Shown: positions 1 through 64,000 of the stretch, piece by piece
How the letters are laid out: every line of letters starts with the position of its first letter
Position numbering within the stretch: position 1 is the stretch's first letter
Origin: Podarcis vaucheri
Lineage: Eukaryota
Reading direction: 5' to 3' (one strand)
DNA: 64,000 nucleotides
NCBI GenBank assembly: GCA_965113315.1
Contig: OZ220370.1
Translations under genes and position numbers: made by a program
Notes under the pieces: model-generated
What the model was told of the DNA's origin: nothing
What the model saw: the letters and a program-made list of their open reading frames with translations, nothing else
Databases searched by the model: none

Positions 1-594
1 CAACCAGTCAAGAGGTATCTGGGATTAGAGGGCCAGTTTTGATCTTCAGACAGAGCATATCTATGTGGGGTTGCCAACTTTACTGGTAGGGTTTCTGTAT
101 GTTTCAAAAGAGGTGGATCACCTGCATCCCTCCCATTTTTTTCAGGACTCCCAATTCATATCCAATGGTCAGGGACCAGGAGAGTTGTAGTCCAACAGCA
201 TCTGGAGGGCCACCCCTTTTGAACAGTTGTCTGTATCTATACTAGGAAAAGCTATATCTGTCTTGCCTCCACTTCCAAAATGGCAATTATGGTTGCATCT
301 CCTCTTTTACAATTTAAGCTTTGCTTACTAAATTAAATTAGATATCTCTTGCTTCACAGCCCTACAGTTCTCCATTGCCTCACTCTTGAGCATATTGATT
401 TGAAAAACTCATTTCAAATATGAAAATGCTGTATTTCATATGGATTTTTTTCCAAATTTTACCAGTAGCAACTTGGAATAACTAGAACTTATGTACTAAA
501 GGTGCATATGTAGGTGAAGTCACACTTATTTCAATGGATTTGTACATAAGCTCAGACATAGGAGGTTGTTACAGCACAATAACACAATGAAATT

Positions 595-845
595 AAGATA
601 ATAAGAAGTTCAGCTGCAATTCTGTGCAGATTTGTCTGAAAATAAGCCAAAAATAAAATATGCCTTCCTGGATCAGACCAAAGGTCACACAAGACGCTTC
701 TGGGAAACCCACAATGAGAATATAAAGGATGTTCCTAGCAACTCCTACTGAGTATAATACTGCCTCTGATATTTGAGGTGACATAGAGCGATATGATTTA
801 ATTTGTCATTGATAGTTTTGCTCCATGGATTTATCTAATTGCCTG
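595..845 (-). mobile_element. Old, degraded CR1-like 3' end
   Basis: ctggatcagaccaaaggtc...gcttctgggaaaccc...ccatggatttatctaat; reverse-similar to the 29700-30000 segment. Confidence 0.5.
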
Positions 846-1463
846 TTGGTCATCGAGCTTCATGTCCACCTGTTTGGGAGCCATTTCCTTATCTCATAGC
901 CATCAACAGATGGTAAATCACTTTGCAGTGTAAGCACTTTAACTTAATCAGGTCATTAGGACTCTTATTCTATTTTGAAATGAATGTTAGATTTTTGTGT
1001 GAAGTTTAAAGAATCTGAAAGTCATACTGCTGTATATGCACACAAACAGTTTATTCAGTGCTGCTGTAAAGAGGGGCTAGGCCACATAGATAAATGAGAA
1101 CATATATTTTAAGCTGCAAATGATCTAGCAACAGCTTCTGTTCCAAATCTACAGCTGCCCTCCCATTTATCTTCAACCCTTAAATACTAAATTTTACAGC
1201 CTGTGTATGGCAGCCTCATCTATCTTTCACATCAACCTTCTGGAATCATGAAATGCATTTCTGAGAAGGATCCATTGTGCGCTTTGCAGGAAGGAAAATA
1301 TTATCCCATGTTCAGCTGCCAGGGAAGGTGCTTAGAATTCATCAAACTTTTTTTTTTTAAGTTGTTGGGAAATCAGTATATGTTGCTTGTGGGTTGGCTG
1401 AACAAAATTATAGAAGACAGGATAGGCCAAACTGGGAGTTCCTCTCTGCTTTAGTGGGCATTT

Positions 1464-2446
1464 TAGAATCATAGAATCATAGAGTTGGAAGAGACCACAA
1501 GGGCCATCGAGTCCAACCCCCTGCCAAGCAGGAAACACCATCAGAGCACTCCTGACATATGGTTGTCAAGCCTCTGCTTAAAGACCTCCAAAGTAGGAGA
1601 CTCCACCACACTCCTTGGCAGCAAATTCCACTGTCGAACAGCTCTTACTGTCAGGAAGTTCTTCCTAATGTTTAGGTGGAATCTTCTTTCTTGTAGTTTG
1701 GATCCATTGCTCCGTGTCCGCTTCTCTGGAGCAGCAGAAAACAACCTTTCTCCCTCCTCTATGTGACATCCTTTTATATATTTGAACATGGCTATCATAT
1801 CACCCCTTAACCTCCTCTTCTCCAGGCTAAACATGCCCAGCTCCCTTAGCCGTTCCTCATAAGGCATCGTTTCCAGGTCTTTGGCCATTTTGGTTGCCCT
1901 CTTCTGGACACGTTCCAGTTTGTCTGTGTCCTTCTTGAATTGTGGTGCCCAGAACTGGACACAGTACTCCAGGTGAGGTCTGACCAGAGCAGAATACAGT
2001 GGCACTATTACTTCCCTTGATCTAGATGCTATACTCCTATTGATGCAGCCCAGAATTGCATTGGCTTTTTTAGCTGCCGCGTCACACTGTTGGCTCATGT
2101 CAAGTTTGTGGTCAACCAAGACTCCTAGATCCTTTTCACATGTACTGCTCTCAAGCCAGGTGTCCCCCATCTTGTATTTGTGCCTCTCATTTTTTTTGCC
2201 CAAGTGCAATACTTTACATTTCTCCCTGTTAAAATTCATCTTGTTTGTTTTTGCCCAGTTCTCTAATCTGTCAAGGTCGTTTTGAAGTGTGATCCTGTCC
2301 TCTGGGGTGTTAGCCACCCCTCCCAGTTTGGTGTCATCTGCAAATTTGATCAGGATGCCCTTGAGTCCATCATCCAAGTCGTTGATAAAGATGTTGAATA
2401 AGACTGGGCCCAAGACAGAACCCTGTGGCACCCCACTAGTCACTCT
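1464..2446 (-). mobile_element. 5'-truncated CR1 LINE with an intact C-terminal ORF2 (reverse transcriptase) segment
   Basis: ORF 1541..2443 has [17 protein letters not shown] and [13 protein letters not shown] motifs with no stops. The CR1 3'UTR and (ATTCTATG)n tail read tagaatcatagaatcatag on the + strand. Confidence 0.97.
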
Positions 2447-5186
2447 TTTTGTCGGCTATCTTTCCAGTACTACTGAGCCACAAACTGAAATGTTCCGAAC
2501 CACCTGCCTCTTTGTGATCCCTCAAGCTTCCTGCTTTCAGTACCTCTCAGGTTGTCCCCTCCTCTGAGGTGTGGCCAGTTTCTCACTAACAGGAACCAAG
2601 ATCTAAGTAGTCTTCTGTGCCTTCCCTGGGGGGCTCTTGGGCAGGCAGCTTCCACCACTCTTCCCCATCCTGCCAGTCCCTGACACTAGCTGTTATTGAT
2701 AGCCTTATCCCCATGAATGTTTCTACTCTCTTTTGACATGCAGAGTGACACTGCTTCCAGTACATACTTCCCTGGCCTTCCTGTATAGTTTTAATCTATG
2801 TAATTGGTTTTATTTCCTTTTATGCATTTTTATTTTTGCAAAGTGTTTGAGTTTATTTTATAACAAGTGAGGCCTTTTGTTCTTTATAGCATAAAGAAAG
2901 CAAAATCTTATGACCAAAGCTTGATTTAATAAAACCAGTTCAGGAGCTCAGCTAGTCTTATAGCTGGGTTGCTTTAGACAAGTCAATCTTCCCATGGTGG
3001 TTATTAGAAGGAATGAAATAAATAAGAAAATGCTTGTAAATTGTAATGCACATACCTACAGCATACACAGAGATGTAAAGGAGCAGAGCCCCATATAGCA
3101 TAAAACCCACAAAGTTAATCTGCCACTTTCTTATTTGGGAAATTTATTTCAGTGTTGATGCTTCTTCTGGGCAACAATAAACTTCATTTTTGGAAGTTCT
3201 GCTTGCTAAGTTACTTTAAATGAGTCACATCAGATAATATGTTTTTGGAATCTGCCAACCATGAAAAATTCTTCATTACTAATCTAGCTTTGATGAAGTA
3301 ATGAAATGAGATATAATCTGGAGATCTCAAGAACTACAATACATTCTTTTCGGTTTCAGCTTTACATTGAAATTCAGCTGATTTTACATACATTATGAAT
3401 CCATTTCACATGTCCTCTTATATACAATTGCTGTAATAGATTGTTATATCTGTCAATTACTTTAGTTACCTCTTAACACTGTTTATAGGTTCCATTATCT
3501 TTATCTGTGCTGTTTGCACCTACACTATAGCCATCACACACAATCACTTCAAGACTTGAAATTGGAATTATATACCTTGATTATTCTATCCTCTTTCAAT
3601 TATAGGCATTGATTTCTCTTGTAGAAGATTAATGGCCCTTTCTATAATGGTATAATTCTGCTAGCAATTTAATCTTATGTCTACATATTATCAAGTTTGA
3701 TTATTTCTGATGTTTGTGTTCCTATAACTTTCTTTTAGACAAACCTGACTGCTGTGTAGTAAACTATTTGGAGTGTGATTAAATGGATCAGTTTGTAATT
3801 TGTGATTAATTTTATAGAAGCGCATTCAAAATCCAAGCATGTGATAGAAACAAAAAAAGGTGGATTGACTGTAAATACTGGGAAGAAAGACCAGTACACA
3901 ATGGTACTGGGGCTGGAGATGGATCATGTAAGAGCAATACTGTATCTTTGGCTGAAAATTGAGCTGAAAGTAGCTATCTTGAGCCATAAACCATGATAAG
4001 TCACAACGGAGCAGCTTCAGAAGTCAGAATGCAGGCAGTATAGTAGGAAATCAAGATTGAAGAGTGGTCCAGAGAGACTAAATAGCAACAACAAAATGAC
4101 TTACTGCCAAGGAAAGGGGATAAGTAGAATTATCTTGCAATAAATTGGTCTCTCTCAATTCTTAGCCACCCTGTAGTGCCTGAATATAAACGAGAAGCAA
4201 GCTCTTAGGGGGTGGGAGTAGGTCATTTAGTTATCCAGACATTAGTGTTATGCCTGTAAGTTAGTTCCACTGGAAATTCAATATCCAAAAGACTTACCCA
4301 AAGCATACTTTATCCCTGCTGCCTCAACACTATTAAGTTAATCCAAGCCCACTAAGACTTCTGGACTTCTTTGCAGTCCCAGCTCAATTTGTCTTTCACA
4401 GCTATGATTTTTATAGTAGCAAACAGTCTGCTGTGGATTTTCAGGGGGAATGTGAAGCTGTACCCAAGACTCTCTGATGCATGGTAAATTCTTGGTCACA
4501 AAGTGTAGGAAACTCATATCAAAGAATTTGTGGAGAACAGCTCTGTGGAGACTGTCAATGAATGTCCCTAGATCCTTGAGCAAACCATATCATTCCTTTG
4601 AAAAAAAGGACAGTAGGGTCCTTTTAGTGATAAATTTGACAGCCTAATGGGATTACAGAATAATGTTTCTATGCCAGTGGGCAGGTGAGTTGCATGGCAA
4701 GTAAACAAGACACATTGATGATTTCTTACTGTATAGATATGTTGGATTGTATAAAACTAGACATGCATCAACAACTATAGACACTAACACGTATATGTTG
4801 CAGCTGCAGGGCCATGTGCAGCGAGCCCCCAGGAGCCAGGAAGGGGTAGTGAAACATAAGAATAAACAGGCACAACAATGTTCTGGAACTGAAAACAGCC
4901 ACAACTTTATTGATCACAGATGCTGTTAGGCTTTGGCTTAGGCACTGGGGGTGTCTCTGAGTCAGTCTCCTGACTGATGGCTGACATTGAACAGGGTTGT
5001 ATCTGGATGAAGGGATGCCTCACAATGCAGGTCAGCCAAGCTGACCCCCAGGCCAGTTAAATTTTCAGTTGCGCTAATGTTTCCAAACTAACAATATATA
5101 AAATTAACAAACTGGAATTTAACAGTGCAGATCGCAAATAAAACTATATGGTAACACAAAGCAACTAACTTACTTTTCTGAACACT

Positions 5187-5553
5187 ATTCAAAGTCTTGG
5201 TGCTGATCTTTAAAGCCCTAAATGGCCTTGGCCCTGTATACCTGAAGGAGTGTCTCCACCCCCATCGTTCAGCCCGGACACTGAGGTCCAGTATCAAGGG
5301 CCTTCTGGTGGTTCCCTCACTGCGAGAAGTGAGGTTACAGGAAACCAGACAGAGTGGCATCCCCTCTGTGGAATGCCCTTCAATCAGATGTCAAGGAGAT
5401 CAATATATCTTTTATGAGACATCTGAAGGCAGCCCTGTATAGGAAAGCTTTTAAGGTTTAATGTTTTATTATGTTTCTATATATGCTGGAAGCCGCCCAG
5501 AGCGGCTGGGGCAACTCAGTCAGATGGGCGGGCTATGATGATGATGATGGTGA
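5187..5553 (+). mobile_element. L2-clade LINE 3' fragment
   Basis: Translates to FKVLVLIFKALNGLGPVYLKECL..RTLRS (L2 ORF2 C-terminus), followed by 3'UTR and an (ATG)n tail. Confidence 0.85.
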
Positions 5554-5681
5554 TTTGAAAGACCCAGGTAAATAAAAAGGGTCTGAAATTGCATTTTGAA
5601 ATGGGAGTTTTGAAAGCCAGACTTGAAGGTCAGCTGTCATTGATGTTTATGCATTAGGGCAGATTAAGAAAATTAGAGAGC

Positions 5682-5710
5682 CTTTCTTTCTTTCTTTCTT
5701 TCTTTCTTTC
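5682..5710. repeat. (CTTT)n microsatellite
   Basis: About 7 perfect units. Confidence 0.95.
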
Positions 5711-5777
5711 AAAAATTTGGATATGGAGGAAACAGAGTGTGAGAGTTAAATATATTCCCATTTCCATGGAATATAGC

Positions 5778-5926
5778 CAGTCCTTTTTTCCGGGGTGGGG
5801 GATGCAGGGGTACGCATACCCCTAAACATTTTGTGAATCTAAGTTTGGCCTCATTGAGGGGCAGTCTTTCAATTTAAGTAGGAAAATGAGAGTACCCCTA
5901 AACATTTTTTAATGGAAAAAGCACGG
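5778..5926. mobile_element. hAT-type MITE
   Basis: Imperfect TIRs CAGTCCTTTTTT...AAAAAGCACGG and a perfect 8-bp TSD aatatagc (5770-5777 / 5927-5934). Confidence 0.85.
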
Positions 5927-8384
5927 AATATAGCTTCGTGTGTGTGCGTGTGCATGAGTGTGTGTGTGTTGTGTCTCTAACACACTGTTATAGTGTGTAT
6001 GTTGAGAGCAAGTGCTTAGATGAGGGTCTGCCCACACCATCTACTGGAATGCACCCCCCCTAGCAGCTTTCTAACCAGTTAATATGGCCCTTGGCTGAAA
6101 AAGATTTCTCACCCCTGGACATATGGGTTGTAAAATCCAATAAGATGGGTTTTTGACACAGGCTTTGGTGGCATTTTGTAAGAGTAAATGAGAAGCATGG
6201 GGAAGGCTTTTAAGGCAAAAAGCCATTTCGGGTGGTTCAGAATGGTAGAGCTGAAAAAAACAAATGGCACGGGGGGGATATATATAGGGCTAAAGCAGCG
6301 GAAAAATTGGGGTGAACATGGGAAGGTTTGAAAAAATGGGCAAGGAGTTGCATCTACTTTCCTGCTCTCTGATCCCCACAACATAGGTTTTTGCATGCAG
6401 GGACTACTTATTTGGTGACCCATGAGGTGTTTATCCAACTATGCTTCTCCCCCCCCCTCCTTTTTGGTAAGATTTCTTTTAGGTAAGTGAGCAAATCAGT
6501 AATATAAATTACTTGCAGTTCTGCTGAAACAAAGTTATAGGGTCTCCCCCTTTCCCTGATCAATTTCATGTCTTGCAATGCAGCAAGAGATGGTCTTGAA
6601 TATTGCTTCTGATATCTTGTAGTCTTTTGAATTAACAGTTTGACAGGTGCTGTACGGTCTGAATCAAAAATATCCTTTTTATGTTAATAAATCTTTAATA
6701 AAAGAAAGGCCCGTCAGTGAAATCAATCTAATTCATTCACATGATGTGGAAAGACAAGGGAACAATATATCAAAGAGCAATTGCTTTAAATTTCGGGGAC
6801 TGCTTTAATACTGGAAAAAAAATCCAGTGTGAAATATCAATGCATCTATATAGAACAAATGGCTTTATCTGGGTTGATAAATGACATCAGACATTATGAA
6901 ATATTACCAAGGTTTTCAGAGAGAAAATCTGTTAAATGAACAAAATCCCTTGCTTATAAATTAAATATCCCCAGTTCTCACACATACTTGATTAACTTTA
7001 TTTATGGGAACTAGCAGATCAGAATCTCAAGATATTGGACCTGCAAATGTAGGAGCCATCATGTAAATTTTCTTCCTTATCTATCAGTTGGATAGCTAGT
7101 AGTGGCAGTAGCAAACTCCACAAAGGCATTGTAGAAATCAGTTGTGTCTAAAAGACATCAAGGGTATAGACCATTTTAGTTGGCCCTACATCCTTTAGGG
7201 TCGGTAACTCCTATAATATTGGCACAAAGGTGACAAGCCTGGTAGCTGGATCTAGTCTACTGAGCCATTTCTGGTGGTCCTGTGACAATTAGGTGCTTTT
7301 TGCCTTGAAAGATGGCCTCTTCTCCCAGATTCAAAAGCAGCGACACTTTGATGCAAAGGAAGTGCGCTTCCAATTCTTCTTCATTTTATCCACAGCTTGA
7401 TTTCCCCCCCAATTTCCAGTAAAAAGCTACATTCAAAGTCACAAGTAGTTAGTAGATGAGATGTTTTTTCAATAAATCACAGCAACTCTTCCATGCTGCT
7501 AGTTTTGAACTAAGTAGAAACTAGAGAAGGGAAAATCTTTCTATGCATAAAAATACAATTGCTTAGGCCTAGTGATTCAATTACAGTTTTAATCAGGGGC
7601 ACTAAAAACAAAGACATGCTATATTCTCCATGTAGTCTACTGTCAAGTAATTCATTTTACAGTGAATGCAGTTTAAAGAGACAGTAACATTGTCCGAGTT
7701 ATGCTTTTCTTTTGCTTCTAAAAGAGGTTAAAAACAGGCACTTGGGTCACAATTTTTTTTTTTTGCTCAACCCTAAGACTCGGGTTCATGGTCCACTAGA
7801 AGATGAGTATCCTCACAAGTGATTATGACCATCATATGATACCATGTTTTGGCAATGTTATGAATGATGTTTGGACAGCTGGTACATCTCTCTCAGTATA
7901 ATATAATAGAGTTTCCTGTAACAAAACTGTCACATAAAGTTTGCAAACATGCTTGAATGCAGTGTTAAGTATATTTGTTGCAACATCATTTTCACATAAT
8001 AATCTAATGTGGGGAAGTGCGATTATATTCTTTTATGCAATGCAGTGAAAATTTATTTCCATCTTCTCCTTTTTATTTCACACAGTTGCAAAGAAAACCA
8101 AAAAGAAGCATTTCATTAGGAATTTTAATTAACAGTGGGCTGTTTGCACAATTGAAAGCTTGAAATTATGTATGGGATGAGTTGTGCATGCCATGTATAT
8201 TGTTGAATGACTTTCTGTGTGAATAAATCTTGAGTGACACGTATGCACAAGTCAAGACATGGATTGTGTCAGCAGAAATTTTGTGGGACTTCTAGAAACA
8301 GGCTGTTGAATGTTGCATATTTTCATAACAAATGTTCATCGTATGTGTGTAGAATTTGTCAAAACTATTTGTATTTTCTGCCAG

Positions 8385-8501
8385 ATAGTCTACACAGGCT
8401 GGACAGAAGAACGGGAACAAGATTCTCTTCAGGACAGAATGTATACACCAAAGTTTCTAGCGTTGAGAGGTTCTTCACTTTATAAATTTATAGCACCTCC
8501 A
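8385..8501 (+). CDS. SNTG1: Gamma-1-syntrophin internal coding exon (IVYTGWTEEREQDSLQDRMYTPKFLALRGSSLYKFIAPP; start of PH domain)
   Basis: Acceptor ttttctgccag|ATA, donor CCA|gtaagt, 117 bp, phase 0. Translation matches the recalled human SNTG1 segment IVYMGWCEAREQDPLQDRVYSPTFLALRGSCLYKFLAPP. Confidence 0.95.
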
Positions 8502-8939
8502 GTAAGTATTAGTACCATTTATTGGCTGCCCATTAAATGGTTTTTATGAAATTGATATAAAGGTTTTATGTTACTCCTAGGCATTACATTCAGCTCTGTT
8601 GTAAGGAAAAGCAACAATAGTGATGGGAAAATTTGATTTATTAAGACAAAATTGCTATGAAAAGAAATGACCATACAACTAATTTTGTCCATTCCCAGTA
8701 CTGAGATTTCTCTGCAAACTTAGAAACTCTCGGATCTTTACACAGCATGTTTTCAGAAACTACCTTCTCTGTTGATGCCATAATCATGAGGAAATATCTA
8801 ATAAGTATGAGGGGGGAAATTCTTGATAGAATTTTCTTCTAGTGTACAATTTTGCTTCTGACCATGTAACAAAAGAATGAGGTTGGGGAGATACCCTGGT
8901 TCTTTTCCTTAGATTACTGCAATACATTCTACATGAGGA

Positions 8940-9030
8940 AAAGGTAAAGGACCCCTGGACGGTTAAGTTCAGTCAAACGTGCCTATGGGGTGCAGCACTC
9001 ATCTTGCTTTAGGCCGAGGGAGCCAGCATT
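8940..9030 (-). mobile_element. Sauria SINE 3' fragment
   Basis: aaaggtaaaggacccctgg... is the reverse complement of the (ACCTTT)n tail and 3' body. Confidence 0.75.
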
Positions 9031-9985
9031 AGACCACACTACAGAGGACTGCCTGATTCTTTCCCTATGGTGGAGCAGATCTGATAAGGAAGAAGAAAGG
9101 GAAAACTTTTCAGTGCATAAAAATATAACTCTTTAGGCCCAAAGTTTGATTAAGCTCTTAAACAGGATGCTAAAACAAAAAAAGACACTTCAATCAGTCC
9201 AGAAGGCTGAGGTCAGGCTCTTCATACAGGCCACATATAAGGAGTGTATGAATCCCGTAGCTACACAGGCTTCCATTTTGTGTCCAGCTTCAATCCAATA
9301 TTCTGGTGATGACCTTTGAAACCCTTTATAGTTTGACACCTGGATATCTGAAGGACTGTCTACTCCCATGTGAACAAACTCGGCTGCCTTCTGAGATCAT
9401 TGTTAGATGTCCTCCTCCGTGTGGCATCCGTGCCATGTAAATATGCTGTGTCCTATTTGGCATGTGTCCAATAAAGAGAATATATCACACTGAAACTGCT
9501 TTTGTAAGGAGCTTGCCCACAGAGATTGGTTTTGCAGAGCTTTCAGGTTATGCTTGTTGAATCATTCAGATTAGATTCCAGCCTTGTGAAATGGTGCAGG
9601 GTTGGCAGGGCAGCATGAACAGCACCCCCTAGAAAAATGCACCTGGGGACATTGCCCCCCCTCCAGCTATGCCTCTGATTTAACCCTTTCTAACCTCCAC
9701 AGAGGTGAGTGGGAGTCATTATCAGAGCTCAAGGACACATTCCAACCAGACAAAAACACTCAAGAAGGATTTGAGGGCATAGCCTGCAGAAAAAGGGTGC
9801 AAGTGAGGAGGGGTGTGGCTTAAGGAGAGTCCCAAGGACCATATATACCAGACTAGAGGGCCACATTTGGCCCTCAGGCCTAAGGTTTCCCACCCCTGCT
9901 GTACACCATAGTTTGACATTACTTTCCAACCGATATAACTGGATGAAAAAACAGTTCAATTAAATTTTGTTTATTTTCACCCAAG

Positions 9986-10057
9986 GTTACTACGTGGGAC
10001 TGGACACGAGCCGAAAGAACATTTTCTGTATATGAGATTATGTACAAAATTCTCAAG
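9986..10057 (+). CDS. SNTG1: Gamma-1-syntrophin internal coding exon (VTTWDWTRAERTFSVYEIMYKILK)
   Basis: Acceptor ttttcacccaag|GTT, donor AAG|gtatga, 72 bp, phase 0. Continues the previous exon in frame and matches recalled SNTG1 VTTWDWTRAEKTFSVYEIMCKILK. Absent from the ORF track. Confidence 0.95.
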
Positions 10058-10540
10058 GTATGAAGAATAAAAATGCAACTTCATTGTACTGAGGGGAAGG
10101 AGGGATGGCTGTATTCACCAAACACAACCTTGTCATTGACTACTGCTAGCAAAATATCCCATGGAAGTCAAGTTGGTGGAGAAAAATGGTCTGTGTGAAC
10201 AGTTTCAAAATGATAGAAATAATTTGGGGAAAGGATTTAATGCGGGCTAAGATTTTGCCATGGGATCTTGTAAGAATCATGTGGAATAAGAAGGGTAGCT
10301 TTGTCAGGAACCTTTCTTTTAACACAGAACAATCAAAGTCATTCCACAGACACCATATACACCTTAGAGTATAGTTTCCAACTCTGAGGGCCTGATTTTC
10401 CACGAGGCCTGAGCTACAGCACCTCATATGGCCAATGTCAGCACCAGGCCACCTTTGACAGTGTCTGGTGCTTTGCCATCTACCCACACAGAGCATGACT
10501 GGCTACTGATGCTTCCTCCACACACCCTTGTTTCAGGAGT

Positions 10541-10727
10541 ATAGGAAGCTGCCTTATACTAAGTTAGAACATTAGTACACCTAGTTCAGTTCTGTTTATG
10601 CTGACTGGCAGTTGCTCTTTGAGGTTTAGATAGAGGGCATGGTCAGTTCTACCTGGAGGTGCCAAGGATTGAACCTGGAACTTTCTACATGTAAAACATT
10701 TGCTTTGCCCCTGAGCTGCATCCCTTC
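10541..10727 (-). mobile_element. tRNA-derived squamate SINE (Squam3-like)
   Basis: ataggaagctgccttatact...ctgactggcag...ggattgaacctgg...ctgagctgca; the reverse complement has a tRNA-like head with A and B boxes. Confidence 0.7.
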
Positions 10728-13700
10728 ATTGCAGGCATTCTAGTGAGCATGAGGACAGCTTGGAGCCACCATTTAACTTTCCTACAATGTCCCAAGCCAG
10801 TCACAATGTAGCATTGCTGAGAAATTGTGAGACATTTATATGGTTGAGACCTCCATTACATTGGGGGTGCTCCAGGGGTGTTCTTGTGTATTGTAGAAGG
10901 TGTGGATTGTGACCAAGGGATGGTGGCCCCAAGTTACCCTGGTGCTCGACTATGCACAGTGGGTGAAGTCAGCACGCATATGGGAGAGACCCACCAGAGG
11001 GCATTATGCCAAAAGAGTCCCTTCAAACCTGGAACCAGCCCTAACTGCTTTATTGTTGAATAGATTATGTGTTGGGTTCATTATTCAATTTTATTTAATC
11101 TGCTTCCAAATATTAGGTGAGGTTTGTTAATGATACCACAGCTTGCATGAAACCATATTGTAAATTTAGGGCAATTTCACAAATGACTCTAGGAATCATA
11201 ACCATAAATGTTCCCACATTTGCAATATGAATGAATGAATCACCTTGATCAGTATACACAATCACTTTTTAAGTGACTTCCCCCCTCATTTTTGTATCAT
11301 ATAAACACCATTGAGAAGTGAGAAACTGGTAGCCAAATTGTTTTTTTAAAGTATTGAGTGTAAAAATGCAATTATTCTTATCTGATGTTTATCTTCACGT
11401 GCCATCTGTGCTTTACATTTAATGAAACATAATAAGATAGGGTTTATGATAGTCCAATTTGTTTTAAATGTAGAGCCCTAAATGCCAAGTAGTAAATGAA
11501 TGATAACAAATAATTTTAAAGGGAGTTGTTAAAAAAGCTAATGTACGCACAACAATACTTCACAATATATCGTGTCTGGGATTATAGAAGTAGAAATGGC
11601 TATTTGGCTAATGCCTTGCAACAGGAGCTGAATTTAAAAGCATCATTTGCCCAACTTTACTATACCATGGCATCTGGTGATCGGAAAATAAATTCAGCTT
11701 TATCACAACATTATGGCAAGAAATGAAGACTACTAGTTTCTACTGGAAGTGTTAAGATATGTTCGCCCATTACACTTAGTTTGAAAATTGCAATTTATCC
11801 TTAAGTGATGAACCATTTTTTTCAGAAACTTAGTCATTTCAGTCTTAATTTAATATTGTCTCTAGGGATTCAGTGCTGTAGCATCTAGTCAGTGTCATTT
11901 AGGCATGATAAGGCCCTGAGCCTGGATATACTGTGTGCATAAGTAATTCTTAGCACACAAATGGCTGGACTCAAGGCAATGATTAGAACCAAGCCAATCT
12001 TTCTGCATCATGTCCATTTATTGCCCAAGGAAGAGGCATCATTTTATCCTAAATTCACTCCCCTGTTTCTGCCTCTGGCATTCTCTCTCCAAATGTGCTT
12101 TCCAATTTCTCATTTTCATTCTCCTTCCTCCCCTCGTTTAGCTCTTGCTCGCTCTCCCTCTCCATCCCCAATGGCTCCCCTTGGCAATAGCCATTTAAGC
12201 AACAATCAACAATTACTAATGCTGATACTCCTCTGCTTAACTGAACACAATAATGGGACTTCTATAAAGGAAAATTTCACACCAAATGGTTTGGGGGACG
12301 GGACGGGCAGGGAATGGGACATGAAGCAATTCTCTTCTGAAGCTTTCCCTAACACTGCATGTTAAGAAAAACAGGTATCTGCAGTGTCTGTCGACAGGCT
12401 TGCATTCCTGAGCAGATATTTTTCAAAAGTTACTATTGAGCATTGTGTCAACATGTTGAATATTCCTTGTGCTGTCCAACCAGAGCAGGGCCCATAAATT
12501 AAGGGAGTGGGGCCACAAAACAAACCTTGTTCAGAGCAGGTCATCTCCAGTCTCTTTCAGTTCCATCATCAAGAAGCCTGAGAAGCTGAATTACTTTGCA
12601 TCTAGTATCATACTTACAAGGTCCTTTTAAGGTACGCAGAGAGAGGAATAGTCTGCAAAGCAGCAAACCAAATATATATAATGCCAAACCTTGGCATTTG
12701 TTGAGTACTTTTAATTTGAAATACTTTATTTTTAAGTCCTTGTCTCCCTTAGACAGATGTATTGCTCTCACTTAATATGAAAATCAGTATTAATTAGGCC
12801 AGCAAGTGTTGCACTTTCCCATTAGAAGAGATGCTGGTTTAAACTCTTCTGGGATATGAGCCAAGTACTTGACAGTTGTGCTACAGGCTTTATTACATTT
12901 GCATTCCCCTTACTCCCTACTTTCAACAACAACAACAAAAAGTAGAGCAAACTTTTTTGAGTACCTAGCTCAACATAAAGTTCTTTTTAGGGTTCTGTCT
13001 CCAGACATTAGAAACTGGAATAAGTTATGTAAATCAGTTGAATCTGAAAGTGTTTACAGGTTGGTGGATGGAAATTCCATTGTGTCTAATTTGACCATGT
13101 ATTAGACAAGACAGCACCCTCAGTAGATTTTAGGAATCAGTTACAATTGGTTATTGATGATGCTTGAAGATGAGTGATTTGATAATTGCCTGAATGTGCG
13201 TGTTGTGTGGCTGGTGATCCATTTTACATGTAATTTATTTTTATTTTCTTTTTTAAAGTCATAAGGATTATCATGTTTTATCAGGAATTATATCTGTTCT
13301 TTTCCCCTCAACATGAATCGGTCACTATGTCCAACTATGAAATAAACTGGAACTTCTTTTTTAAATCAATTTTTATTACAAGTTTTCAACACAGAATACA
13401 ATAAAAGCCAAACTAATCTACAGAAGAAAAATAATTTAAAAGGCATGAATTAAAAAGGAATAAAATAAAAAAGAAAGGAAACTCCTATTAGCCCCGGCCA
13501 GCATGGTCCATGGTCAGGGGTGAGAGTAGTTAAAAGCCAACATCTGGAGGGTCATATGCAGTTCCAGCAGCTGCACTGCCTTGGAAGCACAACCACTGGG
13601 ACTGACCCTTCCTCTGTTACAATACAAAGGTGGAGTCAAATGCCCAAATACTAATATATAGAAAGACACATCAGCAGCTAGTATATCAAACTTACCTGAG

Positions 13701-15137
13701 CTCATTATGAAAGAAGTAAACTAATCAGTTCTGGCATATTTATCCAAGATATGTGAATCTCAAAATACAAACCAGGAGGATGACAGAAAGAATAGTAAGC
13801 ACAGCATAGTTGAGCTAGGAGCAGATGAGTTGGCACAGAGATCTTTTGATGGACAGGAATCAGAAAACGGAGCAGGGATTGATAGCTTTTTCCATTTCAT
13901 TTTCCATCTTTTCCCCATGGTTACATGTTCTGCTCAGGCTCTCTTCCGTTATTTTCCATTTAAAATTTATATAATGTGTTTTCCTCATGCAGCTATCAGT
14001 TGCTACAATTCCAAGTAAACCTTTTTTTCTTTTATTGATGCATGTCATCACATCTAGATTCTTTTCTTCATTTTTGATGGGTGCTTGAATGTGCATCAGT
14101 GTGTGGATGCCAGTTTTCTTCACCGCTGCTTTTAATGGTGTGTGCATTTGTACGCTGCCTGCAAGAGGGAAAAGGAGAAGTCTTTCCCTTCAGTAAAGCC
14201 CAATGAATGAGGTGAAATTGACATTACTTTCGTCAGTTTCATTTCTTGCTTTTGCCTCTAATAACCTCAGAAAATTCTGATGTTTCAGCTCTGCGCCTAT
14301 TTACTCAGTAGAATATCAGCTTAAAACAATGAGATGATTTCACAAGCATCCATTATGTACCGGTAATTAAAATAAAAATCTAGCCATTCTTACCATTCAC
14401 TAGCAAAATCTAAACTGAATTGTCCTGTGTTTCTTTATCACATGTGCAAGGCACAAACGTCCTTAATAAAGTTGTTCCCCATTTATTACAGAAAGCTCTA
14501 TATCCTTATTTAAGGGGAAGAGATGCAGTTAGCTTTATCTGCCATGGAGATGGAAGGGAAAATTCACCTGCTAAATGTGTACATATCAGGACACTGTTAC
14601 ACATTTAGAAATCTTGTCATAATATGTTGGCATCCCTAAATCTCAGGCCCACTTGAAAATCACAGCCTCTGAACCATGTGCCCTCTCCCCCAATCTCAGC
14701 TGTTTGACTATTGTTGATGGGTTTCTTTAAAAAGGCATTTTGTACATGTTTAAATACATTCTTGTCTTTGCTGTACACCCACCCCCACAGTCTCTATTCT
14801 GAGTTGACCCACACAGGTGAATTGGTAAAACTTTATTGCGCTACAGCAGAGGTGGGGAAACTTTTCTGGCCTGTGGGGCTGGTCTTTATTTCCCCACCCT
14901 AGAGGACTGCAGCTGACAGGTGGGCAGTTAATCACCTGACATCCCTATGACATCAGGTGATTCTGTACTTTGAAGCCCTGGCTGTTGGGACTTCAAAGCA
15001 CAACAAAGGGCTGTTTGAGAGACCTTTTGCAAACAGGCCCACACCGTTCTTCAAACTTCTGATGTCAGGTGTAAGGCAGAGAGATGTGGCTTGCCCATAA
15101 ATGCATCACAAGCCACGATTGGCTAGAGAACAGTAAA

Positions 15138-15334
15138 CAGTGGTACCTTGGGTTACATGTGCTTCAGGTTACAGACTCCGCTAACTCAGAAATAGTACCT
15201 TGGGTTAAGAACTTTGCTTAACCCAGCAGCAGCAGGGGGCCCCATTAGCTAAAGTGGTGCTTCAGGTTAAGAACAGTTTCAGGTTAAGAATGGACCTCTG
15301 AAATGAATTAAGTTCTTAACCCGAGGTACCACTG
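15138..15334. mobile_element. Tc1/mariner-superfamily (Tigger/pogo-like) MITE
   Basis: TIRs CAGTGGTACCT(T/C)GGGTTA...TAACCCGAGGTACCACTG followed by TA, with internal (c)ttcaggttaag repeats. Confidence 0.85.
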
Positions 15335-16567
15335 TAAAGGGGAAATTTATATTTTTAAAAAAACTTTAAAAATTAACTATGCACTATCAGCAGCTATAGG
15401 ACATTTTGTATCCCACTCTTTCTCCATGGAACAGAAAGCCACACATTATCTTAACAGTACCCTTGATATGAGACCATGACTGGCAACTTAAGGCCATGCA
15501 GTGAGCTTGAAGGCTAATTACATTTAGGAACAAAGCTCCAAGCAGACTCCAAGGATTCAGTGAAATCCCCAGGTGGATTAAATGTGATTTAAATTAGATG
15601 CAGGGAAATGCAAACATATCCCAATGGAGTTGTTCAACTCAGAGGAAATCATTCAGTGTACAATTGGGTCTAAAGGGCAAAGAATCCTGGTGGCGGGTTA
15701 TGCAAAGAAGCAAGATGTTGAAGTGTGTTTGTATTTGAAGGCGAGGTCCCTAATTGCGTAGGTTGTTGCTCAAGAATCAGAGTAATGAGGATACCCTCCT
15801 TTTCAATTGTGGAAGAGAATGACAACATTTCCCCAAGTACCTTTAAATCTGGATGCATCACTTGTAAATGATAATTCCACATAGACGGTGGAGGGAAAGC
15901 ACTCTTAGTTATATGTGCATGCCACTCAGTGCAGTTTCCTTCATTTAGTTTATAGAACCAGCAAATTGCAACTACAACAACAACAGCAACAAAACTAATT
16001 ACACCACCACTTGTGGAAAATAGCCTAAGACTGTTTGGAGGGCCTAGATTCCTCAGGCAGGATGCCTCAAAACCTCTGACGGGCCTAGATTCAAGAGCCT
16101 GCAGCCCTTATGACAGATAACATACATTCACTGCTAAAGGAAAAGCAGAAAAGTCCAATAATTTGAGAACTGTTTGAATGCATTTGATTTATTTTCTTTA
16201 TCCGAAGCCTTGCCCAAAAGAAATTGTAATGTTTTTCAGCAGAGTAAAGAAATTGTTGGTGTATATTTCTGTGCATGAATACACAAAATATATGACACAC
16301 TTCTGAGGCATTTTAAGACTGGTAACTTTGGGAACTATTCAGAAATTGGACACTGGCACCTGTGAATCCTTGTAGCCAAACTGTGCTCTGCTACTTGGCG
16401 TGAAAACTCTAAAACATTCTTTTATTTCAAATCCATTTAAATGCTGAGACTAATGTGGGCTGAATAGAAATTACATGGCACTTTTTTCTGCATCTAACAT
16501 GTGGGTCTGTACTGTAAGAAATATTAATTGATGTATGCAAGATTATATAACTCCAGGTTTTCATCAG

Positions 16568-16720
16568 GACAGTGATCTACTGGATCGTCGAAAACACTGC
16601 TTTGGTGTCCAATCTGAAATGGGAGAGGATCTCTACTTTTCTGTGGAATTAGAATGTGACCTCATATTATGGGAAAAGGCCTTCCAATCAGCAACTTTTT
16701 TAGAAGTGGAACGAATACAG
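16568..16720 (+). CDS. SNTG1: Gamma-1-syntrophin internal coding exon (DSDLLDRRKHCFGVQSEMGEDLYFSVELECDLILWEKAFQSATFLEVERIQ)
   Basis: Acceptor tttcatcag|GAC, donor CAG|gtaaga, 153 bp, phase 0. Lies inside ORF 16535..16825 and matches the end of the SNTG1 PH domain. Confidence 0.96.
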
Positions 16721-16780
16721 GTAAGAAACATGCCAAATTCATTTTTGGTTATTATTATGCAATATATTTTATGTGATAGT

Positions 16781-16922
16781 CAGTGCTTTTTTCTGGGGGT
16801 ATGCATACCCCTAAACATTTTGTGAATCTTAGTTTGGTCTCATTGAGGGGCAGTATTTCTATATGAGTAGGAAAATGAGAACCCCTAAACATTTTTCTTT
16901 TTTTTAAAAAAAAAAAGCACTG
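16781..16922. mobile_element. hAT-type MITE, same family as 5778-5926
   Basis: TIRs CAGTGCTTTTTT...AAAAAAGCACTG, perfect 8-bp TSD gtgatagt, and shared internal cccctaaacattttgtgaatct..gtttgg..tcattgaggggcagt. Confidence 0.9.
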
Positions 16923-17543
16923 GTGATAGTGATAGTTATTACCAAAGGCTTTTGGGGGTGGGGGGGAGGTTTGGAATATTTAATGGGAAAAAGAGTTAAT
17001 GATATACTACAAAGGGAAAAAAATCTCATTTAAAAGCAAAACAAGATAGGGTTCTGTATACACTTTTAGTTTTTGAAACCCAAACACTGAAAGTACTAAT
17101 GGTTGTTTGATATGTTCTTGGCCAAACCAAAATGGTGGTTCAGCAGCTAGAAGCATTGAGTTGTAGGCTTCTGTTATTTTGCTTATTTTCTTAGCTTTCA
17201 CTTAGAAAATGAAAAAAGATCTGCTTATGAGATAAGGATAAACAATGGTGTGGCAGTAGGGTGCATCCCAATAGTGGGCTAGAAGCTTGAATCTGGGATA
17301 CTTGGGCCCAGATTATCCATGAAGCTTGTTACATGGCCTTGGGCTAGTCACTATCAGCATAGCGGTTCTGATCTCATGGTAGAATTTATTCAAGAGGACG
17401 AGAAATTGGAATTTTATGGGATGGTAAAGGAGAGACCAGGACTAGGTAACATACATCTCACTGTCAACCAGAATGTTGTTGGCTTGAGTCCACTCAGAGA
17501 CAACTGTGGGAAAGATTCTTGTATTGCAGGGGTTGGGCTAGAT

Positions 17544-17679
17544 CAGGCATGGTCAAACTTGGCCCTCCAGCTGTTTTGGGACTACAACTCCCATCATCCC
17601 TAGATAACAGGACCAGCGGTCAGGGATGATGGGAACTGTAGTCCCAAAACAACTGGAGGGCCAAGTTTTGCCATGCATG
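17544..17679. mobile_element. Palindromic hAT-type MITE (URR1-like)
   Basis: CAGGCATGGTCAAACTTGGCCCTCCAG...CTGGAGGGCCAAGTTTTGCCATGCATG with a degenerate 8-bp TSD ggctagat/gactagac. Older relatives occur near 160-215, 13480-13570, 19508-19645, 30690-30805 and 46770-46900. Confidence 0.85.
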
Positions 17680-18433
17680 GACTAGACCTTTCAGCCCTAC
17701 AAGTCTATGATTCTATAAGTGCAGATGATTTCAGGGTGGCAGGAGAACTTGGGAGTCACTATGTTGTTACGTAAATATTTATAAGAATAGAACATCTATT
17801 ATTTTGTTATACTTCATCCTTTTGAAAAACATAGGATATTTGGATGGGTATCTCTTATATTACTGGGTATAGTTTACATCCATTCCTGTTCTAGCAAGTC
17901 AGCTTTCTCCCCTCTCCCCAACTTATCCAGGATCACAAATAGTGTCACGGATCACAAATAATGCACTTTTAATGCAAGTATTACGATTTTGCAATACTGA
18001 TTGATGAACAACTCCCCTCCCCTCTAACCCTGTAAACCTCTTAGCCCATTTTCAATTAATTACAATGTGTTTCAAGTTGATATGCAGCCAGTATTTGGCA
18101 GATCAATCAGATTGATTCAGTTGGCAGAGGCACAGAACTTGGTTACTATTTTGAGTTTTTACATGTACTGTACAGAATAGTGCCAAAGCTCCTTCTTTTC
18201 ACATAGAAACCTGGGAAAATCACCTAGTGTCTTGAGGACAGGGAATGCTTCTTTGTAATATAATGGGGCAACCTTTACAAAAGAAAATGCATCTTGTTAG
18301 GAAATGTATGCAGTGGTGTGTTCTACTTGTTGAATAATGGATTTGCAGATAGTGCATCTCACTCAGATCAGTAGGGTATCAGTAGGATATGCACTACAGC
18401 TTTGTTTAAATCATAGTAATAATGTACAACTAT

Positions 18434-18559
18434 TAAGGTAAAGGGACCCCTGACCATTAGGTCCAGTCGTGGCCAACTCTGGGGTTGTGGCGCTCATCTC
18501 GCTTTATTGGCCAAGGGAGCCAGCGTACAGCTTCCGGGTCATGTGGCTAGCATGACTAG
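18434..18559 (-). mobile_element. Sauria SINE 3' fragment
   Basis: aaggtaaagggacccctgaccattaggtccagtc...cttccgggtcatgtggc; reverse-similar to 38820-38948. Confidence 0.85.
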
Positions 18560-21500
18560 TTTATCCTAATTTGTACCTTTATGAACTTTTTAATAATTCG
18601 AACTTATATTTATGATTTTGTTCCAACACTGATTTTTGAAAACTGGAATTCTGGCATGAACTTAGTAGCCAAGAGTCTCTGAACCTTTTCCACTTTAGAA
18701 ATGGGCTTGGATGAGCTTTTTCCTCCATTGCATTCTCTCCCACTTTAGACATCTCCTACTAAGCTATAGTATACTTCAGGTTTTGGGGCCTGAGGAACAT
18801 AATGCTTCAGTTTCTGCTCCTGAACTAGGGCAACTGAATTATTCACAGACCCAGTTTTAAGATTCTGTACTTTTTGCACATGGTAGATTAAATATTGAGT
18901 TGCCTTTTATATGGGAAACTTTCATTCGGAATAAGTTTTTTTCATCTTTTTCAGTGTGTGAAATCAATAATCAAAAGCAAATAATTCACTCTTTTTATGG
19001 CAGGTGTAATGTTTTAACGGTTTATATTAGATCTGTACGAACTTTGACATTATGTGCTCTCTTGGCAGCATTCTTCAATTTATTCTCTCCAAGTTCGCAG
19101 CAAAGGGGATTAATTAAAATAAGCTGAAAAGCTACAGGTGAAATAAAACCTCTGATTAGGAGCCAGAGAGTGAGAGGCTAGAGACTGACCCTTTACCACT
19201 CTAACCTGTGGTGCACATTAATATCTCTTTACCAATTTGTGGCAGCTGCTCAAAGCCCGTTATAATATTTCACCTTTCAATATTTCCTGCTAGGAGTTGT
19301 GCTTGTTACTCATAGCTTTGTAGCTGGGAGAGTGGGGAGGGGAAGACTGATCCTTAGGTGAAGTGATTGATGGAGCAAATCTAACACTTGCACAGGTATT
19401 GAACTGCTAAATTAGAACACTAAGGTGGATGGCCAGTGCGTTTAGAACAGAACTTTCCTTCAGTCTAAAGTTACTTCCTCATGCTTACCTGCCACACAGG
19501 TTAAAGCAGGTGTGGGGAACCTCTGGCTCACCACGTGTTGAAAATGGCAGTTTCCATCAGCCCCAGCCAGCATGGCTGATGGTCAGGGATTATGAGAGTT
19601 GTAGCTCAACGTCATCCAGAGGGCCACAGGCTCCTCACACCTGTGCTTTAAAGTAACCCACATCACTTGTTCAACACAAGGTGCCACTGCAGTCCTTTAC
19701 ATAAAGAAGTTACTTTGCCCAGAAATTTGAGATAGGGGTACGTTTATGAATGTGTGTAACAGTGAGCATTCAAACCCTAAAGTAAGGTATCGGAGGGACT
19801 GAAAAGAATTATGAGGCTCTGTTTCCAGCACAATGATTCTGTGTTTTAATCATTTTTGTAACTGAAAGATACGACAAAAGGAAGCAATTGTGGGTGTTTT
19901 TTTTGCAAGTTAATAAAATTAAACATTTATGCCCATAACATTTATTACTACATAATATACTGAATATTAATAAAACTTACATGAAGTTGGTAAGCTTTAA
20001 CAAGCAGTTGAGTCACAAATATGGCTGCTTATGAGGCTTTCCATTGATTACTTCGTTTTTTATTTTTCTCTGTGGAATGATTTGTTTCACCCACAAAATC
20101 AAAAATCATTTATTTTGTCCTATTACTTTTACTGGATGTTTTATGTACTAGTTTTTGCTAATCATTTTAAGCCCAGTATTTAATTTTATTTCTCTTACAA
20201 TAAACATTTTCTGGAAATCTTACAAAAAAAAAAAGAGGCAGCTTCTGCATCTATGTACTCTGCTCTAAATTTTCCAACTTTGATAGGACTAATAATAATT
20301 AACTGGATGCAGGAATGCAGTTGTTATTGTTTTAGTTGAGTGCAATTCACATATACACAAATGTGTAACAGTGTATGCGAAGTTTGATTCCAATGGCAGA
20401 CTTCAATTTCTCTGGAATGCATTCAGCGGCTAGGAATCAAAGTTCCCTGCACATGAATATGAAAGGTGCTTCTACATATTGGGGGTGGGGGGAGCAATGA
20501 TTCCTAGCAGCCGTCCCTCACATACTGTTTCACCTCAGGAAGCCTTGTTCCACACTCAGTAAGCATGGGATGCCTTTGCCCAGCAGCGCTGGGGCCCATA
20601 GACTGCAGCAAAATGCCCTTGCAAAGGGGAGAGGAAAGCCTTCCACTTGGCGCCCGCCCACCCTCTGGTTAGAACCTTCACTGAGCAATTTTGAGTAGCT
20701 GGTTGACAGGGCCGGAAATAATTTTTTTCACTCAACCTGATTGGCACTTCCCTCTCACCTTTCCCCCAGTGAAATTATGGTCTTCCTTTGTTAGGCGGAA
20801 CAACATTGTTTGTTGAGGGCAGAAATGGCATTGGGCAGGATCCACCTAGGATGGGAGAGCTCATAAGGGGCCTGAGGGGACATTTGACCATGGCACCTCC
20901 AAGCTTGGGTTGAGTTGCCTGGTTGGAATCTTCACCCTGGTCACCCAGGGAGACCTTGCTTGCTTGGCTTGCACTATACAAAGTTCAGCACTGGCTGACT
21001 CCCATGAAATGGGTTTGGGGTGGTCCAAACCCAGGAGACCCGTTCCATCATGGAATGATTACATGATCCAGGCCCCAATGCCATGCCAACCCTTACCCTG
21101 CCTGTTGCTGTCAATAAAGATTTTATTCCATCACTGTTCTACGGTCTGGTTATTTTGCTGCTCTGATGGGTCACATATTGTGCCTGCCTGGGCCTTACCT
21201 TTTGAGGGGAGGAACAAGTGTCTGTTGTGGCAGGAAATAATGAAATCCCATTGATCAATTCTTCAGATCCATGCCAGTATTTATACTTTGTTGAGCCATG
21301 CCATATTCACCTGTGGAACACATGGCTCCAACATCTGAGCTATATCCAATTGTTTACCATGCTATATAGAAAATATGTCCCAGTGGTTTGAATTATAAAT
21401 GGTACTTTTTGAGGACTGCTCTGGCAATGGCAGCTGAGAAATGATTTATACTATCCATTTGCTAGCAGAGCTTTTCTAGAATGGACTCTTGCTCTTCTCA

Positions 21501-23784
21501 TTCCATCTCCCTCTCTCCCCCCCCCCCCGATTTTCCTTGCTTCCCACCAAATATTTGTGGTTGCCATGGGAGATAATAAAGTCATAATCTAAAGTCAACA
21601 GCCCTGGAGGTGAATGCAGAATCAAGAAAGCCTGTCTCCTCAGCTGGCTACGGGCCAAATTTCTGTGGCTCTTCTTCCATTCAATCCTACCTTTCCCCCT
21701 TTTTCCACCACCTATTTGAGATGGGACAATTCCTTTAACATCTGAAGATATCACACTTTAGTTTGTCTTATTTTTATGCCTTTGCCAACATCTAAACATG
21801 GGCTGCCTAGAATTGCTTGAAAAAGCTGTCCCTTATCTCAAAAGACCACACAAAGGAGGTGCATATTGAATGGCACTTGTTTCAAAACACTGCTGTTCCA
21901 AAGAGCTCTAGTAACCCTTTTGGTTTGATAAGGGAATTAGACACCTGACACATAGTTTGCAACCTGCATATGTTTACAAAATGATCACTTTTAAAGATGT
22001 GGAAGTATAGCATATAAGTAGTGCAATGAATACTTATCTCAGTGTCCCAACTAACTGGTTATTCTTGGTGCTTTCTATTCTGTTCCAAATATGGGAATGT
22101 GCCTGGGCTCTTTACAGGGACCTTCTAGGAAACTTTGGAAGACTGACAGCATTGGATTTGCCCCTCTCATCCCTGTGAACTTATTTGTGATCTCTCTATG
22201 GGCTAAGAATCTAGAGTCAGCCCTTCAGGCTCCCTTCTTTTCTTGTTGTGCAAAAAGCAGTGGCACGAAGAGACATCTCTCACTCTATGCTCCCCCTCTC
22301 CACTCTTTATTCCCCCCCCCCTTGAATTTTGCCCTGATGCTGAGTAGGGCTATCTTCAAAAAGTGTAGCAACTGTGTGAGTAAAGTTCTTGATCTTTGCA
22401 GTCACTGCCTCACATGCCTCAAAGAGGCTGACATCATTAAAATGTGAAAGTTTTTTGCAGAAGTCTTGCAGAAAGTGCTCAGGAAACAAATTGTTGCCAC
22501 CATGGACATTTCTCCCAAAGGCCATGCAGTAATTTATACTATGCAGGGGTGTAAAGGAAGGGATACAGCATACCCAGTCTTCCAGAGCTTTCTAAAAAGT
22601 TCCACCAGTGGGTTGTGCAGGTGCTTTTCCATATCTGTGACTGCATTTACAGGTGAGCCACTTTAGGTTTTGATGTTATTTGTTTGTTTATTGGAATCAT
22701 GTTAGTTACGAATTATATGATTTGAGAAATTTGGGAGGGGGGCTACTGTTGGCAGAAAACAGAAATCTGAATTTAAATTGATAGGAATCACTTTGCAATG
22801 GACAACTTAATTAGCGATCAAATTATTTCTGCTTGGCAGTTTCTGTTTAAACATTTATTTTGTATAAAAAGTCCATAAGTCATTGTTCTTCTAGCTCTAA
22901 AGTATGGATTTCATCAGTCTCAGAAGGATTTCAAGAGATTTGTCTCTGACTTTAATGTGAAAAGGTAGCATCTTTCATAAGCACTTCTGTGATGAGTAGC
23001 TTGGCCTTTTCAAGCTCTGCTGTGCACTTCACATCTTGACAATGATGTTCTGATCAGAAAAATACCTAATTTGCGCTGAGCGGCACGAGCTTGGCATTAG
23101 GAACCAGAAGCCAACTATCAAACAAGGAGCTCAGTAGGAGAATGTAATTTGTTGTAAACTGAAACTCAGTGTTGAACAGTTTCATTTTATCAATGCAAAC
23201 CAAAATGTCAGACTGCATTGGGGGGGTTGGAGAGATAAGAAACTAAAAATAAAGGGAGTTCTTCCGATTTCCTTCAATGTTAGAAGTGCTGTATTAGCAA
23301 CTTGCTGGCAATGGAAGTTTGGTCGTTTGCCCTTATCAACACATTTCCTGACATAAATTATTTGAAAATGAATTTTTTTGGGGGGAGTGTCAACTATATT
23401 ACAAATCATAAAAACAGATAAATGCAGGTCTATCAAATAGTTAGATCAAAGTTCACGAGAGCCTCACTGGAAAATTCAGGGAACCTAAGAGTCTTCTTAT
23501 TCCTTGTCTTCTTTCATGAGCTATTACATCAACAGCAAATACCTAGTCATTATATATTTTGTTTGCATACTCCCTTCCAATGAAATATGTTTATCTTGCA
23601 TTAAAGTAATGGGACATAAAAGCTGCATATAAAAGTGCCTCTTTATTTACCAAAGGTGCATGTGTCCCCCATCATATGTGAGCAGATGTATTCCATGTGT
23701 GATCAGAAATTAGGAGGTGATGCATTTCACTCTCAATTACTTCATTTACATTGAGAAATTGGCAAAGACAGTTGAATTCCAAGA

Positions 23785-24036
23785 CAGTGGTACCTTGGTT
23801 TACAAACTTAATCTGTTCCAGAAGTCCGTTCTTAAACCAAAGTGTTCTTAAACCAAGGTGTGCTTTCCCATAGCAGCGGGAGACTCAATTTACAAATGGA
23901 ACACACTCAACAGGAAGCGAAACATGTTCTTATTCCAAGGCAACGTTCACAAACCAAAACACCTACTTCCAGGTTTGCAGCTTTCTTAATCCAAGTTGTT
24001 AATAAACAAAGCTGTTCTTAAACCAAGGTACCACTG
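23785..24036. mobile_element. Tigger/pogo-like MITE
   Basis: TIRs CAGTGGTACCTTGGTTTA...TAAACCAAGGTACCACTG followed by TA. Confidence 0.85.
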
Positions 24037-24409
24037 TATTTACTTACCACTATGCTAAATTGTAGCCAGGGGTGGCACATCCTGCTTCACCACTTGAGGC
24101 AAAATGGGAAATGCTGTGTTCCACTACTGCTGCTGCCACCACTCCTACAACCCCCTGCCTGTTTCTGCCGCTGCACACTCAGCCCCTATGTGTTTTCCAT
24201 GTAGGTAGAGGTAGAAGCTCTCTTTCATGGAATGCAAATAGCCAGTTGATTGAATGGCTAAGGGTTTGTGTTATTTGCAAAGATGTATTTTGATCTTGCC
24301 AGGGCTAATTAGTAACTAAACAGGTATTTCCCCTTAGCTATAATTTTTCAAAATACATGTACTCAACTGAAGCGCTATCTAAGATGCTGTCTTTTTCAAT
24401 CTTTCCTAG

Positions 24410-24502
24410 TGCAAGACATATGCCTGTGTTCTGGAGAGTCATCTTATGGGGCTTACCATAGACTTTGGCATGGGTTTCGTATGCTTTGATGCTGCAACAA
24501 AG
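24410..24502 (+). CDS. SNTG1: Gamma-1-syntrophin internal coding exon (CKTYACVLESHLMGLTIDFGMGFVCFDAATK)
   Basis: Acceptor ctttcctag|TGC, donor AAG|gtaagg, 93 bp, phase 0. Matches recalled SNTG1 CKTYACVLESHLMGLTIDFSTGFICFDAATK. Confidence 0.96.
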
Positions 24503-24649
24503 GTAAGGCCATGAGAAGATGTTTACATGCTGCTAATGATTCATTACCAATAATTATCTTTTCAATTGAGAGTTGAGCCATTGTTTGAAGTCTGTCACTA
24601 TGCTGTATTTGCCTCCCCCCCCCCATATGAACCAACCTGGACCCTGTGA

Positions 24650-24965
24650 TCATAATCTGAGGCTCTCCATGAGAGGTCCTGAGGGTGGCAACACAAGAAA
24701 GGGCCTTATCTGCAGTGGCTCCCCGCTTGTGGAATGCTCTCCCCAGGGAGGCTTGCCTGGCACATTCGTTGCATATCTTTAAGTGCCAGGCAAAAACATC
24801 CCTCTTCTCCCAGATTTTAGGCTAATTAAAGAATCTATGGCATTTAAAACTTGGGGATATTGTTTTTGTATACATACTATGGTATGTATTTTTCTGTTTT
24901 TATATTGTAAAGCACCCTGTGATTGTCAGATGAAGGGTAGTATAGAAATTTAATAAATAATAATT
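24650..24965 (+). mobile_element. Old L2-like 3' fragment
   Basis: gggccttatctgcagtggctccccgcttgtggaatgctctcccc..., ending in a tatagaaatttaataaataataa tail. Confidence 0.6.
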
Positions 24966-27900
24966 TTATCCTATCACATTCTCAATATGCTTTTTAAAAA
25001 TAGTTTCTGCAGGACTTATTTCTGTAGAATGTTATTGAGATGGAATGCATGAATTGATCCTTTTATACACTCCCTGCTCTTCTACTTGTTCCATCTCCTT
25101 TCCTTTTCTCTCCCCCTTCTCCATGAACATCATAAAGCACACAATTCAAAAGCTCTAAAGAGACAAACTTCTAGAGATATGGCCAAAGTTCACATGAAGT
25201 TTGGCATTCAGTATGGCTTTCCATTTGAAGAGAAGCATTGCATCTCTGGAATTCTTTTCCAGTTCAGTTTTTTTCTAATTCGGTTCAGAGATGAACTCCT
25301 TCTTTACCTAATCTCTCTTACCTGGTAGCAGGTGCTGCTGCTTTGGTGGCAGAGAATGTGTGAAGACATCTTTCCTTGCCTCACCCTCCTTCACACAGCT
25401 ACAATCCTGATGCCAGGAGCTTGGGGAAATATAAACCCTTCATACTGTTACCACAAGAGCAGAAAGTGCTGCCACTGGGCAAGGGGATTTGGGTGCTTAT
25501 GAGAAGTGGGGAGGGGGGAGCATTAAGCACTGCACTCACACTGATGCCATTGGGAGAATGACTGAGTCCATTCTTGCTTTTAACTGGTTCAGAATAAACT
25601 CAGCCAGTTTTCCAGTCTCAAGGAGGAAGGGGAGAAACTCATTTTGACAAGCCAAATTATAAATGTAATCCGTGCAAACTTGCCCATTGCTACAAATTTC
25701 TTAAACAGACGAGAAAAGGGACTGAAGCTTTTAGCATGCAGACAATATGCTTTTGAATCATAGTCCTTCATTCCGTGGGTCTGATTGAGGGAGCCAGAAG
25801 CAGAGAATGGGGTTTTGGTTGTGTTCCTGACGTTTCCCCCGCCATAGTAAGAGCTCTGACAGTGCTGATAACCTATAATGCATTCAAAAAAGAGAGAAAA
25901 AGTTGCCTGTGCCAGCTTCTGTTTCCTACTCCTGCTCACAACAAATGATATGGAGTGAAATAGGTTTCTACTTGCAGATTGTTTTCTCTGGATCAGGGTG
26001 ATTGTTTTATTATCTAGATGTTAATAGAAAAATCACAATCCACATTGGTCAAATGTCAAGATTGTACTTTCTCTATGAGAGTCATGAAAAACAAAGCACA
26101 GTTTGTTTTTCTTCTTCCATGGTGCTACTTTCCTCTAAAATCTCTTTCAACACCGTTTCCTCTGATAGAATCCATCAGATAGGAAACTGCACTAACAAAA
26201 CTATTAACATAGTTATGGCTTCGGATTTATATTTTCAGAACAGAAGAAACCACATACAGATATCTTAATCAACATATCCAGCTGGCAACAGTGTCAGAAT
26301 AAGAGAAATGTCAGCTGCCTTCCAGACAGAAACCATTAGAATCAGCCTCAGTCCTTGTAATATTTTCTCTAGCCTTATAAAATCCTACTTTGCTCATTCA
26401 CCTGAAGCAAGTAATTTGCTTTGACAGGCCACTGACATACTATCAGCTTTTACATTATCATGATTACCACAAGCCTGATCTATACTTCACTGAAGTCAGT
26501 GGGTGCCTTTCCATTGATTTCTCCCCCCACCCCACTGCCAAAATATACCCTAAGCCTCCTCAAAGAACACTGCAGATTATTTTCCCAAGGTATTTACTTG
26601 ACTAGAAGAATAAATTTGGTTTGGAACCTATCACATACCCCCATCCATATTCTCTTTGTGCACATTACTGTGTTTTTATTATTAAGAGCTGGACCAAATT
26701 TCTGACAGCTTCAATTTTCATGTCAAAAATTGCACTTCTGGTCAATCAGGGCCTTTACTGATCAGCTAAGCAATGTGCAGGAAAATTGTGAGAGTTTCTG
26801 CATGTATCATACATATCAGTACACAAATCACTGCTCGGCGGTGTTGAAAAGTCCCTGATCTGGCCCACAAGAAAATGCCAGAAGGGTTTTGAGATCTCTG
26901 AGCTTTTCTCACCAAACTTTGAGAGAGCCTCTGACTCAACTGAGTGAATCCATTTCTTGAGGACATGGTGAGGTGGGGGCTGTCACCAGTCACATGAATT
27001 GTAGGAGAAGGCTTGCCCACAGAAAGCAGATAAAGGGACTAAGCCCAAGATTTTGGTCCAATTAGGAAGCTTCCTTGAGGTTGGTGACACAAGCATAGGA
27101 ATTCAACAGCTTTATTCTGACATTCTATTCCCTGCTAACAATAATACAAGAGGAGGAACTGGGAGCTTGTACTATGAAGGTTCCTACCTCACAGCAATGG
27201 TATTTTTCAGTAGAAAGCTACTGCTACCCAATATTATTGATCTTTACAATTTATTACTTGTGGCAGCAACACTCATAACAGCATATCATAATCTAGCCTG
27301 GTATTTTTATTTTTTTGAGAAACTCAAAAAGCCTTTTCGTTATCTTTGAAATTCATGAGTGAAGACAAAGTCCTACTGCTGCTTTTCCTTTTCTGATGCC
27401 AGAAAAGCTGAATAATTCAAACTTGAGATCCTTACCCTTTTATCTCTCCTGCCACTCATCAAAAACTGGGGGGGGGGGTTGGGGTGATGAGTGATGGCCT
27501 TTGGGTTTCAAAGCCTTTGTAGTTCTTGATTATTATTACTTCACTTTTCTATAGCAAACAACGTCTAAAGTAGCTAGCAAGAAGTGTAAACACAAAGCAT
27601 ACAAATATTAAAATTACACAAAGCACAAATTAATTATTCTTTACTGAGCATCCTTTAGATTTGTTATGGATTGAATACAGAGGCTAGGATCAATTCCTGT
27701 GGCTCAGGCAGGCAAACAAGCCAAAGCTGGTTAAAAAGTGCAGGCGGAATCCCGGAGCATATCCCGCTGTACATACCTTGGAAGAAAAAGCATCTTCATC
27801 CAGAAGAGATTGGATAGTCAGCTTCAAATTCATAGAGCCTTTAACAGCATTTCCATCTTATCTGGATGAAGTATCAAGTTGTTCACCCCCCCACCAATTC

Positions 27901-28123
27901 TTTCCTGGTACCATATGCCAGTTCAAGACTGTCACCTACCACATTGTGTTCAGAAAATGGAAATGTGTCATTATCATTATACTGATGGTAGTTCAGTCGT
28001 TGTTTCAGTTCCCATGTTGTAATTTTCTGTCCAAAAGAGCAATCAACTCCCTACATTCTTTATTGGAATCCAGTATCATGGCTTTGCAGTATAGCATGTA
28101 TTGTTAGGGTTTCGTTAGCACTT

Positions 28124-29178
28124 TCTTTTTAAAAAAAATATATTTATTAACCTTTCAAAGTTTATAAAAAAAGACAAAAAGCAAAAATGCAAAAAAAAAC
28201 CCACATATAATTTCATTCACTTGTTTTCTTTTAACTTATTTCTCGGACCTCCTCGGACCTCCCCTTTTTGTATTCCAATTCAAATTATTCATTCAGCAAA
28301 TCCTCACCCTTAATTTTCACTTAATTTTAGACCTTTCTTTCTTCTTTTTCCCCCAATTATCTTAATCATTACAGCTGATGACCACTTAGATTCAGTCCAA
28401 CATCAATCTAACATTCAGTAATTTTATAATATTTCCCAAGATAGTCCTTAAATTTCTTCCAATCTTCTTCCGTCGTCTCTCTTCCCTGGTTTCGGATTCT
28501 GCCAGTCATTTCTGCCAGTCCCATGTAGTCTATCACCTTCATCTGCCATTCTTCCAAGGTGGGTAGATCTTGTGTCTTCTAGTACTTTGCGATAAGTATT
28601 CTTGCTGCCGTTGTTGCGTACATTAAAAATGTTCTATCTTTCTTTGGCACCAATTGGCCGACCATGCCCAAGAGAAAGGCCTCTGGTTTCTTCAGAAAGG
28701 TATATTTAAATACCTTTTTCAGTTCATCATATATCATTTCCCAGAAAGCCTTAATCTTTGGGCACGTCCACCAAATGTGAAAGAATGTACCTTCAGTTTC
28801 TTTACATTTCCAACATTTATTATCGGGCAAATGATAGATTTTTGCAAGCTTGACTGGGGTCATGTACCACCTATATATCATTTTCATAATATTCTCCCTT
28901 AAGGCATTACATGCCGTAAATTTCATACCAGTGGTCCACAACTGTTCCCAGTCAGCAAACATAATATTATGTCCAACATCCTGTGCCCATTTAATCATAG
29001 CAGATTTTACCGTTTCATCCTGAGTATTCCATTTCAACAGCAAGTTATACATTCTTGACAAATTCTTCGTTTTGGGTTCTAACAGTTCTGTTTCTAATTT
29101 TGACTTTTCCACCTGGAAGCCAATTTTCTTATCCAAATTATATGTCTCCATTATCTGATAATAATGAAGCCGATCTCT
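28124..29178 (-). mobile_element. 5'-truncated L1-clade LINE (ORF2 C-terminus with CCHC zinc knuckle, 3'UTR, A-rich tail)
   Basis: ORF 28579..29181 contains CWKCKETEGTFFHIWWTC. The frame continues past one TAG to a stop at 28408-28410. AATAAA and an A-rich end lie near 28125-28150. Possible 5-bp TSD cactt. Confidence 0.88.
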
Positions 29179-29326
29179 CACTTGGTTTTAGTACTCTCAC
29201 CAAACTAGGAAATATTTATGTAACGCTCCCCACCCCTTTAGCCTGAGTATAACTATGCATAAATTATGCTTGGTATGAAAAAGGTGACTGAAACACTGGA
29301 ACTTGTGGTCATTAGTAGAAACACTA

Positions 29327-29670
29327 GAAGCTGCCTTATTTCAAATCAGACCACTGCACTGATAAAGCAGCAGATTTCCAGGCTTTCTGATGGGGGATAT
29401 TTTCATTCCTAACTGGAGATGCAGCCAATTAAACCTTGGACCACTTTCATGCAAACCAGATGCTGTACCACTGAGTTGTAGCCCTTCCCCATAAACATAA
29501 AAGGCTACCTTATATCAAGTCAGATGATTGGTCCATTTTGCTTAGTAATCTTGACACTGATTGGCAGTGGCTGTCCAGGGTTTCAGGCAGGCAGTCTTCT
29601 CCAGCCCTACCTGGAGTTGCCAGAGATTGAACTCATGACCTTCTGCAGGCAAACTTGATTCTCTACCACA
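29327..29670 (-). mobile_element. Two tandem tRNA-derived SINEs (Squam3-like)
   Basis: Two successive (ga)agctgccttat...cctggag(a/t)tgc...accactgag-type units at ~29327-29490 and ~29500-29670. Confidence 0.7.
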
Positions 29671-29699
29671 AAAGACAAACAAAAGAAAGTCCTTTTCAT

Positions 29700-30000
29700 A
29701 TCACATAGTTAACTGAATGGAAGTTGCTGCCATTAGATGTAAGACAGGGGGCTTCAGAGGATAATAAAAATTAATCCACAGAGGATATGCCTATGAATGA
29801 CTATTAACCATGGCAGCTAAATTGTACCTTCAAATTCGGAGGCAGCTTGTCTCAGAATATTATTTGTTGTGGGGCAAACAAGAAGACAGATGCCTTCTTG
29901 ACATATTTGTAGAATTCCTGAAAGCATCCGGCTGATCACTTCTAGAAGCAGGATGCTGGACTCGATGGATCCTTGGTGTTATCCAACAGGGATATTCTTG
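29700..30000 (+). mobile_element. Old CR1-like 3' end
   Basis: ...gcaggatgctggactcgatggatccttggtgttatccaacaggg, a CR1-type 3'UTR ending. Confidence 0.55.
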
Positions 30001-32907
30001 GTTTTGAAATTCCTCAACCCACAAAGCCAGATGGCTTTAGCAGCTTCCATGTTTTCTGAAATCGGGTCATTATTAGCTGGCAATGAAGCTAACCCTGCAG
30101 CTTCCAATTAAAATTAAATCACTTGTGCCAAACAAGGAAAAAAGCAAGTGCCTAAGAAGTAATCAGGATTCTTCACCACTCCAAACCCAGCACCTGGCAC
30201 ACTTGAGGGTAGCTTTCATTTTGGTCGGAACAAGCTGGCATGATGGGATGGCTGATACACTGCCTATTTCCCAGAGTGCCAATTCCAAGCTCTGCTAAGT
30301 AGCAAAGCTTTGTAACAAAAGTGAATTCAAGGAAGGATGTATTAAGCCCATCTTGGAACAGTGTGTTTGCATGATACAATGTCAAGAGCAATAAGAATGT
30401 GATGCTTTTAGAGGGTTTTCTTTCCCAATTAGATTTATCCTCTAATAAAATCAAGAGGAACAGATGTTTCTAACAAGAGCTATGTCGGCTTCATTTGGAT
30501 GTAATGCAAAACTATAATTGAGTGTTGCAGGAATGAGCCTGGGCTTCATTAGCCACCCTGCCCTCTGTTTTCCACTAGTGCAGGCACAAGGAGAGCAGTA
30601 GTTTTCACTTCCATTTTTAACTAACCAGAGTTTAACTAACCAAATCCCAACAAAACCATGGTTTAGGAAGTTGGTTTGTTTTCCTAAGCCTGCAGCCCCC
30701 CAGATGCTGTTGAACTACAACTCCCATCAGCCTTGTCCGTGGTGTCTGGATCTGGTGGGAGTTGTAGTGCAGCAACAACTGCAGAGCTACAGGTTGGCCA
30801 CCCCAACTCTACATTACAGTTCAGATGAACCTCTTTAAAGTTTGGATGCAACAGTACACTGTGGGTAAATCAGAATGGAAACCAAAGTTTCCAATTTCCT
30901 CCTTGCAGCCATACGAGAAAAGGAAATGAGGAGCACACAAGTCCAGAGCTCAAGCAGTTAATGCTAAACCATTTCACACCAGGCCTGTGAGAATCAACAA
31001 ATTAGGTAGGAAGGTCAGGTTTCCTGACATAGGGTAAAATATGTTCAGCCAGTTGTAGTATGAAATGTCAAATTAATAATGTTTCCTAGCAAGTGCACAT
31101 TGATAGTTCCCATTATTTTCATTTTGCTGAGAAGCAGTTCTTGAAATACTTCATTATCCTGGAATTTGGACTGGAAAATGAGAAGTTTTGTGATGATCAA
31201 AAGACCACAGAAAAGTTAGAGAGGGAGGGTGCTTATTAAATTTTTCTTGCAACTACTGTACATTTTGTTTGCTGGTGCCTGGATGGCCGGCATTGCATGG
31301 TTTGTAGCGGTTTTGTGCTTTGGTTTTTTTCCTGCTCGCTTTTGACCTTCTGAACATGTGCATTTGTAACCCTCCTTTCAGCAAAGCTTCCAGGGCAGCT
31401 TTTGTAAACAGTATACAGGGGGGGGGACTTGTTTTAAAAAACCAGCAGGCAATAGCAGAAATCATGATGATAGCTAGATAAAAGCAGCAAGAAATCATTT
31501 GATAGAAATGAAGGCCAACTGAGAAGCTAAAGCTGGTCTAGGAAAACAAAAAGGTCTTTGCTGGATGTGAAGATGTGAAGGCAGGCACCAGGCAAACCCT
31601 CTCCCCTTGCTTTAGCTCCCCCCCCCCATCACTGTAGTCCTTCTAAGTCCATGATCCTTGCTACAATGTTGTACAGGTGTCCTGTGCCCAAACAGCATCT
31701 GCAAACGGACAATTAGGATCTTGCAGCAAGTCCCTTCGAAGGGTAATGAAAGTGCATCAACAAATGAGACTATCAGGTGTGGGGCAAGTGGTCAGGTTTA
31801 GAGAAAGCAGCATTGCAGTCTAAATTGGGATTCACTCTGAGCCTAATTAGGCCCACAGGACAGAGATTTCCCACCCAGCCCTGATTAATAAGCTTAGTCT
31901 TCTTATAGCAATCTTATTGTGTCTAAAAATCTTCTGTAGAGATCCATATCCAAGAAATTTCTTGAACAGAGATATAATACACAGCAGCAAAGAAGCTGTT
32001 GTGGCTCTTTGACTTTGGAATCCCTCTCTAAGGAGCCAAACCTAGTGCCAACATTACAATCTTTTCAAGACTTTGCTCTATATCCCAGGCATTTAGTTGG
32101 AACTGTTTTTGTTCTTTTGTTAAAATCTGAGAATGGGAAGTTGCACAATGTGTCATTGCTGAAATGAAGTTTATCGGTAGTCTAGAGGCAGGGGTAAAGC
32201 AAATGAAAGGCTGGAGAAATGAAAATGCTTAATTTAACCCACTGAAATTGATTGCAGTTATGGCCCAGAATGCTAGATTAGTTTGCAAAGATCAATCAGT
32301 GGGTGTTTATTTCTTCAGATTAACATGGTTGTCACCATCTTGCCCTTATTGTAAGCTTCCCTTAGGCATTTGTCCATATCTAGAGACAGAATGATGAACC
32401 AGATGGCCTGTCTCAGCATAGCAATTTTATACCCAAGTTAAATATCTCACCCTCAGTATCTGCTTCTTCACTTTGGGGTTAATAGTGACCTAGAGGAAAT
32501 AAGGATTACACAGCATTATCTCTATTAGTATTTTCCACATTAATGTGTGTGGGGGGGGAGGAATCTTCTAATTTGTTTGCTAAATGTAAACCATGCAGCT
32601 TAAATACAACTGTATTTTCAGGAAGGCTTCAATTAAACTGAAAAAAGAACTGTGTACAAGAGTGTACAATACAAACGAACATTTCACAAATGCAGCCTGA
32701 CTGCTCTGAACCAGACACTGTCAAAATGTGGTACAGTTTTATGATCAAAGAGACTTTGGAGCAGAGAACAATGCTCTTGTTTAATTTTATTATCATTGGT
32801 ACGTTATAAAGTTCCCTAAAGGACTTTTTCTCTGCTTATATTTTGTGTGCTGATGTTCCTGTGTATGTTTTTTCCCCTTCTTCTTCTCTCTCCCCCCCCC
32901 CCTTTAG

Positions 32908-33018
32908 GCTGTACTATGGCGGTACAAGTTTTCCCAGCTTAAAGGGTCTTCAGATGATGGCAAGAGCAAAATCAAATTCTTGTTCCAAAATCCAGATACT
33001 AAACAGATTGAAGCAAAG
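32908..33018 (+). CDS. SNTG1: Gamma-1-syntrophin internal coding exon (AVLWRYKFSQLKGSSDDGKSKIKFLFQNPDTKQIEAK; syntrophin C-terminal/SU region)
   Basis: Long polypyrimidine tract then tttag|GCT, donor AAG|gtaaaa, 111 bp, phase 0. Contains the syntrophin SSDDG motif. Confidence 0.96.
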
Positions 33019-34042
33019 GTAAAAGCAAGAACTCCAATATGTTTCCCTTGTCTGATGGATATTAGATCAAGTAATCAGGGGCCGGGAAGACAACAAAATT
33101 TGAGGCTCATGTACTGATGCTTAAATAACAAGATGAACACTCATTTCTGTTGCTATTTGTCTCAGAACTAGAAAAAAGTAAACTAAAAATCAGGCAGAGC
33201 TGCATGCAAAGCCAAGCCAAGCCGATAACTAGGTTGATGCATTGTAGTCTTCATTCAGTAGGGAATTGGACATTGAGAGGACAGTTCCTTCAGTGTAGAA
33301 GTCTGCCCCTCAGTAGCTAGCCCAGTTATTTAAGGCATTATCTATGTTTTAATACAAATACAAAAAGGCAGTTGCTGTAACTATACACACTACTTGTACT
33401 CTGGGGAAGTCACTTGAGTGCTCCTAACATAGCAGCCCCATGGGGTGTGTTCCATTGTCTCTTGAGAGAGATGGATGCCATCATGGGCCATCAACATGTT
33501 AACGGCTTGGCTTATCTCTGGCTAGCTATGTGAAGCTGCCTTGGCTTGTGATCTTAAACTGAATGCAACAGCATTTGGCTTTTAATTAACCAAACTTTTC
33601 TTACCTCATGAATTCATGAGCTTGCTCAAATTCCAGCTCTTTACTGGGTCTAGAGATTATGGAGAGTCTGCCCCTCCCCCAAACGCATAACAATACGTTG
33701 TGATAAAGGGTGCTACAGATATTTATTAGGTATGCATTTCAACTTTGTGGTTTGGCAGAGCGTAGCATATGCTATGAATACTAAACTACCCAGGTGAAAT
33801 TATGCCACATACTTACTTCAGGTAGCTGATGCCATTCCTGCTTCTCAGCCACCTGGTAACAGCAGACTCTGCTGAGACAGAATTTGTACACCATTCTTCC
33901 CTCTGATTCCTAATCTTTGTCAGAAAACGTTGCTGTAACAACAGTTATGGTGTGTGGGGAAGAATGCTAGTGGATTTGTCTATGTGTTGTAGATATACAT
34001 TATAGAGTTATATACAACAGAAGGAATGAAGACTATTTACTT

Positions 34043-34413
34043 TAATAATAATAATTTTATTATTTATACACCACCCATCTGGCTGGGCTGCTCCAGCCAC
34101 TCTGGGCAGCTTGCAACCCATATAAAAACATCAAACATTTCAAACTTCTCGATACAGGTCTGCCTTCAGAGGTCTTCTAAAAGTTGTATAGTTATTTTTC
34201 TTCTTGACATCTGATGGGACGGCGTTCCACAGGGAGGGCGGCACTGCTGAGAAGGCCCTCTGCCTGGTTCCTTGTAACCTCACTTCTCACAATGAGGGAA
34301 CCACCAGAAGGCCCTCAGAGCTGGACCTCAGTGTCTGGGCTGAACGATGGGGGTGGCAGCACTCCTTCAGGTATGCAAGGCCTTTGAAGGTCAGCACCAA
34401 CCCTTTGAATTGT
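34043..34413 (-). mobile_element. L2-clade LINE 3' fragment, same family as 5187-5553 in opposite orientation
   Basis: Reverse complement shares cctgaaggagtg..ccacccccatcgttcagccc..acactgaggtccag..gggccttctggtggttccctca with the 5.2-kb copy, and has an (AAT)n-like tail. Confidence 0.85.
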
Positions 34414-35937
34414 TTGGCACTGGTCTGAGTCCTAGACGTTTGCATGTTATGAAGAAGCAGCTTCCTGTTTTATGCTTCTGTTATAACTTGCAAACCCTCA
34501 AAGTGAGAGACATCTGATGCCAGGACAGCTTATCTACAGGGAAGAAAATGGGGCAAGGGACAGTGACCATATGTTCTTTTTTAGTGCCTCCTCATAGCAT
34601 GTGAGTAGAGGATAAATTACTACATGTGGTATCTTGTTCCTGCATAAGTACTGCTGTGAAAGCCTGTTCTCTGTAAAAGTGTTTGAGTATGTGTCTCAAG
34701 ATTGCATAGAGCAGCATGCCAGAGCATTTTACATTTTCTGTCAGACTTTACTTCATAAAAAAGCAAATTCCCGTTCACCTGCACTTATACCTATATGTTT
34801 AATCAAGAACAGAGAATTCAAATGCGGGTTGATGTGCAGTCACTGACAGAATATTTTATTGGCCAGCAGCTTTAACATTAACCTGGGTATGTCTAGCAAT
34901 CTTTCTCCATTGTGAGGTAAGTTCTGACAGGGGGAAAATATATATAGATCCTGACAAGTGAGAAGCCCATGCTATTAAAGCAGCCGCCTGCACAATTGAC
35001 CAGTCAGTCATGTTTGCCCGCTTGGACATAAAACTTTAGTTACAAACTGAACATAAAATAACACTAAATCTAGTTTTATAATCTTCAGTTATAGAAGAAG
35101 TCTTGCTCAGGTACAGTTCTAAGGAAAAAATCTTAGCTCATTGGGAATTGCCAGACAATAATAAACTTGTTTTGTTGTGATACATTTCATAAAAGAATTC
35201 AGAGAGGAGTTTATTCCAGATTAAATTCCATGTGTTTGGTTCTCATGCAGGTTTTTGGAAATGTGAGATTTACTGCTGCACAATAGAGAATTGCCGCCAT
35301 AGGCACATGATGTCCTCAGCTGGTACAGGGAAGGCTGAAAGAATGAGCGCAGGAGACTGATATTGGGTTGAATTAGGCCACAACTTTATTACAGGAAAGG
35401 GTAGGTTTGAGTTAGGCATTGGGCATATATCCAGCGTCATGCAACACACCTACTATCTGACAGGAACCTAGTGGGTTTGACACTGTACTGTGCCACAACC
35501 CTGCACAGGCTGCCATTTGGAGAGTGTATTGGCCCAACAGTCCCCATGTGGATTCCTGGACAGAGTCACCCCTCCCAGACCCCTTTAGCAGTGTATGCTC
35601 CAGCCCAATCCCTTATCACCCAAAGTTGTAACAGTTACTGTGAGGTAGGTGGAAACATGCCAAATTGCTTGCAGAAGATAATTCCTCCCTGCCCCCAAAC
35701 ATGATGACCAAGCAAAGTATAGCAAAGACCGTAAGACACATGTCTGCTTCCCCCCTGGGCAGACCACTAACATCTGGGGTGGGTGAAAAGTCCTGTGATG
35801 GTCAGCAAATAGGGCAGCCTGCACCTGGCCACCCTCTTAAATAAGCTAAAGGTGGAATGGGCACAGCTTCTCCTGCCACTGCACCAGCAGATCAATTGTA
35901 CCATTATGTGACTTTAACTTAGTGCTACAATCCAATA

Positions 35938-36640
35938 CAGTGGTACCTCGGGTTACCGTATTTTTCACCCTATAGACGCACTTTTCCCCCTCCAAAAATG
36001 AAGGGGAAATCTGGGTGCGTCCTATGGTGCGAATGCAGGCTTTTGTTGAAGCTTGGAGAGCAAGAGGGGTTGGTACGCACCGACCCCTCTCGCTCTCCAG
36101 GCTTCAGGAAGCTATCAGCAAGCCTGGGGAGCCCGCGGGAGTTCCCGCAGGGCTCTCTAGTGCGGATAGCAGCCTGCTTCCCGGAGCACGCGGCACGCTG
36201 AAAGAGCGCCTGGCACTTGGGAAGACATCCGCAGCCTAGGCAGCCCTGCGGGAGTTCCCGCAGGGCTCTCTAGGCTGCAGATAGCAGCCTGCTTCCCGGA
36301 GCGCGGGGGGCCCTGTCCGCGAGGCTTGCGGATAGCAGCCTGTTCCGGGGGCTGGGGTCGGAGGAAGCACGCGGCTGGGGGGAAAATAATTTATTTTTAT
36401 TCATCCCCCCCGAAACAAAAAACCACAACGAGGTGCGTCCTATGGGCCAGTGCGTCCCATAGGGCGAAAAATACGGTAAGTACTTAATTTGTTCCGGAGG
36501 TCCGTTCTTAACCTGAACCACCACTTTAGCTAATGTCACGATTTCTGTGCTTATCCTGAAGCAAAGTTCTTAACCTGAAGCACTATTTCTGGGTTAGTGG
36601 AGTCTGTAACCTGAAGCGTATGTAACCTGAGGTACCACTG
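35938..36640. mobile_element. Tigger/pogo-like MITE (host element; same family as 15138-15334, inverted), interrupted by a nested element
   Basis: TA|CAGTGGTACCTCGGGTTA ... TAACCTGAGGTACCACTG|TA. Confidence 0.88.
35956..36476. mobile_element. Nested non-autonomous Tc1/mariner element (Tc2/pogo-like CCGTA termini)
   Basis: TA|CCGTATTTTTCACCCTATAGACGCAC ... GTGCGTCCCATAGGGCGAAAAATACGG|TA, with a CpG-rich interior containing internal repeats. Confidence 0.88.
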
Positions 36641-37323
36641 TATATTCAAAGCACACATTAGTAAAAATCAGGAAGAAACGTGAAATGCTCCTTGAGCATG
36701 TCACACTCATTAGTGTACTATTTATGGTGAAAAGCAAGAAAGCTAGCCAAATTTTGGCATTGTTTACGATGCAGCCTTAATTACGAATTACCAAGTGCAT
36801 TATAGAAATACAGCAGCCTCATGCTTCATTGCTTAGTTTGTATTCCTCGCCCTTTCATTGTAAAGATTTTTTTGAAAAAAGATAGTTTTCTATAATGCTG
36901 TTTTTGAAAGCTCAAAATCAGCCTTTTAAAATTGTATTTGTTTTGGGGACACTATGCTTCATATTTCATGCAGAAAGCATCCCAGAGAACATGTCCTTTA
37001 AGTTCACATCCTCTTTGCTGTTTCCACATTTAGCTAATAGGATATTTCTGATTTGTTCCTGGGTTCACAGTAGATGTAACAACTTAAATGATGCCAGCAT
37101 TGTGGAGAGGGAATATCATCATGTTTTGTTAAGTCTTTGTGAGTTTTCCATTACTTTTAGGTATAAAATACTAGGCAAAGGTTAGACCAATCCATTTATG
37201 TCACGCATCCATCACTCTGTTAATTCCAAACATAGAGTAAGATTCCCCCCCCAAAAAAAAACCCAATGTTATTTTATTTAACAAAAATTATATACCAATT
37301 AACTATAAATAGAACCTCTAAGG

Positions 37324-37509
37324 CAGGGGTTGTCAACCTGGTCCCTACCGCCCACTAATGGGCATTTCAGGATTCTAGGTGGGCAGTAGGGGGTTCTATG
37401 GCACAAGCTGAATCCTCCTTCCATCGAGCACTGGTGGGCCATAAGGAAATTTTACCATCAAGAAAGATGCATTAGTGGGTGGTAGGTTTAAAAAGGTTGA
37501 CTACCCCTG
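37324..37509. mobile_element. hAT-type MITE
   Basis: TIRs CAGGGGTTGTCAACCT...AGGTTGACTACCCCTG and a perfect 8-bp TSD ctctaagg. Confidence 0.9.
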
Positions 37510-37691
37510 CTCTAAGGGGTTTACAACCCCACCCCATAAAATATACAATACCATTATCAATAACAGTCATAGTCAAAAGCAAGTTTTGAAAAATAGTTCA
37601 CCTTGATCTGTTTTATGTCATCAGCATATTGATGATATCCTCACCTCATCCCACAGTGATCTCTTGCCAATGTTGGAAAATATGGGGAAAG

Positions 37692-38583
37692 TAATAGAAT
37701 TGTGACATGATCACAATTTCCTGAAGGATTCTAGTAGCTATTAATGCTGAAATCCAGTGTGCTGCAATGACTGACAGTGTCACCTGTGAGTTTCTGGCTC
37801 AATTCTTGCCCAGCCATGGTTAGATGGCCTTTACGTAGGCTGGTATCTGTGTCTCCAGTGCTTTGTGGGGATAATAGTACTATCCATTGATTTTAATGGG
37901 TCCAGTATTCAATATGACTTCAGTCAGATGCAATCCAAATCATACATTGCTCATAGTTGTAGTAATAATATTCAGTGTCATAATTTGTGAAAAGGTACCA
38001 GACTATACTAGAGTAACAACCAAAGTATGTTGTAAGCCTAAGTATTAGCATTGTTCTGCCCCCGTAGGGGTCAGTTATTTAGTGATAGCAAATTTGTGTA
38101 TGAGTATTATGTAGAAGGAATAATTCTGCCCCTTTAAGAAAAGATAATGCCTTTCCCCCTTTTTAGACCTCAAGGCAGATTGGGAAATGTAGGTACAGCA
38201 ATATTCTAGTTTCTATTGGCTCTGCTCAGAGCGGGAAGAAACCTCCCTTTCTCTTTTGTTTCAATCCTAGTGCTTGCCTATCCAGGAAAATGGATGAACT
38301 CGCTCGTTCTTACATAACTCAACAGGGAACTTCATAAAAAGCGTCTAACCACTTAAATTTTCCTAACTTGTAACATGAAGTTAACGTAATTTGCAGGAAA
38401 TCATCATGAACCTGGCACATGCTAAATTGTAGTTAGTGAATGTAGTGTACATGCAGCAGGATATTTTTATTCTGAAAATAGTAGCCTACCGTGCCATAAA
38501 ACATGGCTTAACAGTTAGAACATTTTGCACTAGGATGGTAGAAATCTCAAAACACTGGTTTGTATCCAACTAAGTCATATTAA
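37692..38583 (+). repeat. Copy 1 of an ~890-bp direct duplication flanking the Sauria SINE
   Basis: taatagaattgtgacatg...tatccaactaagtcatattaa, ending 1 nt before the SINE 5' end. Confidence 0.97.
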
Positions 38584-38584
38584 T

Positions 38585-38948
38585 GGGACGCGGGTGGCGC
38601 TGTGGGTAAAAGCCTCAGTGCCTACGGCTTGCCAATCGAAAGGTCGGCGGTTCGAATCCCTGCGGCGGGGTGCGCTTCCGTCGTTCGGTCCCAGCGCCTG
38701 CCAACCTAGCAGTTCGAAAGCACCCCCGGGTGCAAGTAGATAAATAGGGACCGCTTACAAGCGGGAAGGTAAACGGCGTTTTCGTGTGCGGCTCTGGTTC
38801 GCCAGAGCAGCGATGTCACGCTGGCCACGTGACCCGGAAGTGTCTTCGGACAGCGCTGGCCCCCGGCCTCTTAAGTGAGATGGACGCAAAACCCTAGAGT
38901 CTGGCAAGACTGGCCCGTACGGGCAGGGGTACCTTTACCTTTACCTTT
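38585..38948 (+). mobile_element. Full-length Sauria SINE (tRNA-derived head, (ACCTTT)n tail)
   Basis: Starts gggacgcgggtggcgctgtggg (A box), has the ggttcgaatccc B box, retains many CpGs, and ends gggtacctttacctttaccttt. Confidence 0.93.
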
Positions 38949-39835
38949 AATAGAATTGTGACATGATCACAATTTCCTGAAGGATTCTAGTAGTTATTAA
39001 TGCTGAAATCCAGTGTGCTGCAATGACTGACAGTGTCACCTGTGAGTTTCTGGCTCAATTCTTGCCCAGCCATGGATAGATGGCCTTTACGTAGGCTGGT
39101 ATCTGTGTCTCCAGTGCTATGTGGGGATAATAGTACTATCCATTGATTTTAATGGGTCCAGTATTCAATATGACTTCAGTCAGATACAATCCAAATCATA
39201 CATTGCTGATAGTTGTTGTAGTAATAATATTCAGTGTCATAATTTGTGAAAAGGTACCAGACTACTAGATTAACAACCAAAGTATGTTGTAAGCCTAAGT
39301 ATTAGCATTATTCTGCCCCCATAGAGGTCAGTTATTTAGTGATAGCAAATTTGTGTATTAGTATTATGTAGAAGGAATAATTCTGCCCCTTTAAGAAAAG
39401 ATAATGCCTTCCCCCTTTTTAGACCTCAAGGCAGATTGGGAAATGTAGGTACAGCAATATTCTAGTTTCTATTGGCTCTGCTCAGAGCGGGAAGAAACCT
39501 CCCTTTCTCTTTTGTTTCAATCCTAGCGCTTGCCTATCCAGGAAAATGGATGAACTCGCTCATTCTTACATAACTCAACAGGGAACTTCATAAAAAGCGT
39601 CTAACCACTTTAATTTTCCTAACTTGTAACATGAAGTTAACGTAATTTGCAGGAAATCATCATGAACCTGGCACATGCTAAATTGTAGTTAGTGGATGTA
39701 GTGTACATGCAGCAGGATATTTTTATTCTGAAAATAGTAGCCTACCGTGTCATAAAACATGGCTTAACAGTTAGAACATTTTGCACTAGGATGGTAGAAA
39801 TCTCAAAACACTGGTATCCAACTAAGTCATATTAA
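38948..39835 (+). repeat. Copy 2 of the ~890-bp direct duplication
   Basis: Begins at the SINE tail. Differs from copy 1 by about 15 substitutions and 4 small indels (+3, -2, -1, -4) by manual alignment. Confidence 0.97.
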
Positions 39836-41073
39836 ACTTAAACTGATTTAAATCAATAAGCTTAGGTTAGTCAGTTCCATTGCAGTGGTTCCAACTCTGT
39901 GTATGACTTAGATGCCACCCACTGAATGTGGCTTTCCATCTCTATGGGAAGAGATAAGCAGCATCCCCAGGTTCTAGTAATCCTTCTTATTCAGAATGTC
40001 CTCTACAAGCTTTTTGACCATCAAGGTCACAAATGGAATGGGCACCATTAGGTAATTCTTCCTGAGGGGTGAAGTAACATGGCTGCAAATGCTGCCCAGG
40101 AGGGTTTGGTCAGGGGCTTTGATCCCCGCTGGGACAGACAGAACCAGAAGGAAGGATAACAGCTGTGAGCAAGACTGTGGCTTGGCATGGTTATCAGGAA
40201 CCCAGCATTGCAAAAGGAAGGTCCCACCTCTTTAGGGAAAATGGGATTTGCTTAGTTAGTGGAAGGAGGCTGCAAGCTTTATCATGGGAATGTGGTAAGA
40301 AATATTAAGACCTTATGCTTACCTGTGTAAAGAGGAAAGGATCCAAGGTAGGTTGATCACTCCAGATGGCACAAGGACCAGTGTAGAACTGGAAAATGTC
40401 ACCTGTGTTGGGAGAGCAAAAAGTTAATGTTGACTGCAATGGGAAAAAGCAGAATGGTCACAAGAATGGAGCAGCTTGAGAATGGGCTATGATTCAGGAT
40501 AAAGGTGGGATACAAGGAGCAGTGTACAAGGAGCAGAGGGATACAAGTAGCTCAGCTCAGGAACCTTCTTATGCCTAATTTTCCTCATAATAGCTTAATT
40601 CCCACCCCACATGCCCATTTTTCATGTTCTTTCAATAATGTTGTGGCCAGTTCAAGCCCATTGAGTGGTTTCCACTTCCTTTTATCCTTCTCTGCCTACC
40701 AGAGGGCCAGGGGGGATGATTTAACCCATGGATTGTAGAAATAAAGAAACAGTGAATTTAACTTTCTTCTATCTAGTTCTTTGACAAATTTTCTTTTCCA
40801 TGCTAAGTCATGGCTTAGTTTCTAGCATTCATTGTCACAAACGTCCAATATAAAATTGCTGTAGCATTCCACTCAAATATTTGAGTGCATGTTATCGAAA
40901 GAAGGTGTTTCTTCATTGACCAACAAACACTGCAGCTTTCCGCAGTGATGGATGACCATCCTTGACTTGGTTAAACCTCTGTTGGATTGTCTCTACAACA
41001 GAGTGCTGGGTATGCTGTGGAAGATGAAAAAGTGGCCTAATCTTACCTTTGACTTCTTTGCTTTCACTTTCAG

Positions 41074-41274
41074 GAGTTGGAATTTTCCAACCTGTTTGCA
41101 GTCCTGCATTGTATCCACTCCTTCTTTGCGGCCAAAGTGGCTTGTTTGGACCCACTCTATGTTGGCAGTCAGGCCACAGCTGCTGCTACTGCTGTTACTG
41201 CTGCTGCTGCTGCTACTACTGGTGCTGCTGTTGCTACATCTTCTGGCACTAGCAAATTGAAGTATACGACTTGA
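41074..41274 (+). CDS. SNTG1: Gamma-1-syntrophin terminal coding exon (ELEFSNLFAVLHCIHSFFAAKVACLDPLYVGSQATAAATAVTAAAAATTGAAVATSSGTSKLKYTT*)
   Basis: Acceptor ctttcactttcag|GAG, TGA at 41272-41274. Carries the LHCIHSFFAAKV SU-domain motif and a C-terminal KYTT as recalled for SNTG1 rather than SNTG2. Confidence 0.96.
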   Translation, partial: ELEFSNLFAVLHCIHSFFAAKVACLDPLYVGSQATAAATAVTAAAAATTGAAVATSSGTSKLKYTT

Positions 41275-41558
41275 TGGCTCCTATTTCTGCACTTGCCACA
41301 TTCCAGGAGTACATGAGACTACGTATACGAAACATTCATCAGACAGGTCTCTCGGAGAACAAACAGCAAGCAAGAGAACTGACTCAAGAGACAAGTGGCA
41401 GTTGTCAGCAGAGTATGGTCACATGGGATCATGAATTAAGTCTCAATTTTACAAGGCATCAGTACATAATCCAAGCAGAAATCTCTGAGGTGGATGAAGA
41501 TGCTTTTCTAGTATAATCTGATTGTGTTTTGAATGACACTGGAAACAAAAGAAACAGA

Positions 41559-41564
41559 AATAAA
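41559..41564 (+). promoter_or_regulatory. Candidate proximal polyadenylation signal of SNTG1
   Basis: First AATAAA noted, ~285 nt after the stop codon. Usage is unverified. Confidence 0.3.
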
Positions 41565-43453
41565 CGAATGACACAGTGCTGCACTTAAGTATTTAATACA
41601 ATTTTCAAATCTCCATAATAATAGACATTTTCTTTCCAGATGTTTTTATATGACAACCTACCAAGTTCTGGATCAGAACTAATTTCCTCTTGCTAGACTA
41701 TAAATGTCAAGCAAAGAGGGATCAGTGTGTAGCAACAAGGAAGTGAATGCAAAAAGATGCTACTGTATCTCCTTAGAAAAGAAAGCACCTTAAGTACTGT
41801 TGCAAATTCATATTTGTGCCCTTTTTACATAGAATCATCTTCATTCTTAATTTTGGTTCCATCCCATTATCATAATGATAATAGTATAGCCATATTAGGT
41901 CAACATGTTTTTAAAAAGGAAATATAAGCATAATGAAGCCATCTGCTATTGAAGCCTATAGTACTTAAGCCACTTAGCTCTTGCTCTCATGAACAGCAAA
42001 TGAGGTGGAAATTCTGTAATTCTCAAATTGCAGTTTGGGGCTCACAAAATTCAGCGTTCTGTGATACAGGCAGTAGCAGCCAGCGGGGGGGGGGGGGGGG
42101 GCCAGGCAGCAGAGAGTTCAGGGTGGTGCAGGCACAGTGCTGGGTATGTTGAATTTCCTTTGCTGCTGCTCTTCCACCACACCTGCTCCTCACTGCCTTG
42201 CCACTCCCTCATGTAGAGATGCATGACTTAGGGAAACCAAGTCAGAAACACAGCGCACACAGCCACCACATGCTGCTGCACATGGGGAGGGAGGAATCAC
42301 AGCATGTAGTGAACTCAATGTGAGCATGAATGGTGGTAGCATAGCCTTCAACATGACATGCTAATTTTCTTTCTGTGTGAATATTTTTCATGGAGAATCA
42401 TCATAACTTGATGAGCCTTCACCTCAGAGCCTAAAGTGGTAGAGACTAAACACAGGTTCACCTGTTTTTGTGAGACCTAGGCCTCAATTCTGGAGTAATT
42501 CCATTGACCTTATTAGAACTACCCAGAAATTGTTTGAGGATCGTGGTCTTAAGCCAACAAAACCTTTTCCCCTTTTCCCTTTGCTTTCTTTCTACATACA
42601 GATTCTCCGTTGTTAGTAAAAAATCTGTTAACATTCAGAATTGTTTTAATTATGAATGAATTACAAAACCAATGTTAAACCTGTTTAATTATGTCTTTTA
42701 TTATTCAGTTTTATAGTGAAGTGTCTTTTAATCTGCCAGGCTTTGTTCTCAAATCCCAAGTATTATATTTTGTTACAGGCACAATAAAGGTCGCACAAGG
42801 CTTCACTTTTAAATTTGATTTTCATATTACCAACAGGAAACCAAGAAATAGAATTCATTTACTCTTTGGTATTTTAATTAACAGCTGTTAAAAATGACCT
42901 TACCAAAAAGCAAGCTTTCTTGTAGGTTAAATGGAACATCCCAATTTTTGAAGTGAAACTTGGAAAGTTTTAGCAAACTCTTAAAATGGCATTCAGTGTT
43001 GTGTCATGTAAAACTAGCCCACAGGGTAAGACAATAAGCCCTTTTGAGATATTTTATGTATGAGGCCAGCAGGCTCTGCCTCCATTGTTCATGTATTCAT
43101 TGTACCATTTGCAAAGACCTCCATACATACAGTTGTAAAAGCAGAGGATTCTTCATCTGTTCGGCAACTCTGGAAAAGCAGCATGCCCTAATATTATAAG
43201 AGAACCCTCTTTGCATGCACTGGGGTCTTTTCAGATAGTATAAGAAACACTCATACATTGGAAGGCAGAGCCTTCCGCTGAGATATAACCCCTCCCACAT
43301 GCACTGATTTCATCTGTAAAATGTCTGAAAAGGGTAATATGCTTTACATGTATTTTTAAGAATTGTATTTTAATGATGAATCTAGAGATCTACTATATAT
43401 GTACAGTGTATATAACACTGATAAGGTTCCAAAGAGGTATTAGGAAATATTCT

Positions 43454-43458
<5 letters not shown>

Positions 43459-43492
<34 letters not shown>
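43459..43492. repeat. (TC)n microsatellite
   Basis: Perfect dinucleotide run. Confidence 0.95.
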
Positions 43493-43496
<4 letters not shown>

Positions 43497-46400
43497 ATGA
43501 GTTTAGTTTTGCATCGAGTACAATCCAGATCACAATTATGTGTATAAGCCAGATTCAAATCAATGCAAATAAGTATTTTCAACCATGCAGATTGTTCCCC
43601 ATTGCCCTTACACCAAGGATAGGAATCATGATCTAATTTCATACAAGTTGGGGAAAGGGGAACAATCCAGTGGGAAATGAGGTAACAGAAGGAGAGAAGA
43701 GAGAGAAAATAGTGGCCAAAAGGGAGGGAAGGGGAGTTGGCTCCACCCACTCTTGGCTCCAGTTTCCCCATTGGTGGCTGCAGTCCCATCCACTACCAGC
43801 ATGCAGTCTCCAATATATTACCCCTGAGACAAAATGGCCCTCAACAGAAATAAGGGTTGTCCATCTCTGCCTTTTGTGCAGAACTGTTCAGGGAGATTTG
43901 AGATCTATACATGCAGAGAGTCCTTTTTATATTTACTTTCCAGAAAAGTTGCCTCATCTCTGTCCCTCTTACTGTAAGTTGCTTTGCTGGAGTTTTCTTT
44001 GGGGCATGAATTTTAAAAGTCCCATTGCCCATGTGTTCAGGGGATAAAATGAGATGGGCCAATGCTATACAATGGAATCTTGGCTCCCGAACACCCAGGG
44101 AGCTAACATTCTGGCTCCTGAACAAATGAAAACCAGAAGTAACTGTTCTGGTTTTCAAACGTTATTTGGAAGGCAAACACCCGGTGCGGCTTCTGATTGG
44201 CTGCAGGAAGCTGCTGCGGGCAATCAGAAATGGCACCTTGATTCCTGAACTGTTTCAGGAATTGAACAGACTTAAGTTTGGGAACCAAGGTTCCACTGTA
44301 CTATCTTAAACTGAAGCTTGTAACTGACAGTTTTCATTTCGCATATACATGTAGCACATATATTTTATACCAGGATGGTAATCTGCTGCTACTTAACTAT
44401 CCCTGTGCAATATTTTTATGAACTAATCATTCAATAATTTGTCGTTCTTGCTGAAATTAGCTTTGAAGGAAATAACTAAGGTTAAGAAGGAAACGGTGAC
44501 TACATTTGATGTTACTTGGTCCAAACTATCCTTAAGAATGAGTCACTAATTGCAAGCATTATATTAGAACTTCATAGGAAGCTTGTCTGGGGGGTAATAT
44601 TTAATAAATCATGGTGGGATCCAATTAACACTGTGCTAGCTCATACCAGTGAATCAAGCATGCAACACACACACAGTTTTCCCTGCTCACATAAGATATA
44701 TCATTCCCCTGCCCACCAAACAGGCTCTTGGAGCCAATCCCAGGCTCAAATGTTTCAACTCATCAACTTGGGCTTTGAAGGAAAGACAGGATGTTTAAAT
44801 GAATATGATAATATGTATTGAATTCAAAAACTAGTATCATGGTTCTGTGGATCCTTCATTAGCATGCAGCATGCTGAGAATCATGCAATAGAGTCAGTAA
44901 TATTTTAAAATCCAGAGTTTCAGCCAGGATGTGACCTAAGCATCTCAAAAGACCACACACACATATCACATTGCCAATTTGTGCATCAAATCCAATTCAT
45001 AAATCTATTCAATATTGTTTCCAGTTACAAATTCAAAGTAATATGTGTGAGAGTATAGTGATACAAGATGAATCTTGTACAAGGTGGCATATTTGAATTC
45101 ACTAAACTAGGAACCAAGGTATTCCAAGTACTCCATGTAATCTAAAGGCTCTGTTGTGAAAATGTGACACTGGAGAGATCTGAACGGTTGGCATTAGAGC
45201 CCGAAGTCAATAGCAAAATTTTGCCTGCTGACTTCAGTAGAATCAATGGCAAGCAAAGTACATGGTTGCTTTTACTTCTCATGCACTTAAGAATAGTAAA
45301 GTCACTTGCTCACTTTGAAGTTGATGTGGGGATTAGCACTCATTAATGGGAATGATCATGATTGTGCCTTAAAAGTATCAGTCTTGCTACACTATTACAG
45401 TAATCCTCATACTAATAGCTTCTCATAATGGCAACTAAACTGCCTACTTTCTGAAGCCAAAAGCAAAATTCTTGAAACTATAACAGACCAAAAGATAACA
45501 CAGATTACAAATGGGTCTGCTATATAATTAGGAGATGAATCATGTAGTTGTATTTTTCAAACAATAATGGCTACCTTATGGCAGCTTAGATATCTGGCAT
45601 CATTAGGGCTGCCTTATTTATTTGTACCTGTCTTTGGGAGGCAAGTATGGATGTGATAAGTTCACCCTTTGATTATTATTATTTTAAATGCTGTGGTTTT
45701 CTTTAGAAACTACTAAAAAAATGAGGAAGCTACTGAACTCAAGGTATTCATTAAAACTATTTTTGGTACCATAACAAATGCATCTTCAAGAAAAGCTTAT
45801 AACACAGAAAAGTAGAGCTCAAGATTCTTATTTTTAAATACATATGGTCACTCATATGAAGTAAGAATGTGACTTATGTTGAGTCAGGTAGCTTCAAGGC
45901 TTTGCTACCAGAGATCTATTTAGCTGGAGATGGCGGGGATAGCTCCTTAGACCCTTTGTATGAAAAATGTGTTCTATTCTGAAGCTATAGCTCTGACTGG
46001 TGTAAGTGAGTTAAGGGGGGTGATTGCACTCATTTTGTGAAAGCATCCATTCATATAATGCAAAGTGCCATGGCAGAATCATGAGAGAGTCTGCTTTTTA
46101 CATATTGTTTGCAATCGTGTGGCCCAGAATATCCTGAAGATACTATGCATGTGGTAATTCAGTTTACAGTTTGGTGATGCTTAATACATAATTTTTTAAG
46201 CTAATTCCAGTAAGAGATTGTCAACTGAACTAAATTCTGGTGGCACCTCTAAATATAGCAGTTCAACATTATATATAATATGATATGTGAATCTAACTGC
46301 AATCCTGAGGTCCATATGGGCCAGAGCTGTGCCATTGCTTGTTGTGTCTTTTTAGCTTTTCCAGGCAGTAGCTCCCAGTGTATTGGCTCATGCCCTGTGA

Positions 46401-46587
46401 TTATTAAAAAAAACCCTCAACAACTTAGAAAAGGGTTAAAATCTGTTGGGTGATTTTTAAGTTAACACCACCTGTTGCCAGGGAATATGATAAAGAACGC
46501 CCTGAGTATGTGCATTCCTGAGAACTTTGGTCTACAACTGATGAGTCATATCCTGACCAAATGTGGGTCACAGCAGTGACACCACCA

Positions 46588-46589
<2 letters not shown>

Positions 46590-46627
<38 letters not shown>
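46590..46627. repeat. (GT)n microsatellite
   Basis: Perfect dinucleotide run. Confidence 0.95.
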
Positions 46628-46629
<2 letters not shown>

Positions 46630-49165
46630 AGGAGAAAAAAATAGTGCATTTGGTTACAACAAATGACCCCTTTTATAGAATGGGGAACTTCATCAAGAGC
46701 ATCTATTTTCATCACTACTTGAGGAAACTACATCTACAAAAATTTCATCTTGATGTTCAACACTTAAATCAGGACAGGGAACCCTGTGGCCCTGCAGATG
46801 TCGTCAGACTCCAACTGCCATCTTTCATTATCATTGGCCACGGTGTCTGGGGCTGATAGAATCTGGAGTTGAACAACATCTGGAGAATCACAGCTTCCCT
46901 GGCGCGAACATAAATGTACATTAGTCCCCTGCTTTCTCTCCTTATATCCGATTGCAGGAAGCTAGACATATATGGTTTAGAAATATTGAAGTGAGTCCCC
47001 TGTTGCTGGATGTAGCTAAAGCTGGGTTGTGAACCTTAAAATCTGACAGCTATTGCCCCAAGGACATTGGGACCACAGGAATATGCAATAACTTGCATGA
47101 AAGCTCTGTGAGTTGTGTGTAATTAAAATATGGACTATGAATATCCTGCAGATAATATTGCACTGGAAAGATTAACATCCTTTTCCATATAAATGGGGCA
47201 CGGTTCTTTATAAGTTGCACAGCCATATTTTGGGGTTGTAATTGCCAGCAGAAACTCTGTGTAAAAACTAGGCTAGGATCCAATAAGCAGTATGCATGAG
47301 CTCAAAACAGACTCCTGCATGGGGGCAGGGGAGGTTGACTGCCTGTTTTTCCTCCCCCACCCCTTCCCCCTGAAGCATCATATATTGCTCTAGAGGGTTC
47401 CCCAGTTCTCAATACAGCTTTTGTGGGGAAGCAGAAAGGGGAAGGGGCTGGAAAGAGTCCAGTGGGAAATGGACTGGAAAGCCATGGTGCATATACAGCC
47501 TTTGGATCCAAGTCTAATTAGATAGAGCTATGAGAATAGCTTAACTTGAAACTTGGGGGTTGTTTTGCCATATCAATCTAAATTGATATGTAAAATTTGT
47601 AAAATGCAAATGCCACAAATTATTCTGCTTCAAGAACAACTCACAAAACACAAATTGAATATTATCCTCTGAAGAGTCAAGGCATTGTTCTAATAAACCT
47701 TGTTCCATCAAGTATTGATCAGATAACTCAGTGTGCTTTAGTATAGGTAATGATGGGAATTGTAGCCTCTCTTGAACTTTTCAGAATCACTCATAACCAG
47801 CAATCTTCATGATTACATCTCAAGCTGTACTGTTTCACTTAGAGGAGTGAAAGGAATCGGTGCCTAAAGATTTTGAAGTTCCTAACTGAAAATTGCGAAG
47901 GAAATCAAGATAGGTAGACTTGAATGAATTATCTGCATGCATATGTTCCACTTTAGAACTTATTCTTTTTTTGGTATGCATCCATAAAAGACATTAATGG
48001 AGCACAGGGCAGATGAAGGTGGTTTTAAAAATGTCTGGGGGGGGCTCATTCCTATGCTGGCAAAGCATTTGAATACATGTGTAACTCCATGCATGTGTTG
48101 TAATGACTTCCATCAATAGGAATAATATTGTGCATGCTTTTAAAGACTTACATGAATCATGTTCTAGATAACAAAAAGTATTTAGTCTTCATGGAGAAAG
48201 AAAATGGCCAGTCGTAGGAAATGAAATCCTTGTGGAAGTGACCAGAGAGTTCATTATGGCCAAAACCCTTTATTGAAATTGCGGAAAATGTTTGGGTTTT
48301 TTTAGGTTTTTTTATCATTTTGATTCTGCAAACAGGCACCCCAGCTGTGTAATACTAACTGATGCATGAGCTCCAATATCCACTGGAGTTGCCAAATTCA
48401 TTTCAAGCATTAAATTTGTATTCCCACATAACAGTGTACATGTATCTATCTGCTTTCTTCGTTTTGGCATGGAGGCCATCATAGAACATGTGGTGATCTT
48501 GAGAGCCCCAGACTAAAATACTGAGCAGGTTTGCCTGTGCATAACTCCTCTTGAATTAAATTGGACTTGCATGAATGTAACTGAGCACAGGATTTCAGCC
48601 AAAGTGTGGCTCAAAACAATTTGAACAATTGATGCCTGGTTTACAGTAATAATCTATGACCTTTTTAGAAATAGGATTTGAAACTTTGAGCCACTCCAAA
48701 TGTTCCAAACCTAACTTCAAGTGAGTAACAATCCCTCAGAACAAAATGCAGATCAACTTTATTTCTATATTTTATGGTATATTCTACACTTGCTTTAAGA
48801 TATAATTCTAAGTAAAATATGTATATATTGGTTGGGGAAATGACTATTTTTGCAGCAGATGCACAATCTTGACATAGAGTAATAAAATCATATCAGCTAT
48901 TTTTCCCCAGGCCTTAAAATTATCTGATTTTGGCTTATTCTCATTGCTTTGTACATTGATAATATTTCATGAGTTTTAATTTGTGGTTGGGGGAAATGAC
49001 AGAGCAAATGTAATATAAAGTATTATATATTTTATAAATACTGAGGTTTAAAATACCAGATCAAACAATCTAAATATTTATTTCATTTTCAATTATGTTT
49101 GTGGCTCTTTGTAGTGTTTTGTGACTCAAAGACATCTAGTTGTTTAAACTCATAAATGAACTACT

Positions 49166-49171
49166 AATAAA
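49166..49171 (+). promoter_or_regulatory. Candidate distal polyadenylation signal
   Basis: AATAAA followed by a U/GU-rich tract (ttccttctgtttggttttgtttc) at the end of a very AT-rich segment. Confidence 0.3.
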
Positions 49172-49384
49172 ACATTTCCTTCTGTTTGGTTTTGTTTCAT
49201 TGATTTGTAATCATGAAAAGAAAAAAATAAAATACTTTTTTAACAACTTGTTTTGGGCATATGATGTGTGGCTATCTGCATCAGACTAGAAACTGCATTT
49301 ACAGATGTTTTTATTGCTGGGATTTTTATTGCTAATATGTTTCATGGGACAAAATTCATGAATGAAATAAATGAAACAATTAAG

Positions 49385-49386
<2 letters not shown>

Positions 49387-49415
<29 letters not shown>

Positions 49416-49422
49416 CACACAC
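49387..49422. repeat. (CA)n microsatellite
   Basis: Near-perfect dinucleotide run. Confidence 0.9.
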
Positions 49423-49661
49423 TTGACCGTAGACAAAAGGCTGAGAAGTGATACATAACAGGCATTCCAAGGGGTGGATGCCATTAAAGGTCCAATCCTT
49501 GCACTGTACAGATGAGACGGTATCAACAGGAGGTCCTCTTCTGTACAATGCAGTTTCCAAGTTGGTATATCAGTGTGAGATGATTTTTTTAAAGGTATCC
49601 TTGTTGGTATATGGCGTTGTACACTATAAGCAGAAGAGGACCTCCTGCTTATAGTGTACAA

Positions 49662-50050
49662 AGCCTTTAAAAAGCAGGTCATTGAATTTAGCCCAGCAAC
49701 AGAGTGGCAGGCAGTGCAATTCTTTCAACAACAGTGCAACATGATGCTGATATTCTGCCCCAGTAAGCAGCTGAGCCGCTGCATTTTGTGCTAGCTGCAC
49801 CTTCTAGGTCAATCTCCAGTAAAGCCACGTATCAAGCACATTGCAACAGTAGTCAAATCTTGAGGTATCCAGCACAGGGTGACAATAGTCAGGTTATCCT
49901 GGTCCAGGAATAGAAATTGCTGCCTTATCAGCCCAAGCTGGTAGAAGGCATGCCTATCTACTGAGGGCACCTGTGCCTCTAGTGGCAGAGGTGACTCCAG
50001 AAGCATCCCTAGACTCCAAACCTGCTCCTTCAGGGAGAATACAACCCTAT
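49662..50050 (-). mobile_element. Degraded L2-like RT fragment
   Basis: Minus-strand translation resembles L2 ORF2 (EQVWSLGMLL...LEAQV...AFYQLGLIRQ; QLAQNAAAQLLTG). Confidence 0.65.
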
Positions 50051-50511
50051 CTGAAGCAGGCAATTGACCAGTTATCTGGACTCAGGAGCCTCTCACCTAC
50101 ATCTTTCTCAGGCTCAGTTTGTAGGTTCTCATCCAGACTAGGTATGCACCTAAATATGTATCAGGCAGCTAAGTACCATATGTTCCCTTAAGTAAATACA
50201 GAAGTGGGGAAGCTGAATTCTCACTGTAACAGCAGAGTGAAGGTGGGAGAAGCTTATCTCTTTTCAACCCCCCACCAGGATTAGAATAGTGATCTCCCCA
50301 CCACCAAGCCAAAAAAAGGACTTGGGTGCTGACGGGGCATTTTTCTAAGTCAGGGGTTCTTGGCTGGGGGAAAAGTGAGCCTCCGCTTCACATATAATGC
50401 CTTCAGTCTGAGAAGTGGGCTCCCCAACACTACCTACCTAAGGAAAAGCAAAAAACCTAGTCGTCTGCTATGTATTTAAGTACACAGCTCATTACTCTGT
50501 AAGAGTAGACT

Positions 50512-50557
50512 CAGAGTAAGAGGACCAAAGAGAGGACTCTTTGGTCCTCTTACTCTG
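50512..50557. repeat. Perfect 21-bp inverted repeat with 4-nt loop
   Basis: cagagtaagaggaccaaagag-agga-ctctttggtcctcttactctg. Confidence 0.95.
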
Positions 50558-52679
50558 TAGTACGTATTAAGCTCTGAAGTGCATGCAATGCCCTACCTTC
50601 CAATGGCCTCTTCCTCAAACCGAAGGAAATGTCAGAGGACCTCCTAGGACCAAAGTCTTCATCTGGCGTGTCCCTTCCTGAGGAAAACAATATTGTAAGT
50701 GAGGTAACTAGTACAGAACAGACGGAAGAAGCCTATATATCCATCACCATCTCAGTTTGCCAAGTGCTAGCCAAATAGACACCATTCATCCACAAGAGGG
50801 GAGATATGAATGAGCTTAGGGGAAACCCCAAGGTTTGCAGAAGTACAAGCAAATCTGGTAGGAATAAAAACTAGCCAACTAGGACTGAATGCTCAGTGTG
50901 GTAAATTATTATTGAAAGAGAAATAAAAAAGCCATGCAAATTGAGGGCCTTGTGCTGGCTTGGGCAATCAGGCTCATCATCCATAACATCTGAAGAGAAC
51001 CACACTGCTGAAGGCTAATCAACCTCATCTAGTGATACAGAATATTATATCTGACGCTTTGTGTGTTTCTTTGGCTCTTCTCTACTTTATTTGCTACTAG
51101 GGATGGGAGAACTTGCAGTGTGATGACTTCAGATCACTCATTTTACATCATGAAATGCCACTGACAATAGGGAAATAACAAGACATAGTCTTCCTGTTTT
51201 CAGCAATACCCCAGTGTCTGTCATAATATCTTATTCTTCCAGCCTGAATAATTGTGATAATGCAGGGGTTGAAAATGAATTATCTCTGAGTTTCTGCTTT
51301 ATAATATTTTTAGCATATTGTTGAAAGATTTCATTGCCATATCACTCTCCTTAAAACTTGGCAAATAGTTTCATCATTTTGTCTGTATGGTAGCTGATAT
51401 TTAACATTTCATTTAGCATACAGCTATAGAGCTGGCATGATTCTTCTGAAAAAGAACTCTTTCCAAGGTGATCAAAGAAAAAAATGCTGAATTATACATG
51501 CTGAATTATACTGAGAGCATACATGCTAGCAATAATACATTGTGGAAAATTTAACTCTACAAACCATAATCTTACACCTATACATTACATCCCCCTGCAG
51601 CTGTGTACAGATTTTTATTTCTAAGGGACAATGGGAACAATTTATCACTAATGTGATAACAACTTTTAACCCAGAATTGCTAGATTCATAATTATATAAT
51701 TGGGGGAACCTATAGATATAGTTGAATGGGGAAAACATTTTTGTTCCTTCGTCTAATTTACACCCACTCACATGCATTGTTTCACCCAAGTTGGGAATGA
51801 TGAAATTGATTAGACCACAGAATGCTTGTAATTGGATCCAATCAATTTCACATTTAAGAGGGCTTGAATGGCAGAACATTGTTTACTGAAAAGGCAAAAT
51901 AGCTTCATGCTTGTGCTTTCCTCACTTTTTAAAGGACAAGTTGAGCACATGGATTGTGTACATCACATATCCCTTAATACATGGAAACAAACAAACAAAT
52001 GAATCCAGCCTTGGAAAAAATCCCAACTGTCCCAGGCATTGGAATGGTGAAGTATATTATTCATCATGGCGTCTTTGCAAGAGACATTCTGTCAAAATAA
52101 ACTTACTGCAGAAGTGCTGCACGTGTTTCTGGGGAACAGTTCCAGCTTTTCCTCCAAAAAGCTATAAGTGCTATTAAGTAGGAAAAAATTTGGTCGGAGA
52201 CCATGATAAGGCACACAGAATGAATGTGTGTCCTGCTAGTGACAACACTACATCTCTGCCTCCAACAATCTGAACATTCACTGCTTGTGCAGAACTTAAT
52301 GCCCAGTGCTTATCACATGAATCATACTTCATAGAATTGCTGATATGGGCTTGAGTAGTAAAAGTGAAGCAAGAGCTAGAAATAGCAAAAGAAATGCCTT
52401 CAGAAATTTCCTATCCTGTTTTTTTTAAAAAAAATATTTAAATAAAATTTAGATTTTAATGGGAGCAGGCAGTAGCTCATGATTTTGGGGTACTTGTTCA
52501 AAACTAAATTTACCTATGGCCCAATAATAAACCTGTCTATGCAGAAGTAAATTCTACTAAATTTAACATGAGTTCCTAGGTATGCTTACAATGTAATTAT
52601 ATGAATGTGCACGTATGCCACACAGTGTAATTCTAATAACGTTTATTTCAGTTATAACTGAATTGGGGCATATGTTCAC

Positions 52680-53250
52680 AGAGATAAAATGGGTTTCATG
52701 CCCAAGAGACAAATCTCAGAAAACACTAGACAAGTGTTGAATAAATACTATATTTTTTGAAAAACTAAAAAGATGCTTATGCCCATTATTTCTTCCAATG
52801 GTCAAAAAACTTTGCAAAATTTGGAGGGCTCATTTATGAAATTGATGTTATACAGAACAAGGTATGAGACAAAAGTTTTGGTGCACACTTGAGCAGCTTT
52901 GCAAAGAGTTGGGAGAAGTTGTCAGGACAAATAGATAGGATTCATTCCCCTGTTACTCTGCAAAGAACAGGACAGGGTTGTCCTTTATGGCTCCTGCTCT
53001 TTGCCCTGTTTATTACAGCTCTGGCAATTTCAATAAGGAGCAATAGCAAAATTAATGATGTCAGTATCAATAGTGGAGAACACACTATACATCTGTTTGC
53101 AGATGATGTGGCAATTGTCACAAGCAAACCTGAAATGTCACTGCAGGAAAGTCAAAGACAAGTAGACAGGTACAGTAAAGTTTCAGGCTTTAAAGGTAAT
53201 TATAAAAAAATCAGCATTATAGGTATGCAGATAGAGAATCTCCTTTGAGA
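52680..53250 (+). mobile_element. Degraded L1-clade RT fragment
   Basis: ORF 52889..53248 has QRTGQGCPLWLLLF and HLFADDV (RT motifs) plus YSKVSGFKGNYKK. Confidence 0.8.
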
Positions 53251-55404
53251 ACAGAGTTTTATTTCTCGCTCAAAGAGGGCTATAAGGGCAAGGGCAAGGA
53301 AAGAGACTTCCAATGGCCTTTCTTGTTGGCACTTCAAGATATTTCAAACAGCTTCAAATAAATGATGGATGGAATTCTGAGATGGTCTCAAAGGACTAGT
53401 TGGAAGAGATGTCAAGGGATGGTACATTTGTCTGCATGTGGTGGTCACTCATGTCCTCTGAGAGATATATTTGGGACAAGATCCTCACAGAAATAGACAT
53501 TATGACCATACAAAGCAGTTATGGGCACTTTCCCAAAGGATTTACTGTCTACAATGCATAAAGATTTTGAGTGGTATACAACACAGCATTGCAGAGTTAG
53601 CACTGAACCTGTTCTGTTACCAGGTTGTCTTATGCTACTGGGCAAGAGGTTCCACAAGCAAGTAGTTGGTATTTATATGCACAGTTTGTAGAGGACAGAA
53701 AAATAAAATACCTAGCCACAACGGTTCCAGTATGGCAAGCTCTTGTGCAATGGTTCTAGCAGGCTAACACATTGGATACAACCCTTTACAATCCATTGCA
53801 AGGATTCTCTCAAACTGTGGTTTTGGGGCAGGGGTGGGTTTTGGGCAGTGTGCAGTGAGGTTGCATCAGGTGCGCAGCCAAGAAGCATGCCTTTGTAAAG
53901 CCTGGTAAGTACTTGCCAGGCTTCAGGGTGGAGGCATGATTGCTCTGACAGGGTCCTAGAGTCCTCCCACCTCCTTACCAGGCTTTGGAATAGAGGTAGG
54001 AGGGCCCTACGACCCTTCCAGAGCCTTTTGCCTCCTTCACAAAGCCCAGCTTAAGCCGGCACTGTGAGGGTTGTGGGGCAGGGCACCAAATGGCCTTGCA
54101 CAGGGGAGCATATTACCAAGGCCCACCCCTGTTTGGGAGGCTATAGGACCAGTTATTGATAAATAAGCTTATCCACCATAAGTTTGTTAAAGGCCATACA
54201 AAACCTGAATCATCTGATTTAATACAGTGCCCATTTTTGTGATATATCCATCATATATAGCCCATAACCAATGCTTGTATGCTTTTGCTAGACTACTCAG
54301 AGAAAAATTAAAAGATTGAAGGTTTTTACTAACTTGGTTGTGTTGATTGTGTCAGAAGAACCTCACGCTTTTTTGAATCCAAACCAGTGTATACAGCTCC
54401 TGGCCATTATATTTACTTCATTACCACAACTAATCAGGGACCTAGTCTGTATGAATAATACCTACTTTGTATTGGGGGGGGGAGCCTCATAAAACTGTCG
54501 TTCTACATCCATGCATATACCAAGATATTAATCTGCTCACTTTCAGTTAGTTAGAAACAGCATAAATGAACACATTGGTCTAATAAAGGATATCTCAAAC
54601 TAAACTGTGTGTAGAGTGTAGGTACTTTGTTTTGTTGCATTTTGGTGAATGTTTCATGCTTGTCATTAAAGCTGAATATGCTGTTTCGTTAGATTAGGGA
54701 TAAATGTTTCCCTTAATCTGTTTAGTGTTTTGATACAATCTGTACTGCTGGATTTGTAGAGGGTGAATAATTCTTTAGGAAGTATCAAAGGACCTGGCAA
54801 ACAAGTTTGCTTCTTTGGTGCATATCAGCCAGCTTTCTTTGGGAGCTCTCTTGCTTACAAAGTGGAACAGCTGAAGAATACAGAATATCTCCCCTCACAT
54901 CACATATTAGATTTCAGCATTTAGACTAGCTTTCTCCTCATACACCCCTCATCAAATCTTCATGTATCACAGACACTTCTGTTGATTATTCTTTTGCTCG
55001 GAAGTTATTTGTTTGTGTCTGTGTACTCCAAAATATTTACTGAGTACTACAGTTTTCTTTCTTTAGTAATTGATTCTTTTTCATACATTTTTAAGGCCAC
55101 AGAACTGAAATCACTGAAAACCTATAAGGGCCTCATTCTATATATTATTTTCCCCTGTGTAAATAGCCTTTGGGCTACCCCTCCCTGAGAATACACTAAT
55201 ATAGACAAATATAACAAGTGAATATAGAGCTGGAGCAGAATAGTGACATGGCAGAGCTTTCCACCACTGCCTTCTGGAACTAAATCTTTCTCTCAGGGAG
55301 CAGAGAAGGAAGCCGCCAGCATCTAGTGGCCTCTCAGCCACCATCCCAAGCACCATTGGATTCTTCTCTTAGTGTATCTTTTATATATTGTTATATCTCT
55401 CTTT

Positions 55405-55585
55405 AGGAACATAGGAAGCTGGCTCGCCCTGAGTCAGAGCATGGGCCCATCTAGCTCTGCATTGTCAATAGACTGTGGTCATGGCTCTCCTGGATTTCAG
55501 GTAGGAGATTCTGCCAGCCAAACCCAGGCCTGAACCTGGGACCTTCTGTGTTCAACCTCTACCACAGAGCCACTGTCCTCCCCTC
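55405..55585 (-). mobile_element. tRNA-derived SINE (Squam3-like)
   Basis: aggaacataggaagctgg...gagtcagagcatgggcccatctagctc...tgaacctgggaccttctg. Confidence 0.7.
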
Positions 55586-56503
55586 TACAGCTCTTCTTTT
55601 GCTATATGATTATATAGATGTTCTATTGATAGCACATAAGAAGAGCCCTCCTGGATCACATCAAGGAAGCCTACACATACTCAAGGCTTCTCAAGCTGGT
55701 GACAAAAGTCAGCTAGCCTGACTTTTTACATTGTACAAAACATCACCATTCAGGGGTCAAGAGAAGACTCGTGGAGAACCCAAAATTTCTTGGAAGTATA
55801 TAACACAAGCTTTCGAAAAATCCATAAGGGGTGACAAAGGTTTTCACAATTTTAAATATATGGCCGAGGAGGTGGGAAACCCTAAGAGGGGAACTCCAAA
55901 ACAGCCCAAAGAGCATACCCTGTGGCCATGTTAGGGGTGGTGCACAATAACAGAAAGAATCAAATAAATATCCTGGGGGAGGGTACAGATGACTGAATGG
56001 CACACTAACCAGGAGCACTCCATACTGCAACACTCTGTTGCCACTGAGTCCCACTTTTCTCGGTATATATCTATCCAATATATTAGGGAAGTCATGCAAC
56101 AAGGAGCAGAACTGTGCTCAAGCTGAACCTTTCTCAAGAAAGGCAATCTTATTGGATGAGAACCCCATAACACCATATAAATGTCACCATGGTAATGTAT
56201 AATAGCTAATAGCTACCAGATATCCACAATCATGAACACTTTACAATAACAGTTTGTTATCAAATTTACTGAAATGTATCTTCAGGCTGCATTATCATAG
56301 GGCTAAAAGAAAAGAAAAGAAAACTTTAAAGGATCACTGTGTAGGATGCCTTACATACTTTTGAAAATAAACAGTGAAGTCAGTGTCAAACACGGTGTTC
56401 TTTTATTGGGGGAAAAAAATAGTGGTACTGTGGTCTATGACCCAGATTTGTTCTCAATAGGAGCCTACATTCCATCCTGGCTTCACCCAAGATGCCATGC
56501 ACT

Positions 56504-56554
56504 TCCCTACTTCCCTGCACCCCCGTTTGATATGGGGGTGCAGGGAAGTAGGGA
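56504..56554. repeat. Perfect 21-bp inverted repeat with 9-nt loop
   Basis: tccctacttccctgcaccccc-gtttgatat-gggggtgcagggaagtaggga. Confidence 0.95.
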
Positions 56555-59500
56555 GACATTGAAAATGTGTGTGAGCACTCATGACATCAAACATGGAGTC
56601 AGCAGAATGGTCTTGCTTCCATTAATCTGCCTGGAGCCCCTTTGTGTGCGTGTCCTGTATGAAAGATATGTGTGTAGTAATACAATGATAACTGTGAAAT
56701 TGTATCATCTGAATATCTTTAAGGCAGTCACTTCCTTTTCATGATAGTTTGTTGAAAGAGCAGCAGCTGCAAAGGTGATAGCATCTGAATCACTCAGGCT
56801 TCCGACCATGGCTCAGGTGAATATTATTTGGGAGGAATTGTTCCTCTTTTTGCAATTCTTCATTTCATTGTGTGCCAAGTAATTCCCTTCTGACCAGATG
56901 AATGGCTATTTGATCCATGTGATTTAATTCTTCTAGTAAAACAGTGTTAATGCATAGCTCCTAATAGTCTACACTATATTTCCATCTAAGCATATTATTT
57001 TTAATTCCAAGGCCACAGAAGAAGAGATATTAAACAAAACTCTTCATAGATTTCCAAAGTGATCTTGCATCATTTCCAGTAAAATTAAAGCCATAATTGT
57101 GAACTCTGGTATAACCTTTTGCTAGTTAAGGAACTTAAAGGAGCTAAAATAATTTAGCAGTGCTTCTCCAAAATATCTAATGGGGGCAACTTATGGCAGC
57201 TGAATGCCACACTGAAACAGAATGCAGAAAGCCAATCTCTACTTTAATAAGCATGCTATTAACCTTTCTCAGCAAAACAGTTATGATGCAGATCATCTTC
57301 CTGTATTTCACATATATCAGCTTACTGGGGAAAGCAAGCAAACAAATTCCTATTTCAAGGAGAAACATGTCTGCTTTGATCACAAACTCCTCTTTGAAGA
57401 AGGAACATTTTGGAGAAAATGTAAGATACAGGCCAAAAAGTAAGTATTTGGTATTTGGAGCGGCTGGTATATACAGGTGAAACACTCAACAGCTCTTCCT
57501 GTTTCTCGAAATTAATCTTAGTCCTACTAACAGCACAAACTTTAGGAAGCAGAGTAACTCACGGGAGCGAAAAGTTCATCTCTTTCCTTCCCAACACATC
57601 TTTGGGACAGCATCAGCAGTGACGGCACACAGACTGAGTCTTGGGAAGCAGCTGGCTGGCTTCCCCCCACCCCACTCTGTTTCAAAAACTGATGCTATGC
57701 CAGCAGCTTCTATGTAACAAGGGTCTCTGGTCAGGATAGTTTAAAAGATGGAGAGTTAGCGTGTAACGCCAAGTATGGAGGACAACCTGCTTCATGCTTT
57801 CACTAATAATAATGACACAAGCCAGATGCCAACAGATGGGTAATGGCTTGGCCACCTGAAGCAACTTCTACTTTCATGACAAATCCAGCTGTTACCCAGT
57901 CCCACTGAAACTTTAGTAAAATACTAATACTAATACTACTAATAATAAATGTTGCCAATTCCATGAGGTAAGTGCATTCCTTCACTTTCTCCTGCCATCA
58001 ACTTTCTCCTGCAACCATGTTTTATATGCACCCTCATGCAAAAATATTCATTTTATTGTTATTTAACAAAACGGATATACTGCTTATTGGTAACAAAACC
58101 TCTAAGAGGATAACAAAATACAAACCATGTTAAAATTGTCAACAAAAGACAAAAACAGGTAGTTACAAACCTTTTAGGGATTATTAAAATTAACAGTAAA
58201 CCAAAATGAGATTAACACATATGACAACATTCTGCGTGTCTGGATAGGCTGGCTGAAACAAAAAATGTTGTAAGCAGACACCAAAAAAAGAGTCCATAGC
58301 AATAAGGAGTGATAGGAAAGTGAATAAGGAATAATGCAAGAATCTTGTTCTATAAAGCCAACCTGTTCTGCTCCTGTGTTCTAAATAAATGATCATCCCA
58401 TAAACCTGTTGGCCTAGAGGCTGGTTTGGGAAGTGTGAGATGTGAGCGCTTCCAACTCTTACTCCTATCCTGATTGTGTCAAGCCTCATTCCATCATCAT
58501 TTTCAAATCCAATAGCAGCATGCATGGCGAGAAGGAGCCACTGTCTAGAAACCTGGATGGGGCAGTGCTCAACAGGATAGCAGCATGGTCAAAGCCATGT
58601 GGATACACTAGACGGCATATTGGATTCTGCCACTGCCCTCACATGCCCCCAACCTCAGGCCAATATAGGTAACCAGCAGTGACACACTATGATATTTGAC
58701 CCATGATAAATAGATAAGATATGCACAACAAGAAATGGGAACGGTTGGTTCTGTAACACTGGGAAAGGGGAATTTGTTCATATGTAGTGAAGTGTGTATT
58801 AGACAGCGGTCTATTAGGTCTAAATGAATGGCATTTAAATCTGTTGTGTCATCTTTTTAATTTATATAAACATCATGCAAGGTTTGTGGTTACATGATTA
58901 GCATGAGCTTTCATGAATAATGAACAGTGTGATCATGAAGAACAGAAAGAGAGATTTACAGTCACCTTTGTATGTGTCTGTAATGTTGCTTTAAACTGGC
59001 CTTCAATCAATCAAGTAGTTTAGACTCTGGGCTTTGAGGTTTCCAACTCTAGCTAGGGCCATGAAGCAATAATATATATGACGTGGTCTAGCAGTAGATG
59101 CAATTGGAGCATGATGTTTTGGAAATACATTTTCATGGTCTATTAGTCTAGAAGTTTAGGATGTTAATTATAATAAGTTTAATGATATTTATTCTTGGGC
59201 TATTACAGAAAAACGTTCTGAGCATCTTCAGTAGATTAAAAAAAGCAGCAATCAGTTCTGATATTATCTTTGCATTTCATTTATTTACCAACATTTAAAG
59301 GATAGGAAGGATTTGGAATCAACTTATGTCCCATAGATGAAGGATTTTTCAAGCCAAAGAAAAACCCAAGTTTTCAATTTCTCTATTAAAATCCTGTAGT
59401 TGAAATATCCATGCATTAAAAAGTACAGTACCTATTTTAGGGAATAGGCATTATTGGAGAGTGAATAAAAAATGCATACTATTATACACTGATAAAACCA

Positions 59501-60249
59501 GAAGTTGCATTCAGGGACAGTGCTGAGGCATTCTCCACCCTCCTCCCCAATCTTCAGAAAGTGGGTTTATTATTCAAAAGGGGCACCAAAGACTTTGGTG
59601 GTTATAAGATACACAAGAGTAGCTACAACAAAGATTTATACTTTTTGTAGTTTCATTCCTCCTCCCCCCCCCCCATTTCATGTTCCTTGTTCACTTCAGT
59701 ATGAGAATACTTTCATGTTTCCTGCTTGCCTCAGTCATGCAGTTTTGGATCACAATTCAGTTACTTAAACTGCAGCTGTATCACAAAAGTATGACTCAAT
59801 GACAGAAGGTCCTTGAGTTTCATTTTCAGACCTCTAGGACACTTTCATTACATGAAGAGCTAAACAGAATCAGAGCACGATTCTTGGCAATAGCGTTTTG
59901 CAAAGATTTCAGGTTTTTTTTAAAAAAAAATCAAGGATAATCTGCAGTGGGATTTGACTTTGGGCAGTAGCATCACATTCTAGCTCAAATTTAATTTGAG
60001 ATCAATTAGAGCAGCTGCCCCAAGGCCCCTTTGCAGCAGAGGTCCTTTCTAGCCAGTTCTGCCTCCTCCAGTTCTGCCTGTAACACTTTAATATGCCTTT
60101 ATTGATTTTCTTATTATTTAAAACCAAATTTTCAAGCTGACCATAAGGATGCTGTGTAACCCACACCACAAGCAGCAGATGGGGTGGTGAAGCATTGCTG
60201 GTGGCAATCTCAAAGAAAAGTTTCTGAGCTATTTTTAAGGAAATTTGCC

Positions 60250-60323
60250 GAAGAAGAAGAAGACGAGTTTGGATTTGATACCCCGCCTTTCACTCCCCTT
60301 CAGGAGTCTCAAAGCGGCTAACA
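60250..60323 (-). mobile_element. 3' terminal fragment of a MIR/L2-tailed lizard SINE
   Basis: (gaa)n + gagtttggatttgataccccgccttt...ggagtctcaaagcggctaaca, a recognisable SINE/LINE tail in reverse. Confidence 0.55.
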
Positions 60324-60843
60324 TGCTGTTTCAGACGGCCAAATCCTGTCTATGTCTGGGAAGTGCTAGACGTATGGCAGCCCTAGCCACATGCAGTGTT
60401 GCCGGGGGCGAGGCACCACAAGCCAGCTGCTTGAAACTAAAAGGCTTTCCTCACAGTTACATTTGTAAGTTGGGTTTTAGCTGCCCACCCTTTTCTAGTT
60501 TCAGTGCAGGATTAGTGGTCAATATGGGGACAAGTGGGTTTCCCCCTCACCCCCCCCAATGCCTGCTTTGGCTTTGAAGTAAGCTTTTTTCTCCATGTGT
60601 TCTGCACTGATTTTCTTTTCAGCTGTAGCCTTTAGTAGTCTATTCTTTTCTAACGTAGATCAGAACTGGCAGGGTGGGATAGTACAGGTTAAAAAGAGAA
60701 TCGAAAAGAAAATATACTAGTTAGAATCCTAAGGAATCAAATAGAGGGTGAATTAAGGGATTAAGGAATCAAATAGAGGGTGCCCCCCACCTTAAATCAG
60801 TCTCTCGGGGTAGCAGTCCTGAGAGACAGGAGTATCCTTTGGC

Positions 60844-60981
60844 CATTGTGATTTTTCTAGAAAAAGAGGTGCTGAAACTCACCATGAATGCCTCCACTGT
60901 TCTCTTATAATGGCAATGGCGCCCACCTGAGAAGTGCTGGAACTGAGATCCAGCAAGTTCCTATTGAAAAAAAATATCCTG
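60844..60981. mobile_element. Degraded hAT-type MITE
   Basis: T-run near the left end, AAAAAAAATATCCTG right end, internal direct repeat gaggtgctgaaact/gaagtgctggaact, imperfect TSD ctttgg(g)c. Confidence 0.55.
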
Positions 60982-63900
60982 CTTTGGGCATTTCAGAACT
61001 GTCAGCTACTGAGCCCACTTGTTAGTGAATATAATACTGTAGTCCCTTCACAATGTAATCCCATACTCAGATATGTAAATCCCACTGAGTTCAATGGGAT
61101 TTACACCCACATATATGTGCAGAACTGCAACCTAAATTACCAAGATGGAAACTAAACATAAAATAGGATAAGGAAGAATGAAACCTTCTGGAAATCACAA
61201 GTGCAGTGGTATGATCCCCTCTTAGTTAAAGAATAATTACTTGGTTTAAATATTGTACAGGAATAATATATTTTTCCAGGTTTATGCATTTATTGTAATC
61301 CTTTTAAAAATGCGTATTTACTCTCATAATAGTAAGAACTTACTTTGAATAATGTAGTAAAAATGCCCTCAAGAGTACGTTTTAAAAGTTACATTACTAG
61401 CATTCATTTTCTGAATTAAATTGGAAATAGTAAAAAAAAAGTGTGTGCGCGCACACACATACTTTATTAAGTTTAAATAGCAAGTGCTACTGAAAAAAAA
61501 ATCACACAATATGTGATTCACCAGTAATTATGAAGAAACGCAAACATTTTATGAAAAGGAATTATTGATATATAACCACAACAGACTGAAGTATTCCAAT
61601 CTGATCTCTAATGGAAACTAGCAACATTCACAAACATACCAACTCAATCATTCTAAAACAGACATAAAAGCAAATTATAGTAACAGCTAATATTGAATGT
61701 ATGGGTCTTTAACAGGCTTATTACTCAAAGCAAACAAGGCTTCTTTTTTATTAAAAAGAAAGAAAATACCTAAAATAGTTATGCAGATAAAACAAGCAAA
61801 ATACTGCTCTTTAGTTTCCAAATTGCTACTCTCTTATTTTGCTGTAGGAATAATTTGGTACACTGTATTCATTATAATGACTGAAGAGAAATCATCTCTG
61901 GTGTTTATTGAATTTGTTCTGGCCAAACAACTCAGCAACATATAAAGTTGATTTGGGAAGTTTTGTGAAATTTTCAAGATATATCTAGATTATCCTCCTC
62001 TAAATCCTGACTTAAATTGCTTTTTGAAGAGTTGTCCAGAACACAGTGTAGTTCTTTGTACATAAAATTGCCCCCAAGGTGTCACCAAAGTGTTCTGACT
62101 CAGCTATCTTAAATTTTCACTTATGTGACTGTGCAAAGCACAGCCTTCTTCTATAAGCCCAGTAGAACAAGTGAACCATGGCATTCACTAGCTATCCTAT
62201 TCAATAGGATGTCACTTACCCTTTGTGTGCATGGGGGGGGGGGGACACAACTACGAAATGTATGTGCCTCACTTTGGCCATTGCATTTGAAACTAGTGGT
62301 AATGCAGAGGGACAGTTCCAGTGCTGAAAGTTCTCTTTTCAGTTTGCACATGGAGCACTCCCTCCACACCTTTCCACTCAGTCCCGTGGTGGGAAAGTCA
62401 AATTATCGTAGGTTGCTGTCTTCTTAGGAATCCCAAGCTTTAAGAGTTGTCTCCTAAGAGACCACATTGTAATTCTGTGAACTATTCTGTAGTCTTTGGG
62501 TGATGGGTGGTATAGAAATTTATGGAAATAATGATAATGATGATGATGATGATATCTGCATAAGCCTTCATGAGATGCCACCAAGATTGTTCTAGCTATA
62601 ATCAGCACCTGCTTCCTACTTCCTCTTCCTCTTCCCTTCACCTCACAACAATTCTGGGTTGGGTGTTTTCTTCGGTTTTGTTAGGAAGCTGAAAGTATTC
62701 TACCTTTTTAAGCTGTTTGCCTATTTTTCACAAAAACAGGATGGTTTGTGTAGGCTGTTTGCTTTCTGAGGCATGCCATGTGGAGCTCAAGGCAAAACAC
62801 AAGAAACATTTGTCTCCCTCTATCACAGCCTGTGTCTATATGGCAGGGGAAGCCAACATGGTGCCTCTTGGACTTCTGTGGGCAGGGGCATGTCAAAGGG
62901 GGTGCTTTCCTTTCTACAGCCCTCCTCTTCCTTATATACATGGACATAGTCAGGAGGAATTGCTCACCTCACAGCTTTTATTACGCATTAGTTATCAGAC
63001 CACACTCGGAATACCCCGAGCCAATGTCAGTGAAAGTTAAAGCAGCTTCTTTTGATTAGGGTTTTACTTATTTACTTACTAAACTTATATCCCGCCTTTC
63101 CTCCCAAAGGAGCCCAGTATGGCAAACAATACAATTAAAAATAAAATAACAACAGATTTAAAACATCTAAGTATCTACATAGTGCATCACCAGCCACCCT
63201 GTGATCCAGCTCAAGTACACTTCTGTAAACATTAAGCATACTTCTTGCTTTATTAAGTCCTTACTAAAGCCAGGCAGTTCTTTCTCTGTCAACTATAACA
63301 GCCTTTTCTAGCATATGCATGAATGGGGAGGGGAGGGAGGGAGAGAATAATGTAGTTCCGTTACAGGAGTTTCCTGTTTTTTCAGCTCTGTTGGGGCAAG
63401 TTCACTGAAATGAGATCTATTTCCCTGTCTGTGCTGACTTCCTCCAGAGACTCAGAATGGAATATCTTCTCCATGCCAGCACAGGGGCTTGGGTGAACCT
63501 GAACTGGATTAGCTCACTTTGTAAAAGGACAAACTATGACTTGTTCCTTTTCAGATAGAATGAACCCAAAGTAGAGTAAGTCCTTTTAAAAAATGAGCTT
63601 TCCAAACACATACAGGAACCATTTGCTCAGCATTAGTTGCGCACAAAGTTTTCCACCCACCTAAGAATGTGTATCCAGAAGTTTGCTTTGAAATGTGCAG
63701 AGTTTCCTACCTAGATTGGGGCACTGGATTTTAATTCTATGATTTCTTTATTTTGGTCTGGCAAATATCATATGTGAACAGACTCACAAACTAAAGCAGA
63801 ATAAAGTCACCCCACTACACTGCTGCTAAGGAATTACTTATAACTGCTGTTGAGGGAATGTTTACCTTTATAAAAGTGATAAATATAGAAGCTATGTTCT

Positions 63901-64000
63901 CTTACAGCAACAAAAGCACTGAGCTGTCAGATTTGGGGTGGCATAAAAATGTTCCCTTTTTAAATGCTGGGCGACTCATCTCTTCAGTGCTAAATTTAGC

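Follow-up and report, generated by a model that had tools for sequence, protein, structure and literature searches.

A full-length SINE of the Sauria type lies between two directly repeated copies of a block of about 890 bp, and the arrangement is a real and derived structure, most likely a giant target-site duplication made in nature by one SINE insertion. Two related lizards carry the block once and without the SINE, and in the closest relative the contigs break at both ends of the block. From the junctions and the completeness of the element we infer that the SINE and the duplication originated in the same event.

Anatomy of the duplication and of the inserted SINE

The window, i.e. the whole 64-kb stretch of DNA that was analysed, has zero N letters. 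The two copies of the duplicated block, here called U (upstream copy U1, downstream copy U2), were delimited by a repeat search and a global alignment and are listed with the other features in Table 1. In the repeat search the pair appears as three collinear blocks with a spacing of 1256-1259 bp. The global alignment contains 870 matches, 15 substitutions (9 transitions and 6 transversions), and four indel events over 10 columns, in which U2 has an additional GTT and lacks TA, T, and GTTT relative to U1. The resulting p-distance is 1.7% (Poisson 95% interval 0.95-2.8%) and the copies are approximately 98% identical, in agreement with the original prediction of a direct duplication of about 890 bp with about 15 substitutions, 4 indels, and 98% identity. 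The edges of U are sharp: on the left 37691 G stands against 38947 T, and on the right 38584 T stands against 39836 A. The span from U1 through the SINE into U2 is known from the assembly alone.

Table 1. Positions of the duplicated copies, the inserted SINE and its parts, and the outer boundaries of the block
Feature	Positions	Strand	Description
U1, upstream copy	37692-38583	+	892 bp; delimited by repeat search and global alignment
Extra T	38584-38584	+	Non-templated nucleotide, or last base of a 5-bp TTAAT duplication
Full-length SINE, Sauria type, putatively tRNA-type	38585-38947	+	Assigned by pol III boxes, tail, length, and abundance
Microsatellite-like tail	38931-38949	+	Two ACCTTT units and ACCTT (38931-38947); the TA that follows also opens U2
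U2, downstream copy	38948-39835	+	888 bp; delimited by repeat search and global alignment
Left boundary	37677-37697	+	...GGGGAAAG then TAATAG; putative first (bottom-strand) nick site
Right boundary	39826-39845	+	...CATATTAA then ACTTAAAC; putative distal top-strand 3' end in the ancestral single-copy state

No further copy of U is present elsewhere in the 64-kb window, and when the whole window was searched for direct repeats at least 80 bp long and at most 6 kb apart, U1/U2 was the only pair returned. In the sequencing runs of the relatives, U is single-copy except for an internal low-copy repeat at about 38040-38347. An alternative identity of U as an LTR-like or transposon repeat was considered and rejected, the block being single-copy in all runs and unique within the window. 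The longest open reading frame in the duplicated DNA encodes no more than 53 aa; because the duplicated DNA is non-coding, with no longer frame, no functional effect is expected at the locus.

The insert between the two copies (38584-38947) consists of one extra T followed by the 363-bp element. Since similarity ends immediately upstream of 38585 in approximately 15,700 raw reads, the 5' end of the SINE family is placed at 38585 and the T at 38584 is regarded as extra. At 38649 there is an exact B box, GGTTCGAATCC, and at 38595 a sequence resembling an A box, TGGCGCTGTGG, that matches in 10 of 11 positions; ARAGORN and Rfam scans of the SINE region made no tRNA or other call. Depth over the SINE is approximately 1e4-1e5 times that of the unique flanks in all four runs (four lizard species), and the reads piled on it number in the tens of thousands. 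In its (ACCTTT)n tail, its length, and its abundance the element agrees with the Sauria SINE as published (Nakatsuka and Ohshima 2026, PMC13295347), in which tails are (ACCTTT)1-4 overall and, in Podarcis muralis, (ACCTTT)1-2 (table 4). The element has a GC content of 61% and contains 34 CpG, with an observed/expected ratio of 1.01 compared with 0.18 for the whole window; judged by this intact CpG content, the SINE is young. The window contains no other full SINE copy, only one related 5'-truncated fragment of 122 bp (18435-18556). Sauria SINEs have a 3' region in common with Bov-B LINEs; a search for a Bov-B ORF beside this fragment found none, and a Bov-B LINE is absent from the window as a whole.

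The ends of the block meet the ends of the SINE with one extra nucleotide on the 5' side and with zero nucleotides on the 3' side, where a 2-nt microhomology (TA) is shared by the tail and the start of U2. Both details had been read correctly at the outset, namely that copy 1 stops one nucleotide before the SINE 5' end at 38585 and that copy 2 starts within the last ACCTTT unit with 'ta' microhomology. The topology also agrees with the proposed target-site duplication, in that the tail adjoins the downstream copy and this copy opens with TA. The known insertion signature of Sauria SINEs (Tn-TA) is a statistical one, in which the duplication begins with T then A and TTT is found about 10 nt upstream (PMC13295347). 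U begins with T then A, matching the TA part of this signature; TTT is absent at positions -8 to -13 before U, and the block is preceded by AAATATGGGGAAAG.

The original prediction saw no short conventional target-site duplication, which did not hold up: the SINE is flanked on both sides by TTAAT (38580-38584 and 38947-38951), a 5-bp match of a kind computed to occur by chance at about 0.4% of random position pairs. In addition, the end of U (..TTAA) and the start of U (TAAT..) have TAA in common. At both boundary sites TATTA would lie on the cleaved strand, just before the putative cut or within one base of it, and a sequence preference of the endonuclease could explain part of the coincidence.

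The locus in related lizards

Part of the stretch is contained in 20 sequencing runs, which were produced in eight studies and represent at least eight organisms. Positions 36500-41100 (4,601 letters) were compared with four runs from four lizard species. The divergence from the window, computed on the listed pieces outside high-copy elements, is 0.86% for organism D (run X15, 25/2909 differences), which is the closest relative, 1.86% for organism B (run X17, 57/3065 differences), and 3.4% for organism E (run X5, 107/3135 differences). The raw reads of X23, with about 1x coverage and from a species that is 3-5% divergent, are uninformative for depth and junctions.

Contigs of organism B (37489-38177 and 39452-41100 and beyond) and of organism E (37482-38224, 39502-39851, and 39822-40028) cross both outer boundaries of U unbroken. 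Two inner bins have almost no coverage: at the end of U1 (38348-38501) the depth is 8.3 in organism B and 2.7 in organism E, and at the start of U2 (38964-39117) it is 0 in both. Neither a SINE junction nor a branch at U was detected in the B and E contigs, and each set amounts to exactly one U. Organisms B and E represent a single-copy site without the SINE, from which it follows that neither the SINE nor the duplication is ancestral. This is the empty orthologous allele, with one copy and no SINE, that had been named as a test of the duplication. GTTT at 39813 is present in both B and E, so that its deletion from U2 is derived as well.

The contigs were built from 31-letter words, and the breaks in organism D correspond to branch nodes that coincide exactly with the outermost 30 letters at either end of U. 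Record 3 (37505-37721) and record 4 (from 37692) overlap on 37692-37721, the first 30 letters of U, and record 6 stops at 38583. Record 7 has 8 letters that do not fit U2 and is then aligned from 39814 into the right flank; judged by these 8 letters, the D contig starts at a distance of 30 letters from the end of U, which here has the GTTT-bearing form. Because the D contigs break at the ends of U, the start of U must have a second predecessor and its end a second successor. The end of the left flank and the start of the right flank are unbranched. With L and R denoting the flanks, this topology, known from the contig break points, is the one that an arrangement L-U-X-U-R predicts, and not the one predicted by a simple heterozygous insertion.

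The U contigs of organism D have a depth of 72-76 compared with 64-76 for the flanks, rather than 1.5-2 times the depth of the flanks, and D has a path from U to the right flank that includes GTTT. Taken together, the break points, the depth, and the GTTT path indicate that D probably carries the duplication on one chromosome and the empty allele on the other. Fixed differences in the left flank separate organism D from the window and show that it is not the assembled individual; at 40694-40783 it is half window-like. The summed depth of bins in U1 and U2 is too noisy to serve as a measure of copy number, as the single-copy organisms B and E give values of 1.0-2.4.

Origin of the structure

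Our preferred explanation, which we hold with somewhat better than even confidence, is one target-primed retrotransposition event accompanied by a giant target-site duplication. Target-primed reverse transcription is favoured because the SINE runs from the 5' end of its family to the (ACCTTT)n tail. In the proposed sequence of events, Sauria SINE RNA would be reverse-transcribed by the Bov-B (RTE-clade) LINE machinery, with a nick of the bottom strand at ...AAAG↓TAATAG... providing the primer and the RNA tail pairing with the TA found there. The usual cut in the top strand, 7-15 bp downstream, would not be made, while cDNA synthesis would reach the 5' end of the RNA and one extra nucleotide would be added. 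The full-length cDNA would then become joined, 892 bp downstream, to the 3' end of a top strand that terminates in ...CATATTAA; a nick far away on the same duplex might have created this distal end, or it might belong to the sister chromatid or the homologue, and the sequence fits both. Fill-in or replication would finally leave U on both sides of the SINE.

Several points speak against a single event: TTAAT resembles an ordinary short target-site duplication on a prior U-U junction, the nick site is not preceded by the TTT expected about 10 nt before it, the U1-SINE-U2 span comes from the assembly, and the U contigs of organism D are no deeper than its flanks. Because TTAAT flanks the SINE, a two-step origin has to be kept in view, although we regard it as unlikely. 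It would begin with a microhomology-mediated tandem duplication of U, followed by an ordinary SINE insertion on the U-U junction with a target-site duplication of 4-5 bp (TTAAT/TAAT). The two TTAAT sequences would then account for the T at 38584 with no untemplated base, the TAA common to the end and start of U is like the junctions produced by microhomology-mediated end joining, and the empty state of B and E and the break points of D fit this course of events equally well. However, the insertion must land in a target of about 5 bp, for which a rough estimate is 1e-5 to 1e-6 per insertion, and the U-U junction is no better a target than other sites, being also without TTT at about -10. Young tandem duplications are scarce as well: this one would be the sole example in 64 kb, and human long-read genomes contain about 70-90 each (PMC9996862). 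A duplication of 4-5 bp is also short for the RTE clade, in which most are 7-15 bp (PMC6007223). By rough odds, a single event is three to four times as likely as the two steps. What the original prediction said of the SINE insertion as the maker of the duplication is upheld for the structure, for its derived state, and for a single SINE-linked event as the best explanation, and is qualified by the TTAAT repeat, which leaves the two-step course as a rival.

The three other explanations that we weighed are all far less probable than the two-step origin. Unequal homologous recombination between allelic SINEs of the same orientation, one at the U/R boundary and one at the L/U boundary, would give L-U-SINE-U-R by a crossover, and hence the same final structure from two ordinary SINE junctions. 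It would explain U1 and U2 as two allelic lineages (for example, by the A at 37820 in U2 and in the D contig), and the heterozygosity of the group is locally high (40694-40783). We consider it very unlikely nonetheless, as three events are needed with both parental insertions polymorphic at once, no parental allele was traced (records 3 and 7 show the D flanks without a branch, and in B and E the SINE is missing from both boundaries), and the TTAAT repeat is left unexplained. An assembly artefact, in which two haplotypes were joined at a heterozygous SINE insertion, is slightly less credible still. The 1.7% difference between the copies does lie within the range of local allelic divergence of the closest relative, and the U1-SINE-U2 span comes from the assembly, with the raw reads at about 1x and from a divergent species (X23); but the junctions are free of seams and of N and have a typical biological appearance, a junction of the tail to the start of U is impossible from any simple haplotype pair, and the independent sample D breaks at both ends of U and not at the end of the left flank or the start of the right flank. 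Templated insertions occur at duplication junctions in general, and DNA-level template switching, i.e. a replication-based tandem duplication with a SINE from elsewhere as junction filler, would be an instance of this kind. We give it the lowest probability of all: the filler would need to start exactly at the 5' end of the family and to stop exactly in the tail, and the start of the block with TA fits endonuclease-dependent priming.

Comparison with known large target-site duplications and age of the allele

The preferred reading, a single insertion with a giant target-site duplication, has relatives among other elements. The initial statement that target-site duplications measure tens of bp at most needs correction, as duplications from more than 100 bp to the kb scale have been published for L1 and R2 (PMC5223499, PMC13486585, bioRxiv 10.1101/2024.12.14.628481, PMC7058536). 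The two mechanisms put forward with it, a distant second-strand nick and cDNA bridging between chromatids, have both been described for other elements.

L1 duplications longer than 100 bp make up less than 10% of events in HeLa cells and 57-91% in NER-deficient cells, and large L1 repeats may later recombine according to the authors (PMC5223499). In L1-expressing clones and tumours, tandem duplications of 1-10 kb have been described as 'large TSDs' (bioRxiv 10.1101/2024.12.14.628481). Two routes to such duplications have been put forward, namely breakage of the second strand at a great distance from the first nick and replication that starts at the reciprocal end (PMC5223499; bioRxiv 10.1101/2024.12.14.628481). 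As in the structure analysed here, target DNA is directly repeated over a length between hundreds of bp and the kb scale, and the element, ending in its 3' tail, marks the point where the two repeats meet. The published duplications differ from it in three respects: the element here is a pol III SINE that would have been mobilised in trans by an RTE-clade (Bov-B) LINE, its tail is (ACCTTT)n and not poly(A), and the event took place in the germline of a wild lizard, where the allele has persisted, rather than in somatic or cultured cells.

R2 protein crippled in second-strand nicking gives rise to duplications of about 1 kb (PMC13486585). In these PRINT assays, duplications of about 1,000 bp replace the precise junction, a size class that matches the 892 bp of U; the protein there was an engineered avian R2 acting on rDNA in human cells, whereas at the present locus we infer the nicking failure from the outcome. 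In the PCAWG tumours, bridging of L1 cDNA to the sister chromatid produced a 22.6-Mb tandem duplication (PMC7058536). As in our case, a single insertion marks a direct tandem duplication and an endonuclease motif is found at the 3' junction (PMC7058536); the PCAWG duplications are somatic and span megabases, in contrast to 0.9 kb here, a length to which bridging and a distant nick on the same duplex apply alike. Ordinary insertions of Sauria SINEs share with this one the length of about 360 bp, the (ACCTTT)n tail, a block beginning with T then A, and probably the tRNA-type head (PMC13295347, PMC6007223), but they have duplications of 7-15 bp instead of 892 bp, and the present locus lacks the TTT at about -10.

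The novelty of the locus is its setting: in the germline of a lizard, a SINE mobilised in trans by an RTE-clade LINE persists, and its empty site survives in sister species. Large target-site duplications have so far come from cultured cells, repair mutants, engineered R2, and tumours, and an apparently neutral germline example that is still polymorphic would show that misplacement of the second-strand nick happens in nature and that its product survives. Surveys of target-site duplications of Sauria SINEs searched only 10-49 bp (PMC13295347, PMC6007223). In human long-read surveys, natural SINE insertions with kb-scale duplications were not found, the reported distributions being limited to 18-30 bp. 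Because SINE surveys limit the search for target-site duplications to 30-49 bp, giant events go uncounted. It is conceivable, though we think it rather doubtful, that Bov-B-driven SINE insertion in lizard germlines regularly misplaces the second-strand nick and so acts as a steady natural source of tandem duplications of 0.1-1 kb, some of them segregating, with this locus as the first documented natural example, its empty allele being kept in sister species.

The copy divergence had been proposed as a clock for the event in the manner of LTR dating, which turns out to be unsafe. At 37820, the A of U2 is also found in the U1-type contig of organism D, and organisms B and E have T at this position. 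Because D shares the A, some of the differences between U1 and U2 must be standing variation or the result of exchange, and not mutations that followed the duplication. Among the sites with a readable direction of change, the derived states in U1 are 38064 G, 38102 G, and 38439 A, and those in U2 are 37820 A and the loss of GTTT. The 1.7% difference between U1 and U2 is close to the divergence of the window from organism B (1.86%) and twice that from organism D (0.86%), and the duplication allele seems to be still polymorphic in D. Either the polymorphism is old, or introgression has taken place, or U2 was different from the start.

Junctions between Sauria-type SINE copies

In contigs from other locations in the genome, window positions 38940-38949 at the tail of the full-length Sauria-type SINE studied here (38585-38947) are joined back to positions 38581-38585 at its head, with spacers of 1-18 nt between tail and head, and therefore Sauria SINEs often insert directly behind the tails of older copies. 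The head of the SINE (38585) is also joined directly, in many contigs, to the last ~25 letters of a very high-copy element whose depth exceeds that of the Sauria SINE in all four sequencing runs (four lizard species); mis-laid tails may account for these joins, or else SINEs arranged in tandem at other places. The end of this element was placed at 36642/36643.

The tail of a 5'-truncated Sauria-type copy in the window reads ...CCCTTTACCTT, followed by AATAG, and its flank begins with the same letters as the flank of the SINE studied.

Repeats in the window around the duplicated block

The repeats are listed in the table below; U1 and U2 are the two copies of the duplicated ~0.9-kb block U.

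Repeated features and their positions in the window
Feature	Coordinates	Strand	Properties
Truncated Sauria-type 3' end	18435-18556	-	74% identity to SINE positions 232-358
Very high-copy element	36200-36643		GC-rich 5' part, repeated AACCTGAAG-like motifs
High-copy element	37270-37577		Depth 1e4-1e5 times unique DNA
Low-copy repeat inside U	38040-38347 (U1), 39296-39603 (U2)		~5-15 times flank depth in runs
Short tandem repeat	41179-41237		Period 21 bp, 2.8 copies, (GCT)n/(ACT)n-like

The high-copy element, which contains 30-nt inverted arms (37344-37373 and 37457-37486), looks like a MITE. All contigs of the relatives break at the low-copy repeat, and its paralogous contigs carry G at 38110 and an AAA insertion at 38121.

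Local heterozygosity

Two haplotypes, each at half depth, were found at 40694-40783 in organism D (run X15), the closest relative; they differ by eight substitutions and one indel within 90 bp, and the window sequence matches one of the two exactly. Local heterozygosity in this group is therefore very high.
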